A stretch of DNA of 64,000 bases from assembly GCA_965221165.1 (NCBI GenBank), contig CBDCRP010000003.1:384001-448000 (forward strand). The letters run 5' to 3'. Below, piece after piece: positions 1 to 64,000 of the stretch. Position 1 is the first letter of the stretch; every line of letters starts with the position of its first letter. Made by a program: the position numbers and the translations under genes. The notes under the pieces are model-generated. The model had not been told where the DNA came from. It searched no databases and was given only the letters and a program-made list of their open reading frames with translations. The DNA is from a bacterium (lineage in GTDB: Bacteria; UBA8248).

Positions 1-594
1 CTTGAGCGTACACCCGCCGGATTCATCCCGAACGGCGTAAATGCCATCCGAAACGATCGCCTTGTCACGACGATCGATGACGACCACGGCGCCCGGCTGT
101 ATCAGGGGAACCATGCTCCGCCCCATTTCCCTGTCCACCCGAACCGAGACCAAGTCTCCTCGCCCGGCGATCTGGGAGACGTGGATGAGTGCATACTCCT
201 CGACTTCTTCATCCACGATTCTGGCGCTGCCCGCCGCAATGGAACCCGACACCAAAGGCACGGCGCGAAATTCCGTATCACTCACCTTGCCCGGCGTCTG
301 CACATTATCGCTCACGCTCAAAGCGACATCCAAAGGCCCGACGCCAGGCACTTCCTGCACGCCGGTTCGGCCCAACAACCAATCGCTGGACACATCGAGC
401 ACCTTGGCGATTTCAAAAAGTTTACTCGCGCTAGGCTCGTTTTGGCCCTGCTCATACCGGGTGAGATTCGCCCAGGTGACCCCTGCGGTACGCGCCAATT
501 GGTTGCGGTTCAATCCCTTGCGCTCACGCGCGCGCGCAATGCGGCGTCCTAGTTCGAGCGCATACTCCGATCGGGGTTTGGGGGGCTCGGGCAT
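1..594 (-). CDS. XRE/Cro-CI HTH + S24 peptidase (LexA/CI-like) repressor, 3' end outside the window
   Basis: Not in the ORF track. Manual translation from ATG 594 gives MPEPPKPRSEYALELGRRIARARERKGLNRNQLARTAGVTWANLTRYEQGQNEPSASKLFEIAKVLDVSSDWLLG (HTH_3), then VPLVSGSIAAG (Ala-Gly cleavage site), GRSMVP (catalytic Ser) and CTLK at the window edge (catalytic Lys). Confidence 0.88.
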   Translation of the reverse strand, partial: MPEPPKPRSEYALELGRRIARARERKGLNRNQLARTAGVTWANLTRYEQGQNEPSASKLFEIAKVLDVSSDWLLGRTGVQEVPGVGPLDVALSVSDNVQTPGKVSDTEFRAVPLVSGSIAAGSARIVDEEVEEYALIHVSQIAGRGDLVSVRVDREMGRSMVPLIQPGAVVVIDRRDKAIVSDGIYAVRDESGGCTLK

Positions 595-688
595 AGGCTT
601 TGTGGAGGGCTGAAAAATTCCCCTCCCCGGGGCGGATGTCGCAGATAGACACCTAGCCTATCACATTTTGGCCATTCATCGAAAAGAC

Positions 689-720
689 GGGGTCCTTGCC
701 AGAAAGTGCACAAGGACCCC
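689..720. terminator. hairpin downstream of the cyclase gene
   Basis: GGGGTCCTTG...CAAGGACCCC inverted repeat just past the cyclase stop codon. Confidence 0.5.
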
Positions 721-730
721 GGAGCATGGA

Positions 731-1420
731 CTAATCGTCAAGAACCGCCACGGCGCGGACGGGGCTTCCCGTACCCTCGCGGAATTTCAGAGGCAGGGAA
801 ATAAACTGGAATTCTCCCTTGCCCAGCAGCGCTTCTAAGTTGCACAGGCTTTCCAGATGGGTAATCCCCCTCTCCCAGCAGGTTTTGTGCACCAGAGCGT
901 TGATGTCTCCTTCGGGACCGGGACGCATGGAATCGATTCCGAAATGGACGATCCCCTGATCCGCCAGCCATTCGGTGGCCTCGATATTGACGCCCGGATT
1001 ATCCGTTCCATACGCCTTAGTGGGGAACGTACGGGCATGATGGCCCGTGCAAAGCAGAACCGTACCGCCCTCGGGAATCGAGAGGCCGGTCTTCTTCACC
1101 GCTTCATCGAGGTCGTTCGAGCTGATTTCCGCCCTGGGCTCGATGTGCTGCAAATCGATGCAAATGCCGCGGACGATGCAGTTCTCGAGCGGATACTCGT
1201 TCATCGGCGTCGCATCCTGGTGAAAATGGCGCGGAGCGTCGAGATGCGTGGTGCCGTGCTCTGGCATGGTGACGAAGTTCAGGGCGTTCCCCCAGACATT
1301 GCCCGAGTCCTTGAAGGCCTCTTCATGATTTTTCCACTCGGCGTACAGAATGGGCGGCTGGCCCGGATATGCGGGTGTGCGGTGATAAATCTCTCGTGAA
1401 AGGTCAACGATGGTAGCCAT
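731..1420 (-). CDS. cyclase / kynurenine formamidase (KynB)-like metal-dependent hydrolase
   Basis: IVDLS start, HGTTHLDAPRHF motif, GIDS, HLESLCNL and the C-terminal PLKFREGTGSPVRAVA. Confidence 0.9.
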   Translation of the reverse strand: MATIVDLSREIYHRTPAYPGQPPILYAEWKNHEEAFKDSGNVWGNALNFVTMPEHGTTHLDAPRHFHQDATPMNEYPLENCIVRGICIDLQHIEPRAEISSNDLDEAVKKTGLSIPEGGTVLLCTGHHARTFPTKAYGTDNPGVNIEATEWLADQGIVHFGIDSMRPGPEGDINALVHKTCWERGITHLESLCNLEALLGKGEFQFISLPLKFREGTGSPVRAVAVLDD

Positions 1421-1440
1421 AGAATTTTTCTCCTTTTCGC

Positions 1441-2682
1441 CTAAACAGTACAACGCAATATATGCAGTCCATGGTTCTTGTCCGTCACGTAAATAAACCC
1501 CCGCCTGTCCACGATCACGTCCTCGCTCTGGGTGACGAGCGTTTTGGGCAGCATGCCGAGGCGCTTCGTCGGGTCGGCAGGTATATAGTGCGCGATCTCG
1601 CGTGGGTGGATGGGCTCTGAAATATCATAGACCCGAAGACCCGCATTGAAATACGTCAGATAAACGCGGTCTTCCCTTTGTTCGAGACAGTCGAGCCCCT
1701 GGGAGTGGTGCTGATTGTGCGGGCCGAATCGTCCGCCGCGCTCACAGAAACTCTTGTGGGAATAACCGGGCGGCGGCTCGGGAACCGGGAAGAGAGTCAT
1801 GAGCCTCGGATCCGCCTCATCTTTGATGTCGACTATCGCCGTGTAGTTGAGCGGCTCGTCACAATTCTCCTTGAGCGCCTCGCTGTTGATGTTGGCGAAT
1901 CCCCGCTTGAGGTAAGGATACGCCGTGTGCACGGCGATGGCGCTGCCAAGCGGCGGGTAGACGTTGAAGCGGCTGATGAGTTTGGGGCTGGATATGTCCT
2001 CTATGTCCGCGATGACGAACCCGCCGCGCGCATAAGGCAAATATGCCCGCCCGTTTTCGGCATGAGCGGGCCCGTGCTGAAACACGCGCATCCCCTCGCT
2101 CCAGTCCTCCGAGCTGTCGGCCTCGCTCCCCTCTTGCTCGGGCAGCCAGAAGCGGCCCGCTTCCTTGGGGTTTCTGGGATCGGCCAAATCCAGAATGCGG
2201 TAGATGTTCCCCTCATAGCCGGGCGCATATGCGGACAAGTGGGCATAGCGCCCGCCGTTGTAAAAATTCCTGTGCGTTCCGTCGTCCCCCGTCTGCCAGT
2301 GCGAGATAAGCTCCGGATCGGCCGGGTCTTTTTTCACGTCCCAGATGTAGACGCCCTCGGCTTCGGGCGGGTCTTGGGGCCTCGGCCCCCAGCCCGGGGG
2401 AATTTTCTCCATAGAGGTGATGAGCAGGCCATCCGCCACCTGCACCTGCAGCGTCCAGGTATTGTCGGGACCTTCGATGAACTTGAGGAGTTTCGGATCC
2501 GCAGGCTCCGTCACGTCGAGAACGCTCCAGCCGCTCTCCCAGAAATGCGAGAGATACAGATAAAAGCGTCCATCTACTTCCTGAACCGCCGTCTTGAAGG
2601 CGGGCCGATCCCCTAAGTCGTGATAGCCGACCAACTCCATATTTTCAGATCTGATTGCCGCAGGCGCTTGCGCGAGACTCAT
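1441..2682 (-). CDS. LVIVD-repeat beta-propeller protein (putative hydrolase)
   Basis: Repeated (V/I)LDVxDPxxP units, RFGPHNQH and YFNAGLRVYDIS. GAGGA RBS before ATG 2682. Confidence 0.8.
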   Translation of the reverse strand: MSLAQAPAAIRSENMELVGYHDLGDRPAFKTAVQEVDGRFYLYLSHFWESGWSVLDVTEPADPKLLKFIEGPDNTWTLQVQVADGLLITSMEKIPPGWGPRPQDPPEAEGVYIWDVKKDPADPELISHWQTGDDGTHRNFYNGGRYAHLSAYAPGYEGNIYRILDLADPRNPKEAGRFWLPEQEGSEADSSEDWSEGMRVFQHGPAHAENGRAYLPYARGGFVIADIEDISSPKLISRFNVYPPLGSAIAVHTAYPYLKRGFANINSEALKENCDEPLNYTAIVDIKDEADPRLMTLFPVPEPPPGYSHKSFCERGGRFGPHNQHHSQGLDCLEQREDRVYLTYFNAGLRVYDISEPIHPREIAHYIPADPTKRLGMLPKTLVTQSEDVIVDRRGFIYVTDKNHGLHILRCTV

Positions 2683-2879
2683 GGCATCCTCACAAATATG
2701 TTCTATTTGACTTTTCACCATTCTTGCCAAAGAGAATTCTTATCGAATCCATGTCGGAACCATGCCTTATGTACCCCAGTAGCGCATGGTGGTAAAGTCC
2801 TTGAACGACTTTGGAACACCCAAACCGGAAAACACAACGCAGACGCTTTTCTCGAAAACGCAGTATGAGGCGGAGAAAA

Positions 2880-3644
2880 ATGACCTCACCCGGCGTGGAT
2901 TTAAGCGGCAAGACAGCCTGCATCACAGGCGGCGGCCAGGGGCTCGGCGCTTCGTTGGCCATCGGTCTTGCTGAGGCGGGCGCGGATGTCGTCCTCATCG
3001 GCAGGCGGCCGGAACCGATGGTGGAAACTGCGAAAGAATGCGAGAAATTCGGCGTCCGGGTCATGCCCGCCGTTTGCGACATCACGAATTCGGCTCGGGT
3101 GAGCGCCTTGTTCGAGCAAGTCAACAAGGAACTCGTCGGTCCACACATTCTCATCAACAACGCGGGCGTTTCGCTCCCCAGCCCGATTCTCGAGATGACG
3201 AACGAAATCTGGCGCGAGACCATCGATTTGAATCTGAGCGGCATGTTCTATTGCTGCCGCGCGGCGGTGCGCTACATGCTCGAGGCGGGGGGAGGCAAAA
3301 TCATCAATCTCGGCTCGAGCGCAGGCAGCCGGGGCCGCCCGAATCAGGTGGCCTATGCGGCGTCAAAAGCAGGCGTCCGGGGTTTCACCGAGGCGCTCGC
3401 CGTCGAGCTTGCGGAGAAAAACATTCAGGTGAACTGCATCGCGCCGGGCCGCTTCCCGACCCCGATGACGGTCGAGCGCATCGCCGATCCGGCGCAAAGC
3501 GAGGCGTTCCTGCGCTTCGTCCCCATGAAGCGTTATGGCGAGCCTGAAGAAATACGGCCCCTCGTCGTCTACCTTTGCGGCCCCCAGAGCAACTTCATGA
3601 CCGGGCAGACGGTATATCTCGACGGCGGCAGCAGCGCGCTCTAG
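2880..3644 (+). CDS. classical SDR oxidoreductase (FabG/gluconate 5-dehydrogenase-like)
   Basis: TGGGQGLG, NNAG, YAASK, VNCIAPG and DGG motifs. Confidence 0.9.
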   Translation: MTSPGVDLSGKTACITGGGQGLGASLAIGLAEAGADVVLIGRRPEPMVETAKECEKFGVRVMPAVCDITNSARVSALFEQVNKELVGPHILINNAGVSLPSPILEMTNEIWRETIDLNLSGMFYCCRAAVRYMLEAGGGKIINLGSSAGSRGRPNQVAYAASKAGVRGFTEALAVELAEKNIQVNCIAPGRFPTPMTVERIADPAQSEAFLRFVPMKRYGEPEEIRPLVVYLCGPQSNFMTGQTVYLDGGSSAL

Positions 3645-4435
3645 GGTCTCACCACGTCGCATCGCCCGCCGTCCACGTTGATGGATTCCCCCGTGATGTT
3701 CGAAGCCAGGTCGGAGACCAGAAACAATACGGCGTTCGCGCAATCCTCGGCCCGCGTGAGGCGGCCCATGGGCAATTCGGCGCGCCTTTCGGCGTCCACT
3801 TCCTCATATGTGCGATTCGTCAACTCGGCTATTCTCGTCGTCTGCCGGACATATCTCGGAGTGTCCGTCGTTCCGGGGTTGATGAGGTTCACCCGGATGC
3901 TCTCGGGCGCGAGCCTGCGGGCGAGCTGATGCTTGTAGGCGGACAAGCCTGCGTTCGATATGCAGCCCGAGCCATGGTATTCCGAGGTGTGCACATGGCT
4001 CAGTCCCGAGAAATAGACGATGACGCCCGCGCCCCGTTTTCTCATCTGCGGAATCGCGGCCTTCGTCAAGCGGATGGCGGCGCGGAGTTTGAGGCCGATG
4101 GCGAGGTCGATGTCATCGTCCGTCGTATCTATCGGGTCGGAGCGCCGGCTCACGCCTGCGGCGTTGATCAGAAAATCGATTCCGCCCAGGCGGGCGCAGG
4201 TTTCCTCGACCACGCGCTCGGTATGGCCCGAGGCGGTGAGGTCGCCCGCCATCACCTCCGCGCGTCCCCCGGCGGCGATTATCGCAGAAGCGGTCTGCTT
4301 CAAATTCTCCTCGTTTCGAGCCGCGAGGGCGACGGAGGCTCCCGCCCGCGCCAGCACTCTTGCGCACGCCTGTCCGATGCCCTGGCTCGAACCCGTCACC
4401 AGGGCGATCTTTCCGCTCAAATCTATGCTGATCAT
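3641..4435 (-). CDS. atypical SDR oxidoreductase
   Basis: TGSSQGIG, INAAG, VNLINPG and NVDGG are present, but YxxxK is replaced by GCISN. Confidence 0.85.
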   Translation of the reverse strand: MISIDLSGKIALVTGSSQGIGQACARVLARAGASVALAARNEENLKQTASAIIAAGGRAEVMAGDLTASGHTERVVEETCARLGGIDFLINAAGVSRRSDPIDTTDDDIDLAIGLKLRAAIRLTKAAIPQMRKRGAGVIVYFSGLSHVHTSEYHGSGCISNAGLSAYKHQLARRLAPESIRVNLINPGTTDTPRYVRQTTRIAELTNRTYEEVDAERRAELPMGRLTRAEDCANAVLFLVSDLASNITGESINVDGGRCDVVRP

Positions 4436-4614
4436 CGATTCCCCTTTCTTGTCGATCCGTTCATACTCGAATCTGCGTCGGCGCCGGGTGAAGACAAAAC
4501 GCGAACCTCGAAGACCATCGCCCGGCGCTGGATTTTCATGACGATTTTCCTTATACACCACTTGTCCTTCGGCGACATTCCCGGCGGCGTTCATATCTAT
4601 AGAGGCGATACTTC

Positions 4615-5853
4615 ATGACGAAGAAAAGCATCTCGAACCTGGACGTGCGCGGTAAGCGCGTGCTGATGCGGGTGGACTTCAACGTCCCCCAGGACGAGAG
4701 AGGCCTCATCGCCGATGATCGCAGAATCCGCATGGCGCTTCCCACGATAAACCACATACTGGATGGTGGAGGCCGCCTCATTCTCATGAGCCATCTCGGA
4801 CGCCCGACGGGAGAAGGCCCACCAGCCGATAGCAAATGGACGCTCAGGCCCGTCGCCGAACGCCTGGAGAAACTTCTGGGCAAAAGCGTCGTTTTTTCGG
4901 AAAACTGCGTGGGACCCGCGGCCGAGAGCGCAGCAGCCGCGCTGGGAGACGGGGAATGTTGCCTCCTCGAAAACTTGCGCTTTCACAAGGCCGAGCAGAT
5001 CAAGGATAAGGCGGCGGCCCAGGATGAAGCGCTAAGAGCGGAAAAAGACACCTTCGCGCAAGGGCTGGCGTCTTTGGCCGACGTTTATGTGAACGACGCC
5101 TTCGGCACCTGCCACCGCGACAACGCGAGCATGCTCACCGTACCGGGGATGATGGCGGGCAAACCCCGCGTCACGGGATTCTTGCTGACCAAGGAGCTTC
5201 AATACCTCGGCGGAGCGCTGAACGAACCGATGAGGCCTTTCCTCGCCATCATCGGGGGAAAGAAAGTCTCCGATAAAATGATGGTCATAGAAGCCCTTTT
5301 GAGCAAATGCGACCGGGTGCTCATCGGCGGGGCCATGGTGTATACGTTCATGAAGGCGAACGGCAAAAACACGGGCGCGAGCCTCGTGGAGGAAGACAAA
5401 CTCGACGTGGCCGCGCGGCTGCAATCCCTAGGCGGTGAGAAACTCGTTTTACCCACGGACGTCGTCGCAGCGCGCGCCATCGAGAAAGGAGCGGAATTCG
5501 AGGTTTTTCAGGGAGAAATCCCGGATGGCCTGATGGGTCTCGACATCGGCCCCGAATCCGCACGTCGGTTTTCTGGAATGATCGCAGAGGCGAAAACCAT
5601 CGTCTGGAACGGCCCCATGGGCGTTTTCGAGGTCAAGCCGTTCGATACGGGCACTTTCACCGTCGCGCACGCCCTCGCGGAGGCGACGAAAAACGGCGCC
5701 ACGACCGTCATCGGCGGCGGCGACAGCGCTGCGGCCATCGAGATGGCCGGGTTGAGCGAGAAAGTGACCCACGTGAGCACGGGCGGTGGAGCGAGCCTCG
5801 AGTTCATGGAGGGAAAAACGTTTCAGGCCGTCGAAATTCTGGATGATTTGTAG
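4615..5853 (+). CDS. pgk: phosphoglycerate kinase
   Basis: RVDFNVP, SHLGRP, LENLRF, NDAFG, WNGPMGVFE, GGGDS and STGGGASLE. Confidence 0.97.
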   Translation: MTKKSISNLDVRGKRVLMRVDFNVPQDERGLIADDRRIRMALPTINHILDGGGRLILMSHLGRPTGEGPPADSKWTLRPVAERLEKLLGKSVVFSENCVGPAAESAAAALGDGECCLLENLRFHKAEQIKDKAAAQDEALRAEKDTFAQGLASLADVYVNDAFGTCHRDNASMLTVPGMMAGKPRVTGFLLTKELQYLGGALNEPMRPFLAIIGGKKVSDKMMVIEALLSKCDRVLIGGAMVYTFMKANGKNTGASLVEEDKLDVAARLQSLGGEKLVLPTDVVAARAIEKGAEFEVFQGEIPDGLMGLDIGPESARRFSGMIAEAKTIVWNGPMGVFEVKPFDTGTFTVAHALAEATKNGATTVIGGGDSAAAIEMAGLSEKVTHVSTGGGASLEFMEGKTFQAVEILDDL

Positions 5854-5936
5854 ACGAACCCCGCGCGGATACCGCATAATCGTCTCGCAAGTACGAGGTT
5901 TTCGGGTCTTCAAGCTGCTTTTAAGGGTGCGACCGG

Positions 5937-6932
5937 GTGAAGAACAACATTCTGGAGGCCATCGGCGACACGCCGATCGTAAGGCTCAACTCGGTCGGCG
6001 CGGAAGTGGAATCGGAACTGTTCGTCAAGGTCGAATACATGAACCCCGGCTTGTCGGTAAAAGACCGCATTGCGCCGCTGATCGTCGAAGACGCCGAGAA
6101 AAAGGGCGAACTCAAGCCGGGCGGAATGATTGTCGAGGCCACCTCCGGGAACACCGGCGCGGGACTCGCCATCGTCGCAGCCATCAAGGGCTACAGTTGC
6201 GTTTTCGTGATGCCCGACAAGATGAGCCAGGAGAAAATCGACCGGCTGCGCGCATACGGCGCGAAAGTCATCGTCACACCCACGGTGGCGCTGGACGACC
6301 CGGAGAGCCACTACTGCGTCGCGCGCAGAATCGTGGAGGAAACGCCCAACTCCATTCTGGCGAATCAATACAACAACACGAACAACCCTAAGTCCCACTA
6401 CCGCATGACGGGGCCTGAAATCTGGCGTCAGACGGGAGGCGATTTCGACGCCTTCGTCACCGGTCTCGGCACCGGCGGCACCATCTCGGGCACGGGAAGA
6501 TTCCTGAAAGAGAAAAATCCCGATATCAAAGTCGTCGGAGTGGACCCCATCGGCTCGATTCTGTACGGCCTTTTTTACGGGGAAACGAACCCCGAGGCGG
6601 GCTCCTACAAGACCGAGGGAATCGGGGAGAGCTTCAAGCCCGCAACGCTCAGTTTCGACAACATGGACGAAGTCGTTCGGGTCACCGACAAGGAATGCCT
6701 CCTGATGGCGCGCAGGCCGGCGAGAGAAGAAGGCATCCTGGTGGGCGGCTCTGCGGGCGGCGCGGTCGCCGGCGCCGTCCGGTACGCGGAATCCCTCGGA
6801 AAACCGGAGAGAATCGTTACCCTGATGCCGGATTCGGGCATGTTTTATCTCAGCAAGATATTTTCCGACGAATGGATGGCGGCCAACGCGTTCCTGGATG
6901 AGGAAGAAGCCGCACGGGCGCTGGTTGAGTGA
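5937..6932 (+). CDS. cystathionine beta-synthase / cysteine synthase family PLP enzyme (no CBS domains)
   Basis: KVEYMNPGLSVKDR, EATSGNTG, GLGTGGT and YKTEGIG. Paired with the downstream CGL. Confidence 0.9.
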   Translation: MKNNILEAIGDTPIVRLNSVGAEVESELFVKVEYMNPGLSVKDRIAPLIVEDAEKKGELKPGGMIVEATSGNTGAGLAIVAAIKGYSCVFVMPDKMSQEKIDRLRAYGAKVIVTPTVALDDPESHYCVARRIVEETPNSILANQYNNTNNPKSHYRMTGPEIWRQTGGDFDAFVTGLGTGGTISGTGRFLKEKNPDIKVVGVDPIGSILYGLFYGETNPEAGSYKTEGIGESFKPATLSFDNMDEVVRVTDKECLLMARRPAREEGILVGGSAGGAVAGAVRYAESLGKPERIVTLMPDSGMFYLSKIFSDEWMAANAFLDEEEAARALVE

Positions 6933-7038
6933 ACAAGCGCGATTTTTTACACAAAAATACCGGCGTACTCGATGAAGAACGCCTTGCAATAGACATCATC
7001 ACGAAAACTGGAGTCTCCCCTCGCCTTCTTGGAGTAAA

Positions 7039-8214
7039 ATGAAAATATCCACCAGAGCGGTTCACCACGGAAAAGAACCCAACGAACTTACCGGCGCCGT
7101 GAAGCCCGACATCTGCTTGAGCAGCATGTTCAAACAAAATACGCCCGGCGATCCCGTCGGTGATTTTGAATACTCGCGCTCGGGCAATCCGACGCGAGAG
7201 GCCCTGGAGATGAACATCGCGGGCCTCGAGCGCCCCGATAACGAGGATACCGAATGCCACGGGCTGGCGTTTTCCTCGGGTCTGGGCGCCAGCGCCACGA
7301 TACTCTTCGCCCTTCTCTCCCACGGCGACCACATGCTCTGCTCGGATGACGTGTACGGCGGAACGTTCCGCCTCATCACGGGCAAGGATTTCCGGGGGTT
7401 TGAAAAATTCGGGATCTCGTGCGACTACGTCGACATGGAGGATGAAGAATCCCTCGCCGGTAAAATCAGGGAAAACACGAGACTCATCTGGATAGAAAGC
7501 CCCACGAACCCGCTCCTCAAGATGGCCGACATCCGGAGCATCGCCTCCACGTACGGGAAAGACGGCGCCATCGTCGCCGTGGACAACACCTTCATGAGTC
7601 CCTACTTCCAGAGGCCGCTCGCCCTGGGCGCGGACATCGCCGTTCACAGCACGACGAAATACATCGGCGGACACAGCGACGTCGTCGGCGGCGCCCTGGT
7701 GACGAAAAGCCAAGCGCTTTATGAGCGCATCAAGCATTATCAGAACGCGCTCGGAGCGACTCCCGCCCCCTTTGATTGCTACATGACGATGCGGGGCATC
7801 GACACCCTCCCCGTGCGGATGGAAAAACACCAGGAAAACGCCATCAAAATCGCCGGGTTTTTAGAGGGACACGCCGGCGTGGAGAAAGTTATCTACCCGG
7901 GACTCGAATCCCATCCCCAGTTTGAGCTGGCCAAAAAGCAGATGAGCGGTTTCGGGGGTATGTTGGCGTTTTATCTGAAAGGAGGCTTGGCCGAGGCGCG
8001 GAAGTTTTTGGAAAACGTCCGGCTATTCACCCTGGCGGAGAGCCTCGGGGGCACCGAATCCCTGGTGGAGCATCCCGCCATCATGACCCACGCCTCCCTT
8101 ACCGAGGAAAGCAGAGAAGCGCTGGGCATCAGCGATACCCTGATTCGCCTGTCCGTGGGAATCGAGGACGCGGACGATTTAATCGAGGATCTCGATCAGG
8201 CTCTGAAAGTGTAG
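7039..8214 (+). CDS. cystathionine gamma-lyase/synthase (Cys_Met_Meta_PP)
   Basis: YSRSGNPTR, DDVYGGT, ESPTNP, DNTF, HSTTKYIGGHSD, AESLGG and RLSVGIED. Confidence 0.93.
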   Translation: MKISTRAVHHGKEPNELTGAVKPDICLSSMFKQNTPGDPVGDFEYSRSGNPTREALEMNIAGLERPDNEDTECHGLAFSSGLGASATILFALLSHGDHMLCSDDVYGGTFRLITGKDFRGFEKFGISCDYVDMEDEESLAGKIRENTRLIWIESPTNPLLKMADIRSIASTYGKDGAIVAVDNTFMSPYFQRPLALGADIAVHSTTKYIGGHSDVVGGALVTKSQALYERIKHYQNALGATPAPFDCYMTMRGIDTLPVRMEKHQENAIKIAGFLEGHAGVEKVIYPGLESHPQFELAKKQMSGFGGMLAFYLKGGLAEARKFLENVRLFTLAESLGGTESLVEHPAIMTHASLTEESREALGISDTLIRLSVGIEDADDLIEDLDQALKV

Positions 8215-8284
8215 GGACAGGCCCCCGTGCCTGTCCTGATCACATCCGCCAAGAAGAAGGACAACCACGGGGGCCTGTCCCTAC
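8211..8284. repeat. GTAG-family REP doublet overlapping the CGL stop codon
   Basis: GTAGGGACAGGCCCCCGTG...CACGGGGGCCTGTCCCTAC inverted pair. Confidence 0.75.
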
Positions 8285-8336
8285 GGAAAAATAAAATATT
8301 TAATATCATTCCCCCCTTGATGCGCGCTTCGAAATA

Positions 8337-8585
8337 ACTCCCCCCTTGAGGGTCATTTCCGAACGAAGAGGGAGGGAATGTCGCAGAAGCCGAGCGCCTT
8401 GGGGGCGAAGGCTGATGCGGTGGGGGGTCAGGCCCGACAGAGGAAGGAGGGCCTGCCTGACTTAAAAAGGAGCAATCGCTCCCTTCCCGGTCGCGATTGA
8501 CCCCCACCGGCTCGACTGCGGGCTTTGCCCTTGTCTTGCCGACAATCCCTCATTTTTCAATCGGGATTGACCCTCAAGGGGGAGT
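8337..8585. repeat. palindromic MITE-like element with nested inverted repeats
   Basis: Terminal IRs ACTCCCCCCTTGAGGGTCA / TGACCCTCAAGGGGGAGT and internal IRs CGGTGGGGGGTCA / TGACCCCCACCG. Confidence 0.65.
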
Positions 8586-8657
8586 GAAATTGGGAGCCAC
8601 GCTTTTTTTCAAGGTCCCATCGACATTCCCTCCCCCGGACGCATCCCATTGTCTCGC

Positions 8658-8709
8658 ACAAAAAAAACCATCCCCCTGCCCTGTTGAGGCCGGAAGATGG
8701 TTTTTTGTC
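8658..8709. terminator. bidirectional rho-independent terminator
   Basis: AAAAAAACCATC...GATGGTTTTTTT between convergent genes. Confidence 0.6.
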
Positions 8710-8721
8710 TAAATCCCACGC

Positions 8722-9726
8722 TTACATGAAATACTTCCGGTCGTTCATGTCCGGATACATGTCTCCCACCCATTTCGCATAGCCGTTGAACAGGAGTGTC
8801 GGCCTTCTCTTGTTCGTTCCCAGCATGCGCTCGGAGGCCTGGGACCACCTGGGGTGATTGAACTTCGGGTTGATGTTGGCCCAGAAGCCGTATTCGCTGG
8901 GGGCCGCCCTCTCCCAAAACGTGCGGGGCCGCTTGTCGGTGAATTCGATGGAAACGATGGATTTTATACTCTTGAACCCAAACTTCCAGGGAACCACCAG
9001 GCGCAGGGGCGCGCCATGCTGCTGCGGCAGGGGATGCCCGTAAACGCCCGTCCCCATCATCGCAAGTTCGTTCATCGCCTCCTTCATGGTGAGGCCTTCC
9101 ACGTACGGCCACGGGTACCAGACCTGGAGCTGTCCCAACGCCACCTTGCGGTTCAGGAAAGTCGTGAATTTGATGTATTTCGCCTTGCTCGTGGGCTCTA
9201 CTTTCTTGATCAACTCGGAAATCCTGAAACCCGTCCACGGAACGGCCATCGCCCATGCCTCCACGCAGCGGAAACGATACAGCCGCTCCTCGAGCGTCAT
9301 GCCCTTGATCAATTCATCGATGTCATAGGTTTTGGGCTTCTTGACGTGTCCCTGCACCTCCACTTGCCAGGGGCGCGTCTCCATGCGCCTGGCCAGCCAG
9401 GAGATTGCCTTGGAGCCGCCGAACTCATAAAAATTATTGTACTCGGCCGCCACTTTTTCTTCCGTCAGGGGACGGTCCAGAGTGAAAGCAGGGTTCCGCC
9501 GCGCCGGGTAAAGACCCACTGTCTGATCCTTAGGATTAGCGCTCCCTTTATTCGCTTTGGCCAGGGCGAGCGGACCGTCGCGCTCGGGCCAGTAGGGAGG
9601 CGTCACCATCTGGCTCAGCATCAAACCCGCGCCGCCCGCCAGAAAATTACGACGATTCAAGAACACGGATTCCGGCGTGGCCTCGCGCTCAGGCATCGAC
9701 CACTCGGGCTTTTTTATGAAATTCAT
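8722..9726 (-). CDS. msrP: protein-methionine-sulfoxide reductase catalytic subunit (Mo-MPT, Tat-exported)
   Basis: ATPESVFLNRRNFL (Tat signal), YNNFYEFG, YRFRCVEAW, GAPLRLVVPWKFGFKSIKSI, EYGFWANINP and HPRWSQASER. Confidence 0.95.
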   Translation of the reverse strand: MNFIKKPEWSMPEREATPESVFLNRRNFLAGGAGLMLSQMVTPPYWPERDGPLALAKANKGSANPKDQTVGLYPARRNPAFTLDRPLTEEKVAAEYNNFYEFGGSKAISWLARRMETRPWQVEVQGHVKKPKTYDIDELIKGMTLEERLYRFRCVEAWAMAVPWTGFRISELIKKVEPTSKAKYIKFTTFLNRKVALGQLQVWYPWPYVEGLTMKEAMNELAMMGTGVYGHPLPQQHGAPLRLVVPWKFGFKSIKSIVSIEFTDKRPRTFWERAAPSEYGFWANINPKFNHPRWSQASERMLGTNKRRPTLLFNGYAKWVGDMYPDMNDRKYFM

Positions 9727-9978
9727 CATCATCCCCTTTTGGATTGCGGCTGGAGTTGCGTTCATCCTCCACACCGGCAAATTCGCGTTTTATATACTAT
9801 ATATGCGAATTCGCCTTCCATGACGGCTCATGGGAATATATCATATAAATCTCACCTGATTCGTGGGGAAACCCGAGTTTAAGGAATCTTTACAGACATC
9901 ATGGATTATTATCGCCCGAACAAGGCTCGCGAACACGTCCCATAAGGCTCAAAAACGCAAGTCGACCGAGGAGACCCC

Positions 9979-11037
9979 ATGTCCGAGCTACGCTACCCCG
10001 TTGAACGCCTGGAGAGTTTCATTCACGCCGTCCTGGTCGCGCACGATGTTTTGGACGATCATGCGCGCATCTGCGCCGTCCGCATGATCGAAGCAGACCT
10101 CCACGGGATGCACGGACACGGCATCTTCAGGCTCCCTCCCTATTGCCGCAGAATCCGCGAGGGCGGATACAACTTACGGCCCGACATACGCGCCGAGCGC
10201 GAAACCCCGGTAAGCGCATTGGTGAACGGGGACAACGGCTTCGGCCAGGTGGTCGTGACGTTCGCGGCCGAACTGGCCATCCAAAAGGCGAAAGAAAGCG
10301 GTCTGGCGTGGATCGGCATACATCACGGAAACCATGCCGGCGCCGCGGGGGTCTACGCCGCCATACCCCTCGCGCACGATATGATCGGCATGTACATGGC
10401 CGTCGCCAACGCCAACCACATGCCCCCCTGGGGCGGCGTCGACATGCTCCTGAGCACCAACCCCATCGCCTACGCCATTCCGGCGGGCGAGGAGCCGCCC
10501 TTCGTCCTCGACATGGCCACCACCGAGACCTCCTACGGCAAGGTGAAAGTCTACGCCCAGGAGGGAAAGCCGATGCCCGAGGGCTGGATGATGACCAGAG
10601 ACGGGAAACCCCTCACCGACGCCTCGCGGGCCGAGGAGGGTTTTTTGCTCCCCATCGGGGGACACAAGGGCTATGGCTTGAACATGATGATCGGCGCGCT
10701 CGCCGGCGTGCTGAACGGAGCGGCCTTCGGTTCGGACGTCATCGATTTCAACAAGGATTTCAAGACGCCCACGAACACCGGCCAGGTCTTTTTCGCCATG
10801 CGGCCGGACATCTTCCGCGACCTGGATGATTTCAAGGCGGAGATGGACCTGAGAATCCGCGAGATCAGGAATTCCGCCCCCATGGAGGGCAAAGGCCCCA
10901 TCCGGATTCCCGGCGAGAACCTCGCGCGAAGAAAAGAAGAAATGCGCCGCGAGGGCGTGCCCGTCGCCGCGCCCGTGCTCGCCCAACTCAGGGAGATGGC
11001 CGAAGGACTCGGCTTAGAGGACAGGCTCGCCGACTGA
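9979..11037 (+). CDS. Ldh_2 family (AllD/ComC-like) 2-hydroxyacid oxidoreductase
   Basis: ADLHGMHGHG, GNHAG, STNPIA, LDMATT, GGHKGYGL and RIPGE. Confidence 0.9.
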   Translation: MSELRYPVERLESFIHAVLVAHDVLDDHARICAVRMIEADLHGMHGHGIFRLPPYCRRIREGGYNLRPDIRAERETPVSALVNGDNGFGQVVVTFAAELAIQKAKESGLAWIGIHHGNHAGAAGVYAAIPLAHDMIGMYMAVANANHMPPWGGVDMLLSTNPIAYAIPAGEEPPFVLDMATTETSYGKVKVYAQEGKPMPEGWMMTRDGKPLTDASRAEEGFLLPIGGHKGYGLNMMIGALAGVLNGAAFGSDVIDFNKDFKTPTNTGQVFFAMRPDIFRDLDDFKAEMDLRIREIRNSAPMEGKGPIRIPGENLARRKEEMRREGVPVAAPVLAQLREMAEGLGLEDRLAD

Positions 11038-11895
11038 TCACACGAGGCTTATCAGCGCGCCTCCCGCGACGATGAAGGCCGCGCCCAGCACCATGAGCGG
11101 CGTCAGCGTCTCCATGCCCTGCGGCAGAAAGCGTGAGAAGAGCAGCACGAACAGGGGCTGCGCCGAGGTGATCGGCGACACGACGACGATGCGGCCCTCC
11201 TCGAGCGCGAAGAAAAGCGCCGTCAGCGCCGAAAAACTGGAGATTCCCACAAGCACGAAATAAAAGAGGCCCTTCCCGGTGAAGTCCCTGCGACCGCTTT
11301 TGGAATTCGCCAGGACAAATGCCATGACGATGCTCGACGTCCCCGCCATCACGAAAATCGCCAGCGTCTTGTAGGGCACATCGGGAGAGGAGTAGCGGAT
11401 GATGAGGTCGCGCATGACCCATATGAGCGTGGCCCCGATGGCGTAGGCGATTCCGGTGAGAGCCCACGAGCGCATCTCATCTTTCCTGATCGACAAGACG
11501 ACGATGCCGCAGACGATGAGCGCGGTTCCCAGGGCGAGGACAGGCGTGAGTTGCTCGCCGAGGAGCAAGACGGCCAGCGTGCTTGAGAAGAGCGGTCCCA
11601 GACCGCGCAGGATACCCGAAGGAGCCGCCCCGATGCGCTGGACGCCCGCGAACTGGAACGTCCTCGATATGCTGGGGGTGATCACGCCGAGCCCCACGAA
11701 CCAGAGCAGGTGCGGGTTGGCAAAAGCGCTCATCGGCACGCTCGCCGCTATCCAGGGCAGATAGAGCAGCGTCACCACGGCCGAGGCCACGAACCCGCCG
11801 AACACGGGCGTCGCCTCCCGCGTCGCCATGCGCGAGAAGATGAACGTCAGCGCGAAAAAGGCCGACGCCGCAATGGCCAGGGGAATCTCTGTCAA
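11038..11895 (-). CDS. DMT/EamA family transporter
   Basis: About 10 hydrophobic helices in two EamA-like repeats; LLGEQLT motif. Confidence 0.85.
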   Translation of the reverse strand: MTEIPLAIAASAFFALTFIFSRMATREATPVFGGFVASAVVTLLYLPWIAASVPMSAFANPHLLWFVGLGVITPSISRTFQFAGVQRIGAAPSGILRGLGPLFSSTLAVLLLGEQLTPVLALGTALIVCGIVVLSIRKDEMRSWALTGIAYAIGATLIWVMRDLIIRYSSPDVPYKTLAIFVMAGTSSIVMAFVLANSKSGRRDFTGKGLFYFVLVGISSFSALTALFFALEEGRIVVVSPITSAQPLFVLLFSRFLPQGMETLTPLMVLGAAFIVAGGALISLV

Positions 11896-11969
11896 CGCAT
11901 GCCTCGTCTCATAATGAAAAAGCGCCCCCGGACCTCATGCCAGGGGCGCCGATTCAAGCCAACGCCTGC

Positions 11970-13208
11970 TCAATCCTGAATGATCAGTTCTTCGCAATAG
12001 GGAGCGCGCGTCATATAGACGGGTTCATCCTCGGTGATGAGAATATGATCCTCGATGCGCACGCCAGCTCCGCCCGGAATGCCCGGGACGAATATCAAAG
12101 GCTCGATGGCGAACGTCATCCCCGGCAAGAAATCCACGCTCTCGGCCCCGGGCATCACCTCGCCCACATAGGGAGGTTCGTTGGGCGAGATGCCGCAGCC
12201 GTGACCGATGAAGAGCTTGATGAAGTTTTCCTCGAGACCCGCGGAGCGCGCCACTTCCAGAAACTCCGCCGCCGAGTCGTCGTTCGTGTAGCCGGGGCGC
12301 ATCTTTTCGATTCCCGCCCTGAGCGCCTTATACACGGTCGTATACACCTTTCGCTGCATGGGATGGGGCGGGCCGCCCGCCACCTTCGCGCGCCCGCAGT
12401 CGCCGAAATACCCGTTCCAGCAGGCGCCGATGTCGATGAAGACGATGTCCGCGTTTCTGATGATTTTATCCGTGGGAAAGCGCGTCGGCGGCGCCATGTG
12501 TTCGCCCGAAGCCACGAACGGAGACGCCAGATGCCCGAACTCACCGCCGTGGGTGAAGAGCGTCTTCATGGCTTCCGCCGCCACGTCGAACTCGCGCACG
12601 CCCGGCTCGGCGTGGTTGAGCGCCGTGATGGTCACGGCGTCGGCAATCGCGCACGCCTGGTGGAGGCAGGCGATCTCATCCGTCGTCTTCTGCACCCGGC
12701 TCATGTACATGAACTGCTCGCCGTCCACGAAGTTGGCTTCGGGGAAGTATTTTTCGATCATCTCCCGCTGGGTGAAGGTGTGCCCGTCGAGGCCGATGGC
12801 GCCGTTCGAAACCCCCCAGTCGTCGAATCGCGTCTTGATGTCGGTGCCCACCGTGTGCTCGACGAGGCCCGGCTCCTCCAGGATACCGATGGGCACGTAA
12901 TCGTCTATCCAGGGCATGCACTCCTCGATGCGGTGCGCCTCGCCGCTCGAGGCCAGCAGCGTCGGATTTCCCTCCTGCCTCAGCAATACGCCGTAGGTGG
13001 TGGAGGAGCGGTACTGAATCATGATGACGCGCGCGCTGGTGAGATAGCGCACATTCTCATCCTTCCAGAGGATGAGGGCGTCGATGCCTTGTTCCTTCAT
13101 CGCCGCCTGGGTCTTCTCGACCCGCTCTCGGCGCATCCGGTCCATGTCGATGCGGTGCTCCCAGTCGACCATCATCGAGCCGCGCGCCCACGTGGGGTAG
13201 TCCGTCAT
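11970..13208 (-). CDS. M24 family (Xaa-Pro peptidase/creatinase-like) metallohydrolase
   Basis: Creatinase_N-like N-terminus (ENVRYLT). Metal ligands in IDIG, GDCGR, GHGCG, IEP and RIED. Confidence 0.9.
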   Translation of the reverse strand: MTDYPTWARGSMMVDWEHRIDMDRMRRERVEKTQAAMKEQGIDALILWKDENVRYLTSARVIMIQYRSSTTYGVLLRQEGNPTLLASSGEAHRIEECMPWIDDYVPIGILEEPGLVEHTVGTDIKTRFDDWGVSNGAIGLDGHTFTQREMIEKYFPEANFVDGEQFMYMSRVQKTTDEIACLHQACAIADAVTITALNHAEPGVREFDVAAEAMKTLFTHGGEFGHLASPFVASGEHMAPPTRFPTDKIIRNADIVFIDIGACWNGYFGDCGRAKVAGGPPHPMQRKVYTTVYKALRAGIEKMRPGYTNDDSAAEFLEVARSAGLEENFIKLFIGHGCGISPNEPPYVGEVMPGAESVDFLPGMTFAIEPLIFVPGIPGGAGVRIEDHILITEDEPVYMTRAPYCEELIIQD

Positions 13209-13385
13209 TGCGTCTTCCTCCTCGAAAAACAAAGATTTCGGCCTGAAAATATCGAGTCCGCAAAAGATTATTCAAAATATGGAATTTCGCGGCGACGCTA
13301 ACACCCGCGCCGGAACCTGTCAAGAAAACGCCTGATGGGCGGGGTTCCGGGTGCAAGCGGAAATGCGGGTGGAATCCCCGCATCA

Positions 13386-13414
13386 TTGACTTGATGGCCC
13401 GGCCTCGCTACTTT
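13386..13414 (+). promoter_or_regulatory. putative sigma70 promoter of the crotonase gene
   Basis: TTGACT-N17-TACTTT. Confidence 0.45.
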
Positions 13415-13469
13415 CGGCCCAACGAACATACGCGCGCGCATTCGCCGAATCGAACACGGAGGACCACCG

Positions 13470-14237
13470 ATGAGCCTCGTCATCTATGAAATGAAAGATA
13501 AAACCGCCACCATCACCCTGAACCGGCCCGAGAAGCTCAACGCCTACACCGAGGAAATGGTGGACGAGATGTACGACGCCTGCCAGAAATTCGCGAAAGA
13601 CGATGAGGCGTGGACGGCCATCGTCACCGGCGCGGGCGATCGCGCGTTTTGCGCGGGCCACGACCTCAACCTGGTGGTGGAGAGCGAAGGCCAGTACAAG
13701 GATCACGACTCGCCCACGGTGTGGTACGGCGAATTCGAGATTTACAAGCCCATGATCGCCGCGGTGAACGGCTATGCCTTCGGGGGCGGGTGCTCGCTGG
13801 CGCTCTCGTGCGACATCCGAATCGCATCTGAAAACGCCGTCTTCGGCTACCCGCAGCCCAAATACGGCGCGATGAGCCTGGGCGGACACCAGCGGCTGCC
13901 CAAGACCATCCCGCCCGGCATCGCCATGGAGTTCATGCTGACCGGCAGAAACATCCCGGCGGAAGAAGCGGCTCGTTGGGGCATGGTGAACAAGGTAGTG
14001 CCCCAGGACGCGCTGATGGACGAGGCGCGCGCCATGGCCGCCCTCATCAACGAGAACGCGCCGCTCTCCGTCCGGCACACGAAAGAGGCGGTTCTCAAGG
14101 GACTGAGAACGCCCGACGTGCGCGAGGGCATCAGCATGGCCAAACTCATCAGCTATCGCCTGCAGACCTCCCGGGACACGCAGGAGGGCCTTGCGGCCTT
14201 CATGGAGAAGAGAAAACCCGAATGGCAGGGCCGCTAG
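13470..14237 (+). CDS. enoyl-CoA hydratase/isomerase (crotonase) family protein
   Basis: TITLNRPEKLNA, FCAGHDL, KPMIAAVNGYAFGGG and EGLAAFMEKRKP. Confidence 0.92.
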   Translation: MSLVIYEMKDKTATITLNRPEKLNAYTEEMVDEMYDACQKFAKDDEAWTAIVTGAGDRAFCAGHDLNLVVESEGQYKDHDSPTVWYGEFEIYKPMIAAVNGYAFGGGCSLALSCDIRIASENAVFGYPQPKYGAMSLGGHQRLPKTIPPGIAMEFMLTGRNIPAEEAARWGMVNKVVPQDALMDEARAMAALINENAPLSVRHTKEAVLKGLRTPDVREGISMAKLISYRLQTSRDTQEGLAAFMEKRKPEWQGR

Positions 14238-14310
14238 AAGACATCGGCTATCCGCCTCTCCATTCGCTTTAGGTGAAACGCACATATGTTTTCTTACGAG
14301 GTATCCATTG

Positions 14311-15348
14311 ATGAATGATGCACCTAAAATCGGCATGGCCTTCATCGGGCTCGGCTGGTGGGGCGCCGTGCTTGCGGACGCCGCCCTCGCCTCCGGGAAA
14401 GTGGAAGTAACCGGCGGATTCGCCCGCACTCCCTCCTCCCGAGAAGAATTTGTCGGCAAATACGGCGGCAGGAACTTCGCCTCCATCGACGAGGTGATGG
14501 CCGACTCCGAGACAGAAGCCGTCGTCATCGCCACGGCGAACTCCGTCCACAAGGAAATCGCCATAGCCGCCGCGCGCGCGGGCAAGCACGTTCATCTGGA
14601 AAAACCCATGGCGCTGAGCGTCTCCGATGCGAAAGCCGTCGATCAGGCGTGCAGGGACTTTGGGGTGAAACTCCACATGGGGCAGAACTTCAGGCGCTGG
14701 CCGATGTTCCGCAAGGCGAAAGAAATCGTGGAGAGCGGAAATCTGGGGCTGGTGAACTACACGGTCGCCACGTTCTCGAACAACCACGGCTTCACCGCCG
14801 GTCCCGAGAGCATGCGGTGGGACGCCACGGAGAACCCGGGAGGACCGCTTTACAGCTACACCATCCATCTCGCGGACATGATGGAATACCTCTTCGGCGA
14901 CGTGGACGAGGTGAGCGGCTCATGCGCCAAGGTGGGCGGCCCCAACCCCCAGGAAGACGCCGCCGCCGCCATTTTGCGCTTCAAAAGCGGACTGATGGGC
15001 ACAATCTCGGGCAGCTACCTGGCCCCGTTCCACTTCGCATTCGACGTTCAGGGCACCGAAGCGAACCTGAGCCTCTCCACGACGGAAAACCCGACCCTCA
15101 AGCGGCCCATCGACCTGATGGGCGGTCTGGAAACCAAAATCGTAGAACTCGACCACGACCTCGTGGAGGGAAGACTCCTGGCCAACCGCGAGCAATTCGA
15201 CGACCTTGTCGGCGCGATTCGAGAGGACAGGGACCCCGAAGTCACCGGGCGTCACGGAGTTCGGGCGCTCGCCATCATGCGGGCGATCCTGAAGAGCAAC
15301 GCGGAGAGGCGGATTGTGACGATCGAGGAGATTCTCGAGAGCGACTAG
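14311..15348 (+). CDS. Gfo/Idh/MocA family oxidoreductase
   Basis: IGLGWWG, AGKHVHLEKPMA and GGPLYSYTIHLAD. Confidence 0.9.
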   Translation: MNDAPKIGMAFIGLGWWGAVLADAALASGKVEVTGGFARTPSSREEFVGKYGGRNFASIDEVMADSETEAVVIATANSVHKEIAIAAARAGKHVHLEKPMALSVSDAKAVDQACRDFGVKLHMGQNFRRWPMFRKAKEIVESGNLGLVNYTVATFSNNHGFTAGPESMRWDATENPGGPLYSYTIHLADMMEYLFGDVDEVSGSCAKVGGPNPQEDAAAAILRFKSGLMGTISGSYLAPFHFAFDVQGTEANLSLSTTENPTLKRPIDLMGGLETKIVELDHDLVEGRLLANREQFDDLVGAIREDRDPEVTGRHGVRALAIMRAILKSNAERRIVTIEEILESD

Positions 15349-15463
15349 ACCTGAAACAAGGCCCTCGCCACGGGGGCTTGATTCCCGTATAATGCTGCAT
15401 CGGTAGCCCATCACGCATCTGCGACTCGTTCCGCCCGCCACTTGTCTCGGAAACGGTTTTCCC

Positions 15464-16282
15464 ATGGGCAGGCGACGCGACACGCCGGATTTCACGCGCT
15501 CCAACAAATTCCCGGCACTCGAATACCAACCCGCAGCGGAAGAGCGCGAATTCACCAGAAAACTCATCGCATCCACGAGCGCGAACGAGCGCGAAGCGCT
15601 GGGCCAGAAACTGCTCGACAACATTTGCGGCAGCCTCAAAATCCCCCGCGCGCGCCTGCGCGTGTACGAAGAGCGGCAACCCCACAAGCTGCGCGGCGGA
15701 AAACTCGCCTATAAGCTGTACGGCGTCTATTATTGCGAAAACGCGATGATCGAAATCGCCAACCTGACGTCTATTCGCAAACAGGTCGTCGCAGGCAAGA
15801 CGTTTATGGATACCCTCATTCACGAACTCATGCACCACATCGACAGAAAATTTCTCCGAATACCCTCCACCCCACATAGCCCCGGCTTTTACGCGCGCAT
15901 CGAGGACATCAAAACCAAACTCATGCACATGAAGGGCGGGGAGTTGCCATCCCCGCAAGAAGCCGCCTGGGAGAGACCCAAAAACCTGACGGCGGCTCTC
16001 GAGACGGCGGTCTCAGGCGCACGAGCGAGAAACGAACGTCAAAACCCCCAAAAGCCGCACGAGGAGACTCCCGGCGACATTCCGCCGAAGAAGAGAAAGC
16101 CTAGGTGGACCCCGCCGGGTGAATCCGTATCCCCCGCACATGCACTGCCCGAAGAAGCCGGCGCAACAAACCCACCGAAAAAACCGCCACGCACCCGGGG
16201 AGGAGAGTCCACTTTTCCGAATCATCCCCAAAAAGACGTTTCGGTGGAGAAGGAGCCGCAACTGTCGTTCGACTTCCAGTAG
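15464..16282 (+). CDS. SprT/WLM-like zinc metalloprotease with disordered tail and C-terminal QLSFDF motif
   Basis: TLIHELMHH...HSPGFY zincin motif, a Pro/Lys/Glu-rich tail, and the terminus EPQLSFDFQ. Confidence 0.7.
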   Translation: MGRRRDTPDFTRSNKFPALEYQPAAEEREFTRKLIASTSANEREALGQKLLDNICGSLKIPRARLRVYEERQPHKLRGGKLAYKLYGVYYCENAMIEIANLTSIRKQVVAGKTFMDTLIHELMHHIDRKFLRIPSTPHSPGFYARIEDIKTKLMHMKGGELPSPQEAAWERPKNLTAALETAVSGARARNERQNPQKPHEETPGDIPPKKRKPRWTPPGESVSPAHALPEEAGATNPPKKPPRTRGGESTFPNHPQKDVSVEKEPQLSFDFQ

Positions 16283-16473
16283 GTATAATTTACTTTAGGC
16301 AAAAATAATAAATAACTGAAATATAAATTGAAATAAATTCCAAAAATGCGCCTGTCAAAACGCTCTTTCGCTACCCGGCCCAGGCGGTTGTGTTTCACTC
16401 TGCGATTGGGTAAACAAGGTCAGTGCATACGCCATCATACAATCAAGCGCATATCGCAGAGGAGTATTTTCAT

Positions 16474-17166
16474 ATGAGGCCGGCTAACGATTCAGTCCCG
16501 AAACCCTGGGGACCGCTGGCGGGTTTTTGGTCCTGGCAGTACCTGAATCTGTGGAAGACCATCAAACTCGTCACGAGCAAACGGGTCAAAAGTTTTTACG
16601 ATAAATTTCCGAACGTTCATCCCCCCGGCACCGCCTTCCCCGACTTCGAACTCAAGGATATTCACGGGAACGTCTACCGCATGGCGGATTATCTGGGCAA
16701 GAAATACGTGGTGATGACCACGGGCGCCATCACGTGACCGCCATACAGGCGGCAGGTGCCGTTTTACGAAGAGTTGCAGGAGAAATATGCGGATCGCGAC
16801 GTGGTCGTCTTCAATCTCTACGTGAGAGAACCGCACGCGGGCGAGCGCGGATTCCCGGAGATCAGAAACCATGAATCCTACGAACACAAGCGGAGCTACG
16901 CCCAAATGCTGGCCGAGGTCAAGAACATGGAAACCAATATCCTGGTCGACGAGATGGACCAGAAGGTTCACGCCAAGCTCGGAGATCTGCCGAACACCAT
17001 CTGGCTCGTCGGCAAGGACGGGAAAGTGGCCTATAAGTGCACCTGGTCGAACGCGGAGCACGTGGATGAATACCTGGCCAAACTGGTGAACGAGGACCCC
17101 GCATTCGAGGGGATGCCCAAAATGGAGCAAACCATCTTCACTGCCGGCGCCGGCACCGCGATCTAG
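16474..17166 (+). CDS. iodothyronine deiodinase-like (peroxiredoxin fold) selenoprotein, UGA read as Sec at 16735-16737
   Basis: Two same-frame ORFs separated only by one TGA, giving GAIT-U-PPY. Also YVREPHAGE, HESYEHK, LVDEMD and GKVAYK. GAGGAG RBS before ATG 16474; SECIS-like hairpin after the UGA. Confidence 0.85.
16747..16764 (+). promoter_or_regulatory. putative bacterial SECIS element
   Basis: AGGCGGC-AGGT-GCCGTTT stem-loop whose apical loop starts 17 nt after the UGA and has G at its second position. Confidence 0.65.
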
Positions 17167-17181
17167 CGAGACCAGTCGCCC

Positions 17182-17213
17182 AGAAACGCCCCTGTTTTCG
17201 AGGGGCGTTTTTC
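17182..17213 (+). terminator. rho-independent terminator
   Basis: AAACGCCCCT-gttttcg-AGGGGCGTTTTT. Confidence 0.7.
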
Positions 17214-17243
17214 GTCTCCATCACAAAGGAGGAAAACCCGGTC

Positions 17244-17768
17244 ATGGACGCGCCGACAATCATAGGAGAGCGCCTGGAAGCCTACGGGATGAGGCTTAGA
17301 GAAGTCATGGAAGACGTCACCGATGCGGACTTGATGATTCAGCCGGGTTCGAACGACAACCCTATGGGCTGGCTCGTCTGGCACATGACGCGCTTTGAGG
17401 ACAGGACTTTCTCTTGCATCGCTAAAACCCCGGAACTTTGGATAGAAGAAAAATGGCACGATCGCTTCGGCATGGAGCCCGATCCCGAATGCGACGGCGT
17501 GGGCTTCACCCTAGATCAGGTCCTTGAGCTTAAAACCAACAAGGACGCCCTGATGGGCTATTTCGAAGCAGTGCGCGGGAATACGCTCCCCTGCCTCTCG
17601 GGATTAAGCGCGGCGGACCTGGACCGGGAAGAAATCGATTTTATCAGCGGCAAGCCCATCAAGATCGGCCTGCTGGTGGGAAGATATCTGGGCGATCACA
17701 TCTCCCACATCGGACAAATCTGCTATCTGAGGGGCCACATCGCAGGCTGGGGGCGATACCCCGTATAG
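17244..17768 (+). CDS. DinB family protein
   Basis: NPMGWLVWHM and HISHIGQICYLRG His-triad pattern; AGGAGG RBS. Confidence 0.88.
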   Translation: MDAPTIIGERLEAYGMRLREVMEDVTDADLMIQPGSNDNPMGWLVWHMTRFEDRTFSCIAKTPELWIEEKWHDRFGMEPDPECDGVGFTLDQVLELKTNKDALMGYFEAVRGNTLPCLSGLSAADLDREEIDFISGKPIKIGLLVGRYLGDHISHIGQICYLRGHIAGWGRYPV

Positions 17769-17772
17769 CTTT

Positions 17773-18774
17773 CTAGTCGAGTTCTCCCAGAATCCGGAGA
17801 GCTCGCTTCATGTCCTCTTCGGGCGTCTCGTCGGGCACGCGGAAAAGCGGCTGCGTGACGCCTGCCTCTCTCAGAGCGGCCAGCATCTCGTTGCACCTGG
17901 ATTTGGGGCCGCAAATGGCGAGGTCATCCAGCAGCGCGTCCGAGAGGGCTTCTCCCGCCGCCCTGCGGCCTCCCTTCCGCCAGGCCGCCCGGATGCTGTC
18001 GGCATCCTCCCCATAGCCCCAGCGCGTGAGCTGGGCATGGTAGTAATCGCCCATCGCCCCGATGTAGAACCCGAGTTCGGGCTTTACGAGTGCGCGCGCG
18101 CGGTCGATGTCATCAAAAGGCACCGCGTAGACGAAGGGCGCCACGTCGACCTCGGAGACCGCCCTGCCCGCCGATTCCGCGCCCTCTTCCAGGAATTTCA
18201 GCGCGTCTTTCATTCTCGAAAACGGAATGCAGAAAGGAATCCACCCATCTGCTATCTCCCCGGTCAGTCTCGTATAATTCGGGCCGTTCGACCCCAGATA
18301 GATGGGCAGGCGCTCCTGCACCGGCTTTCGCCTCAGCCTGAAGCCGCTCATCCGGTAGATTTCACCACCGAGCTCCACGCGATCGCCCCGGAACGCCTGG
18401 CGCAGGGCTTCGACCATCTCCCGGGAGCGCTTGAGCGGGCTGCCGAAGGGAACCCCGTGCCAGTTCTCGATCACCGCCTGGCCGCTCGAGCCCAGCCCCA
18501 GATGGAAGCGGCCATCGCTCAGGACGTCGAGTTCCGCCGCCGTCTGGGCCATGAGGCCCGGGCTTCTGCCGTAGATGTTGAACACCGCCGAGCCGAGCTT
18601 GATGTTGTCCACCGCCTGCGCCGCCATGGCGACGTGGATGCTGCCGTCGCGCACCCAGGTCTCTGGAAACCAGAGCGAGTCGATGCCCGAATCCTCGCAC
18701 CACCGGGCGAACAGCGGAACCTCGCGCGCGTCGATGGTCTCCTGGTGCCACAAAACGACCCCTTTTTTCCTCAT
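17773..18774 (-). CDS. LLM-class (luciferase-like, possibly F420-dependent) oxidoreductase
   Basis: SLWFPE, LSDGRFHLGLGSSG, PIYLG and GEIADGW. Confidence 0.88.
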   Translation of the reverse strand: MRKKGVVLWHQETIDAREVPLFARWCEDSGIDSLWFPETWVRDGSIHVAMAAQAVDNIKLGSAVFNIYGRSPGLMAQTAAELDVLSDGRFHLGLGSSGQAVIENWHGVPFGSPLKRSREMVEALRQAFRGDRVELGGEIYRMSGFRLRRKPVQERLPIYLGSNGPNYTRLTGEIADGWIPFCIPFSRMKDALKFLEEGAESAGRAVSEVDVAPFVYAVPFDDIDRARALVKPELGFYIGAMGDYYHAQLTRWGYGEDADSIRAAWRKGGRRAAGEALSDALLDDLAICGPKSRCNEMLAALREAGVTQPLFRVPDETPEEDMKRALRILGELD

Positions 18775-18815
18775 GAACCCACTCCCTTGCAATTACGAGT
18801 CCTCGGGATTCGCGC

Positions 18816-18844
18816 TTGACAGACTCTCACATCTCTCCTATAAA
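18816..18844 (+). promoter_or_regulatory. sigma70 promoter of the DEAD-box helicase
   Basis: TTGACA-N17-TATAAA, close to consensus. Confidence 0.6.
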
Positions 18845-18852
18845 CACTCATC

Positions 18853-20574
18853 GTGAGAATTATCAAACATTTAGCGAGCATCATAAGCTCCAAAAACAAA
18901 GAAGACGCCCCCCGGAACCCATCTCCCGCCAAGGTTCAGGAATCCGCTTCCGTGCCATCCGCAAACCATACCGGGCGGAGAGACCCCGACTCGGCCCCAA
19001 AGACCGCCGATGGCGAATCCCGGCAGGAAAAAACCGACCCGACGACAACGAATTCCGCGAATCCGCGCCGCCGGCGCAGACGCCCGCGGAGAAAACAAAA
19101 TAATGGAGAAACATTGCATAAGCAAAACGGAACGAGCATAGAATCGAAAAAACAAACAAGCGGCGACCAGCCGCCGAAAAGCAACAGAAACAAAAGACGC
19201 CGCAAGAAAAAACCCGCAACATCCGGGGCGCAGGCCGCACCACAAAAACCCCAGAAAGCCGCGAATCCCTCCTATAACGGCGTTATCTACCGGAAAGACC
19301 CCGCCGACTTCGGCGTGGGCGATTTCGACGTCGCAGACGCGCCCGAAGGCTTCCGGGAACTCGGCTTCGGGCCGGAACTGCTCCGCGGGATTCAGGGTCT
19401 GGAATTCGGCGCGCCCACTCCCATCCAGTGGGAGGCGATTCCCGTCGCGCGCGAGGGTCGGGACATCATCGGCTGCGCCCAGACGGGCACGGGGAAAACG
19501 GCCTCGTTCGCACTGCCGACTCTCGAACATTTACAAGGCGACTCGGGCACGCGGTGTCTCGTCCTGACGCCCACCCGGGAGCTGGCCATACAGGTTTCAG
19601 AACAATTCCACCGCCTGGGCAAACACCTCGAAACCTCGTGCGCCGTCATTTACGGCGGAGTGGACTACGAGCCGCAATTCCAGGCTTTCCAGGACGACGT
19701 GGACATCGTCGTCGCGACGCCCGGCAGACTGCTCGATCACTTGAACCGGAAATCCGTTCATTTCAGGAAACTGGAGATACTCATCATCGACGAGGCCGAC
19801 CGCATGCTGGACATGGGCTTCGCCGAGGAGATCACCGATATTCTGAAACGCCTGCCCCAAAAGCGGCAAACCATGCTCTTCTCCGCCACTATGCCCGAGA
19901 AAATTCAGGACCTGGCGAATCGCGCGGTGAGCGAGCCGGTCCAGATCAACATCTCGCCGCCATCGACTCCGGCGGAGGGCATCCACCACGGCGTCTACCC
20001 CATCAGCATGGCGAACAAGCCCCGCGGCGTGTTGGGCATCATCGATAAATACAACCCCACCAGCGTTCTCATCTTCACGAGAACCAAAGCCGGGGCCGAT
20101 GTGCTGTGCAATTTCCTGGAGAACGAGAAAATTTCCGTCGCCAAGATTCATTCCGACAGAAACCAGCGCCAAAGAGAAAAAGCGCTGGCGGGCTTTCGCC
20201 AGGGCAAGCACCGAATTCTCGTGGCGACGGACATCGTTTCGCGCGGCATCGACGTGACGGGCATCTCGCACGTCATCAATTACGACGTGCCCGAGTACCC
20301 CGAGGACTACGTGCATCGCGCAGGCAGAACGGCGCGCGCCGGCCGCATCGGCTACGCCATGACGCTTATGTCGCCCGGCGAAATCACGCCCGTCAAGAAC
20401 ATCGAGCGCTTTATCGGCAAGGCGCTGCCCCGGGTCGGCATGAAAGGTTTTGCGAATGACGTCCACCAACAAAACCTCGAGAACGAGCCCAAACCCCTGC
20501 TCGACCAGCCGACCGTCGCGCGCTATGAACGACTTCGCAAAATGCCGCGCCGCACCGGCCTCTCGCTTCGCTAG
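18853..20574 (+). CDS. DEAD-box RNA helicase (RhlE/RhlB-like) with basic disordered N-terminus
   Basis: Q motif, AQTGTGKT, PTRELA, TPGRL, DEAD, SAT and HRAGRTARAG. Start codon uncertain. Confidence 0.93.
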   Translation: MRIIKHLASIISSKNKEDAPRNPSPAKVQESASVPSANHTGRRDPDSAPKTADGESRQEKTDPTTTNSANPRRRRRRPRRKQNNGETLHKQNGTSIESKKQTSGDQPPKSNRNKRRRKKKPATSGAQAAPQKPQKAANPSYNGVIYRKDPADFGVGDFDVADAPEGFRELGFGPELLRGIQGLEFGAPTPIQWEAIPVAREGRDIIGCAQTGTGKTASFALPTLEHLQGDSGTRCLVLTPTRELAIQVSEQFHRLGKHLETSCAVIYGGVDYEPQFQAFQDDVDIVVATPGRLLDHLNRKSVHFRKLEILIIDEADRMLDMGFAEEITDILKRLPQKRQTMLFSATMPEKIQDLANRAVSEPVQINISPPSTPAEGIHHGVYPISMANKPRGVLGIIDKYNPTSVLIFTRTKAGADVLCNFLENEKISVAKIHSDRNQRQREKALAGFRQGKHRILVATDIVSRGIDVTGISHVINYDVPEYPEDYVHRAGRTARAGRIGYAMTLMSPGEITPVKNIERFIGKALPRVGMKGFANDVHQQNLENEPKPLLDQPTVARYERLRKMPRRTGLSLR

Positions 20575-20709
20575 TTCGCCCCCTTCGGCAAAAATCATGT
20601 CCTTTTTGTAAAGATTCTGTAAATTTTCACAAATAATTGATATTGTGTGAGTTACGTGTATAAATCATGCGTTTGGCGGTGCAAAAAATCGCTTTCGTCC
20701 CGTTTTCTA

Positions 20710-20738
20710 TTGACCTCTTCGCGCGGCTACGCTAAATT
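20710..20738 (+). promoter_or_regulatory. putative sigma70 promoter of hup
   Basis: TTGACC-N17-TAAATT. Confidence 0.5.
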
Positions 20739-20815
20739 GCCCTACCTACAGAAATACATTCGATATGAAACGAAGACCTTTCATAAGGCCCGTACAATTC
20801 TGGGGGGACTCCTGA

Positions 20816-21091
20816 ATGCAGAAATCGAATATCGTAGAAAAAATCGCAGAGGAAGCCGGTATCTCGAAGGCCGCAGCAGACAGGGCTCTTAAATCCTTGC
20901 TCGATTCCGTCACGCAAGCCCTGAAAAAAGGCGACCGCGTCTCCCTGGTCGGCTTCGGAACATTTTCCGTCTCAAAGCGGGCCGCTCGCACGGGCCGCAA
21001 TCCCCAAACGGGCGAGCAGATCTCGATCAAGGCGAGCAAGACGCCCAAGTTCTCCGCAGGCAAAAGCCTCAAGGACGCGGTGAACAAATAA
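20816..21091 (+). CDS. hup: DNA-binding protein HU
   Basis: [21 protein letters not shown] and [13 protein letters not shown]. Confidence 0.97.
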
Positions 21092-21140
21092 GCGCAAACT
21101 TTTGAAGGCGCTTTAGACAAAAATCATCCGATATAAAGTT

Positions 21141-21186
21141 AAACCCCCGACGCTGGAGGTGCAATGTCCGGTGTAGGGGGTTTTTT
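21141..21186 (+). terminator. rho-independent terminator after hup
   Basis: AAACCCCC...GGGGGTTTTTT. Confidence 0.6.
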
Positions 21187-21232
21187 ATTTTCAAGAACCC
21201 ATTCCGCTCTGGCGAGGCATGAGACGAGCGTT

Positions 21233-21353
21233 TAGGGGCCGTTCGCGAACGGCCCCTATGTCTTTGGGGTCGGCAACGTGACTGTAGGGGCCGCATATAT
21301 GCGGCCCTGCTTTTTCACCGTCAAAACATGGGTCGCATATATGCGACCCCTAC
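21233..21353. repeat. REP cluster (GTAG family)
   Basis: Perfect palindrome TAGGGGCCGTTCGCGAACGGCCCCTA (21233-21258) and the doublet GTAGGGGCCGCATATATGCGGCCC...GGGTCGCATATATGCGACCCCTAC (21284-21353). Confidence 0.8.
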
Positions 21354-21463
21354 AAGGGCATCACGCTGTCCACAGGAACAGGCTTCTACCCCCATGAGGG
21401 TATGCCAAACTTCAAGGGGTGAGCATTGATCGTTTTACCGAATTCTGCCGACCCGAAACGGCT

Positions 21464-22552
21464 TCAGGCGAGAAAATTCGTGAGCTTCGAGAGGAAGCGT
21501 TCGTTCTCTATCTCTAGCCCGATGGTTACGCGAATCCAATCGGGACAACCGAAAGCGCTGCCGGGGCGAACGATGACGCCCTCGCGCATCAGCGCATCCA
21601 TCGCGCCGTCCCCATCGCCCACGCGCACGAAAATAAAATTGGCCTGGCTCTCGACGTATGCCAGTCCCATCTCCTCGAACGCCCGGTAGAGCGTTTCTTT
21701 TCCCTCTCGCACCAGAGCGATGGCGCGCTCCCTGTAGTCGTCGTCCTCGAGCGCGGCCAAAGCCGCCGCTTGCGCGAGTTGATTCACGTTGAAAGGCTCA
21801 CGAACGCGGTTCATGTACTCGACGACGCCCTCCCTGCTCACGGCGAACCCCACGCGAAGGCCCGCAAGGCCATAAATTTTCGAAAACGAGCGCAGAACGA
21901 CGAGCGGGAAGCGATCGATGAGAGAGGAGCTGTCGGGGTAAGCCGGATCGTCCGTGAAATCGCCGTAGGCCTCATCCAGAAGCACAAGCAAGCCCTCGGG
22001 TAATTTTTCGAGAAAGGAAACAAGTTCATCCTCGGTCAATATCCCGCCCGTGGGATTGTTCGGAGAACAGAGGAAGACGATTTTCGTGCGCCCGGAAATC
22101 CTGGCGAAGACGTCGTCCAAATCTATTTTCATATCCCGCAAGGGAGAGAAAACGACGCGGGCGCCCATCACCCGGCTCACATGCGCATAGGGGCTGAAAG
22201 TGGGCCGTGGTATCACCACCTCGTCCCCGTCGTTGAGAAAAGTTCTGCTCAAAACGGAGAGAACGTCGTCTCCGCCGTTTCCCATGAACACCCGGGATGG
22301 CGCAACGCCCAGTTTTTGCGCCAGACGGCCCACCAGCGCTTTCGCCCCGCCATCGGGATAGCGGTGCAGGCCGTCGAGCACGCCGCGAATCGCATCCACC
22401 GCGCCGGGCGTGGGGCCGAGCGCATTCTCGTTGCCGGCGAGCTTGACGACCTCGCCCAGCCCGTACTCGGCGGCCACATCTTCGATGGAGCGCCCCGGAA
22501 CATAGGCATGAAGCGATGAGACGCCCTTTCTCAGCAACTCTTCCACGTTCAA
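21464..22552 (-). CDS. hisC: histidinol-phosphate aminotransferase
   Basis: YVPGRS, KLAGNEN, RYPD, PNNPTG, DEAY and RSFSKIYGLAGLRVG. Confidence 0.93.
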   Translation of the reverse strand: MNVEELLRKGVSSLHAYVPGRSIEDVAAEYGLGEVVKLAGNENALGPTPGAVDAIRGVLDGLHRYPDGGAKALVGRLAQKLGVAPSRVFMGNGGDDVLSVLSRTFLNDGDEVVIPRPTFSPYAHVSRVMGARVVFSPLRDMKIDLDDVFARISGRTKIVFLCSPNNPTGGILTEDELVSFLEKLPEGLLVLLDEAYGDFTDDPAYPDSSSLIDRFPLVVLRSFSKIYGLAGLRVGFAVSREGVVEYMNRVREPFNVNQLAQAAALAALEDDDYRERAIALVREGKETLYRAFEEMGLAYVESQANFIFVRVGDGDGAMDALMREGVIVRPGSAFGCPDWIRVTIGLEIENERFLSKLTNFLA

Positions 22553-22785
22553 AGCCTTACACCTCTTTTCTTTGACTCGTTATCGTCCTGAACCTCTCGA
22601 ACGGCGAACATATAGACCATTCAGAGCGATTTGACCATCCCTCGGCAATCGACAAGCGCCCGGGCCTCTCGTTATCAACGAACCGGATATCGTCATACGT
22701 CATGAAGCCTGGAATGTCGATGCGTTGCCCTCGGCGAACAGGACGGCTAGAATATGCGGGACCAGCCGTCGAACGGAGATCTATC

Positions 22786-23634
22786 TTGAGCGATGCGAAT
22801 CCGGACGTGAAACTCAAAAGACTCGAACGAACCCTGAAAGAGATGGGGAGCGTTCTCGTCGCATTCTCGGCCGGCGTGGACAGCACCTTTTTGGCCAAAG
22901 TAGCCCACGAGGCCCTGGGCGCGGGGGCGCTCGCCGTCACGGGCCGCTCCGTCACCCTGGCATCCTCCGAACTGGAAGAATCGGGTGCGCTCGCAGAGCA
23001 AATCGGGATTCGCCACATCATCGTGGACACCGACGAGATTGCGGATGAATCTTTTGGAAACAACCCGCCGAATCGTTGTTATTTCTGCAAAAATGAACTC
23101 TATTCCGTCTTGAGCCGCGTGGCGTCCCAGGAGGAGATGGCCGTCATCGTCGACGGCTCGAACGCAGACGACGTGGGCGATCATCGGCCCGGCATGCAGG
23201 CGGCGCGGGAACTGGGCGTGAGAAGCCCGCTCATGGAAGTGGGAATGACGAAAGAAGATATCCGCACCCTCTCCAAATCATTCGGACTTTCCACCTGGGA
23301 CAAGCCTGCGCAAGCCTGTCTTTCGAGCCGCTTTCCCTATGGAGACCGCATCACGCCCGAGAAAATCGCCCAGGTCGAAAAAGCGGAAGCCGCCTTGCGG
23401 GAATTGGGTTTTAGGCAGTTGCGGGTGCGACACCATGACCGAATCGCAAGAATCGAGGTGCCAAAAGCCGACGTCGCGCGCCTGGTGGACGAAGAAATCT
23501 CAGAGCAAGTGATCGCCCGCATGAAAGAGGCCGGCTTCACCTACGTGACCATCGACCTGGAAGGGTTCCGATCGGGCAGCATGAACGAGGTGCTCGAATC
23601 CGGGCGCGGCTCCGATCTTCTCATACTCTCGTGA
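22786..23634 (+). CDS. larE: ATP-dependent sulfur transferase LarE
   Basis: AFSAGVDST PP-loop, RCYFCK, DHRPG, ACLSSRFPYG, RVRHH and GFRSGSMN. TTG start after GGAG. Confidence 0.92.
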   Translation: MSDANPDVKLKRLERTLKEMGSVLVAFSAGVDSTFLAKVAHEALGAGALAVTGRSVTLASSELEESGALAEQIGIRHIIVDTDEIADESFGNNPPNRCYFCKNELYSVLSRVASQEEMAVIVDGSNADDVGDHRPGMQAARELGVRSPLMEVGMTKEDIRTLSKSFGLSTWDKPAQACLSSRFPYGDRITPEKIAQVEKAEAALRELGFRQLRVRHHDRIARIEVPKADVARLVDEEISEQVIARMKEAGFTYVTIDLEGFRSGSMNEVLESGRGSDLLILS

Positions 23635-24389
23635 ACCCAGACTTCATCCTCGAACTCCTCGAGCAGGTGAAACAGGGCCGACTCGATCCGCAGGGCGCCG
23701 TCGCGCGCCTTCGGGATCTGCCGTTCGAGGACCTGGGCCACACGCGGGTGGATCATCACCGCGCCCTGAGAAGCGGGTTTCCCGAAGTCGTCTTCGGCGC
23801 GGGAAAAACCAGAGCCCAAGTCGTTGAAATCGCCAAGAGCCTGATGGCGAAAGAACAGACGGTTCTGCTCACGCACGCCAGGGCGGAGCAGGCAGAAGCC
23901 CTGCTCGAACTCTCTCCCCACGCGCATCACCACGAAACGGCGCGCATCGTCGAAATACCATCCCAGAATCCGCCCGCTCCCGTCGGCTCTCTCGCGGTCG
24001 TTTGCGCGGGCACCTCCGACATGCCCGTGGCCGAAGAGGCGGCGGTGACCGCGCGAATCCTGGGCTCCAAGGTGACGCACGTCTACGACGTGGGCGTGGC
24101 GGGTCTGCACCGCCTTCTGGCGGAGGTGAAAACCCTACATGAGGCCAACGTCATCATCGCCGTGGCGGGGATGGAAGGCGCCCTGCCCTCGGTGGTCGCA
24201 GGTCTGGTGGCCTGCCCCGTCATCGCGGTGCCCACCTCGGTGGGTTACGGGGCGAACCTGGGCGGATTGACGGCGCTTTTCGCCATGCTGAACTCATGCG
24301 CCTCGGGCCTAAGCGTGGTGAACATAGACAACGGCTTCGGCGCGGCCTGTCAGGCGCACCTCATCAACAAACAAACGGCCGCCTCGTGA
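23631..24389 (+). CDS. larB: nickel-pincer cofactor carboxylase/hydrolase LarB
   Basis: DHHRALRSGFPEVV, AGTSD, DVGVAGLHRL, AGMEGAL, PTSVGYG and VVNIDNGFGAA. Confidence 0.95.
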   Translation: MNPDFILELLEQVKQGRLDPQGAVARLRDLPFEDLGHTRVDHHRALRSGFPEVVFGAGKTRAQVVEIAKSLMAKEQTVLLTHARAEQAEALLELSPHAHHHETARIVEIPSQNPPAPVGSLAVVCAGTSDMPVAEEAAVTARILGSKVTHVYDVGVAGLHRLLAEVKTLHEANVIIAVAGMEGALPSVVAGLVACPVIAVPTSVGYGANLGGLTALFAMLNSCASGLSVVNIDNGFGAACQAHLINKQTAAS

Positions 24390-25624
24390 AGACGATCTAC
24401 TTCGACTGCTTTGCCGGTGCTGCGGGCGATATGCTCCTGGGCGCTTTGATAGACGTAGGCCTCGATTTCGCGGCGCTCGAAGGCGAGCTTGCGAAACTGG
24501 GAATCGATGGCTATTCCCTATCTTCTGAACCAGTTATCAAACAAGGAGTTTCGGCTAGAAAGTTCAGAGTGGACGTTACACAGGAAACCCGCCACCATCA
24601 CCACGAAGAGGGGGGCTCCCATCACGCGGAACACCACGGCCGCTCCTACAGCCAAATTCGGGAAATTCTCGAAAAAGCGCCGATTACGGAAACTCCCAAA
24701 AAACGCGCCATCTCGGCATTTCACCGCCTGGGAGTCGTGGAGGCGGGCATCCACGGCACGGACATCGACTCCATCCATTTCCACGAAGTGGGCGCGATTG
24801 ATTCCATCATCGACGTCACGGGCTATTTTCTGGGTCTCCACATGCTGGGTGTCGAGCGGGTTGCTGCCTCTCCCCTGCCGGTGGGACGCGGGTTCGTGCA
24901 ATGCGCGCACGGGCGGATGCCGGTTCCAGCACCCGCGACCGCGAAACTGCTCGAAGGCATACCCGTGGCGCAGGGCGATCTCGAGGGCGAGGTACTCACT
25001 CCAACGGGCGCTTTGCTCTTGAGCGAGAGCGCGGAATTTTTCGGTCCCATGCCCGAGATGACGATATCGCGGGTGGGCTACGGCGCGGGCGACAAGGACC
25101 AACCGAACACTCCCAACGCCGTTCGCGCCTTTTTGGGAGAAAGCGCATCGATTCCCGAGGGCGGGGGGCCTCCCACCACCATCGCCGTGCTGGAAGCCAA
25201 CATAGACGACATGAGTCCCGAGCTTTTCCCCCACGTCATAGAAGGCGCCTTGAAGGCGGGCGCGCTCGATGCGTTCTCCATACCCGTAACCGGCAAGAAA
25301 GGAAGGCCCGCGCAACTACTCACGATTTTAAGTCCCCTGTCCAGACAAGAGGCCCTCACCCGCTTTCTGTTCCGGGAGACATCGACCCTGGGCGTTCGCC
25401 ACCGCACGACGGGGCGCGCGGTCGCCGAGCGCGAGTGGATGGACGTCGCGCTCCCCTGGGGCGGGGTGCGCGTGAAAAAAGGAATTTTCGAGGGGAAGCT
25501 CACGAATCTCGCGCCCGAATACGAGGACTGCAAGCGCTTGGCGGAGGAAAACGGGGTACCGCTCAAGCAGGTGATCGAGGCGGCCCTCGCGCGCGCCAGA
25601 GACGCTCTGGGGGGCGAATCGTGA
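24386..25624 (+). CDS. larC: nickel insertase LarC
   Basis: YFDCFAGAAGDM, His-rich segment, HFHEVGAIDSI, PVPAPAT, LTPTG, EANIDDM, ETSTLGVR and PEYEDC. Continuous frame. Confidence 0.95.
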   Translation: MKTIYFDCFAGAAGDMLLGALIDVGLDFAALEGELAKLGIDGYSLSSEPVIKQGVSARKFRVDVTQETRHHHHEEGGSHHAEHHGRSYSQIREILEKAPITETPKKRAISAFHRLGVVEAGIHGTDIDSIHFHEVGAIDSIIDVTGYFLGLHMLGVERVAASPLPVGRGFVQCAHGRMPVPAPATAKLLEGIPVAQGDLEGEVLTPTGALLLSESAEFFGPMPEMTISRVGYGAGDKDQPNTPNAVRAFLGESASIPEGGGPPTTIAVLEANIDDMSPELFPHVIEGALKAGALDAFSIPVTGKKGRPAQLLTILSPLSRQEALTRFLFRETSTLGVRHRTTGRAVAEREWMDVALPWGGVRVKKGIFEGKLTNLAPEYEDCKRLAEENGVPLKQVIEAALARARDALGGES

Positions 25625-25766
25625 GAATCCGTTTTCATGGATGCCGGCGAGAGGCCGATGACGGCCCGCCGGGAAGAACCAGAGGGCCGGCCATACAGAT
25701 CCGCTTTAACAGGTGATGCGTGATGCGCGGGGCAAACCCGGTGAGAAAGAGTCGAGGGGGTCGTCC

Positions 25767-26009
25767 ATGAAGATACGCCTTAAATTGTTCGCCGATTTCG
25801 CGGAGAAAATGCCGCCCGAACAGGACCCGGAGGGCGCCGCCGAAATTACGCTGCCCGAGGACGCGCGGGTGTACGACGTGCTCGATCGCTTCGAGATACC
25901 TTATGAGGAAGCCTATATCGTCCTGCTAGACGGCCGGCACGCGAAAAAATCGGCCGTGATACCCGAAGGATCCGAGCTTTGCGTGTTTCCGCCGATTGTG
26001 GGCGGATGA
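25767..26009 (+). CDS. MoaD/ThiS family ubiquitin-like sulfur carrier
   Basis: 80 aa, begins MKIRLKLFA and ends VFPPIVGG (di-Gly terminus). Confidence 0.9.
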   Translation: MKIRLKLFADFAEKMPPEQDPEGAAEITLPEDARVYDVLDRFEIPYEEAYIVLLDGRHAKKSAVIPEGSELCVFPPIVGG

Positions 26010-26028
26010 GGGTGAAAGGCAGGTCAAA

Positions 26029-26551
26029 CCCTCCTCCCGCAGGTCGGACATATATGTCCGCCACCCATACATGCGACCCATGTTCTACGGGCGAAAGGCC
26101 GGGCCGCATATATGCCTCCCCTACAAAAAACGATATCTCCCTCATCGGCCGGGAAAGGCGCAAACCCTCGCTCCCCGGGGTTGTTGAAAAACCCCTCCCC
26201 GCTAAGAATTGACCACTGCCGTTATTCCGGCGAAAGCCGGAATCCAGTGCCGAGCGGAATGGCAATACTCCGGCTTTTCATCTCCTCGTCATTGGCGGGG
26301 ATCAATCAGAAAATAAAAAACAAAGGCAAAACACATGGATTCCGGCATACGCCGGAATGACGAACAAAGGCAAGAAGCAATCCCTCCCGCATTGGTCGCC
26401 ATCCCTCCTCCCGCAGGTCGGACATATATGTCCGCCACCCATACGTGCGACCCATGTTCTACGGGCGAAGGGCCGGGCCGCATATATGCCTCCCCTACAA
26501 AAAACGATATCTCCCTCATCGGCCGGGAAAGGCGCAAACCCTCGCTCCCCG
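26029..26551. repeat. 149-bp direct repeat pair (26029-26177, 26403-26551) built from REP-like units, enclosing a palindromic element
   Basis: The copies differ at about 2 positions. Between them lies CGTTATTCCGGCGAAAGCCGGAATCCA...TGGATTCCGGCATACGCCGGAATGACG. Confidence 0.9.
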
Positions 26552-27063
26552 CTCGGGTTTGACCTCCCTCATTGGCCAGCAATCCCTCCCTCCTCGGTCG
26601 GGATTGACCCCTACCATGGTATTTCCGCTTTACCCGATCAGTTCGATATTCCCCTCCTCGCTCGGGATTGATCGTGCATCTCCCCGCACTTGCGATGCCG
26701 GTGAAATTTCGGGGTTTCGGTATGGTGCGGCCGCGCGTGATGTTGTTCGGCGGAAATGAGTGTCTGAAATTAAAGTGAAAAATAGTGAAAAAAGATGAAA
26801 AATTCGAAAAATATCTGAAAAATAATCGTGAATATAAAAGTTTATAATATACACTATTTCAAACAATTACGACATAAATATAAAGTAGTATAGTAATAAA
26901 ATCCCGGGATTTTCGCATAAAAAAAATTTTCAGCCCCCGCATTTCCCCGCATTTGCGCGCGGGGGCTTTTCCCAAGGGGAGCATATTCGGAGCCGAAAAA
27001 TTCGAGGCGGCTCAAGTCAGGCAAGAGCCGCTCGGATGAGGATTCGAAAGGTGAGAGAAATAT

Positions 27064-27528
27064 CTAGCCTGCGTCCTTTTCCTTGCGCTCCACCATGATG
27101 GTGACGTCGCCCTCGTGGATGAGTTCATCCCTTTGATTCAAGAGCCTGAGCGCGAGCGTCACCAGCCCTTGGCCCTTACTGGAAACGCGCCTGGACTTCA
27201 CTACGACCTCGCCGGCAATCGTATCGCCGAACCGAATCGGACCGCGAAAGCGCCACTCCAGACCCAAAAACGCCTCGACCGTCCCCTCGACGATGCCGAG
27301 CCTGGTCACCAAACCCATGAGGAATGAAAGCCCGAGCAGTCCATGCCCCACCCTTTCCCCAAAAGGAGTTTTGGCCGCCGCCTCCGCATCGGTGTGCAGA
27401 TAGGTGTAATCACCCGTCAGGGCGGAGAAGGCGTTGACGTCGGACTCTCCTATTGTACGCGCAGCAGTCTTCCACGACCTGCCCTCTTCCAATTCCTCAT
27501 AAAACAAACCCGTAGCCTCGTATTCCAA
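27064..27528 (-). CDS. MaoC/PaaZ-like hotdog-fold dehydratase
   Basis: FSALTGDYTYLHTD, FGERVGHG, FRGPIRFGDT and NQRDE. Confidence 0.9.
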   Translation of the reverse strand: MEYEATGLFYEELEEGRSWKTAARTIGESDVNAFSALTGDYTYLHTDAEAAAKTPFGERVGHGLLGLSFLMGLVTRLGIVEGTVEAFLGLEWRFRGPIRFGDTIAGEVVVKSRRVSSKGQGLVTLALRLLNQRDELIHEGDVTIMVERKEKDAG

Positions 27529-27538
27529 AACACGTTCC

Positions 27539-28375
27539 TCAGCGCAAAAGAAAACGGAAAGTGATTTCGCCCCATTGCTCCCTGTCGTCGGCGTCCGGGG
27601 GAAGAGGACTAAAGCGCCAGCGCTTCAGGTGATTCGAAGCCAAACCCTCGAGGTAAGCGCTCGCCTTTCTGATCGGGATGACGCGACCGACCGTACCATC
27701 CGGCAGCACCCAAAACTTCAAGACAATTTCCGTCGTGCTTTCGAGCCTCTCCAGTTTCGGTGGTTTCGGCTGAAACAGAATTCTCCGTCTTGCCGCCGGT
27801 CCTGCAATATCGGCTCGTTTTTTCGTCCTGGAATCGCGGGGAAAACTCAATCGCGATAATTCATCCAGCATTTTGCGGTCCGCTCTGGAATCCGAGAACG
27901 TGATTTTTTTTCTCCCCTTCAAACCTTTTGATTTTCCTGTGTTCTCTACCGGCAGCACGATTTCCCCCAGCCCTCCGCCTGGCTCCGAAATCTTTATCGG
28001 GGACACTTTTCCGGGCGCAAGCACCGGTTCCGGCATCTCTAACGCCGGAGGAGCAGGCAATGGCTTGCTCTCAGGCAGTACCCCCGGCTCGGGCGCTTCA
28101 AATTTCGCTTTCCTCTCAAGATCCAGGTTCCGCTCGATCGTAGTTTTTTTAGATAGCAATCGGCTCAAATCCAATGGTTTCGGCAAGGGAACTTCGGGCA
28201 ATGGCTTCGGCAGCAATGCTTCGGGTATGGGCACCTCCCGGCGTAAGAGGTCGACTTCCATTCTGTCAGGCTGTTTGGCGAAAATAGGCGATATTTTGAC
28301 CGCGGGCCCAAGCAGAACCAATCCCATATGAAGAGCGATGGAAACCAATAGCGTTAGAATCAATGAAAAGCTCAT
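27539..28375 (-). CDS. TonB family energy transducer
   Basis: N-terminal TM helix with SIALH (SxxxH), Pro-rich linker, and a TonB_C-like end (FWVLPDGTV...WRFSP). Confidence 0.85.
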   Translation of the reverse strand: MSFSLILTLLVSIALHMGLVLLGPAVKISPIFAKQPDRMEVDLLRREVPIPEALLPKPLPEVPLPKPLDLSRLLSKKTTIERNLDLERKAKFEAPEPGVLPESKPLPAPPALEMPEPVLAPGKVSPIKISEPGGGLGEIVLPVENTGKSKGLKGRKKITFSDSRADRKMLDELSRLSFPRDSRTKKRADIAGPAARRRILFQPKPPKLERLESTTEIVLKFWVLPDGTVGRVIPIRKASAYLEGLASNHLKRWRFSPLPPDADDREQWGEITFRFLLR

Positions 28376-28400
28376 GGTATTTGAGCCATCCTCCCTCGGG

Positions 28401-28826
28401 CTACTTCGTCGTCTTCTTCTGCACCCGCTTCGTCGGCGCCGTGGCAATCGACATTCGCAAAGCTCCCGCCTGCTTGGCAATATCCATCACTTGCACCACC
28501 AGACCATGAGGCACTCCTTTGTCTGCCCGAATGATGATCATACCCTCTCGCTGCACTTTCAACTCTTCTATCAATCGACCCCAGAGAGATTTAAGGGGTA
28601 TTTGATCGTTGTTCAAAAATACTCTTTTGTCACGCGCAATGATGAGGATTAAATCCTTGCGCACAGGATGTTCCTGCGTCACGGTCCGCGGCAACTCCAC
28701 CTTGACACCCGGTTGCAGAACAAATGAAGAACTCAAGACAAAGAACAACAGTAGCAAAAAGATAATGTCGATCATGGCTGTCATCCCGGGTTCCGCTCGC
28801 ACGCGCCTGAGGTCTCGAATTTTCAC
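28401..28826 (-). CDS. exbD: ExbD/TolR family protein
   Basis: MTAMIDIIFLLLLFF, IRADKGVPHG and VMDIAKQAG. Confidence 0.9.
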   Translation of the reverse strand: MKIRDLRRVRAEPGMTAMIDIIFLLLLFFVLSSSFVLQPGVKVELPRTVTQEHPVRKDLILIIARDKRVFLNNDQIPLKSLWGRLIEELKVQREGMIIIRADKGVPHGLVVQVMDIAKQAGALRMSIATAPTKRVQKKTTK

Positions 28827-28833
28827 TGTTTAC

Positions 28834-29433
28834 TCACCGCTTCAACGTCTCGACAACCCGGTAAGAGTGTTTTTCGATTTCCAAGATGAGACGGTCCGCC
28901 TTATTGGTGAAATAGTTGTAAAAAATGAGCGTGGGTATCGCTATGACGAGGCCCGTCGCCGTAGTAATGAGGGCCTCGCTGATGCCGCCGGCGAGTTGGC
29001 TGGGATGAGCGATTCCCTTCTCGCTAATGATGGCGAAAGTACGAATCATGCCGAAAACCGTCCCCGTGAGGCCCAGCAATGGCGATATGGCGGCGATAGT
29101 TCCCAGAGCGCCTAAATTCCTATCGAGCACGGTAACCTCCTGCCTGCCCGCATCCTCCACGATGGAACGGAGTTCCTCACGTTCTCTATCGTGATTCGCT
29201 ATCGTCAGGAGCAGTATCCTCCCCATGACCGAAGGATAGCGTCGGCAAAGCGTCATGGCATCAGACACCTGGTTCTCTGCAACCAAGTCTCTGACTTGTT
29301 GTAAAATGTCGATCTGAATGATTTTCTTGGTGCGCAGATTCAGAGTTCGCTCCAAGATGATGGCCAAAGCCAAGATGGAGCAAACACCCAATGGAACCAT
29401 CAGCACCCCACCCCTGGCCAAAAATTCGAACAT
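28834..29433 (-). CDS. exbB: MotA/TolQ/ExbB proton channel
   Basis: SPLLGLTGTVFGMIRTF and LAGGISEALITTATGLVIAIP. Confidence 0.92.
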   Translation of the reverse strand: MFEFLARGGVLMVPLGVCSILALAIILERTLNLRTKKIIQIDILQQVRDLVAENQVSDAMTLCRRYPSVMGRILLLTIANHDREREELRSIVEDAGRQEVTVLDRNLGALGTIAAISPLLGLTGTVFGMIRTFAIISEKGIAHPSQLAGGISEALITTATGLVIAIPTLIFYNYFTNKADRLILEIEKHSYRVVETLKR

Positions 29434-29473
29434 CAATAAGCACCTTTGAATAAATGGGATTTTTCAATTTTCA

Positions 29474-32400
29474 TTACTGTACACGACTTTTAATTTGTTT
29501 CGTAATTCGCTTAATAGCAATTCGAGCTTTTCGTCTAAATGCAGGATCGTCCACAACTTTTTTCACCTTTTGGTAAACCCGAAGGGCAATGGCGCGTTTG
29601 CCGGCTTTTTCATAGAGTTCGCCTGCACGTCCCAAGGCCCGCGCCACCCATATTTTCTGATCCGGGTATCGATAGATCAACTTCAAATACTCAGCAGCCG
29701 CTTTCGGGTCCTTGCGTTCATAGAATATCCGCGCGCGCACAAAGAACGCCTCCGCCGCCAGTTCCGGCGCTCCAAGTTCGACCGCGACCCCCAGCGCGCG
29801 TTGTGCATTGATATATTTCCTTCGTTTCCTAAAAATCTCGGCCGCCAGGAGCGCGGATTGACTTCGCAAGTCCACGCCTGCGGCGGATTCACTATTCATG
29901 GCCATCAAGAGGTGGGGGAGTGCAGCATCGTATTCCACTAACCGAACCAAGCAGCGGCCCAAGGCGAAACGAGCCAGCATTTCATAGCCATGGCCCGGAT
30001 ATGCCTCTAAAAACTCCTGAAGCCTCTGTTTTGCCTCTGCGCACCGGCCGATGCCGGCCAAGGTTTCACCGACGCCAAAAAGTCCATCCGCACGAAATCT
30101 AGCCGACGGATATTGGGTCAACAAAATCTCATACGAATCAAGGGCTTTGTCGATGTCTTTTCTAACCTTATGTATTCCCGCTATTCGCAACAGGGCTTGG
30201 GCAGCCAGATCATTACTCGCGTACTGGGCAATGACATCCTTATACGCTTTTAGAGCTTCCTCCAGATTCCTCTGTGTGAGCAAAACCTCGCCGATTTGAA
30301 AAGCCAGGGAAATACTCAAGTTACTTTCCGGATATTGGTCAATATACTCACGCGCACCCGATAGGAAGTTCACATACTCACCTAGTTGAAGGTGGCTGAG
30401 CAAACGACCATAGACGGCTTCTGAGAATTTCAGATGAGAAGGATACCTATTCATCATAAGACGATATAAGCGGTTCGCTTCTCTGTAGCGTCCTTCGTTG
30501 TACGATGAATCAGCCAGGCGCAAATATCCATCGCCTGCAAAGGAGGAATCTTTGTGTGATTCGAGAAAATCAAGAAGTTTCTGGCGGGCCAGGGAGTAGT
30601 TTCCTTTGCGGAAAGGAATCAATGCTAGAATATATTTTATTTCGGATACCGCTTTGCTCTTGGGGTAGCGCTTCAAAAAAGCATGAAAGTTCTTCTCCGC
30701 CGCATCAAAACGGCTACGCCTGAACAGCAATTTCGCTTTTTGGTATAGCGCTTCTTTGGCAACATCGCTTCCCCTGTATTTTTTCTCTACTCTCTCGAAA
30801 GATTGTAAAGCGCCATCATAGTTTCTGAGGTTGAAGCGAGCCTCTCCCGCACGGGAGAGAGCTTCCGGCGCCAAAACCCCACTCGGTTTGTGTTCAAAAA
30901 CCCGGTCAAAGGCAAGTGCTGCTTTTCTCCAGCTCTGTTTCCGGTATTGAACCCAAGCGAGCCCCCCCAAGGCGCGATAAAATTCAGGCGTATTCTTGGG
31001 AATTGCTCGAAACGCACGAGCAGCATCGTCAAGATTGCCCAATTCAAAAGCCGCTTCTCCATACCACAAAGCCGCCAGACCATCCTGGGAGACCGCGGGA
31101 TTCCTGCCCGCCGAGAAAGCCCAATGCTTGAGTACATCTCGGGCGCCCCTGAAGTCCTTGAGCCGAAATGCGGCAAAAGCCGTCGCCATCGCCGCGGAAC
31201 GAGCAGCATCACGCTCTGCCAGGCGATGAATGGAAACCGGCGGGTAATCAGCACCCAAACGCAGGATGCCGTAAGCGCGCTTTACTTTGCCGAGATGGTA
31301 TTGAGAAAGACCTTCCACAATCCTCGCTATACGATAGATTCTGCCGAGCGGGAACTCATCGCTTACCCTTCCCGCCAGAATCGATGCTTCTTCATACACC
31401 CCGATGCGGAATAACTTCCAAGCCAATTGAAGGCGCAAAGCGCCAACAAGCATTTTTCGGCGATTGGCGCGAGAGAATTCCAGAAGGCGCATCTTTAATT
31501 TTTTTAACCTTTCGTCAGATTTTTGGATTGACTCGATTTCAGAGGAAAACAAACCCGCCAGGACAAAAGCCTGGAGGGGATGTTCCGGGTGGCGACGCAT
31601 GAAAAGAGAAAAGGCACGCTTTGCTCCCTCGATTTGGCCCAAGAACAATCGCGCCCAGCCAATACCGTAAAGCGCTTCCCCCAGAAGTGTTTTATTAAAC
31701 TTACCTCCACTCGCACCGAGCGCCTCAGCCGCCGTGTAGCGTTTTTCCGCCTGAACATAATTTCGTTTTTGCAGATAGAAATGTCCGAGAGCCACGAGCG
31801 CTTTAAGCGCCAGTCGCCCCTTGTTATCAGCTAGTATCGTCCATGTATCGAGCGCTTCATCGATTGAACCTGCTTTCGCTTGCGCCAAGCCTTTCAGGAA
31901 AATCGCCTCATCATAGGCAAGTTTACCCTTAACCCACGATTGCCCCTCCAATAGACCCAGACACCCCTCATAATCACGCGCCTCGCAATGTTCTTGCGCA
32001 AGGGCATATCTTGCAGCCGACACATAGCGAAGACCGTCGGTCAGAAGCAATTTTAACAAGTGTTTTCTGCGCGCTCTGGCTTCCCCAGTTTTTCTTAAGC
32101 GCAGAAGGGTCTCCCCCGCCCAGAAGAGAGCCGCCGCGCTCCAGAAGTGGAGTTTCGTACTTTTCACCAGTCCATCGAAAAGAGAGAGAGCCTCTATCGG
32201 CGCGCCTTTTTGCAAATAGGCAAGCGCCGTATCGAATTGTTCACTCTCATCGATAAAATCACCCGGTGAACTACTTAAGAGTTGCACTAAGTCGAGGTCC
32301 GGCTTTTTCTCAGGTGGAATCGGGCGCGGAGGCAAGCGAATGGACGGGATTTGCGGCTCCACAAAAACAACGGGAAGGCGGACGCCCAACCGCTTGGGCG

Positions 32401-32623
32401 GTATGGGATGCACACGAGCAGCAATGATATGCTCGATGCTGGGCGATTCCACCACGACTTCGGGTAAGGAAATCGATAGCTGTTTCCCCTTACCAGCGCT
32501 TCCACTTTTGGCCCACGCGATATTTTCACAACCTGAATATCCACAGAATATGGCCACCAAGCCGATGAGAAACCTAGACAGCAAATCATAATCGGGGAAT
32601 CGCATTTTCATCCCTCTTGTCAT
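29474..32623 (-). CDS. large exported tetratricopeptide-repeat protein
   Basis: Hydrophobic N-terminus, Pro-rich segment, and many CpoB/BamD-like TPR units (A..F..FL..YP.S...). Confidence 0.8.
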   Translation of the reverse strand: MTRGMKMRFPDYDLLSRFLIGLVAIFCGYSGCENIAWAKSGSAGKGKQLSISLPEVVVESPSIEHIIAARVHPIPPKRLGVRLPVVFVEPQIPSIRLPPRPIPPEKKPDLDLVQLLSSSPGDFIDESEQFDTALAYLQKGAPIEALSLFDGLVKSTKLHFWSAAALFWAGETLLRLRKTGEARARRKHLLKLLLTDGLRYVSAARYALAQEHCEARDYEGCLGLLEGQSWVKGKLAYDEAIFLKGLAQAKAGSIDEALDTWTILADNKGRLALKALVALGHFYLQKRNYVQAEKRYTAAEALGASGGKFNKTLLGEALYGIGWARLFLGQIEGAKRAFSLFMRRHPEHPLQAFVLAGLFSSEIESIQKSDERLKKLKMRLLEFSRANRRKMLVGALRLQLAWKLFRIGVYEEASILAGRVSDEFPLGRIYRIARIVEGLSQYHLGKVKRAYGILRLGADYPPVSIHRLAERDAARSAAMATAFAAFRLKDFRGARDVLKHWAFSAGRNPAVSQDGLAALWYGEAAFELGNLDDAARAFRAIPKNTPEFYRALGGLAWVQYRKQSWRKAALAFDRVFEHKPSGVLAPEALSRAGEARFNLRNYDGALQSFERVEKKYRGSDVAKEALYQKAKLLFRRSRFDAAEKNFHAFLKRYPKSKAVSEIKYILALIPFRKGNYSLARQKLLDFLESHKDSSFAGDGYLRLADSSYNEGRYREANRLYRLMMNRYPSHLKFSEAVYGRLLSHLQLGEYVNFLSGAREYIDQYPESNLSISLAFQIGEVLLTQRNLEEALKAYKDVIAQYASNDLAAQALLRIAGIHKVRKDIDKALDSYEILLTQYPSARFRADGLFGVGETLAGIGRCAEAKQRLQEFLEAYPGHGYEMLARFALGRCLVRLVEYDAALPHLLMAMNSESAAGVDLRSQSALLAAEIFRKRRKYINAQRALGVAVELGAPELAAEAFFVRARIFYERKDPKAAAEYLKLIYRYPDQKIWVARALGRAGELYEKAGKRAIALRVYQKVKKVVDDPAFRRKARIAIKRITKQIKSRVQ

Positions 32624-35283
32624 CGAAGCAGCGGCTCACGATTTTTCATTTTTCGCTCACGCTCTTTGAGCGAAACCAGATAGGCTTCAAGCTGGCGGAT
32701 TCTTCCTTTCGCTTGCTTGATTTCTTCTGTCACATGGGCTGCAACATTTCCATTTTCAAGCGCCACAATGCTTTGATAATGACGAATAGCCTTCTCCCAT
32801 TCTCGACGTGATTCACGAATCGCCGCCGCACGCCAAGTCGCCGAGCGCAGCCACTCCATATGCCCTTCTCCAGAGCGCATTAACGATTCAAAGAGTTCAA
32901 GCGCCTTTGTCCTTTCGCCACTTCTCTCAAGCTGTGCTGCGATTTGAAATAACGCAGGCCCAGAAATATTCACATCTTTTGATTTTGAAGCGACTCGAAA
33001 GGCCGCCGACGCAGCTTCCGGCCTTTGTCTCCTCATTTCAAGCGAGCCAAGCCGAAAGGCCACCACAGCCGCCTTATGATTTCGGGGAAATTTGTTTAAA
33101 AAATCAGTATAGGCACGGACAGCTTTATCGATATCTCCCATATTCTCGAAAACTTCCCCCAGCCTCAATGCCACCTCGGCGTCATGAGGATCAAGAGCTA
33201 AAATATGGCGCAGCGCATCCGCCAACTCTCTTAAATTCTCTTCTTGAAGAAAACACGACGCACGAAGCCGGTATAAAGCCAACTTCTCATTTTTCGATGT
33301 GGTATTTTGCAACCCCCGCCCTGATATTTTCACTGCGCGCCCACAGTCTTTTCTCTCAAATAACACAAACGCCCACAGTCTAAGCCCTTCCCCAGGATTG
33401 GGCGGCGTTAGCGCATCCCAAGACGAAAAGGCCTCATCCGCACCCGGCCAGTCTCGTGCGCCGAATGAATTTCGCGCCAGGAAATACCAGATGGAGCGCC
33501 TCCTCGAAATGCTCACCTTCTCATCGCTCGCGAGAGGCAGGAGAAACGTCCGCGCTTTTTGAAAGTCTCCCTGCTCACGATACAAATTGCCGATTTTCAG
33601 GCGCGCCTCGCGCTTTAATTCTTCGGGAAGAAGGGACAGCACACCCTGAAAATGTTTCAATGCCTCTTTTTTATTTCCGCGTTTCTCCGCCAACTCACCC
33701 AAACGATACCTCGACCGAATGACGAGCTCAGGGCGTCTTTCGCCGGGAAGAACTTGTCGAAAATAAACTCCCGCTTCATCGAGTCGACCGGCACTCCATG
33801 CACATTCGGCTCTCAGGAAAGCCACTTCCGAGCGCAAAGGCTTGGGAATATATTCTCGGGGAACTATTTTCACCAAAGGAACGGATCGAGCGCAATCTTT
33901 TCGGGCATTATAGATAGACGCCGCCCGCAAAACGCCTTGATATACGGCTTGCATGATCTCGGGCTCGACATTTTTCCCCGCTTTCCGGAGTCGGTTGAAT
34001 GATCCCAATATCTGTTGATACCGCTTTAGAAGTTCTTCCGCATTTTGCTTCGTGTCTTTCTCCAACATGTCGGCCAAACGCAGCCCAGACCATATCGCCT
34101 CGCGTGTATTCGGCACGCGCCGAATGAGCTCGTGATATTGACTTACCGCCTCTTTTTTCAAACCCGCATCAAAAAGGCAATTCGCCATCTGGAGGCGAGA
34201 GGAAAAGGGAAGTGGTGCTCCTTTAGTGATAACATCAAGTGCAAAAACAAGATATTTTCTGCCTCTTTCGTTACAAGACCCCGCTCTTTGCACGCTTTGC
34301 AAGAAATACAAGAGATACGCACCGTCCTTGGCCGGATTGCGAATCAACCGTTGATAGACCGGTACGGCTTTCGCGTATTCTCCTACGCGCCACCAGGAGG
34401 ACGCCATGCCTCTCTCCGCCGTCATGCGCTGTGATTTTGAAAGCCTCATTCCCAAAACGGCTTCAAATGCCGCGCCCGCCTTCAAATATTTCTTTTGCGC
34501 GAATAAACTCGCGGCTTGCGCCAGTCTCAAGTCAGCCCGTTTTTTCTCTCCGGGATGTCCCTGAAATAAAGAGTCAAAAGTCTTTTCTGCCGAAGCGAAT
34601 TTTTTCAGTTCCAATTGTATTTTTGCGAGTCGCAATGAAAAAGCATGCACCCGCGGATTTTTAGGGAAACGGCGCACGACCAGCTTATAAGCCGCCTCGG
34701 CTTCCCTGATTCGCGGTATATGATCCAGGGCGATGGCGCGCTCGAAGAGGATATCTTCCACCCGTGGGTCTTTGGGTGCGGATTTAATGAATTCATCAAG
34801 CGCAACGACTGCACCTCGCCAATCACGCATCGCCAGCCGAAGCGCAGCAACCCTGTAGATACCCTCTATTCGGTAGCGTCTGGATTTCAGGGAAGAATAG
34901 GCGCGTATCGCCTTTTTTCTATTCCCGATCCTCTCTGCGAGCACTCCAATTCGAAATCGAACTTCATCGGCTCTTGCATTCCGGGGATATCGGCTCAAGA
35001 ATACCTGATACGCCGCAATCGCCTCCTTGGGTCGATTATCACGACGCAGCGCTTCAGCGAGCAGATAACGCACGATCGAAGCCTCGTCGCTTTTCCCCGC
35101 TGCCTTGAGGTAGGCCCTGAAGGCATCTATCGCAGGCTCAAAAAATCCGTCCCGGTAGGTATTCAATCCAAATTCGAGGTGGGACTGCGGGCTTTCTTTG
35201 AATTGGCCCTGAACCGTGGCAAATGGCGAGAATACAAACCCCAAAAGAACGAACACCACAACGGGGAAAAAGCTACGCCTCAT
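32620..35283 (-). CDS. large exported tetratricopeptide-repeat protein
   Basis: Signal peptide MRRSFFPVVVFVLLG and repeated TPR units (AIAAYQVFLSRYPRN). Overlaps both neighbouring genes. Confidence 0.8.
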   Translation of the reverse strand: MRRSFFPVVVFVLLGFVFSPFATVQGQFKESPQSHLEFGLNTYRDGFFEPAIDAFRAYLKAAGKSDEASIVRYLLAEALRRDNRPKEAIAAYQVFLSRYPRNARADEVRFRIGVLAERIGNRKKAIRAYSSLKSRRYRIEGIYRVAALRLAMRDWRGAVVALDEFIKSAPKDPRVEDILFERAIALDHIPRIREAEAAYKLVVRRFPKNPRVHAFSLRLAKIQLELKKFASAEKTFDSLFQGHPGEKKRADLRLAQAASLFAQKKYLKAGAAFEAVLGMRLSKSQRMTAERGMASSWWRVGEYAKAVPVYQRLIRNPAKDGAYLLYFLQSVQRAGSCNERGRKYLVFALDVITKGAPLPFSSRLQMANCLFDAGLKKEAVSQYHELIRRVPNTREAIWSGLRLADMLEKDTKQNAEELLKRYQQILGSFNRLRKAGKNVEPEIMQAVYQGVLRAASIYNARKDCARSVPLVKIVPREYIPKPLRSEVAFLRAECAWSAGRLDEAGVYFRQVLPGERRPELVIRSRYRLGELAEKRGNKKEALKHFQGVLSLLPEELKREARLKIGNLYREQGDFQKARTFLLPLASDEKVSISRRRSIWYFLARNSFGARDWPGADEAFSSWDALTPPNPGEGLRLWAFVLFERKDCGRAVKISGRGLQNTTSKNEKLALYRLRASCFLQEENLRELADALRHILALDPHDAEVALRLGEVFENMGDIDKAVRAYTDFLNKFPRNHKAAVVAFRLGSLEMRRQRPEAASAAFRVASKSKDVNISGPALFQIAAQLERSGERTKALELFESLMRSGEGHMEWLRSATWRAAAIRESRREWEKAIRHYQSIVALENGNVAAHVTEEIKQAKGRIRQLEAYLVSLKERERKMKNREPLLR

Positions 35284-36127
35284 CCTCAGGCTCCAATGAG
35301 ATGTTGTCGATCAGTCTGGTCTCACCGATATGGGCCGCAATGGCCATTCGGGCAGCGCCGTTGATTTTTTCTACTTTTTCGAGTGTCGCAGGGTCCACGA
35401 TTTCCACGTAATCGACCTTCGACCCGGCTTTTTCCAACTCATCCATGCAAGCTTTGATGATAGTGGAGCAAAGCCTCTCACCGCTCGCCACCATCTTTTT
35501 CGCATGGAATAAAGCGCGGCTAATGGAACGCGCACGCAATCGCTCCTCATCCGATAAATAAGCGTTTCTACTACTCAAAGCCATGCCATCGTCTTCGCGG
35601 ACTATCGGGCAAGGAATAATCTCGACTCCGATATTCAAGTCATGCGCCATACGCTCGATTAAAACGAGTTGTTGATAATCTTTTTCTCCAAAATAAGCCC
35701 GATGCGGAAGACACGCGGAGAACAGCTTGAGTACGACCGTGGCCACCCCCTGGAAATGCCCCGCTCGATGACCTCCGCAAAGAGACGCTCCCAAGCCCGG
35801 CACGTCTACCCATGTGTCATATCCGCCAGGGTACATGGAATCGGCTTTCGGCGCATAGACGGAACAAACGCCCATCTCCCGGCAAACTTGCAGATCCGCC
35901 TCGAAAGTTCGCGGGTAGGTATTATAGTCCTCACCGGTAGAGAATTGGGCCGGATTCACAAAAATGCTCACGACGACGGCGCTACACTCATCCATTGCCC
36001 GAGCGATCAGGCTTCCGTGCCCCTCATGCAGCGCTCCCATCGTCGGAACCAACCCGAGCGGCGCACGGTCTCGCCTGAGAGCTTCGGCCAATTCACGCAT
36101 TTCTTGAGGCGTATCGACAACTTTCAT
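35273..36127 (-). CDS. panC: pantoate--beta-alanine ligase
   Basis: VPTMGALHEGH, SIFVNPAQF, FGEKDYQQ, ALSSRN and RLIDN. Confidence 0.97.
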   Translation of the reverse strand: MKVVDTPQEMRELAEALRRDRAPLGLVPTMGALHEGHGSLIARAMDECSAVVVSIFVNPAQFSTGEDYNTYPRTFEADLQVCREMGVCSVYAPKADSMYPGGYDTWVDVPGLGASLCGGHRAGHFQGVATVVLKLFSACLPHRAYFGEKDYQQLVLIERMAHDLNIGVEIIPCPIVREDDGMALSSRNAYLSDEERLRARSISRALFHAKKMVASGERLCSTIIKACMDELEKAGSKVDYVEIVDPATLEKVEKINGAARMAIAAHIGETRLIDNISLEPEDEA

Positions 36128-36254
36128 GCGAAATCTCTGGGAAAATGAACAACAGACACCAGAGCGGGCGACGGTAGGGTATCTTCTCAAATATCCAGAG
36201 GGAAAAACAAGGTGGAATATACAAGGTCTCGCCTGGGCCATGATGGCGAAGACC

Positions 36255-36764
36255 TTATTTTTCTTGTTGTTGCAATTTCTCGACCCAGGTACCTCCTGCG
36301 GGAAGAGCGGCCAGTAAATCGGAAGCAGACTTTTTTAGGACAGGGTGAATGATGTCGGGCGCCAGTTCGGCCAAAGGAGTCAGCACAAAGCGCCTCTCAT
36401 GCAAGCGGGGATGCGGCACTTCCAAGCCCTGCTCGCTGATAACCATATCGTCATAGAAGAGCAAATCCAGATCGATTACCCGGGGTCCCCACCGTTCCCT
36501 TCTTACGCGCCCCATTTTCTGTTCAATACGCAAAAGGAGAACAAGCAGGTCCTGGGGACTCATCCCACATTCGAGCGCAAAAACGGCGTTGATAAAGGGA
36601 GGTTGCGCAATAGGCCCTACGGGCTGCGTACGATAAAGAGACGAGGCGGCGAGAAACTTCACCCCCGGGCTTTTCTTCAACTCATCCAGCGCCTGCCTAA
36701 TCTGACGAATCGGCTCACCCAGGTTGGCGCCTGCGCCGATAAAAGCGCGCGCCTTGCGGCTCAA
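36255..36764 (-). CDS. folK: 2-amino-4-hydroxy-6-hydroxymethyldihydropteridine diphosphokinase
   Basis: [17 protein letters not shown] and [12 protein letters not shown]. Confidence 0.95.
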
Positions 36765-37936
36765 AACCCAGCCTTCTCGATTCTCTCGAGCGCTTCTTTT
36801 AGCCTGTCTTCCGGAACCGTCAGGGCGAAACGAATATATCCCTCGCCGGAGGGGCCAAAACCGTTCCCCGGCGTCGTGACGACACCGCAATTTCTGAGAA
36901 TATGTGCCGTAAACTCACTCGACGTGAAGCCGTCCGGGCATTTCACCCAGACATAGAACGTGGCTTTCGGCGTTGCCGCCTCCAGCCCGATTTTCTTCAA
37001 GCCGTCAATTATTACGTCTCGCCTGCCCTGGTAAATCTTGCGCATTTCGGCCACACAGCTCTGGTCCGCGCTCATCGCCTTGATGCCCGCTTCCTGCACC
37101 GCACCGAATACGCCTGAATCCACATTCGTCTTGACGGCGCCCAGGCCGGCGAGAGCTTCCGCGTTCCCCACTGCGCACGCGATGCGCCAGCCGGTCATGT
37201 TGTAGGTCTTAGAACACGAGTGGAACTCGACGCCCACGTCCTTGGCGCCCTCCGCGTTCAGGAAGCTGATGGGCTCGTAGCCGTCAAAAGCCATCTCGGA
37301 ATAGGCGTTATCGCTGCACACGATGATGTCATACGTGCGGGCGAACTCTACGAGTTCATTGTAGAAATCCACTTCCGCGCAGGCGGCGGTGGGATTGTTC
37401 GGGTAGTTGATGAACATGAGTTTCGTGTTTTTCGCCACGTCGGAGGGAATCGCGCCCAGGTCCGGCAGAAAGTCATTTTCCGCGGTAAGCGGCATGAAGT
37501 GCGCTTTCCCGTCTGCGAAATACGTGCCGATTTCATAGACGGGATAGGCCGGATCCGGCACGAGCACGTAGTCGCCGGGGTCCACGAACGCCAGGGGGAT
37601 ATGGGCGATACCCTCTTTCGAGCCGATCAGGGAGATCACCTCGGAAGCCGGATCGAGAGAAACCCCGAATCGTGACCCATACCAGTCCGCGCAGGCCTTG
37701 CGGTAGGAAGGCATGCCCTCATAGGAGGGATACTGGTGATTCGAGGGTTTTCGGGAAGACGCGCCCAATTCTTCGATGATGTGAGCGGGAGTCGGCAAAT
37801 CCGGGTCGCCAATGCCCAGGCTGATGATGTCCATTCCCGAATCGGCGACTTCCGCCTTCATCCGGTCGATTTCCGCGAAGAGATAGGGAGGCAAGCGCTT
37901 CAAGCGGTGCGCGCGTTCGATATTGATTGACGCCAT
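36761..37936 (-). CDS. dapL: LL-diaminopimelate aminotransferase-type class I PLP aminotransferase
   Basis: LPPYLFA, LGIGDPD, GSKEG, NYPNNPT and [11 protein letters not shown]. dapB, dapF and lysA are nearby. Confidence 0.82.
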
Positions 37937-38223
37937 GAAATTCCTCAAGAGTAGTGTTTGATAGAAAAAGGCATGCCCGTTAAGGACTAAGTTTCAGCAA
38001 TTTACATGGTTATCCTGATGCAGTTTCTCGCAAGATGCGAGATTGCCGCGTTCCATGAGCCGGAAACCTAGCACGGCTGGAAAAACACGGCAAGGTTTGG
38101 GGGTGGATGGGGGATGGCGGGGGGAGTTGGTATCGAATGCGGTGGATGTGCCGAATGCAAGAAGGCGGGGTATTCCTACTGAAATAGGATTGTCGACAGC
38201 CCGGTGATTTGATAAAATATTCT

Positions 38224-38251
38224 ATACGACATAAGCACAATGATACGAACT
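38224..38251 (-). other. dif/pdif-like XerCD site (putative)
   Basis: Minus strand reads AGTTCGTATCA-TTGTGC-TTATGTCGTAT, an 11-6-11 layout similar to GGTGCGCATAA-N6-TTATGTTAAAT. Confidence 0.4.
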
Positions 38252-38476
38252 CGACAAACAGTTGAGCAACAACGAACGGCGGACTATTCCATAGATCGTG
38301 GGAGCGGAGTTGCAGGCCTTTCTATATGAACGAGAGTGACGCTCGTGGGGGCGTGCTCGCCGATGTGAAGTTCATCAATGGGGTGGACGAGAAGGAGACA
38401 GGCAGAGAGGTTACATGGTTCAGGATGCCCATATAATCATATGTCTGTTTTTCTAAACATGTGGAGGAACAAGGTA

Positions 38477-38842
38477 ATGAAAAAAGCCATAAGTTGTGGA
38501 TTACATCCACGCCGCTACATAGTGTTTCTATGTTTGAGTTTGGTTTTGTTCTTAGCTATGGCTTGGAGTGGCTCGGCTCTTGCCAGTTGTAGAGCACAAC
38601 TTAACCAGATGCGCATACAACAGATGGGGTCGTGTTCGGCCCAAATGATGAGCGGGATAAGTTCATGCACACGGTATCAATTTATAGAAAAACCATGTGC
38701 GATACCTGCCGCTATAAGATGTGGCACTTATGGAAATGTCACAAACTATGATTGCGTTAATCACTATCGAACAGTTGGCACAGAATGTAAACAACAGGTA
38801 GAGTCGTGGTATCGGGTTCAGTGGAGTCAGTGCAGAAATTAA
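38477..38842 (+). CDS. small secreted cysteine-rich protein in a low-GC islet
   Basis: Signal peptide ending SALA, 8 Cys in the mature part, and AT-rich codons compared with the flanks. Confidence 0.65.
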   Translation: MKKAISCGLHPRRYIVFLCLSLVLFLAMAWSGSALASCRAQLNQMRIQQMGSCSAQMMSGISSCTRYQFIEKPCAIPAAIRCGTYGNVTNYDCVNHYRTVGTECKQQVESWYRVQWSQCRN

Positions 38843-39214
38843 CTTGTATTTTGGGGAGCGGAACATTAGGGCGTAGTAGTTCAAACTTGTAATGCAAGCA
38901 AAAGCTATAGGTGTAAAGGTAACTGGGGGTATAGTTTCTGTAAACGTTGCTGTATTAACTGCTTTGAAGACGCCGCACTCCTTCTGAGATGTACTTTCGA
39001 CGAGCTTAATTTCAGCAATCTAGAAGACGCGCAGCCCCAATGCACCGACATTCGTCCGTCCCCGCCATCACCCGCTCCAAAGCCCAAAACTGCGCCATAA
39101 TCCTCCCGCAGATTGTGTTTCCCCGAAAAAAAGTGCTAACATCCCCGCGTTAAAGAGCACCCCGATGAGGTGTGAAACCATATTGCCCGAACTCTGCTGG
39201 AGGAGCGCATTCCG

Positions 39215-40177
39215 ATGACCTACGTCATCGCGGAACCATGTATCGGCACAAAAGATACCGCATGCGTAGACGTATGCCCGGTCGACTGCATTCATGAAGC
39301 GACGGACGGCACGAGCCCCATGCTGTATATCGACCCCGTCGAATGTATCGACTGCGCGGCCTGTGTTCCGGCCTGTCCGGTGGAAGCCATTTTCGCAGAA
39401 AGCGACCTGCCCTCCCAGTGGAACAAATATACCCAGATAAATGCGGATTTCTTCGCAGGCGATGGTGCTGCCGCGCCCGCGGCGGCTGGCACTGGAGTAG
39501 CCGCCACACCAGTAAAGAAGAAAGCCGAGCCTGAACCCGAGCCGTTGCCCGAGCCCTTGGAGCTCACGGCGGAGGAAATGTATAAGCAACTCTCTGAAAT
39601 CAGGGAGGACGTGGCCACCAACCGGGGCAAAGTGGAAGACGGGAAAATAATGAAAAGATCCCCCAGCCTTATTTTCCTGGCTGCGGCGGTGATATTGCTC
39701 GTGGTTTACGGCATCTCGAACAATTTCTCGAAATCCGTCAACACCAGCCTGTACGGAAAACTGAGCGCTTTTGCGTTGGGGGACAAGAAACCGACGCTTT
39801 CGGGCAGCGTTTACACCGTCAACCAAATGATTGGAGGCAAGGAATATACGCTCCTGGTATCCGATTCGATACTCGGCGGACGGACCTTGCGGCTCCAGGC
39901 GCCGACCGGCCCGATTCAGAAGATATACCACAAGGATGAGAAATTCTTCTCGGACGTCTCGAATCAATACAGCCGTTACTACTATATGTTCGTTGACGAC
40001 AAGAGCGACGGAATAGTCGATTCCATTCTCCAGGTCCGGGAAATCTGGAGCAAGGAAAATCGTTTCCTGGGCCGGTACCACAACCCGATTGCGCCGAATC
40101 CCGAGTTACAAGCATCCTACCAGGAGGCGGCGAAAACACTCGCGAAACAATTCGGGATCGCCACATCGGGCGCCTAG
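39215..40177 (+). CDS. FdxA-type (7Fe) ferredoxin fused to a TM helix and an extracytoplasmic domain
   Basis: MTYVIAEPC...CVDVCPVDCIH...CIDCAACVPACPVEAI, an Ala/Pro/Glu linker, and TM LIFLAAAVILLVVYGI. Confidence 0.8.
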   Translation: MTYVIAEPCIGTKDTACVDVCPVDCIHEATDGTSPMLYIDPVECIDCAACVPACPVEAIFAESDLPSQWNKYTQINADFFAGDGAAAPAAAGTGVAATPVKKKAEPEPEPLPEPLELTAEEMYKQLSEIREDVATNRGKVEDGKIMKRSPSLIFLAAAVILLVVYGISNNFSKSVNTSLYGKLSAFALGDKKPTLSGSVYTVNQMIGGKEYTLLVSDSILGGRTLRLQAPTGPIQKIYHKDEKFFSDVSNQYSRYYYMFVDDKSDGIVDSILQVREIWSKENRFLGRYHNPIAPNPELQASYQEAAKTLAKQFGIATSGA

Positions 40178-40357
40178 CGCAGGGATAAGCCTCACCGTAT
40201 CAAGTTATTAAAAATTGGACTTATATACACGCCTCGACACTGGGATTCCGTGCTCTGGATGAGAAAGGGAATGACCTTCGCTTTTGCTCACGGTAATTTC
40301 GCCGAGGGCGGTGGGCTGAGGAAAAAGAAGTCTTTAACTGAAGTATATAATTCCCTA

Positions 40358-40879
40358 TCAAAAATCAACCTTGTCCGCCTCGTCGGTCTCCGGGAATGGG
40401 CCTTCCTTGATCTCGATGGCCTTCGTTCCCGCTTCGAGAAATTCGATGCGGTGCCCCTCGTACATGAGGATCAAATCGCCGGGGTCTAAATCCACGTCGC
40501 CCGCATGCTCCCCTTCTTTGGCGTACACCCCGACTCGCATACGGCCTGAGCGGCATATCATGATCTGATGGCGCGTCGTGTTCGTGGGGCGTTCGGTCAC
40601 CTCGTGGTAGTGCGGGTTCACAACGGCCCCGGGGTTTCTGTTCAACATGACGATTTGTAGCGGGTTTTCATCCGGCGTCATATGCGCCTTCGTTCTTCTC
40701 TCCGTTTCCGGGTCGGCGCCCGAGTAGGCTTCCGCCAGATGGGCGCGCTCTTCTTCTGAGTCCAGAAAGGGAGGGAAAGCCGCATAATCGTCAAAATGAT
40801 TTCTGATGACCAGCGCCAGCGTCCTCCCGTCCGCAGCCTTCACGTATTCGACGCCGGCCGCCTCGATTTCTTGAGCCAT
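40358..40879 (-). CDS. cupin-fold hypothetical protein
   Basis: PHYH...HQIMICRSG and LDPGDLILMYEGH resemble cupin motifs 1 and 2. Confidence 0.65.
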   Translation of the reverse strand: MAQEIEAAGVEYVKAADGRTLALVIRNHFDDYAAFPPFLDSEEERAHLAEAYSGADPETERRTKAHMTPDENPLQIVMLNRNPGAVVNPHYHEVTERPTNTTRHQIMICRSGRMRVGVYAKEGEHAGDVDLDPGDLILMYEGHRIEFLEAGTKAIEIKEGPFPETDEADKVDF

Positions 40880-40932
40880 CAGCTATCTCCTCACGATGTC
40901 ATGGACACATAGATTATAAGTAATGAAATTTC

Positions 40933-41730
40933 TTAAAGCCCCAGCACATCCGCCATGCCGTATACGCCGGGGGATTTCTTGGCCACCCACCGGACTGCGC
41001 GAATCGCGCCTGCCGCGAAATTATCCCGGCTGCCCGCCCTGTGCGTGATTTCCACCCGCTCGCCCATCCCGAAGAAATAGACCGTGTGCTCACCCGGCAC
41101 GTCGCCGCCGCGCAGCGTCTGCATGCCGATAACGCCCTCGGGGCGTATTCCGGTTTGGCCTTCGCGGTGAAAAACCGCGTCCCGGGGATATTTCTTGCCC
41201 ATCACACGGGCGAGAATCTCACCCATGCGCACCGCCGTTCCCGAGGGAGCGTCCACCTTCTGGTTATGATGAACTTCCATCACCTCGACGTCGTAAGCCT
41301 CGCCCAGGAGCCTGGCCGCTTCTTCTATCAGCCGAAAGGTGACGTTCACCCCTACGCTCATATTCGGCGCAACGACGCAGGCGATTTTTTCGCCTAGACC
41401 TGCGATTTCCTCGCGCTGCGCATCGCTGAAACCCGTGGTGCCGACGACGGCCGCCATTCCTTTTTCAGCCGCCAGCCGCACGTGGGCGACGCTCGCCTCC
41501 GGAATCGCAAAGGAGACCAACACGTCGCCACTCAATGAAGATGAATCTGAAGTAAGGCCGACGCCCAACTCCCCGCAACCGGCGTGCCCGCCCGCATCTC
41601 CTCCCAATCCCTCAAATCCCTCACGCTCGAGCGCACCCGAGAGGGAGAGGTCACTCGATGAGACGATTTGGTGGATGATGCGGCCACCCATCCTCCCGCC
41701 GGCTCCGGCCACAACGATTCGTATCGACAC
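40933..41730 (-). CDS. dapB: 4-hydroxy-tetrahydrodipicolinate reductase
   Basis: GAGGRMG, VGTTG, APNMSVGVN, EVHHNQKVDAPSGTA and RGGDVPGEH. Confidence 0.97.
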   Translation of the reverse strand: MSIRIVVAGAGGRMGGRIIHQIVSSSDLSLSGALEREGFEGLGGDAGGHAGCGELGVGLTSDSSSLSGDVLVSFAIPEASVAHVRLAAEKGMAAVVGTTGFSDAQREEIAGLGEKIACVVAPNMSVGVNVTFRLIEEAARLLGEAYDVEVMEVHHNQKVDAPSGTAVRMGEILARVMGKKYPRDAVFHREGQTGIRPEGVIGMQTLRGGDVPGEHTVYFFGMGERVEITHRAGSRDNFAAGAIRAVRWVAKKSPGVYGMADVLGL

Positions 41731-41810
41731 GGGATTCCCTTTCCAAGGTATAAGAAAAATCAACAAGTTATTGATTCTAAAGCACATTATACTTGTTTTG
41801 GCTCAAAGTG

Positions 41811-41839
41811 GGAACCTGCCGGCGTCATAACGGGTGTAG
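41811..41839 (+). promoter_or_regulatory. putative ECF autoregulatory promoter
   Basis: GGAACC-N17-GTGTAG upstream of the ECF sigma gene. Confidence 0.35.
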
Positions 41840-41901
41840 GAAGAGAAAATGTGAGAATATCTATTCTCGGCCCGTTTATTTTATACTACAAGGCGACTAA
41901 G

Positions 41902-42528
41902 ATGTCCTCTTTGGCAATACCGGCATGGGGATTTGGCCTTTTGGAAGCCCCGCACGAAGAGCACGAAGAGTCTGCCTGGATCAAGCGCTGCCAGAACGGC
42001 GACAAAGATGCTTTTGAACCTTTGGTTCGCCAGAATGCCGGAAAAATCCAACGCCTCGTGTGGGGGATGCTCGGTGAACGCAGAGAAGAGACCGACGATA
42101 TCGTTCAGGAAGTATTTCTGAAAGCGTATATCGCATTGCCCAGATTCAGAGGGGACGCCAGGTTCTCCACCTGGGTCTACCGTATCGCGGTCAACCATTG
42201 CCGCGATTACCTGAAGCGCGGCGCGCCATTGCCGGCAGAGTTCAGCGAAGAACAAATCGCCGATGATATCGTACCGGAAGACGCAGAGCACCAGGACGAG
42301 CAACGACTCATGCAAGAAAGACGCGCAAGCGATGAGCTTCAAAAACTCTTGGCGCAATTGCCGGAAAAACATCGCCGGATCCTGGTAATGCGCGAACTCG
42401 AGGGAATGAGCTACGAGGAGATTGGCGACGTGCTCCAGATCAAAGCCGGCACGGTGCGCTCGAGGCTGAACCGGGCGCGCGCAGGCATTCTGCGGGTGGC
42501 GGAGAATGCCCGGGAGGAGAAGTCATGA
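41902..42528 (+). CDS. ECF (RpoE/SigW-like) sigma factor
   Basis: DIVQEVFLKAY, FSTWVYRIAVN, GMSYEEI and GTVRSRLNRAR. Confidence 0.93.
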   Translation: MSSLAIPAWGFGLLEAPHEEHEESAWIKRCQNGDKDAFEPLVRQNAGKIQRLVWGMLGERREETDDIVQEVFLKAYIALPRFRGDARFSTWVYRIAVNHCRDYLKRGAPLPAEFSEEQIADDIVPEDAEHQDEQRLMQERRASDELQKLLAQLPEKHRRILVMRELEGMSYEEIGDVLQIKAGTVRSRLNRARAGILRVAENAREEKS

Positions 42529-42980
42529 GCTGGTGGAAAGACCTCTTCGAGACCCATCGAAACGCGCAGGGTTGGGATGCTCCCCGACCGGAGAACGAGA
42601 CGGTCACCGAACTTCAAGCCCTATTCCAGGCCGCGCGAGATGATGCCCCGACGCCCGATGAGAAACTTTGGGAGAAGCTGCGCCCCCAGCTGGCCGCCCA
42701 TGAAACAGGAGTGCTCCGCCCCCTGTCGTTCATCACGACACTGGCCACTACGGGGCCGAGACTCGCCGTGGCGGCCCTGGGAGTCCTGCTCCTCGTTGCG
42801 AGCCTTTTCTGGAGCCAGGGCGCCGAGAGGCAGATGCGCGTTTTGGAACCCCAGACGAATCTGGTGGTCAATTTGGACAGAAATCCCCTGAACCCCATTG
42901 TGATGATTGGCAACGGCCTTGAAGCGCAAACGGGCCAGGATTTGCTCCAATACGTCGCCTACGGCTCACCAGAGCGTTAG
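42525..42980 (+). CDS. putative single-TM anti-sigma factor
   Basis: Overlaps the sigma stop codon and has one TM helix. Confidence 0.6.
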   Translation: MSWWKDLFETHRNAQGWDAPRPENETVTELQALFQAARDDAPTPDEKLWEKLRPQLAAHETGVLRPLSFITTLATTGPRLAVAALGVLLLVASLFWSQGAERQMRVLEPQTNLVVNLDRNPLNPIVMIGNGLEAQTGQDLLQYVAYGSPER

Positions 42981-42997
42981 GCTTTGAGACAGAGACA

Positions 42998-43651
42998 ATG
43001 AAAACCTGGTTTACAAAAGAATTCATGAAGGCGTCGGCCGTGCTTTTCATAGTGTTCGCCGCGGGCGCAGGCACCGGCTATATCGGTGGACGCAAAAACG
43101 CGGAATACAAGCTTGGAAAGGAGCGAAAAATCTTTTCTGCGCGCGAGAGCCGCTCCCGGCTCGCCGAATCTGTAAAACCCTCCACGCTCCGGCGGGAGCG
43201 GAGCTCGAGGCCGAGGTCCGTGCAGGAAGGCAGAACCCGCGCTCCAGTGTCCCCAACACGCTCCATGAGCATGCAGGAGCAGGACTTGAATCTGCGCGCG
43301 CGGTTCCAAAAGATGGAGCGCGCGCCCCAGCACTCCCGTCGCGCCAGAGGTGAAAAACGTTTCATGCGCCGGCTGGAGCGGGACCTGAATCTCAACCCCG
43401 CGCAGCGCGATAACGTGGATCGCGTGCTCCAGCGCCATTATGAGCGGATTCGCGACATCAGGAACCAATTGAGGCCTCAGATCAATTCCATCATGCAGGA
43501 AATACGCAAGGATGTGCGCTCTTTCCTGGATAATGAGCAAAAAATATCCTTTGACCTTATGGTCAAGAAATTCGAGGAAAGACGCAAAAGGAGATGGAGA
43601 AAAGGCAGAAAGCACCACCCAGGCGACCCGGCCGGTCCGTCGAAGAAGTAG
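42998..43651 (+). CDS. membrane-anchored helical protein, Spy/CpxP/heavy-metal-sensor-like
   Basis: TM with FAAGAGTG, LNLNPAQR, and LDNEQK (LTxxQ-like). Confidence 0.6.
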   Translation: MKTWFTKEFMKASAVLFIVFAAGAGTGYIGGRKNAEYKLGKERKIFSARESRSRLAESVKPSTLRRERSSRPRSVQEGRTRAPVSPTRSMSMQEQDLNLRARFQKMERAPQHSRRARGEKRFMRRLERDLNLNPAQRDNVDRVLQRHYERIRDIRNQLRPQINSIMQEIRKDVRSFLDNEQKISFDLMVKKFEERRKRRWRKGRKHHPGDPAGPSKK

Positions 43652-43718
43652 CAAGACCTTGTAGTAGATGCGATGCCGCCAAGATGAAACGCAAACGCCT
43701 TATCGGAGGAATTCGAAC

Positions 43719-44318
43719 ATGAAACGTCAGAAACGCCTCACCCTGTCGACAGCCGTCATGGCCGCCGTATTCAGCCTCGGTCTCGCAGGCACAGCCCTGG
43801 CCGCCAACGAGGAATCTTCCCAAGACCCCATGCCGAACTTTCCGCAAATCATCGAGAAAATGATGGAAGACGTACGTTTCGGCGGACATCGCAGAGGGCA
43901 CCGCGAACTTCCTTTCTCGGCGCGCCCGCTGGTTTCCATCTCGCTGCGGAATCACGAAGAGCTCAAGCTCTCCGACGATCAAGTGAAACTCCTCAAGGAC
44001 ATCAGGGACGCGTTTTCCAAAAAGGCGGTCAAACAACGCGCCGAAATGAAGTCCCGCAGAATCGACCTCAAGCGTGCGCTTGATAATGAGAAGGTCGACC
44101 TCACCGACGTGGAAAAGAAAATACGCGAGATCTCGAACATGCGGGCAGACTTGAGGATTGCGCGCCTCAAGGCGATTCAGGAGGGAAAATCCGTCCTGAA
44201 CGCCGAGCAGCAGAAGCAGCTATCGAAAATCGCCCGCAAGCGTCCCGGCCGGGGTCCCAGATTCCACCGGCAAATGTTCAAAGACCACGGCTTCGGGAAC
44301 CGGTCTCAGACTTATTAA
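43719..44318 (+). CDS. Spy/CpxP family periplasmic chaperone
   Basis: Signal peptide ending ALA, ELKLSDDQ and VLNAEQ motifs; GGAGG RBS. Confidence 0.8.
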   Translation: MKRQKRLTLSTAVMAAVFSLGLAGTALAANEESSQDPMPNFPQIIEKMMEDVRFGGHRRGHRELPFSARPLVSISLRNHEELKLSDDQVKLLKDIRDAFSKKAVKQRAEMKSRRIDLKRALDNEKVDLTDVEKKIREISNMRADLRIARLKAIQEGKSVLNAEQQKQLSKIARKRPGRGPRFHRQMFKDHGFGNRSQTY

Positions 44319-44393
44319 GTATCTCTGCCCCCCTGCGGCATGGCCTGAAGAGCCGTGCCGCAGGGACCCGGGGCATCTTGTTCGGAGCGGACC

Positions 44394-44543
44394 ATGTGGA
44401 TTTTGATGTATGAGATATATGCCGGTTACGATTTGCTCGATTTCGCCCTGATAAGCGCCATCATCACGGCTTCGGGGATGGTGTGTATTCTCCTGCGAGA
44501 ACTCTGGCGGGATGATTTCCCAAGCGCAGCCACATCCGAGTAA
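44394..44543 (+). CDS. possible small membrane protein
   Basis: 49-aa ORF with a hydrophobic stretch FALISAIITASGMVCILL and GGAG upstream. Confidence 0.35.
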   Translation: MWILMYEIYAGYDLLDFALISAIITASGMVCILLRELWRDDFPSAATSE

Positions 44544-44609
44544 CGCCGGCGCTCCCACCCAAATCCAGTCACTCCAAACGCCAGGCAGGAATTGAAATTC
44601 TCCGGCTTT

Positions 44610-45446
44610 TCATAATTTGATTCCAAGGAAGGCTTCTTCCGTCATCTCTCCCTGGTAGACGAGCCTGGTTTCCCCTTCCATATAGACATCGCGAACTTCC
44701 GCTCCGCTGCCTTCAAAATAGATCTTGAGTATCTCCCCGCTGCGCACTTTTACGTCCACGGGCGCGGTTACAAACCCGCGCGTGGCGGCGAGTACCGCCG
44801 TGGCCACGGCGCCCGTGCCGCAGGCGAGGGTTTCATTCTCCACCCCTCGCTCATACGTTCTTAAAATCAAAGAACTATCCCCGCTTACCTGAGCGAAATT
44901 CGCATTCGCACCCGCCGGAGCAAACTCACCATGGGTCCGAATCGCCCGGCCATCGGCCACGATATCGACCGTCTCGACATCGCTCATGAATTCCACGGCA
45001 TGGGGGACGCCGGTATTCATGTGATCCAGTAGCACTCCCCTTCCGTTGATATCGAGCCGAATCCCCGCGCGATAATCAAAGGGCCGGGTCATTCTCAGCT
45101 TTACCCTTGAATCGCTCATCGTCGCATCGATGACGCCGGCGATGGTCTCGAACGACACCGAATCCGTGGCGATTCCCAACTCTTTCGCAAAGCGCGCGGC
45201 GCAACGCCCGCCGTTTCCGCACATCTCGCCCTCGGAGCCATCGGCGTTGAAAAACCGCCACTTGAAATCGGCCCGTTCGCTCGGCTCGATGAACATCAGC
45301 CCGTCGGCGCCCACGGACTGGCCCCTGCGGCAGACTCTTTGGACGAACCCAATCATCTCATCGGCCTGGTGCTCCAGATTTCTGTTGTCGATGAATATAA
45401 AATCGTTGCCGCTTCCGCTGAACTTGGTGAATGCGATTTTATTCAC
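44610..45446 (-). CDS. dapF: diaminopimelate epimerase
   Basis: GSGNDF, GADGL, NADGSEGEMCGNGGRC and ERGVENETLACGTG. Confidence 0.97.
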   Translation of the reverse strand: MNKIAFTKFSGSGNDFIFIDNRNLEHQADEMIGFVQRVCRRGQSVGADGLMFIEPSERADFKWRFFNADGSEGEMCGNGGRCAARFAKELGIATDSVSFETIAGVIDATMSDSRVKLRMTRPFDYRAGIRLDINGRGVLLDHMNTGVPHAVEFMSDVETVDIVADGRAIRTHGEFAPAGANANFAQVSGDSSLILRTYERGVENETLACGTGAVATAVLAATRGFVTAPVDVKVRSGEILKIYFEGSGAEVRDVYMEGETRLVYQGEMTEEAFLGIKL

Positions 45447-46720
45447 GAAATCCGCCTTTCCTCGATAAATGCCGGTATGTGCTCGCCGCGAATGAGATCA
45501 TCATACGTCTCGCGTTCCCTGATTATATGATACGCATCCCCGGACACAAGAATCTCAGGGGGACGGGGGCGCGAATTGTAGTTCGACGCCATGGTGAAGC
45601 CATATGCGCCCGAACTCATGACGGCCACCAAATCGTCCCTGTGAAGCTCCGGCAAATCCCGGTCTTTGGCCAGATAATCCCCGCTTTCACATATGGGACC
45701 GACCAGATCCGTGAGATGTTTCGTTCTTCCCCGCACCGCTTCCTCCACGGGCCACACATCCTGGAAGGCCTGGTACAGACTGGGCCGGATGAGGTCGTTC
45801 ATGCCCGCGTCGATGATCACGAAGCGCTTATCGGGATTTCTCTTCTCATACAGCACCCGCGTGACGAGAATGCCCGCGTTGCCCGTGATGACGCGACCGG
45901 GCTCGAAAATTAACGTGCATCCCAAATCCTTGAGTTTTGGCAATATGGCCTCCGCATAGTCTTTCGGCAGAGGCGGCGCCTCATCGTTGTAGGTGATGCC
46001 GAGGCCGCCGCCCAGGTTGAGGTAGCGGATGTCGTGCCCGTCACCCTGCAACTCGCCCACCAGACGCACCACAATTGCCACCGCATCCGCGAAAGGAGTG
46101 CTCGACGTTATCTGGCTTCCGATGTGGCAATGCACGCCGGATGGTTCGATGCCATCGAGTTTCGCGGCCGTCTGGTACTGCTCCCTGGCCCGGTTGATAT
46201 CAATGCCGAACTTGCTCTTCTTCAGGCCGGTGGCGATATAGGGATGGGTTTGGGGGTCGACGTCGGGGTTTACCCGAATCGCGACTTGCGCTTGTTTGCC
46301 CATGCGATTCGCCACCGCGCCGATATTCACCAACTCCTCTTCGCTCTCCACGTTGAACAACAACACGCCTTTTTCGAGCGCATAGGCAATCTCATCATCC
46401 GATTTTCCGACACCGGCGAACACGATTCGCTCAGCCGGCATCCCGGCCTTGACCGCACGAAACAATTCTCCTCCCGAAACGATATCCAATCCCCCGCCCA
46501 TCGCGCCGAACAGCCGGAGTATCGCCAGGTTCGAATTGCTCTTCATGGCGAAGCAGATGAGGTGCGAAACGGATGAGAACGCCTCGTCGAACACGCGGAA
46601 ATGACGCGAGAGCGTCTCATGGCTGTAGGCGTAAAAAGGCGTCCCCACCTCCTTCGCCAGCCGCGTCAAGGATACGTTTTCGGCGTGTAATTCTCCATTT
46701 TTGTAATCAAAATGGTGCAT
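45443..46720 (-). CDS. lysA: diaminopimelate decarboxylase
   Basis: AMKSN, HCHIGSQI, GGGLG, EPGR, GPICESGD and GAYG...SNYNSRPR. Confidence 0.97.
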   Translation of the reverse strand: MHHFDYKNGELHAENVSLTRLAKEVGTPFYAYSHETLSRHFRVFDEAFSSVSHLICFAMKSNSNLAILRLFGAMGGGLDIVSGGELFRAVKAGMPAERIVFAGVGKSDDEIAYALEKGVLLFNVESEEELVNIGAVANRMGKQAQVAIRVNPDVDPQTHPYIATGLKKSKFGIDINRAREQYQTAAKLDGIEPSGVHCHIGSQITSSTPFADAVAIVVRLVGELQGDGHDIRYLNLGGGLGITYNDEAPPLPKDYAEAILPKLKDLGCTLIFEPGRVITGNAGILVTRVLYEKRNPDKRFVIIDAGMNDLIRPSLYQAFQDVWPVEEAVRGRTKHLTDLVGPICESGDYLAKDRDLPELHRDDLVAVMSSGAYGFTMASNYNSRPRPPEILVSGDAYHIIRERETYDDLIRGEHIPAFIEERRIS

Positions 46721-46761
46721 TCCTCAAGCTCTCTTTCCGAGTCCTGTGAGGTACAAGGTTC

Positions 46762-46881
46762 TTACAAACTCTTGGCAACCGGACTCTTGGGAGGTTTTGG
46801 CGGTCCTTTGACCCCGCAACCCATGGACATCCAGGCTATTCCGACCATCAGGATGCTTACAAGTAAAATTCTCTTCATCAT
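46762..46881 (-). CDS. lptM: small lipoprotein LptM (YifL/LppL family)
   Basis: Below the ORF-track cutoff. Translates as MMKRILLVSILMVGIAWMSMGCGVKGPPKPPKSPVAKSL, with a CGxKGP lipobox motif, in the conserved argH-lptM-lysA-dapF position. Confidence 0.8.
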   Translation of the reverse strand: MMKRILLVSILMVGIAWMSMGCGVKGPPKPPKSPVAKSL

Positions 46882-46882
46882 T

Positions 46883-48295
46883 CTACATCCCCAAATGTTT
46901 TTTTTCAGCCCGAATCTGGGCCTTGACGCTTCTCCTGGAAGCGCCGCCCGAACTGCTTCTCGAGCGCAGGGATTTCACCAAATCCGTTTCCGCCAAATCA
47001 CCCATATCGAGGTGGGAGTCGGCCTGCTTCATATCAGAAGCGCTCAACTCCTTGAGAGCCGCTCCTTTGTCGATAGCGATTCTCACCGCGCGCCCCGCCG
47101 CCTCGTGCGCCTGACGAAAGGGAACCCCCCGCCGCACCATGGCATCCGCCAAGTCCGTCGCCGTCATATACCCGCCTTCTGCGGCCTGGGCCATTCTTTG
47201 CGGCCTAAACCGCATGGATTCGACCATGGGCGCCATGACTTCCAAACAGGCCAGCAGCGTATCGGCGGCATCGAACAGGGATTCTTTGTCCTCCTGCATA
47301 TCGCGGTTATAGGTAAGCGGCAAGCCTTTCATCAAGGTGAGCAGGGCGATGAAATCTCCGAAAACGCGCCCGCTTTTACCCCGGACGATCTCGGCCACAT
47401 CCGGGTTTTTTTTCTGCGGCATCAAAGAACTGCCCGTTGCGAAGGAATCCGCCAGTTCGACAAAGCCGAACTCCCCACTCGCCCAGAGAACGACTTCCTC
47501 CCCCAGTCTGCTCAAGTGCATCATCGCAATAGCGGCGGCAGACGTGAATTCCAGGGCGAAATCCCGATCGCTCACCGCATCCATACTGTTCTCCGCAACG
47601 GAAGCGAACCCGAGCTTCTTCGCTACCCCTTTTCTGTCTATCGGGTGGCTGGTGCCCGCAAGCGCGCCCGAACCCAACGGCAAGACATTCACGCGGGCGC
47701 GCACTTCTCCGAAACGCTCCCCGTCGCGCCGCAACATCTGGGAATATGCGAGCAAATGATGCGCCAGGGAAACGGGCTGCGCGCGCTGTAGGTGCGTGTA
47801 GCCCGGCATCACCGTGTCGATATGTGACTCCGCTTGATCCAGCAAGGCGCGCCTCAGCTTCAGAAGCGCCTCTTGTGTCTCGTCGATCCGGTTTCTGAGC
47901 CATAGCCTGAGCGACGTGGCCACCTGGTCGTTTCGGCTCCGGGCCGTATGCAACCGCCCGCCGGCGGCTCCGATTCGCTTCGTCAGCGCCGCCTCGATAT
48001 TCATGTGCACATCTTCCAGGTCGGCCTGGAACCTGAATTTATTCGCCTCCACATCCCTTAGAATGGTCTTGAGGCCAGAGACGATTTTCCGGGCATCGGC
48101 TTTCGTGATGATGCCTTGCGCCCCCAGCATTTCCGCATGCGCGATGGAAGCGATGATGTCATACGGCGCCAGACGGCAATCGAAAGAAACGCTTTCGGTA
48201 AAAGCCTCCACGCGCGCGTCGGTACCCCCCTGGAACCTTCCACCCCAGGGTTTTCGGGTTTTTGCATTTTTAGACTTCACTTCGCGCCTCGACAT
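46883..48295 (-). CDS. argH: argininosuccinate lyase
   Basis: WGGRF, EDVHMNIE, HTARSRNDQV, PGYTHLQRAQP and GSSLMPQKKNPD. Confidence 0.98.
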   Translation of the reverse strand: MSRREVKSKNAKTRKPWGGRFQGGTDARVEAFTESVSFDCRLAPYDIIASIAHAEMLGAQGIITKADARKIVSGLKTILRDVEANKFRFQADLEDVHMNIEAALTKRIGAAGGRLHTARSRNDQVATSLRLWLRNRIDETQEALLKLRRALLDQAESHIDTVMPGYTHLQRAQPVSLAHHLLAYSQMLRRDGERFGEVRARVNVLPLGSGALAGTSHPIDRKGVAKKLGFASVAENSMDAVSDRDFALEFTSAAAIAMMHLSRLGEEVVLWASGEFGFVELADSFATGSSLMPQKKNPDVAEIVRGKSGRVFGDFIALLTLMKGLPLTYNRDMQEDKESLFDAADTLLACLEVMAPMVESMRFRPQRMAQAAEGGYMTATDLADAMVRRGVPFRQAHEAAGRAVRIAIDKGAALKELSASDMKQADSHLDMGDLAETDLVKSLRSRSSSGGASRRSVKAQIRAEKKHLGM

Positions 48296-48631
48296 CTTCA
48301 GGTCTTCCTTTTTCAAGCCCTGTCCCCTCCGAGAGTGTACACCCAAGGGGCACAAAGAAAACTGCTTACACGATAGCAGGGATAAAGGGCAACCAAGGGA
48401 GGTGGAAATCGGGGAAAATTCACACTCCCCCGTCTCTTATCCTTCCGCCTCTTCGGTGGACACGGCAAAAAACGCCCCGGCCCCCGCAACCGCACTATTT
48501 TTCCAAAAGCCTGACCGCGTGTTTGGGATATTAACGCAGGGAAGCGAGGAGAATTCCCCCCGTCCGCTTGCGGGCAAGCACCGCATCTTCTAGGATGAAT
48601 CCCTTAAAGCCATTTTATCAAACCTTGCGGC

Positions 48632-49933
48632 TTGCTTTTTGGGAAAACGCATTTGGAACAAAGACACCGTTTATTCTCATCCAGACAATGGATTTTCATC
48701 GTCTCCGCTTTTGTTCTCATGGGGCTCTTCTCGGGCCTTAATTTTCTTTTCGGCGTATTCCTGAACCCCCTGATTGATGAATTCGCCTGGAACCGCTCGA
48801 CGGCCTCGGCGGCGTATTCCCTCAACATGTTCATGATAGCGTTCTGCTCGATGATTGCGGGCGGCTTCTCCGATAAATTCGGCACGAGACCCGTGCTGAT
48901 CATCGGGATTCTGATCGCCGGCGGTTCGCTGCTTCTTTCTTTCTTCATCCAGAATTTATGGCACTACTTCCTGTTCACCGGCGTGATGGCGGGCACGGGA
49001 CGCGCGGCCATCGCAACGCCCGTGCAAGCCTTCATACAACGCAACATGAACAGACACCGGGGGCTGGCCACCGGGCTGGCCGGCTCGGGCACGGGTCTCG
49101 GCATATTGATCCTGGCGCCCCTCACCGGCTTTTTCATAAGCAATCACGGATGGAGAGCCTCCTATCTGTACCTGGGAATCATCTTTTTCGTTCTCGCCAT
49201 ACCCGCGGCAATGTCCCTGAAGCCGCAAAAACAATCCCTGACGGGCGGCAATGGCCACAACCACCCCTCGGCCAGACAGGAAGAACCCGCCCCGATTCTT
49301 CCCGAAGCGTCCATGGGAATGCGGGAAATTCTCAAGCGCAGGCCTTTTTGGATGATCATTTCCAGTCACGCCACCGACTGCATGTGCCACTCGGTTCTCA
49401 TCGTTCACCTGGTGCCCATCGCGATTGAGGCAGGCATACCGCACCTACAGGCGGCGGGCCTCGTGGGCGTCATGGGTTTGGGGACGCTCATCGGACGAAT
49501 CGGCATGGGCGTACTGTCGGACCGCATCGGCGCAAAATGGGCGTTGTTCACCACGCTTGTTACTCAAACATCAGCCGTTCCCTTCCTATTCTGGATAGAA
49601 TCTCCCTTCGCGTTCTATGCCGTCGCCCTGGTGGTCGGGGTCGGCATGGGAGGACACGGGACGATGTATCCCGTGGTCACGCGCGAATACTATGGCCCTA
49701 AAAAAATAGGCATCCTGTTCGGGGCCTTCATTACCGGCGCAAGCGCGGGAATGGCCACGGGCGGGTTCATGGGCGGATTGCTTCACGATCTGACGGGCGA
49801 CTACACGCTCTCCATCCTGTTCAGCTTCCTGACCGGAGTCGCCTCCTTGCTCTTCGTGCTCTCCTACCCCTCCAGAGAGAATCCGGGAAGAAAAAAGGAT
49901 ATGGCGACCACCCTCGTTCAGCCTGCTGGGTAG
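48632..49933 (+). CDS. MFS transporter (OFA/MCT-like)
   Basis: About 12 TM helices, GFSDKFGTR and GVLSDRIG motif A. Start uncertain. Confidence 0.88.
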   Translation: MLFGKTHLEQRHRLFSSRQWIFIVSAFVLMGLFSGLNFLFGVFLNPLIDEFAWNRSTASAAYSLNMFMIAFCSMIAGGFSDKFGTRPVLIIGILIAGGSLLLSFFIQNLWHYFLFTGVMAGTGRAAIATPVQAFIQRNMNRHRGLATGLAGSGTGLGILILAPLTGFFISNHGWRASYLYLGIIFFVLAIPAAMSLKPQKQSLTGGNGHNHPSARQEEPAPILPEASMGMREILKRRPFWMIISSHATDCMCHSVLIVHLVPIAIEAGIPHLQAAGLVGVMGLGTLIGRIGMGVLSDRIGAKWALFTTLVTQTSAVPFLFWIESPFAFYAVALVVGVGMGGHGTMYPVVTREYYGPKKIGILFGAFITGASAGMATGGFMGGLLHDLTGDYTLSILFSFLTGVASLLFVLSYPSRENPGRKKDMATTLVQPAG

Positions 49934-49969
49934 GAAACATCCATTTCTTCGAAGACCCCCTGTCTTCTC

Positions 49970-49998
49970 TTGACACCCACCATTTGTGTTGATACGTT
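49970..49998 (+). promoter_or_regulatory. putative sigma70 promoter of the F0 operon
   Basis: TTGACA-N17-TACGTT. Confidence 0.45.
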
Positions 49999-50048
49999 CC
50001 CGCCCGTAAATTTCGTTGCCGCACTTCTCCTCCGGGGAGAAAGAAGGT

Positions 50049-50312
50049 ATGGCTTCCGATCCTTCTCCAGGACCAAGTCGCGGACCACAGGCGAAGAAAA
50101 CAACGAAGTCAAGAGATCAGAAAATCCGCAAGGGTGTCCGCAACGTGCATCTGGCGACGCTGGGATGGAATTTTGTGACCGCTCCGCTCGTAGGGGGCGG
50201 GATTGGATATGTCATTGATTTGTATGTGGGTTCATATCCCTGGGCGATGGTAGTCGGATTGTTTTTGGGTTTTGTTTCTGCTTTTATCGATCTCATCAGA
50301 GGCGTTCGCTGA
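50049..50312 (+). CDS. atpZ: AtpZ/ATPase gene 1 family protein
   Basis: GGGIGYVID...PW...GLFLG pattern; first gene of the F0 operon. Confidence 0.8.
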   Translation: MASDPSPGPSRGPQAKKTTKSRDQKIRKGVRNVHLATLGWNFVTAPLVGGGIGYVIDLYVGSYPWAMVVGLFLGFVSAFIDLIRGVR

Positions 50313-50702
50313 ATGCAAAACCAACCATCACTCGCCCTCAGAAGCATCGAGAACTCCGGCTGGCTGATTCTGGCGATCATGAGTCTGGGAGGACTGATTC
50401 TGGGGGATGTTTCGACGGCTATCGGCGTGGCGATTGGCGGAGCGTGCGCGCTTGGAAGTTTCCGGTTGATGGATGTATACTTCGCCCGCTTATTTCGAAA
50501 AAACATGAACCGCCCTAAATGGTGGCACCACGTCTTATACATTTTGCGATTCGTTGCTCTCATCGGGATTGTAGCGCTTGCGATAGGTTGGGCTCGGCTT
50601 CCCGTCGTGAGCGTAGTGATAGGACTGACCATTCCACCATTGGCCATATTCATCCACGGGGCTCGAAGCGCCCTCCGAACACAAGGATCGACAAGAGCAT
50701 AA
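50313..50702 (+). CDS. atpI: ATP synthase protein I
   Basis: 4 TM helices and LRF motif, directly upstream of atpB. Confidence 0.75.
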   Translation: MQNQPSLALRSIENSGWLILAIMSLGGLILGDVSTAIGVAIGGACALGSFRLMDVYFARLFRKNMNRPKWWHHVLYILRFVALIGIVALAIGWARLPVVSVVIGLTIPPLAIFIHGARSALRTQGSTRA

Positions 50703-50705
50703 CAC

Positions 50706-51425
50706 ATGGAAAAATTTCACCCGTTCTTATATTTCGACATCTTCCCCGGCCTGTCCGCATATCCGAACATCGTATACAGCTGGGTGGTGATGCTGCTCCT
50801 CATCGTGAGTTCACTGCTCGTTACGAAAACGCTGCAAAAGATCCCCTTTGGCGGGCAAAACGTGTTCGAGGCGATTTTCGATGCGTTTTCCGCTTTCATG
50901 GAAGGCCCCCTCGGCAAAGAGGGAAAACCCTTTTTCCCCCTCGTATTCACATTAGGCACCTATATTTTCCTGTGTAACGTCATTGGAATCATACCCGGCT
51001 TCATGGCGCCGACGAGCAACCTGAACACCAATGTGGGTTGCGCGCTCACCGTATTTCTCGCTACACACTATGTCGGACTCAAGAGAAACGGGATGGAGTA
51101 TCTCAAGCATTTCACGGGTCCCATCATTTGGCTGGCTCCGCTCATGGTTCCCATCGAGATCATCTCTCATCTCAGCCGTCCCCTATCGCTCACTTTGCGC
51201 CTTTTCGGAAACATAACGGGCGAGGAATTGGTGCTCGGCGTTCTGATGCTGCTGTGCCTGCAAATTTTCCTTCCCCTTCCCTGGGCGATGCAGCTGTTCA
51301 TTATTTTCGGAAGTTTCATTCAAGCCTTTGTTTTCACCCTCTTGACCATGATATATATCGCCGGGTCTCTCGAAGGACACGACCACGACGAAGAACATGG
51401 GCATGAGGCCGCCCACGCTCATTAA
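50706..51425 (+). CDS. atpB: F0 ATP synthase subunit a
   Basis: PTSNLN, RPLSLTLRLFGN and IQAFVFTLL. Confidence 0.96.
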   Translation: MEKFHPFLYFDIFPGLSAYPNIVYSWVVMLLLIVSSLLVTKTLQKIPFGGQNVFEAIFDAFSAFMEGPLGKEGKPFFPLVFTLGTYIFLCNVIGIIPGFMAPTSNLNTNVGCALTVFLATHYVGLKRNGMEYLKHFTGPIIWLAPLMVPIEIISHLSRPLSLTLRLFGNITGEELVLGVLMLLCLQIFLPLPWAMQLFIIFGSFIQAFVFTLLTMIYIAGSLEGHDHDEEHGHEAAHAH

Positions 51426-51471
51426 CAATAACGGGCCACTTAGAAATCACTTCAACAAGGAGATGTAAGGC

Positions 51472-51792
51472 ATGAAACGTTTGGGAATGATCGGATTCAC
51501 CTTAGCCAGCTTCGTAGCCATGGCCACCAATGCGTTCGCCGCCGCCGCCGGTGATGCCGGAAGCGGTGAAGTCCTGAAATGGAGAATGATCTCCTCGTCA
51601 TTCGCTTTGGCCATCGCCGCGGTCGGCGGCGCTTTCGCCCAGGGCAGGAGCATTGCCAGTGCGTTGGACGGCACGGCGCGCAACCCGGGGGCAGGCGGAG
51701 ATATCCGCGTGTCGATGATCATTGGTCTCGCTTTGATCGAGTCCCTCGTCATTTACACGTTCGTCATCTGCCTCATCATCATCCTTGGCTAG
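51472..51792 (+). CDS. atpE: F0 ATP synthase subunit c
   Basis: ARNPG loop and GLALIESLVIY, with an N-terminal signal-like extension. Confidence 0.95.
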   Translation: MKRLGMIGFTLASFVAMATNAFAAAAGDAGSGEVLKWRMISSSFALAIAAVGGAFAQGRSIASALDGTARNPGAGGDIRVSMIIGLALIESLVIYTFVICLIIILG

Positions 51793-51815
51793 ATAAAACA
51801 GTATTCGCAACACCC

Positions 51816-51848
51816 AAAAAAGGGGGAGCCCGGCGGCTCCCCCTTTTC
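51816..51848 (+). terminator. rho-independent terminator after atpE
   Basis: AAAAGGGGGAGCC-cggc-GGCTCCCCCTTTT. Confidence 0.8.
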
Positions 51849-52060
51849 GTGTTGCCGGATTTCGGTTGACCGAATGCTTACTTCCCAGAAATCCCTTCAA
51901 CGAAGAGTTGAAGGATCCCCTTTTTCGATGCCGCGCAGGTTCCACTTGCCCTGCTCTTCAAAACGAATAGAATCTAACCTCGTTCGAGACGACCCATGAA
52001 CTTCGAGGATTTCTTTTTACCTCCAAATTCCGGGTGGGCAAAAAGTTGATGTGGGAAAGC

Positions 52061-52689
52061 ATGAAAACCAAAATTCCCGAGGCGACCGTCAGCCGATTGT
52101 CACCTACGCCCGAATCCTGGATCAGGCAACAAGCGATGGGGCTGAACTCATCGCGTCCGCCGACTTGGCGGAGCAGTGCGGATTCAAGCCCGCGCAAATC
52201 AGAAAAGATCTCGCCTATTTCGGTGAATTCGGTGTCCGCGGGAAGGGCTATTACATCAAGGAGTTGAGGTACAATCTCAAGAAAATCCTGGGCGTGACCC
52301 GAACATGGAAAGTCGTGCTCGTCGGAGCGGGAAATCTCGGTTCAGCTCTATTGGCGTATAAAGGTTTTCTGGCGCATGGCTTCGAGATCGACGCCGTCTT
52401 CGACAAATTTCCCGAAAAAATACCCGCTCACCGAACCGGCTCTCTTCCGGTGTTGCCGATGTCGAATTTGCATGAAGTGGTGCAAGAAAAACAGATCAAG
52501 ATCGGCATCATCGCAGTGCCGAGCAAAAACGCGCAAAACGTAGGGACATCGCTCGTCAATGCCGGAATTACGGGCATCCTGAATTTCGCTCCCACCCAAA
52601 TTCAAACGCCGCACCATGTAAAGGTGAAAAATGTGGATTTGGGCAGTGAACTGGAACACCTGTCATTCTATCTCTCTCAAAACACTTGA
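52061..52689 (+). pseudogene. rex: redox-sensing repressor Rex with a 1-nt frameshift near codon 14-15 (pseudogene or sequence error)
   Basis: The ATG 52061 frame gives MKTKIPEATVSRLS. The continuation YARILD...QIRKDLAYFGEFGVRGKGY...VGAGNLG...ILNFAP is in another frame. The span is 629 nt, one short of a multiple of 3. Confidence 0.85.
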
Positions 52690-52704
52690 GGCGTTCGCAA
52701 CCGG

Positions 52705-53451
52705 ATGGATGAACCACAAACCTCCTGGATCCTGGCCTTCGACACTTCGATACCCAAAGGAAGGTGCGCGGTGCTTTGTGCAACGGGAACCGCCGAGGAG
52801 GCGCTTCTCCCGGAAGAAACCCGAATTTCAAATACGCTCTTGCCCCAGGTGGAGCAACTCCTGAATTCAAGAAACATCCGCACAAACATGATTCAGGCCA
52901 TTGGCGTGAGCATCGGCCCAGGGACGTTTACCGGGCTACGGGTAGGACTCTCTTGCGCAAAAGGGCTCTCGCTGGGTTTGGGCTGTCCATTGTATGGCTT
53001 TTCATCTTTAGAAATCATGGCGATGGCTGCGCTGCTGCATGAAAAGCAGACGAGCAGAAGTCTACCCAATTACATTCTCCCCTACCGGGATGCCAGGCAT
53101 GGAGAGTTGTTCACCGCTTTGTTCCAAGTATCCAGGAACCCGGGATCCCCTCGGGAAAATGCCCTTTTGCGCGTCCGGGGAGATGAAACCATCACACAAG
53201 ACGAGTTCCGCCCCCCGGAGAATGGCCATACGCTGATCGCGGGAAAAAAAGCGGAATTACCTCAAACCCTTGCCCCTGGAGTTTCAGGAGGAACAATCGG
53301 GCATAGTGAAATCGATTCCTCGGCCATTGCGACCGCATGGCTGACCCACAGAGCCCTCCAAAACCAAACACCCATGCATAGCGCCAACATATCGCTGAAC
53401 TACTGCCGAAAATCTCAAGCGCAAACCAAATGGCCGGACCCTCGGGGTTGA
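52705..53451 (+). CDS. tsaB: tRNA t6A biosynthesis protein TsaB
   Basis: ILAFDTS, GPGTFTGLRVG, AKGL and DARHGE. Confidence 0.9.
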   Translation: MDEPQTSWILAFDTSIPKGRCAVLCATGTAEEALLPEETRISNTLLPQVEQLLNSRNIRTNMIQAIGVSIGPGTFTGLRVGLSCAKGLSLGLGCPLYGFSSLEIMAMAALLHEKQTSRSLPNYILPYRDARHGELFTALFQVSRNPGSPRENALLRVRGDETITQDEFRPPENGHTLIAGKKAELPQTLAPGVSGGTIGHSEIDSSAIATAWLTHRALQNQTPMHSANISLNYCRKSQAQTKWPDPRG

Positions 53452-53556
53452 TTCCCGGTTCAATATTTCGTAGATTAAATGATTATTCGCCGGCTATAGG
53501 GCAAGCCCGAATCAAATTCTGAAATTGGCACCATGATACCTATGAGGAGATTTTCA

Positions 53557-53763
53557 TTGGAAACAACCGAAAAAGTGGAAGAAGCATTGAATCTAGGGGA
53601 TGAACTCGCACACCTGAAAAAAGAACACGCCGTTTTAGATGAAAAGATTATCGCTCTTGAAAACGTCCGATTCCCATCCCCGCAAGAACAGCAGCAGATA
53701 AAATTGCTTAAAAAAGAAAAGCTCGCCATCAAGACACAATTGGAAAAGCTGGAGAATAATTGA
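53557..53763 (+). CDS. DUF465/YdcH family coiled-coil protein
   Basis: LKKEHAVLDEKI...LKKEKLAIK. TTG start after GAGGAG; upstream ATG 53533 is an alternative. Confidence 0.75.
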   Translation: METTEKVEEALNLGDELAHLKKEHAVLDEKIIALENVRFPSPQEQQQIKLLKKEKLAIKTQLEKLENN

Positions 53764-53828
53764 AAATCGGGATTTCGCCCGATGAAATATACTAGAGCCT
53801 TGAAATAGATGATTTTACGTTTTCATCC

Positions 53829-53858
53829 TTGACCAAGACGAAAAACATGCAGTAATAT
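53829..53858 (+). promoter_or_regulatory. putative sigma70 promoter of the ilv operon
   Basis: TTGACC-N18-TAATAT. Confidence 0.45.
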
Positions 53859-54129
53859 CCATCGTTGTGCTCTCAGGATATCAGGGCGGTTATTCGCCCG
53901 GGCATTTCTTGAGATGTATTCAGGGTCTTGGCGCGCGAATAACAGGGAAAACGGCCATATGGGTCCGAAAAAGATGTTGTGGAATAAGGAGTCTGGCGTA
54001 AGAAGGGGGCGGTGTGCCCTCGTGCGCCGTCCCCTGATTTCTTCTTAACGACCCGCCGGCATCACCGGCGTTTTTCGGATCAACGACTTCATTGCCAGAG
54101 TGAGATAAAGCTCAACTGGCTGAGAGGGA

Positions 54130-55914
54130 ATGGCCGTGGCGACCAAGGCGAAAAGCCAAGCAGCAAAACAACCTACAAAACTGAAGCCGAAGAAAATCTC
54201 AGGCGCTGAGATTATCTACCGCAGTCTTGAGCGGGAGGGTGTGAAGTACGTTTTCGGACACCCGGGCGCCATTCTGCTGACGGTCCTGGACCTATTCCTT
54301 AAAAGAAGCAAAATCAAGCACTTGCTCATCCGGCACGAGCAATGCGCCGCGCATATGGCGGAAGGCTATGCCCGCGCCAGCGGCGAAGTCGGCGTATGTC
54401 TTACCACCTCCGGGCCCGGCGCCACGAATCTCATCACGGGCATTACGGATGCCTACATGGACTCTATTCCCATCGTATGTCTCACGGGACAAGTCGCCAC
54501 TTCGATGGTGGGCAACGACGCCTTCCAGGAAGCCGACATCGTCGGCATGACCAGAACCATCACCAAGCACAGCTATCTGGTTCAGAGCACGGATGATCTC
54601 GCTGAAACGGTTCAGGAGGCTTTCTACATCGCACGCACGGGAAGGCCCGGCCCGGTTCTGGTCGATCTGCCCAAAGACGTCCTCCTGGGCGATGGGAACT
54701 ACCAGCTTCCGGACAAAGTGGAACTTCGCGGCTACAAGCCCACGACCAAAGGTCATCCCAGACAAATTCAGCGCGTAGCCGAAGCCATCAAGGAATCCAA
54801 ACAGCCCCTGCTCTACGTGGGCGGCGGCGCCATCCATGCGGAAGCGCATTCTGAGATCGTAAAACTCGCGGAAACGGCCGAGATTCCCGTAACGTATACT
54901 CTCCTGGGCGCAGGCGCTTTTCCGAGCGCACATGAACTCTCGCTGGGTATGCTCGGGATGCACGGAACGGCATACGCCAACTACGCGACCATGGAGTGCG
55001 ACTTGCTCATCGCCGTCGGCGCGAGGTTCGACGATCGCGTCACCGGAAAGGTATCGGAATTCGCTACGCGGGCGAAAATTATCCATATCGACATAGACCC
55101 CACGGCCATCGGGAAAAACAAGGCGGCGGATATCCCGGTTGTGGGCGACGCGCGCCAAGTGCTCGCCGAGGTCAATAAACTCGTCAAGCCCCAGAAGCGC
55201 GCTTTGTGGAAAAAACGGATTGAGAACCTGAGAGCGGAATACCCGCTGACTTTCGATTCGCCGGAGGGTTCGCCGATTAAACCACAAGAGGCCATCGTCG
55301 CCTTAAGCGAGGAGGTGGGCGATAAAGCGATTATCACTACCGAGGTGGGACAACACCAGATGTGGACCGCTCAATTTTATAATTTCACTTTCCCGCGTCA
55401 GTTCATCTCATCCGGCGGCCTCGGAACGATGGGTTTCGGCTTTCCCGCAGCCATCGGCGTGGCGCTGGCGAGACCGGACAAGCTGGCCATCGACATTGCG
55501 GGAGACGGAAGTTTTCAGATGGTGATGCAAGAAATCGCCACGGCCGTTCAATACGACATTCCCGTAAAAGTATTTTTGCTCAACAACGCCACGCTGGGCA
55601 TGGTTCGCCAATGGCAAGACTTGTTTATGGACAGGCGATTCAGCGAAGTGGATTTCGAATCCTCGCCCGATTACGTCAAGATCGCGGAAGCATTCGGCGC
55701 GAGTGGCCGGCGCATCGTGGACAAAGAAGAAATCCGGCCCGCCATTCAGGAAATGATCAACACGCCGGGGCCCTATATTCTGGACGTGATCGTCGACCCC
55801 GACGAATTGGTGTTCCCGATGGTGCCCGCAGGCGGTGCGACGAAAGACATGATCGTGCGCGACAGCCGAAAAAAAGTTCTTCAAGGCAAGCTCAGCGCCT
55901 TGCCCGACAACTAG
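54130..55914 (+). CDS. ilvB: acetolactate synthase large subunit (copy 1)
   Basis: RHEQ, TSGPGATN, DAFQE, GMHG, RFDDRVTG, SGGLGTMG, GDGSF and LGMVRQWQ. Confidence 0.95.
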   Translation: MAVATKAKSQAAKQPTKLKPKKISGAEIIYRSLEREGVKYVFGHPGAILLTVLDLFLKRSKIKHLLIRHEQCAAHMAEGYARASGEVGVCLTTSGPGATNLITGITDAYMDSIPIVCLTGQVATSMVGNDAFQEADIVGMTRTITKHSYLVQSTDDLAETVQEAFYIARTGRPGPVLVDLPKDVLLGDGNYQLPDKVELRGYKPTTKGHPRQIQRVAEAIKESKQPLLYVGGGAIHAEAHSEIVKLAETAEIPVTYTLLGAGAFPSAHELSLGMLGMHGTAYANYATMECDLLIAVGARFDDRVTGKVSEFATRAKIIHIDIDPTAIGKNKAADIPVVGDARQVLAEVNKLVKPQKRALWKKRIENLRAEYPLTFDSPEGSPIKPQEAIVALSEEVGDKAIITTEVGQHQMWTAQFYNFTFPRQFISSGGLGTMGFGFPAAIGVALARPDKLAIDIAGDGSFQMVMQEIATAVQYDIPVKVFLLNNATLGMVRQWQDLFMDRRFSEVDFESSPDYVKIAEAFGASGRRIVDKEEIRPAIQEMINTPGPYILDVIVDPDELVFPMVPAGGATKDMIVRDSRKKVLQGKLSALPDN

Positions 55915-55926
55915 GAGGTTTCATTC

Positions 55927-57621
55927 GTGGAGCTCAATGGCTCGCAAATCCTTATCGAAGAGTTGAAAGCGGCAGGCATAGAGATGGCTTTCGGCATCCC
56001 GGGCGGCGCCATCATGCCTTTTTACGATGAACTGATGAAGTCGGATTTCCCCCACATCCTCACCCGGCACGAACAGGGAGCCGCCCACATGGCGGACGGG
56101 TACGCCCGCGTGAGCGGCAAGGTCGCCGTCGTCGTCACGACGTCCGGCCCCGGGGCCACGAACCTCATCACCGGGCTCGCCAACGCGCAGATGGATTCCG
56201 TGCCGCTCATCGCCATTACGGGACAGGTGGCGACCAACATGATCGGAACCGACGCCTTTCAGGAAGCCGACGTGTACGGCTGCTCCATCCCGGTCACCAA
56301 ATTCAACTGGCTCATCAAGGATGTCAATGAAATTCAACACGTTACGCGGGAAGCGATTCGCGTGGCCACAACGGGGCGGCCCGGCCCCGTTCTGATCGAT
56401 CTTCCAAAGGACATCCAAATCACCAAAGCGGAATACACGCCGCGAGAATCGGGTGAATCCCCTCTTCCGGCCGTCAGGCAATATCCGGAGCTCGATACCG
56501 GGGGAATCGACAAACTGCTCGAAGCCCTGGAGCGGGCCAAGCGACCCGTCATCATCGGCGGCGCCGGCATCATCAAGTCCGGGGCATCCGCGGAACTCAC
56601 GAAATTCGCAAAGACCGCCGGCATTCCGGTTATCAATACCTTGCTGGGGCTGGGGGGGTTCCCCGGCACGGACGATCTTTTCCTCGGAATGCCGGGAATG
56701 CACGGTACGGCCTATGCGAATTTTGCGCTTTGCGAATGTGATTTGCTCCTCAATCTGGGCGCTCGTTTCGATGACCGCGTAACAGGCAAGGTATCGAGTT
56801 TTTGCCCCAAAGCGATTATCGCGCATGTCGACATCGACGCCGCCGAGATCGACAAGCGGGTGCACACCCATATTCCGATTCTCGGGAATGTGCGGGATGT
56901 GCTGGCCGAGCTGAATCAGCGTTTAACGCCCGGTGATTACGAGGGCTGGCAGCAGACCTGGACGGATTGGAAGGAAAACTATCCCCTTCAATACGACTGG
57001 GACGGCTCCATCAAGCCCCAATACGTGATCGATCAGATTCAGGAAATTACCGAAGGCGACGGCATTTATGTGACCGGCGTGGGCCAGCACCAGATGTGGG
57101 CGGCGCAATTCATCCGCTTCAACGAGCCCAAGACCTGGGTGACCTCCGGCGGTCTCGGCACGATGGGCTTCGGGCTTCCCGCCGCCATCGGCGCTAAATT
57201 CGCCCGGCCGGAAAAAGACGTCTGGCTCATCGACGGCGACGGCAGTTTCGCGATGACGCTCGTCGAACTCGCCACGGCGGCGACCTATAACGTCCCCGTG
57301 AAAGTCGCCATCCTGAACAACGCGTACCTGGGAATGGTCCGCCAGTGGCAGGAACTGTTCTTCGAGAAGCGCTACTCGCACTCGCATTACCCGGAAAATC
57401 CGGATTTTGGCGCCATCGCGGAAGGCTATGGCGTAAAGGGCATCAACATCACCGACGTGAATGAGGTGCGAAACTCACTCGAGACGGCGTCCGGGCACGA
57501 TGGGCCCGTGGTGTTGAATTTCATGGTCAACAAAGAGGAAAACGTCTGGCCCATGGTTCCCGCCGGCGCCGGAAACGATGAGATGCAACTCGCGCCTCCT
57601 TCGAGGGAAACAAAATCATGA
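55927..57621 (+). CDS. ilvB: acetolactate synthase large subunit (copy 2)
   Basis: Same full AHAS motif set but clearly divergent from copy 1. GGAGG RBS, GTG start. Confidence 0.93.
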   Translation: MELNGSQILIEELKAAGIEMAFGIPGGAIMPFYDELMKSDFPHILTRHEQGAAHMADGYARVSGKVAVVVTTSGPGATNLITGLANAQMDSVPLIAITGQVATNMIGTDAFQEADVYGCSIPVTKFNWLIKDVNEIQHVTREAIRVATTGRPGPVLIDLPKDIQITKAEYTPRESGESPLPAVRQYPELDTGGIDKLLEALERAKRPVIIGGAGIIKSGASAELTKFAKTAGIPVINTLLGLGGFPGTDDLFLGMPGMHGTAYANFALCECDLLLNLGARFDDRVTGKVSSFCPKAIIAHVDIDAAEIDKRVHTHIPILGNVRDVLAELNQRLTPGDYEGWQQTWTDWKENYPLQYDWDGSIKPQYVIDQIQEITEGDGIYVTGVGQHQMWAAQFIRFNEPKTWVTSGGLGTMGFGLPAAIGAKFARPEKDVWLIDGDGSFAMTLVELATAATYNVPVKVAILNNAYLGMVRQWQELFFEKRYSHSHYPENPDFGAIAEGYGVKGINITDVNEVRNSLETASGHDGPVVLNFMVNKEENVWPMVPAGAGNDEMQLAPPSRETKS

Positions 57622-58121
57622 GACAGGTCTATTCCATTCTCGTCAACAACCACGCGGGCGTGCTCTCCCATGTAGCCGGCCTTTTTACACGCCGAGGATA
57701 CAACATCGAGAGCATCGCCGCCGGGCCGACGGAGAATACCACCATAACGCGCATCGTCATCGTCGCCATCGGCGAGGAAAACGAACTCGACCAGATCGCC
57801 AAGCAACTCCGCAAGCTCTACGACGTGCGGGAAGTCGTGCAAATATCCTACAACCAGGCCGTCACGCGCGAACTCGTTCTTGCGACGATCAAAGCGCCCA
57901 TTGAGAAGAGAAGTGAAATTATCCAACTCGCCAACGCATTCGGCGCACAGGTAATCAACGTGACCGATGGTACGGTTACGCTCGAGGCAAGCGGCAACGA
58001 CCACAAGGTCAGAACCCTCATCAAGGCCTTCGAGGGCTACGGGATATCACAAATGGCGCGCACAGGAATGATTTCACTGCCCTACGACGGCATGCCGGAC
58101 GACTGGGAGCCAATTTCATAA
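57618..58121 (+). CDS. ilvN: acetolactate synthase small subunit (copy A)
   Basis: LVNNHAGVLSHVAGLFTRRGYNIESI and ARTG. Confidence 0.92.
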   Translation: MRQVYSILVNNHAGVLSHVAGLFTRRGYNIESIAAGPTENTTITRIVIVAIGEENELDQIAKQLRKLYDVREVVQISYNQAVTRELVLATIKAPIEKRSEIIQLANAFGAQVINVTDGTVTLEASGNDHKVRTLIKAFEGYGISQMARTGMISLPYDGMPDDWEPIS

Positions 58122-58642
58122 TGTCTAGGAACGCCAAGGACGATTCACACACGATAGCGGTTTTGGTGGAAAACAAATTCGGGGTTCTCGCCAAGGTGGC
58201 GAGCCTGTTCAGCGCCCGCGGCTATAACATCGACAGCCTGTGCGTGGGCGTGACGCAGGACCCGAGCGTATCCCGCATCACCCTCGTCACGCGCGGGGAC
58301 GAAAAAATTCTCGAGCAGATTCGAAAACATCTCGGCAGGCTCATCGACACCTTCAAGGTGATGGATATGAGCGAGACGGACAGCGTCGAGCGCGAGATGA
58401 TTCTCATCAAGGTGTCGGCGCCGAAAGCCGCGCGTCCGGAGATTTTTCAAATCATCGATGTTTTCCGTGGCCGCGTCGTCGACGTCTCCACGGATACCAT
58501 TACCGTGGAAGTCACAGGCGATGACGGGAAAATTCACGCCATTTTGAATTTGCTCCAGCCATTCGGCATCAAGGAAATAGCGCGCACGGGCAAGGTCGCC
58601 CTTACCCGGGGGGCGAAAACTCTCAAGGCCGCCAAAAATTAA
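58121..58642 (+). CDS. ilvN: acetolactate synthase small subunit (copy B)
   Basis: LVENKFGVLAKVASLFSARGYNIDSL and EIARTGKVAL. Confidence 0.93.
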   Translation: MSRNAKDDSHTIAVLVENKFGVLAKVASLFSARGYNIDSLCVGVTQDPSVSRITLVTRGDEKILEQIRKHLGRLIDTFKVMDMSETDSVEREMILIKVSAPKAARPEIFQIIDVFRGRVVDVSTDTITVEVTGDDGKIHAILNLLQPFGIKEIARTGKVALTRGAKTLKAAKN

Positions 58643-58645
58643 CCC

Positions 58646-59302
58646 ATGAGAGAAAGAAACCACCCCCGTAGACCATTCATCGCGAGAGAAGGCTGGGGCT
58701 ACGTTTCGGGTTTATCGGCCGTCTGTCTCATCTCGGTCTTGTTCGGGGGATGGATGTGGGCGACTCTTTTTTTTCTGCTGGCCGCAGCCGTAGCCGGTTT
58801 TTTCAGAGACCCCCATCGCACCCCGCCCGATGAGCCGGGCGTCGTCTTATCCCCGGCAGACGGCCGGGTTGTGGAGGTCGCCTCCACCGAAGGCGGTGGA
58901 GGCGTGATCCGGATTTTTCTCTCTCCTCTGGATGTGCACATCAACCGTTCACCCGTGGAGGGGAGAATATCGGGCATCAACTATAAAAAAGGCCGGTTCC
59001 TGGCTGCCTATAAAGAAGACGCCTCAAGCATCAATGAGCAAAACGCCCTGGAAATTGAAACGAACACAGGCGATAATTTCAGAGTCGTTCAGATCGCCGG
59101 CGTCCTGGCCCGGCGGATTATCTGCTGGACCAAGACGGGCGATACCCTCAGCGCGGGAGAGCGCTTCGGGCTGATTCAGTTCGGCTCGCGAACGGATCTT
59201 TATTTTCCGGAAGGATATGATATATCCGTAGAACAGGGACAACGTGTTCGTGGAGGAGAAACCATCATTGGACGAACAAGCAACCCGGCAGCCACGCAAT
59301 AA
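58646..59302 (+). CDS. psd: phosphatidylserine decarboxylase proenzyme
   Basis: FFRDP, SPADG, IFLSPLDVHINRSP, QIAG and FGSRTD. Confidence 0.94.
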   Translation: MRERNHPRRPFIAREGWGYVSGLSAVCLISVLFGGWMWATLFFLLAAAVAGFFRDPHRTPPDEPGVVLSPADGRVVEVASTEGGGGVIRIFLSPLDVHINRSPVEGRISGINYKKGRFLAAYKEDASSINEQNALEIETNTGDNFRVVQIAGVLARRIICWTKTGDTLSAGERFGLIQFGSRTDLYFPEGYDISVEQGQRVRGGETIIGRTSNPAATQ

Positions 59303-60104
59303 ATTTGGTCGTCGTTCACGCAGGAGAAGGCGTCGTTCCGGAAGACGCTCTTTTCAGCGGGGGATATATCTGGTTCCCAACCTGCTGACGACGGGAAGCC
59401 TGTTTGCCGGTTTCTATGCGATTGTCGCCTCCATCCAGGGAGACTTCACCTGGGCCTCACTGGCCATATTATTCGCCATCGTCCTGGATGGGCTCGACGG
59501 AACCGTCGCCCGGTTGACGAAGAGCACAAGCGCTTTTGGTCTTCAGTACGACTCGCTATGCGACCTGACGGCTTTCGGCATCGCCCCGGCCGTTCTCATA
59601 TATACCTGGCTTCTCGCACCTTACGGAAGAATCGGCTGGCTGGCCACATTCATATTCGCCGCTTGCGGGGCCTTGCGACTGGCGCGTTTCAATGTGCTGG
59701 CGCAAGCCAGTAGCGGCTCCCTGGATTTCCGGGGGCTGCCGATACCGGGGGCAGCCGGCGTCCTGGCGTCCATCGTATATCTGGCCGAAGATTTTTCGAT
59801 CAAGGCCCATGTCCCCCTCATCCTGATTGCGGCGCTCAGCTATGTCTTGGCATTCCTGATGGTGAGCACCATTCGCTACAAGAGTTTCAAGGATTTAAGC
59901 GGACCTCTCAGAAGACCGTTCCGTGTTCTCGTCGGCGCCGTGCTGGCCCTTTTCGTGGCGGCGGCGATTCCTCAGGTAGTCGCCTGTCTGGCATTTGTCG
60001 GTTACGCCGCATCCGGCCCCTTTGGGATGATAGCGAGATGGCGGGAAACCAAACGAGGGGCCACCTCGGAAAATCTCGAAGAAAAGCACTCGGAATCTTC
60101 ATAA
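59268..60104 (+). CDS. pssA: CDP-diacylglycerol--serine O-phosphatidyltransferase
   Basis: PNLLT, DGLDGTVAR...FGLQYDSLCD, ALRLARFN and GLPIP. Confidence 0.94.
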   Translation: MDEQATRQPRNKFGRRSRRRRRRSGRRSFQRGIYLVPNLLTTGSLFAGFYAIVASIQGDFTWASLAILFAIVLDGLDGTVARLTKSTSAFGLQYDSLCDLTAFGIAPAVLIYTWLLAPYGRIGWLATFIFAACGALRLARFNVLAQASSGSLDFRGLPIPGAAGVLASIVYLAEDFSIKAHVPLILIAALSYVLAFLMVSTIRYKSFKDLSGPLRRPFRVLVGAVLALFVAAAIPQVVACLAFVGYAASGPFGMIARWRETKRGATSENLEEKHSESS

Positions 60105-60285
60105 TCCTCTCCCTGATCGCGAGCTCACCCCGCGATGAGTGGTTCGGACAATGGCCATCTCCTGTCTTTTTCATCATTGCCCCTGATTGCGATCTCACCA
60201 AATAGCATTCATAATCCATCTCATTAAAAACCGTTATCAAAAAGCCCGACTCATTTGAAGTTAGAGATACTTTTCGCGAACCACG

Positions 60286-62616
60286 ATGATGAGAATTTCC
60301 GTGTCGAATACTCCGAAATTCGCTTTTTTGAAAACCCAGGCGTTTTACTCGTCACTCGTCATTTTCTCCCTCGTGCTTTTTGGGCAACCATCCCGCCCGC
60401 AAGCGCAGTTCCGCCCCGGCGCGCAGGCTCAAACCCCACCCACCTCACCCACGAGAAGCGATGAGGGCCTTCGGATTTTGAAAGAACCCGAAGCCGCCAT
60501 CGCCATCACGGCCGATGAGATACGAGAAGATCGGGAGCGGCAGCGGATAATAGGCCGCGGACTTGCGGACATCCGGTATTTAGGCAAAAGGATTCGGGCG
60601 GACCACATCGAAGTGCAAACATCGACGCGCGATGGCGTCGCCACCGGAAACATCGTCTTTCAAACCGGGAACGACCGCATCGTAGCCGACCGCATCGAGT
60701 TCAATCTCGATACCGAGCGCATGGTCGTATTCAACGCGCGCGGCTTCATCGGCGCCACTTATTATGTGACCGGACAGGTGATTCGACGCTTGTCCGAAGA
60801 TCGGTATGAAATCCAGGGGGGCACTTTCACCACATGCGAAGGCGACCTTCCCGATTGGGCTTTCGGCTTCGACCGGGCGACCTTCCAAATCGAAGGCTAT
60901 GCCCAATTGGAAGCCCCCACCATGACGGTGAAAGGCGTGCCGGCGGCTTTTTTCCCCTGGGCCATAGTGCCGATAAAAACAAAAAGGGCCACCGGCTTCC
61001 TCCTGCCGGGCATCGGCTCGAGCAATCGAAACGGCTTCCAGTTCTCTCCCTCGTTTTTCTGGGCCATCGACGATTCGTCGGACGCCACCTTCGGGGTCGA
61101 TTATTTCAGCAAACGCGGCACGCGCTATAAAGGAGAATACCGCTACGCACCGAGTCAAAATACATCGGGACAGATAGGGGGTCGTTACATAAAAGACCAA
61201 CTGGAGCGAGCGACTTTGTGGGACGTCAAAGGCGCCCACCGTACGAATTTCAAGGATACCGGAGCCAGCCTGCACGCCGTGGTCGATTTACAAAAACGCG
61301 CAACAAACGACCGCTCCCTCGAAAGCGATTTGCTGACTCGCACGCGCCCGGACACGGACACCCATGTCACTTTCACGCAAAATTTGCCCAGCATTTCCGG
61401 GCAATTCGAAGTGGGGATGAGGCGACGCGAAGGATTGAGCGAAAACGACGGACAGTTGTTTCAAAAAGCGCCGGAAATCAACCTGGACATCCACAACAAG
61501 CGACTGGGAACGAGCGATCTTTACTTCAACATGGCTTCCTCCTTCACGAATTTCAGAAAAACCGAAGACGAAAACACGATTCGGTTGAGCCGGTTTCACC
61601 TCGAACCATCCGTATCGCTTCATTTCGAGACGGTTCCCTGGCTCGGGTTGACGCCCGAAATCGGATTCCGCAAAACCCATTGGACCCATCAAAAAACAGA
61701 TTCGAGCGTGGGCTCGAACCCGGATGTCACCCAACGGGTGGAATCCGGCCTGTCGCGTGAAATGTGGTTTGCAAAGCTCCATGCGGTCGGCCCGCGATAC
61801 AGCAAAATCTATAAAACCGAACTCGGCCCTTTCCGGGATTTCAAGCACATCATCTCGTTTGAAACGACGTATAGATACAGTCCGGACAAGGACGCGCAAG
61901 ACAGACGCCTGATCATCCCTCTGGACGCAGCAGATGCCCTACAGGATGAAAATATCATCGAATACGCCCTTGTGAACCGCGTACTGACGAAAGTACTTGA
62001 AAATGAAGGGCTGCAGACAAGGCAGTTGTTCCGGTACCGGATCAGCCAGACATACGATTTCGCCGAGGAGCGAAGGAGCGAAAATTTATCCATAAAACCC
62101 AACCGCCCCTTCGGCGACATTACCTTCAGGATCGAATCGCGGCCTACGTCCAAATTTCGTCTGCTGCAACAAATCAAATACAACCCGTATGATTTGGAAA
62201 TAAGCGAACACTCCACGGGCTTTCTTATCGATGTCGGAAAAAATTGGTACTTCAATATCGATCGCACCTGGACGCGCCAGAGAGACTATTATCCGGAAAG
62301 CGCGGAAGGCAGTTATCTTAACTTCGCCGGAGGGTTCTCCATCAACCGCAATCTTTCTCTCGAATACATCACACGCCTGAATAAAACCGAAAATACCACG
62401 CTCGAACAAAGCATCACGGCCCGCTACCTCGACTGCTGCTGGGGCCTGGAACTCACCTTCACCGACACAAAGGATCAAAGCGAAGTTTTCTTCGGCTTCA
62501 GCCTCATCGGTCTGCTCGAAGGCGAAAGAGCCCTGGGCTCCACAAGCAGACGGAACGTTTTACAACAAGGCGGATTTTGGGGAAGTGGCACATGGGCGCC
62601 TTTGCCCTTTGAGTAA
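60286..62616 (+). CDS. lptD: LPS-assembly protein LptD
   Basis: OstA-like N-terminus (ITADEI, FTTC), RATGFLLP, beta-barrel region and C-terminal DCCW. Confidence 0.88.
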   Translation: MMRISVSNTPKFAFLKTQAFYSSLVIFSLVLFGQPSRPQAQFRPGAQAQTPPTSPTRSDEGLRILKEPEAAIAITADEIREDRERQRIIGRGLADIRYLGKRIRADHIEVQTSTRDGVATGNIVFQTGNDRIVADRIEFNLDTERMVVFNARGFIGATYYVTGQVIRRLSEDRYEIQGGTFTTCEGDLPDWAFGFDRATFQIEGYAQLEAPTMTVKGVPAAFFPWAIVPIKTKRATGFLLPGIGSSNRNGFQFSPSFFWAIDDSSDATFGVDYFSKRGTRYKGEYRYAPSQNTSGQIGGRYIKDQLERATLWDVKGAHRTNFKDTGASLHAVVDLQKRATNDRSLESDLLTRTRPDTDTHVTFTQNLPSISGQFEVGMRRREGLSENDGQLFQKAPEINLDIHNKRLGTSDLYFNMASSFTNFRKTEDENTIRLSRFHLEPSVSLHFETVPWLGLTPEIGFRKTHWTHQKTDSSVGSNPDVTQRVESGLSREMWFAKLHAVGPRYSKIYKTELGPFRDFKHIISFETTYRYSPDKDAQDRRLIIPLDAADALQDENIIEYALVNRVLTKVLENEGLQTRQLFRYRISQTYDFAEERRSENLSIKPNRPFGDITFRIESRPTSKFRLLQQIKYNPYDLEISEHSTGFLIDVGKNWYFNIDRTWTRQRDYYPESAEGSYLNFAGGFSINRNLSLEYITRLNKTENTTLEQSITARYLDCCWGLELTFTDTKDQSEVFFGFSLIGLLEGERALGSTSRRNVLQQGGFWGSGTWAPLPFE

Positions 62617-62685
62617 AATAGAGCGCGGGTTTTCTTTCCTATTCATTTGCGCAACCTGCCCATTCAGGAAGGATGAGACGACTCC

Positions 62686-64000
62686 GTGAACATTTGCGTT
62701 ATCGGTTGTGGATATGTCGGATTGGTCACAGGGGCCATATTCGCCGATTTGGGCAACGACGTCATCGGCGTGGACATCGACCAAAACCGCGTGGATACCC
62801 TGAACGCAGGCGGCTGCCCAATCCATGAACCCAGGCTGCCGGAACTCCTGGAGCGCAACCTCAAAGAAGGCAGGCTCACGTTCATTACCTCTATCTCTCA
62901 AGCTGTTCTGAAAAGTGAAATCATTTTCATTTGCGTGGGCACGCCGCCCGCCGAAGATGGTGGAACCGACCTCTCCCAGGTGGAGACGGCAGCGACGGAC
63001 ATCGCCCGCGCAGTGAATAGCTACAAGATCATCGTCAACAAAAGCACAGTGCCCGTCGGCACGGGAGATTTCGTTCGAGACGTCATCGAAAAGAATGGCG
63101 TCGCTCCGAAAGATTTCGACGTGGTCTGCAACCCGGAGTTTTTGCGTGAAGGACAAGCGGTGCGAGACACGCTCCAGCCGGAGCGCATCGTCATCGGCTC
63201 ATTTTCAGGGAAAGCGGCCAAAACGGTTCAACTTCTATATCAAGCCCTGAACGCTCCTTTCATCATTACGGACACACAAAGCGCCGAGTTGATAAAATAC
63301 GCCTCGAACGCATTTTTGGCGACGAAAATCACATTCATCAACGCGGTGGCGAATCTTTGCGAGCAGACGCAAGCAGACATTCGCGAGGTCGCCAAGGGGG
63401 TTGGCGCGGACTCGCGGATTGGCCCCGCCTTCCTGGGGGCGGGTTTGGGCTATGGGGGCTCTTGCTTCCCGAAAGATGTGGACGGCTTGCTGCACGCTTC
63501 CAGAAAACTTGGCGTTGAAATGCAAATTCTGGAATCCGTGAGAGCAGAAAATAAAAACCGGGTGCCCCGATTTGCGCAAAGAATTATTAACAGAATAGGC
63601 GGGAAGAACGGATTGCCGCTCGAGGGGAAAACCATCGCCGTTTTGGGGCTGTCGTTCAAGCCGGATACGGACGACATGCGAGAAGCCAAGAGCATCGAGA
63701 TTTGCCGTGCGCTCCGTGAGGCGGGGGCCTGGCTGCGCGTATACGACCCCATCGCCACCGAAAACGCCAGGCGAATCATCGGAAATGAGCGCATCGAATA
63801 CTGCCAAAGCCCCTACGAGGCTGCGAAAGGCGCGAGCGGGGTCGTCATCGTCACCGAGTGGCGCGAATTTATTCAGTTGAACCTGAATCGCCTGAAATCA
63901 GAGATGGCGGAGCCGATTATATTCGATGGCCGCAACATCTATTCTGCAGAGCAAGTAACCGATGCCGGTTTTGAATACTTCAGCATCGGGAAAACGCCGA
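62686..64000 (+). CDS. ugd: UDP-glucose 6-dehydrogenase (3' end outside the window)
   Basis: Not in the ORF track. Translates from the GTG as NICVIGCGYVG, with ICVGTP, KSTVPVGT, NPEFLREG, KYASNAFLA, GYGGSCFPKD and FKPDTDDMRE. Confidence 0.95.
   Translation, partial: MNICVIGCGYVGLVTGAIFADLGNDVIGVDIDQNRVDTLNAGGCPIHEPRLPELLERNLKEGRLTFITSISQAVLKSEIIFICVGTPPAEDGGTDLSQVETAATDIARAVNSYKIIVNKSTVPVGTGDFVRDVIEKNGVAPKDFDVVCNPEFLREGQAVRDTLQPERIVIGSFSGKAAKTVQLLYQALNAPFIITDTQSAELIKYASNAFLATKITFINAVANLCEQTQADIREVAKGVGADSRIGPAFLGAGLGYGGSCFPKDVDGLLHASRKLGVEMQILESVRAENKNRVPRFAQRIINRIGGKNGLPLEGKTIAVLGLSFKPDTDDMREAKSIEICRALREAGAWLRVYDPIATENARRIIGNERIEYCQSPYEAAKGASGVVIVTEWREFIQLNLNRLKSEMAEPIIFDGRNIYSAEQVTDAGFEYFSIGKTP

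Follow-up and report, generated by a model that had tools for sequence, protein, structure and literature searches.

In a 64,000-nucleotide stretch of bacterial DNA (the window), two open reading frames that standard annotation treats as separate genes are a single gene, which is real and conserved. The comparisons below strongly support the view that UGA codon 88, which divides the two frames, encodes selenocysteine (Sec), and that the whole is one selenoprotein gene. Its predicted product is a Sec enzyme of the iodothyronine deiodinase family (PF00837) with a thioredoxin fold, and this placement is well supported. We propose that the enzyme would work with a lone selenolate, a proton relay and an external thiol. 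We consider this explanation, taken as a whole, to be very probable.

Deiodinase-like selenoproteins of bacteria were reported in 2005, along with their cysteine forms and a bacterial SECIS element, in a survey of the Sargasso Sea (PMC1088965). And FO_M_Nitrospinota_01 (GTDB UBA8248), which carries a 71% identical ortholog (L090) of the gene, is given as one of the ten most selenoprotein-rich bacteria of BSepDB, with 54 genes (PMC13326102). Because of the 2005 description and because relatives are listed as selenoprotein-rich, the gene adds to a kind that was already known. The first-pass annotation had called it a hidden deiodinase-like selenoprotein. The deiodinase-family selenoprotein, its SECIS-like hairpin, and its absence from standard annotation all stand; "hidden" is right for the gene calls but not for the kind of protein, which PMC1088965 describes.

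Judging from the aligned sequences, what is noteworthy is that the proteins are found across the phylum, in multiple copies, as Sec forms only, and with neither a cysteine at position +3 from Sec nor a resolving cysteine. The result corrects a systematic annotation error, as every public relative that we found is present as one or two "hypothetical" fragments. A second gain is a well-supported set of deiodinase-family selenoproteins, spread across the phylum and with a covarying SECIS. Like the animal enzymes, these proteins have no +3 cysteine, and they have no resolving cysteine either, which would make them a clean system for studying the role of deiodinase relatives outside animals. The conceptual advance would be small unless an activity were demonstrated.

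A gene split at an in-frame UGA

One reading frame runs from ATG to TAG, and a TGA is its only internal stop (Table 1). The open reading frames listed under translation table 11 are two pieces of this frame, at 16423..16737 and 16756..17166, just as the first-pass annotation had it: two ORFs that share a frame and are separated by the TGA. If the TGA is read as Sec (U), the product has 230 amino acids with U88 in the motif T-U-P-P-Y, and it contains all four of the motifs that had been picked out by eye (VVMTTGAIT-U-PPY, YVREPHAGE, HESYEHK, and ILVDEMD). The gene had also been credited with its own ribosome binding site and terminator, and sequences that resemble both are present. An AGGAG precedes the ATG, and a strong stem-loop with U-rich sequence after it follows the stop codon; the whole 61-nt fold has −24.2 kcal/mol (z = −3.78, with 0 of 200 shuffles as good). 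This stem-loop was not among the matches from a simple scan for the terminator consensus, and a promoter scan of 16200–17300 found no promoter. The same ATG start is present in 30/30 orthologues.

Table 1. Positions in the window of the selenoprotein gene, its signals, and the adjacent gene.
Feature	Position	Strand	Evidence
Shine-Dalgarno-like AGGAG, 9 nt 5' of the ATG	16460..16464	+	read from sequence
CDS of the 230-aa deiodinase-family selenoprotein, from ATG 16474 to stop TAG 17164-17166	16474..17166	+	read-through translation, Pfam
UGA codon 88, read as Sec; active site T87-U88-P89-P90-Y91	16735..16737	+	conservation
SECIS-like hairpin, 7-bp stem, apical loop AGGU 16754-16757	16747..16764	+	folding, covariation
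Terminator-like stem-loop, then U-rich stretch	17182..17212	+	RNA folding
Neighbouring DinB_2 / mycothiol-transferase-like gene	17244..17768	+	Pfam DinB_2 6.6e-10

Public protein sets hold the two halves as separate entries, both filed as "hypothetical proteins", so the expectation that standard annotation would miss the gene was correct. A word-indexed protein search gave 81 relatives, all of 127–137 amino acids, which is the C-terminal piece; those with names were each called "hypothetical protein". An exhaustive HMMER search also gave N-terminal pieces, which end at residue 87.

At the aligned codon, 49/49 relatives have the TGA, far more than would be expected by chance. All 30 orthologues (68–93% identical) have it, and so do all 19 of the other copies, which are orthologues and paralogues at a greater distance. 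A search of 51 whole genomes from the same phylum gave a match in every one. The best matches, 107 in number with E up to 7e-39, each contain exactly one TGA, and one of them has a TAA as well. At least one such copy is found in 48 of the 51 genomes, and the source genome has three.

In distant homologues, as the first-pass annotation had anticipated, the residue at position 88 is usually cysteine. Among 49 full-length homologues that span the site, chosen from the best 150 of 2290 (HMMER, E up to 0.001), 44 have Cys, 3 have Ser, and 2 have Gly. U88 also aligns with the residue that was changed from Sec to Cys in the constructs used for the crystal structures of Dio3 and Dio2. Relative to the orthologue L019, the ratio of synonymous to non-synonymous changes is 14:5 upstream of the TGA and 26:10 downstream. 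Because synonymous changes are in excess on each side, both halves appear to be translated and constrained.

The genome has the machinery for Sec insertion that the first-pass annotation had said to look for. selA (507 bits) and the wing domain of selB (73.9 bits) lie on C3, the contig that contains the window. The tRNA for Sec (selC; 75.9 bits, with anticodon TCA according to ARAGORN) and selD (330 bits, with one in-frame TGA) lie on another contig. With this machinery present, and with Cys or TGA at position 88 in the homologues, both of the refuting conditions named in the first-pass annotation came out in favour of its reading.

Contigs from two metatranscriptome studies cross the TGA and leave it unchanged (X12 record 10, corresponding to 16635–17080, and X23 record 15, corresponding to 16640–16930). 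These contigs are from relatives, and DNA carry-over is possible, so they give at most a hint of transcription.

A SECIS-like hairpin with covarying pairs

The hairpin that had been proposed, GGCGGC-AGGU-GCCGUU, is present. Its stem pairs 16747–16753 with 16758–16764, for 7 base pairs including an A-U pair, at −8.7 kcal/mol. It begins 9 nt past the UGA, and the loop starts at the 17th nucleotide after the UGA, as had been claimed. We take the sequence GCAGGU to be common to this hairpin and to the fdhF SECIS of E. coli. There is strong support for the insertion of Sec at codon 88 by SelB and the tRNA for Sec, with this small hairpin recruiting them.

Across 48 distinct aligned sequences, both partners have changed in three of the hairpin's pairs (12 cells in all), and none of 500 shuffles reached the covariation score. 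In two of the double changes, neither codon changes its amino acid (Arg CGG becomes AGG while Pro CCG becomes CCU). Furthermore, no synonymous site in the CGG-CAG-xUG-CCG codons varies among the 30 orthologues, while nearby codons for Pro, Phe, and Tyr do. The loop of the 48 sequences is AGGU, AGUU, AAGU, or a 5-nt form. A small apical loop that contains G, just past the UGA, is how the criterion is worded in PMC1088965, and this hairpin has one.

We also noticed that the R-R-Q which follows U-P-P-x (window 16738–16749) is invariant in 49/49 Sec forms and variable in the Cys homologues. Because it is constant in the Sec forms only, it fits a constraint on the RNA rather than on the protein. 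The choice of these amino acids seems to follow from the SECIS.

The stem is short and two of its pairs are G-U, and RNAalifold retains only 3 of its pairs. The local region of 71 nt folds no better than shuffles do (z = −1.38). As a control, we slid the 3' partners by +1; this register scored 0.197 versus 0.177, which is to say that the covariation was equal. The slid register scores as well because one group of paralogues has a 5-nt loop, which shifts the pairing. An Rfam scan of 16600–16900 at E up to 10 gave only a chance match to an sRNA.

There is also a competing hairpin, at 16732–16759, which includes the UGA and pairs CCGCC with GGCGG. The two folds are mutually exclusive, as the SECIS stem uses this GGCGG for its 5' arm. 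In free RNA, the competing hairpin is slightly more stable. But if at least the first 9 nt are held single-stranded, as they would be by a ribosome, then the fold of lowest energy is the SECIS-like hairpin. The competitor, which is 92% paired, hardly varies; two of its pairs have unpaired cells, in 13 and 8 of the sequences. The orthologues retain this competing fold, and in the paralogues it is broken.

Family placement and active site

For the protein by itself, Pfam does not separate the candidate families: AhpC-TSA (46.9 bits) and Redoxin (41.3 bits) score above T4_deiodinase (39.3 bits, with a cut-off of 27), and all three are above their cut-offs. Across the family, T4_deiodinase matches 48 of 50 members and GSHPx matches 3 of 50. 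The best match in NCBIfam is NF038285, "deiodinase family protein" (3.6e-20, at profile positions 180–324 of 347). The protein is not a member of this equivalog, as its 72.7 bits fall far short of the cut-off of 250 and it matches only part of the profile.

A profile built from the protein and its 49 Cys homologues settled the matter. When compared to solved structures, it matched Dio3 (2.3e-26) and then Dio2 (2.9e-19), with ResA next (1.4e-14). In the alignment, fgsiTCPPa pairs with FGSCTCPPF and YvrEaHPGe pairs with YIEEAHPSD, and a conserved histidine is found further on. In an AlphaFold model (pLDDT 83.3), the thioredoxin fold spans codon 88. With the model as the query, the TM-scores were highest for Dio2 (0.61) and Dio3 (0.57).

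The proton relay of Dio2 is described as Ser127, Thr129, Tyr157, Glu160, His162, and His182 (PMC11592359). By aligning the motifs, we matched these to Ala85, Thr87, Tyr116, Glu119, His121, and His133, so that five of the six are kept and Ser127 is replaced by Ala85. T87, Y116, H121, and H133 are invariant in 49/49 sequences, and E119 is present in 48/49. None of the 49 aligned copies has a cysteine at +3 from Sec; 45 of them have U-P-P-[YF] or close variants of it. No resolving cysteine is conserved either: Cys189 is present in only 22/30 orthologues, and the orthologue L046 and both paralogues from the source genome have no cysteines at all. Inspecting the N terminus by eye, we saw no obvious signal peptide or membrane anchor.

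There is strong support for a product that is a cytoplasmic enzyme of 230 amino acids with a thioredoxin fold and a catalytic Sec at position 88. We propose that its selenolate would attack a small substrate at an electrophilic atom, and would be oxidised to Se-OH or Se-X, while the relay of Thr87, Tyr116, Glu119, His121, and His133 would give the leaving group a proton. Because no resolving cysteine is conserved, the oxidised enzyme would have to be reduced by an external thiol, such as thioredoxin, glutaredoxin, or a low-molecular-weight thiol.

The protein resembles Dio3 (4tr3) and Dio2 (9h48) in T-U-P-P-F/Y, in Y-x-x-E-x-H, in a histidine about 11–17 residues later, and in the proton relay. 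Unlike those enzymes, it lacks a membrane anchor and has no conserved proximal or distal cysteine, and the identity is only about 20%. Its omega-loop is also shorter. With 11 residues between the two histidines, it falls short of the full-length omega-loop (loop-D) of deiodinases; Dio3 has 9 residues more. At the position of the gate Phe of Dio3 is the proline of L-P-N, which is kept in 48/49 sequences. This proline is presumably the cis-Pro of the thioredoxin fold. And the SECIS lies within the coding region, as in bacteria.

Among previously described proteins, the bacterial deiodinase-like selenoproteins (PF00837; PMC1088965, PMC9312934, PMC13188914) share the thioredoxin fold, Sec at the redox position, the existence of Cys homologues, and a SECIS just past the UGA whose small apical loop contains G. 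Their family motif is given as UxxC in the reviews (PMC9312934, PMC13188914). When compared by this published motif, the representative of the reviews differs from our proteins, which have no +3 cysteine.

The 1-Cys peroxiredoxins and the Sec glutathione peroxidases are similar in having a single redox chalcogen on a thioredoxin fold and in recycling by an external thiol, which for our protein is part of the proposal. AhpC-TSA is also the top Pfam score. Peroxiredoxins have the active-site motif P-x-x-x-T/S-x-x-C. This motif is absent from our protein, in which M81-T-T-G-A-I-T87 precedes U88, with Ala at −3 and Met at −7.

Two of the distant homologues are much longer. P0089 (1188 amino acids) and P0190 (3000 amino acids) contain from 4 to 16 repeated stretches per protein that are similar to deiodinases or redoxins.

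Possible substrates, gene neighbours, and spread

A peroxide or a similar oxidant could plausibly be the substrate, and so could something else altogether; an aryl halide seems unlikely. Nothing in the gene context or the sequence separates dehalogenation from peroxide chemistry or other redox chemistry. We did consider the reading that the first-pass annotation preferred, in which the protein is a cofactor-free, Sec-based reductive dehalogenase that acts on iodinated or brominated aromatics in the manner of the animal deiodinases. Dio3 and Dio2 are the closest proteins of solved structure, and five of the six relay residues are kept. T-U-P-P-[YF] is like the T-C-P-P-F of the deiodinase constructs in having no cysteine at +3, where the reviews give the bacterial family as UxxC. 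However, no halogen-related gene is near any of the three copies in the source genome. Also, the shortened loop is the one that borders the thyronine site in deiodinases, and a proline aligns with the gate Phe of Dio3. The authors of the 2005 survey expected another, redox function for the proteins they described (PMC1088965). And our literature search for deiodinase-like or deiodinase-homolog proteins from bacteria found no member that had been assayed. So we view dehalogenation as a hypothesis that is rather improbable, and not as the likeliest reading. A more specific version seems more doubtful still: these would be cobalamin-independent reductive dehalogenases whose selenolate takes I+ or Br+ from the halogenated phenolics that are plentiful in marine habitats, and the phylum-wide, Sec-only, multi-copy set would represent the ancestral chemistry behind the thyroid-hormone deiodinases of animals.

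We also considered a thiol-disulfide oxidoreductase of the ResA/TlpA type that acts on proteins, with Sec in place of the first cysteine. A search of the PDB with the single sequence is led by ResA-like proteins, with U88 on their first cysteine, and ResA has the best E-value from Foldseek. The proline at the cis-Pro position is kept as well. However, the CxxC pair is absent, as U-P-P-Y lacks the second cysteine. Furthermore, neither a signal peptide nor a membrane anchor is evident by eye at the N terminus, and the family profile favours deiodinases by 12 orders of magnitude. We think that this activity is quite improbable, and we prefer a deiodinase-family enzyme that uses a lone selenolate.

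Two readings in which codon 88 is not Sec are far less probable. That the TGA is a true stop, with two genes or a pseudogene, is how gene callers read it and how the databases hold the halves, but this is already contradicted by the same codon in every copy across the phylum, by purifying selection on both halves, by a thioredoxin fold that spans the codon, and by homologues with Cys there. That the TGA encodes another residue (Trp or Gly, in an altered code) or is simply read through is just as hard to credit: nothing specific favours it, TGA is the ordinary end of the gene in four orthologues (L036, L041, L042, and L046), which implies that the code is not altered, and the tRNA for Sec, selA, selB, and selD are present while the homologous residue is Cys.

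Near the gene are a GFO/IDH/MocA oxidoreductase, a protein of 272 amino acids, a DinB-like protein, an F420-type luciferase-like oxidoreductase, and a DEAD helicase. The conserved 272-aa protein (window 15464–16282, + strand) directly precedes the selenoprotein gene in 25 of 29 related loci; it has no match in Pfam or NCBIfam. The DinB-like gene, which scores 108 bits against MST_Rv0443 of NCBIfam (below the cut-off of 170), adjoins the selenoprotein gene in 19 of the 29 loci, and here the terminator-like stem-loop separates the two.

The other two copies in the source genome (G000) are paralogues, at C3:1430186-1430809 (+) and C2:321398-322012 (−) (loci L048 and L049). They are about 40–43% identical, and each has one TGA in G-A-I-T-U-P-P-[YF]-R-R-Q. 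One is flanked by an AAA ATPase, an HNH gene, a luciferase-like oxidoreductase, and a flavin reductase; the other is flanked by MFS transporters and a GNAT gene. Across the neighbourhoods of all three copies, we found no consistent functional partner.

The named relatives with orthologues include Nitrospinota, Nitrospinaceae, and Candidatus Tectomicrobia. Among sequencing runs, two from one sample hold nearly the whole stretch. Other runs, some of which are labelled as sponge metagenomes, hold at most 15% of its words, and these low-share runs carry no information about habitat.

A mechanical search for other recoded genes in the window gave 209 candidates; we scanned 12 of them against Pfam, and in these no domain spans a TGA. 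One same-frame pair, at 52051–53451 (+ strand), consists of a Rex-like gene (a CoA-binding domain with a DNA-binding N terminus) and a gene of the TsaB/TsaD family, with a TGA between them. Because the Pfam domains flank this TGA, these are two ordinary genes and are not recoded. Elsewhere in the genome, selD (C2:975065-976027, − strand; locus L012) is itself a selenoprotein gene, with its TGA in G-G-U-G-S-K. Reading by eye, we saw a hairpin there too, with a GGA loop that starts some 17 nt past the UGA.
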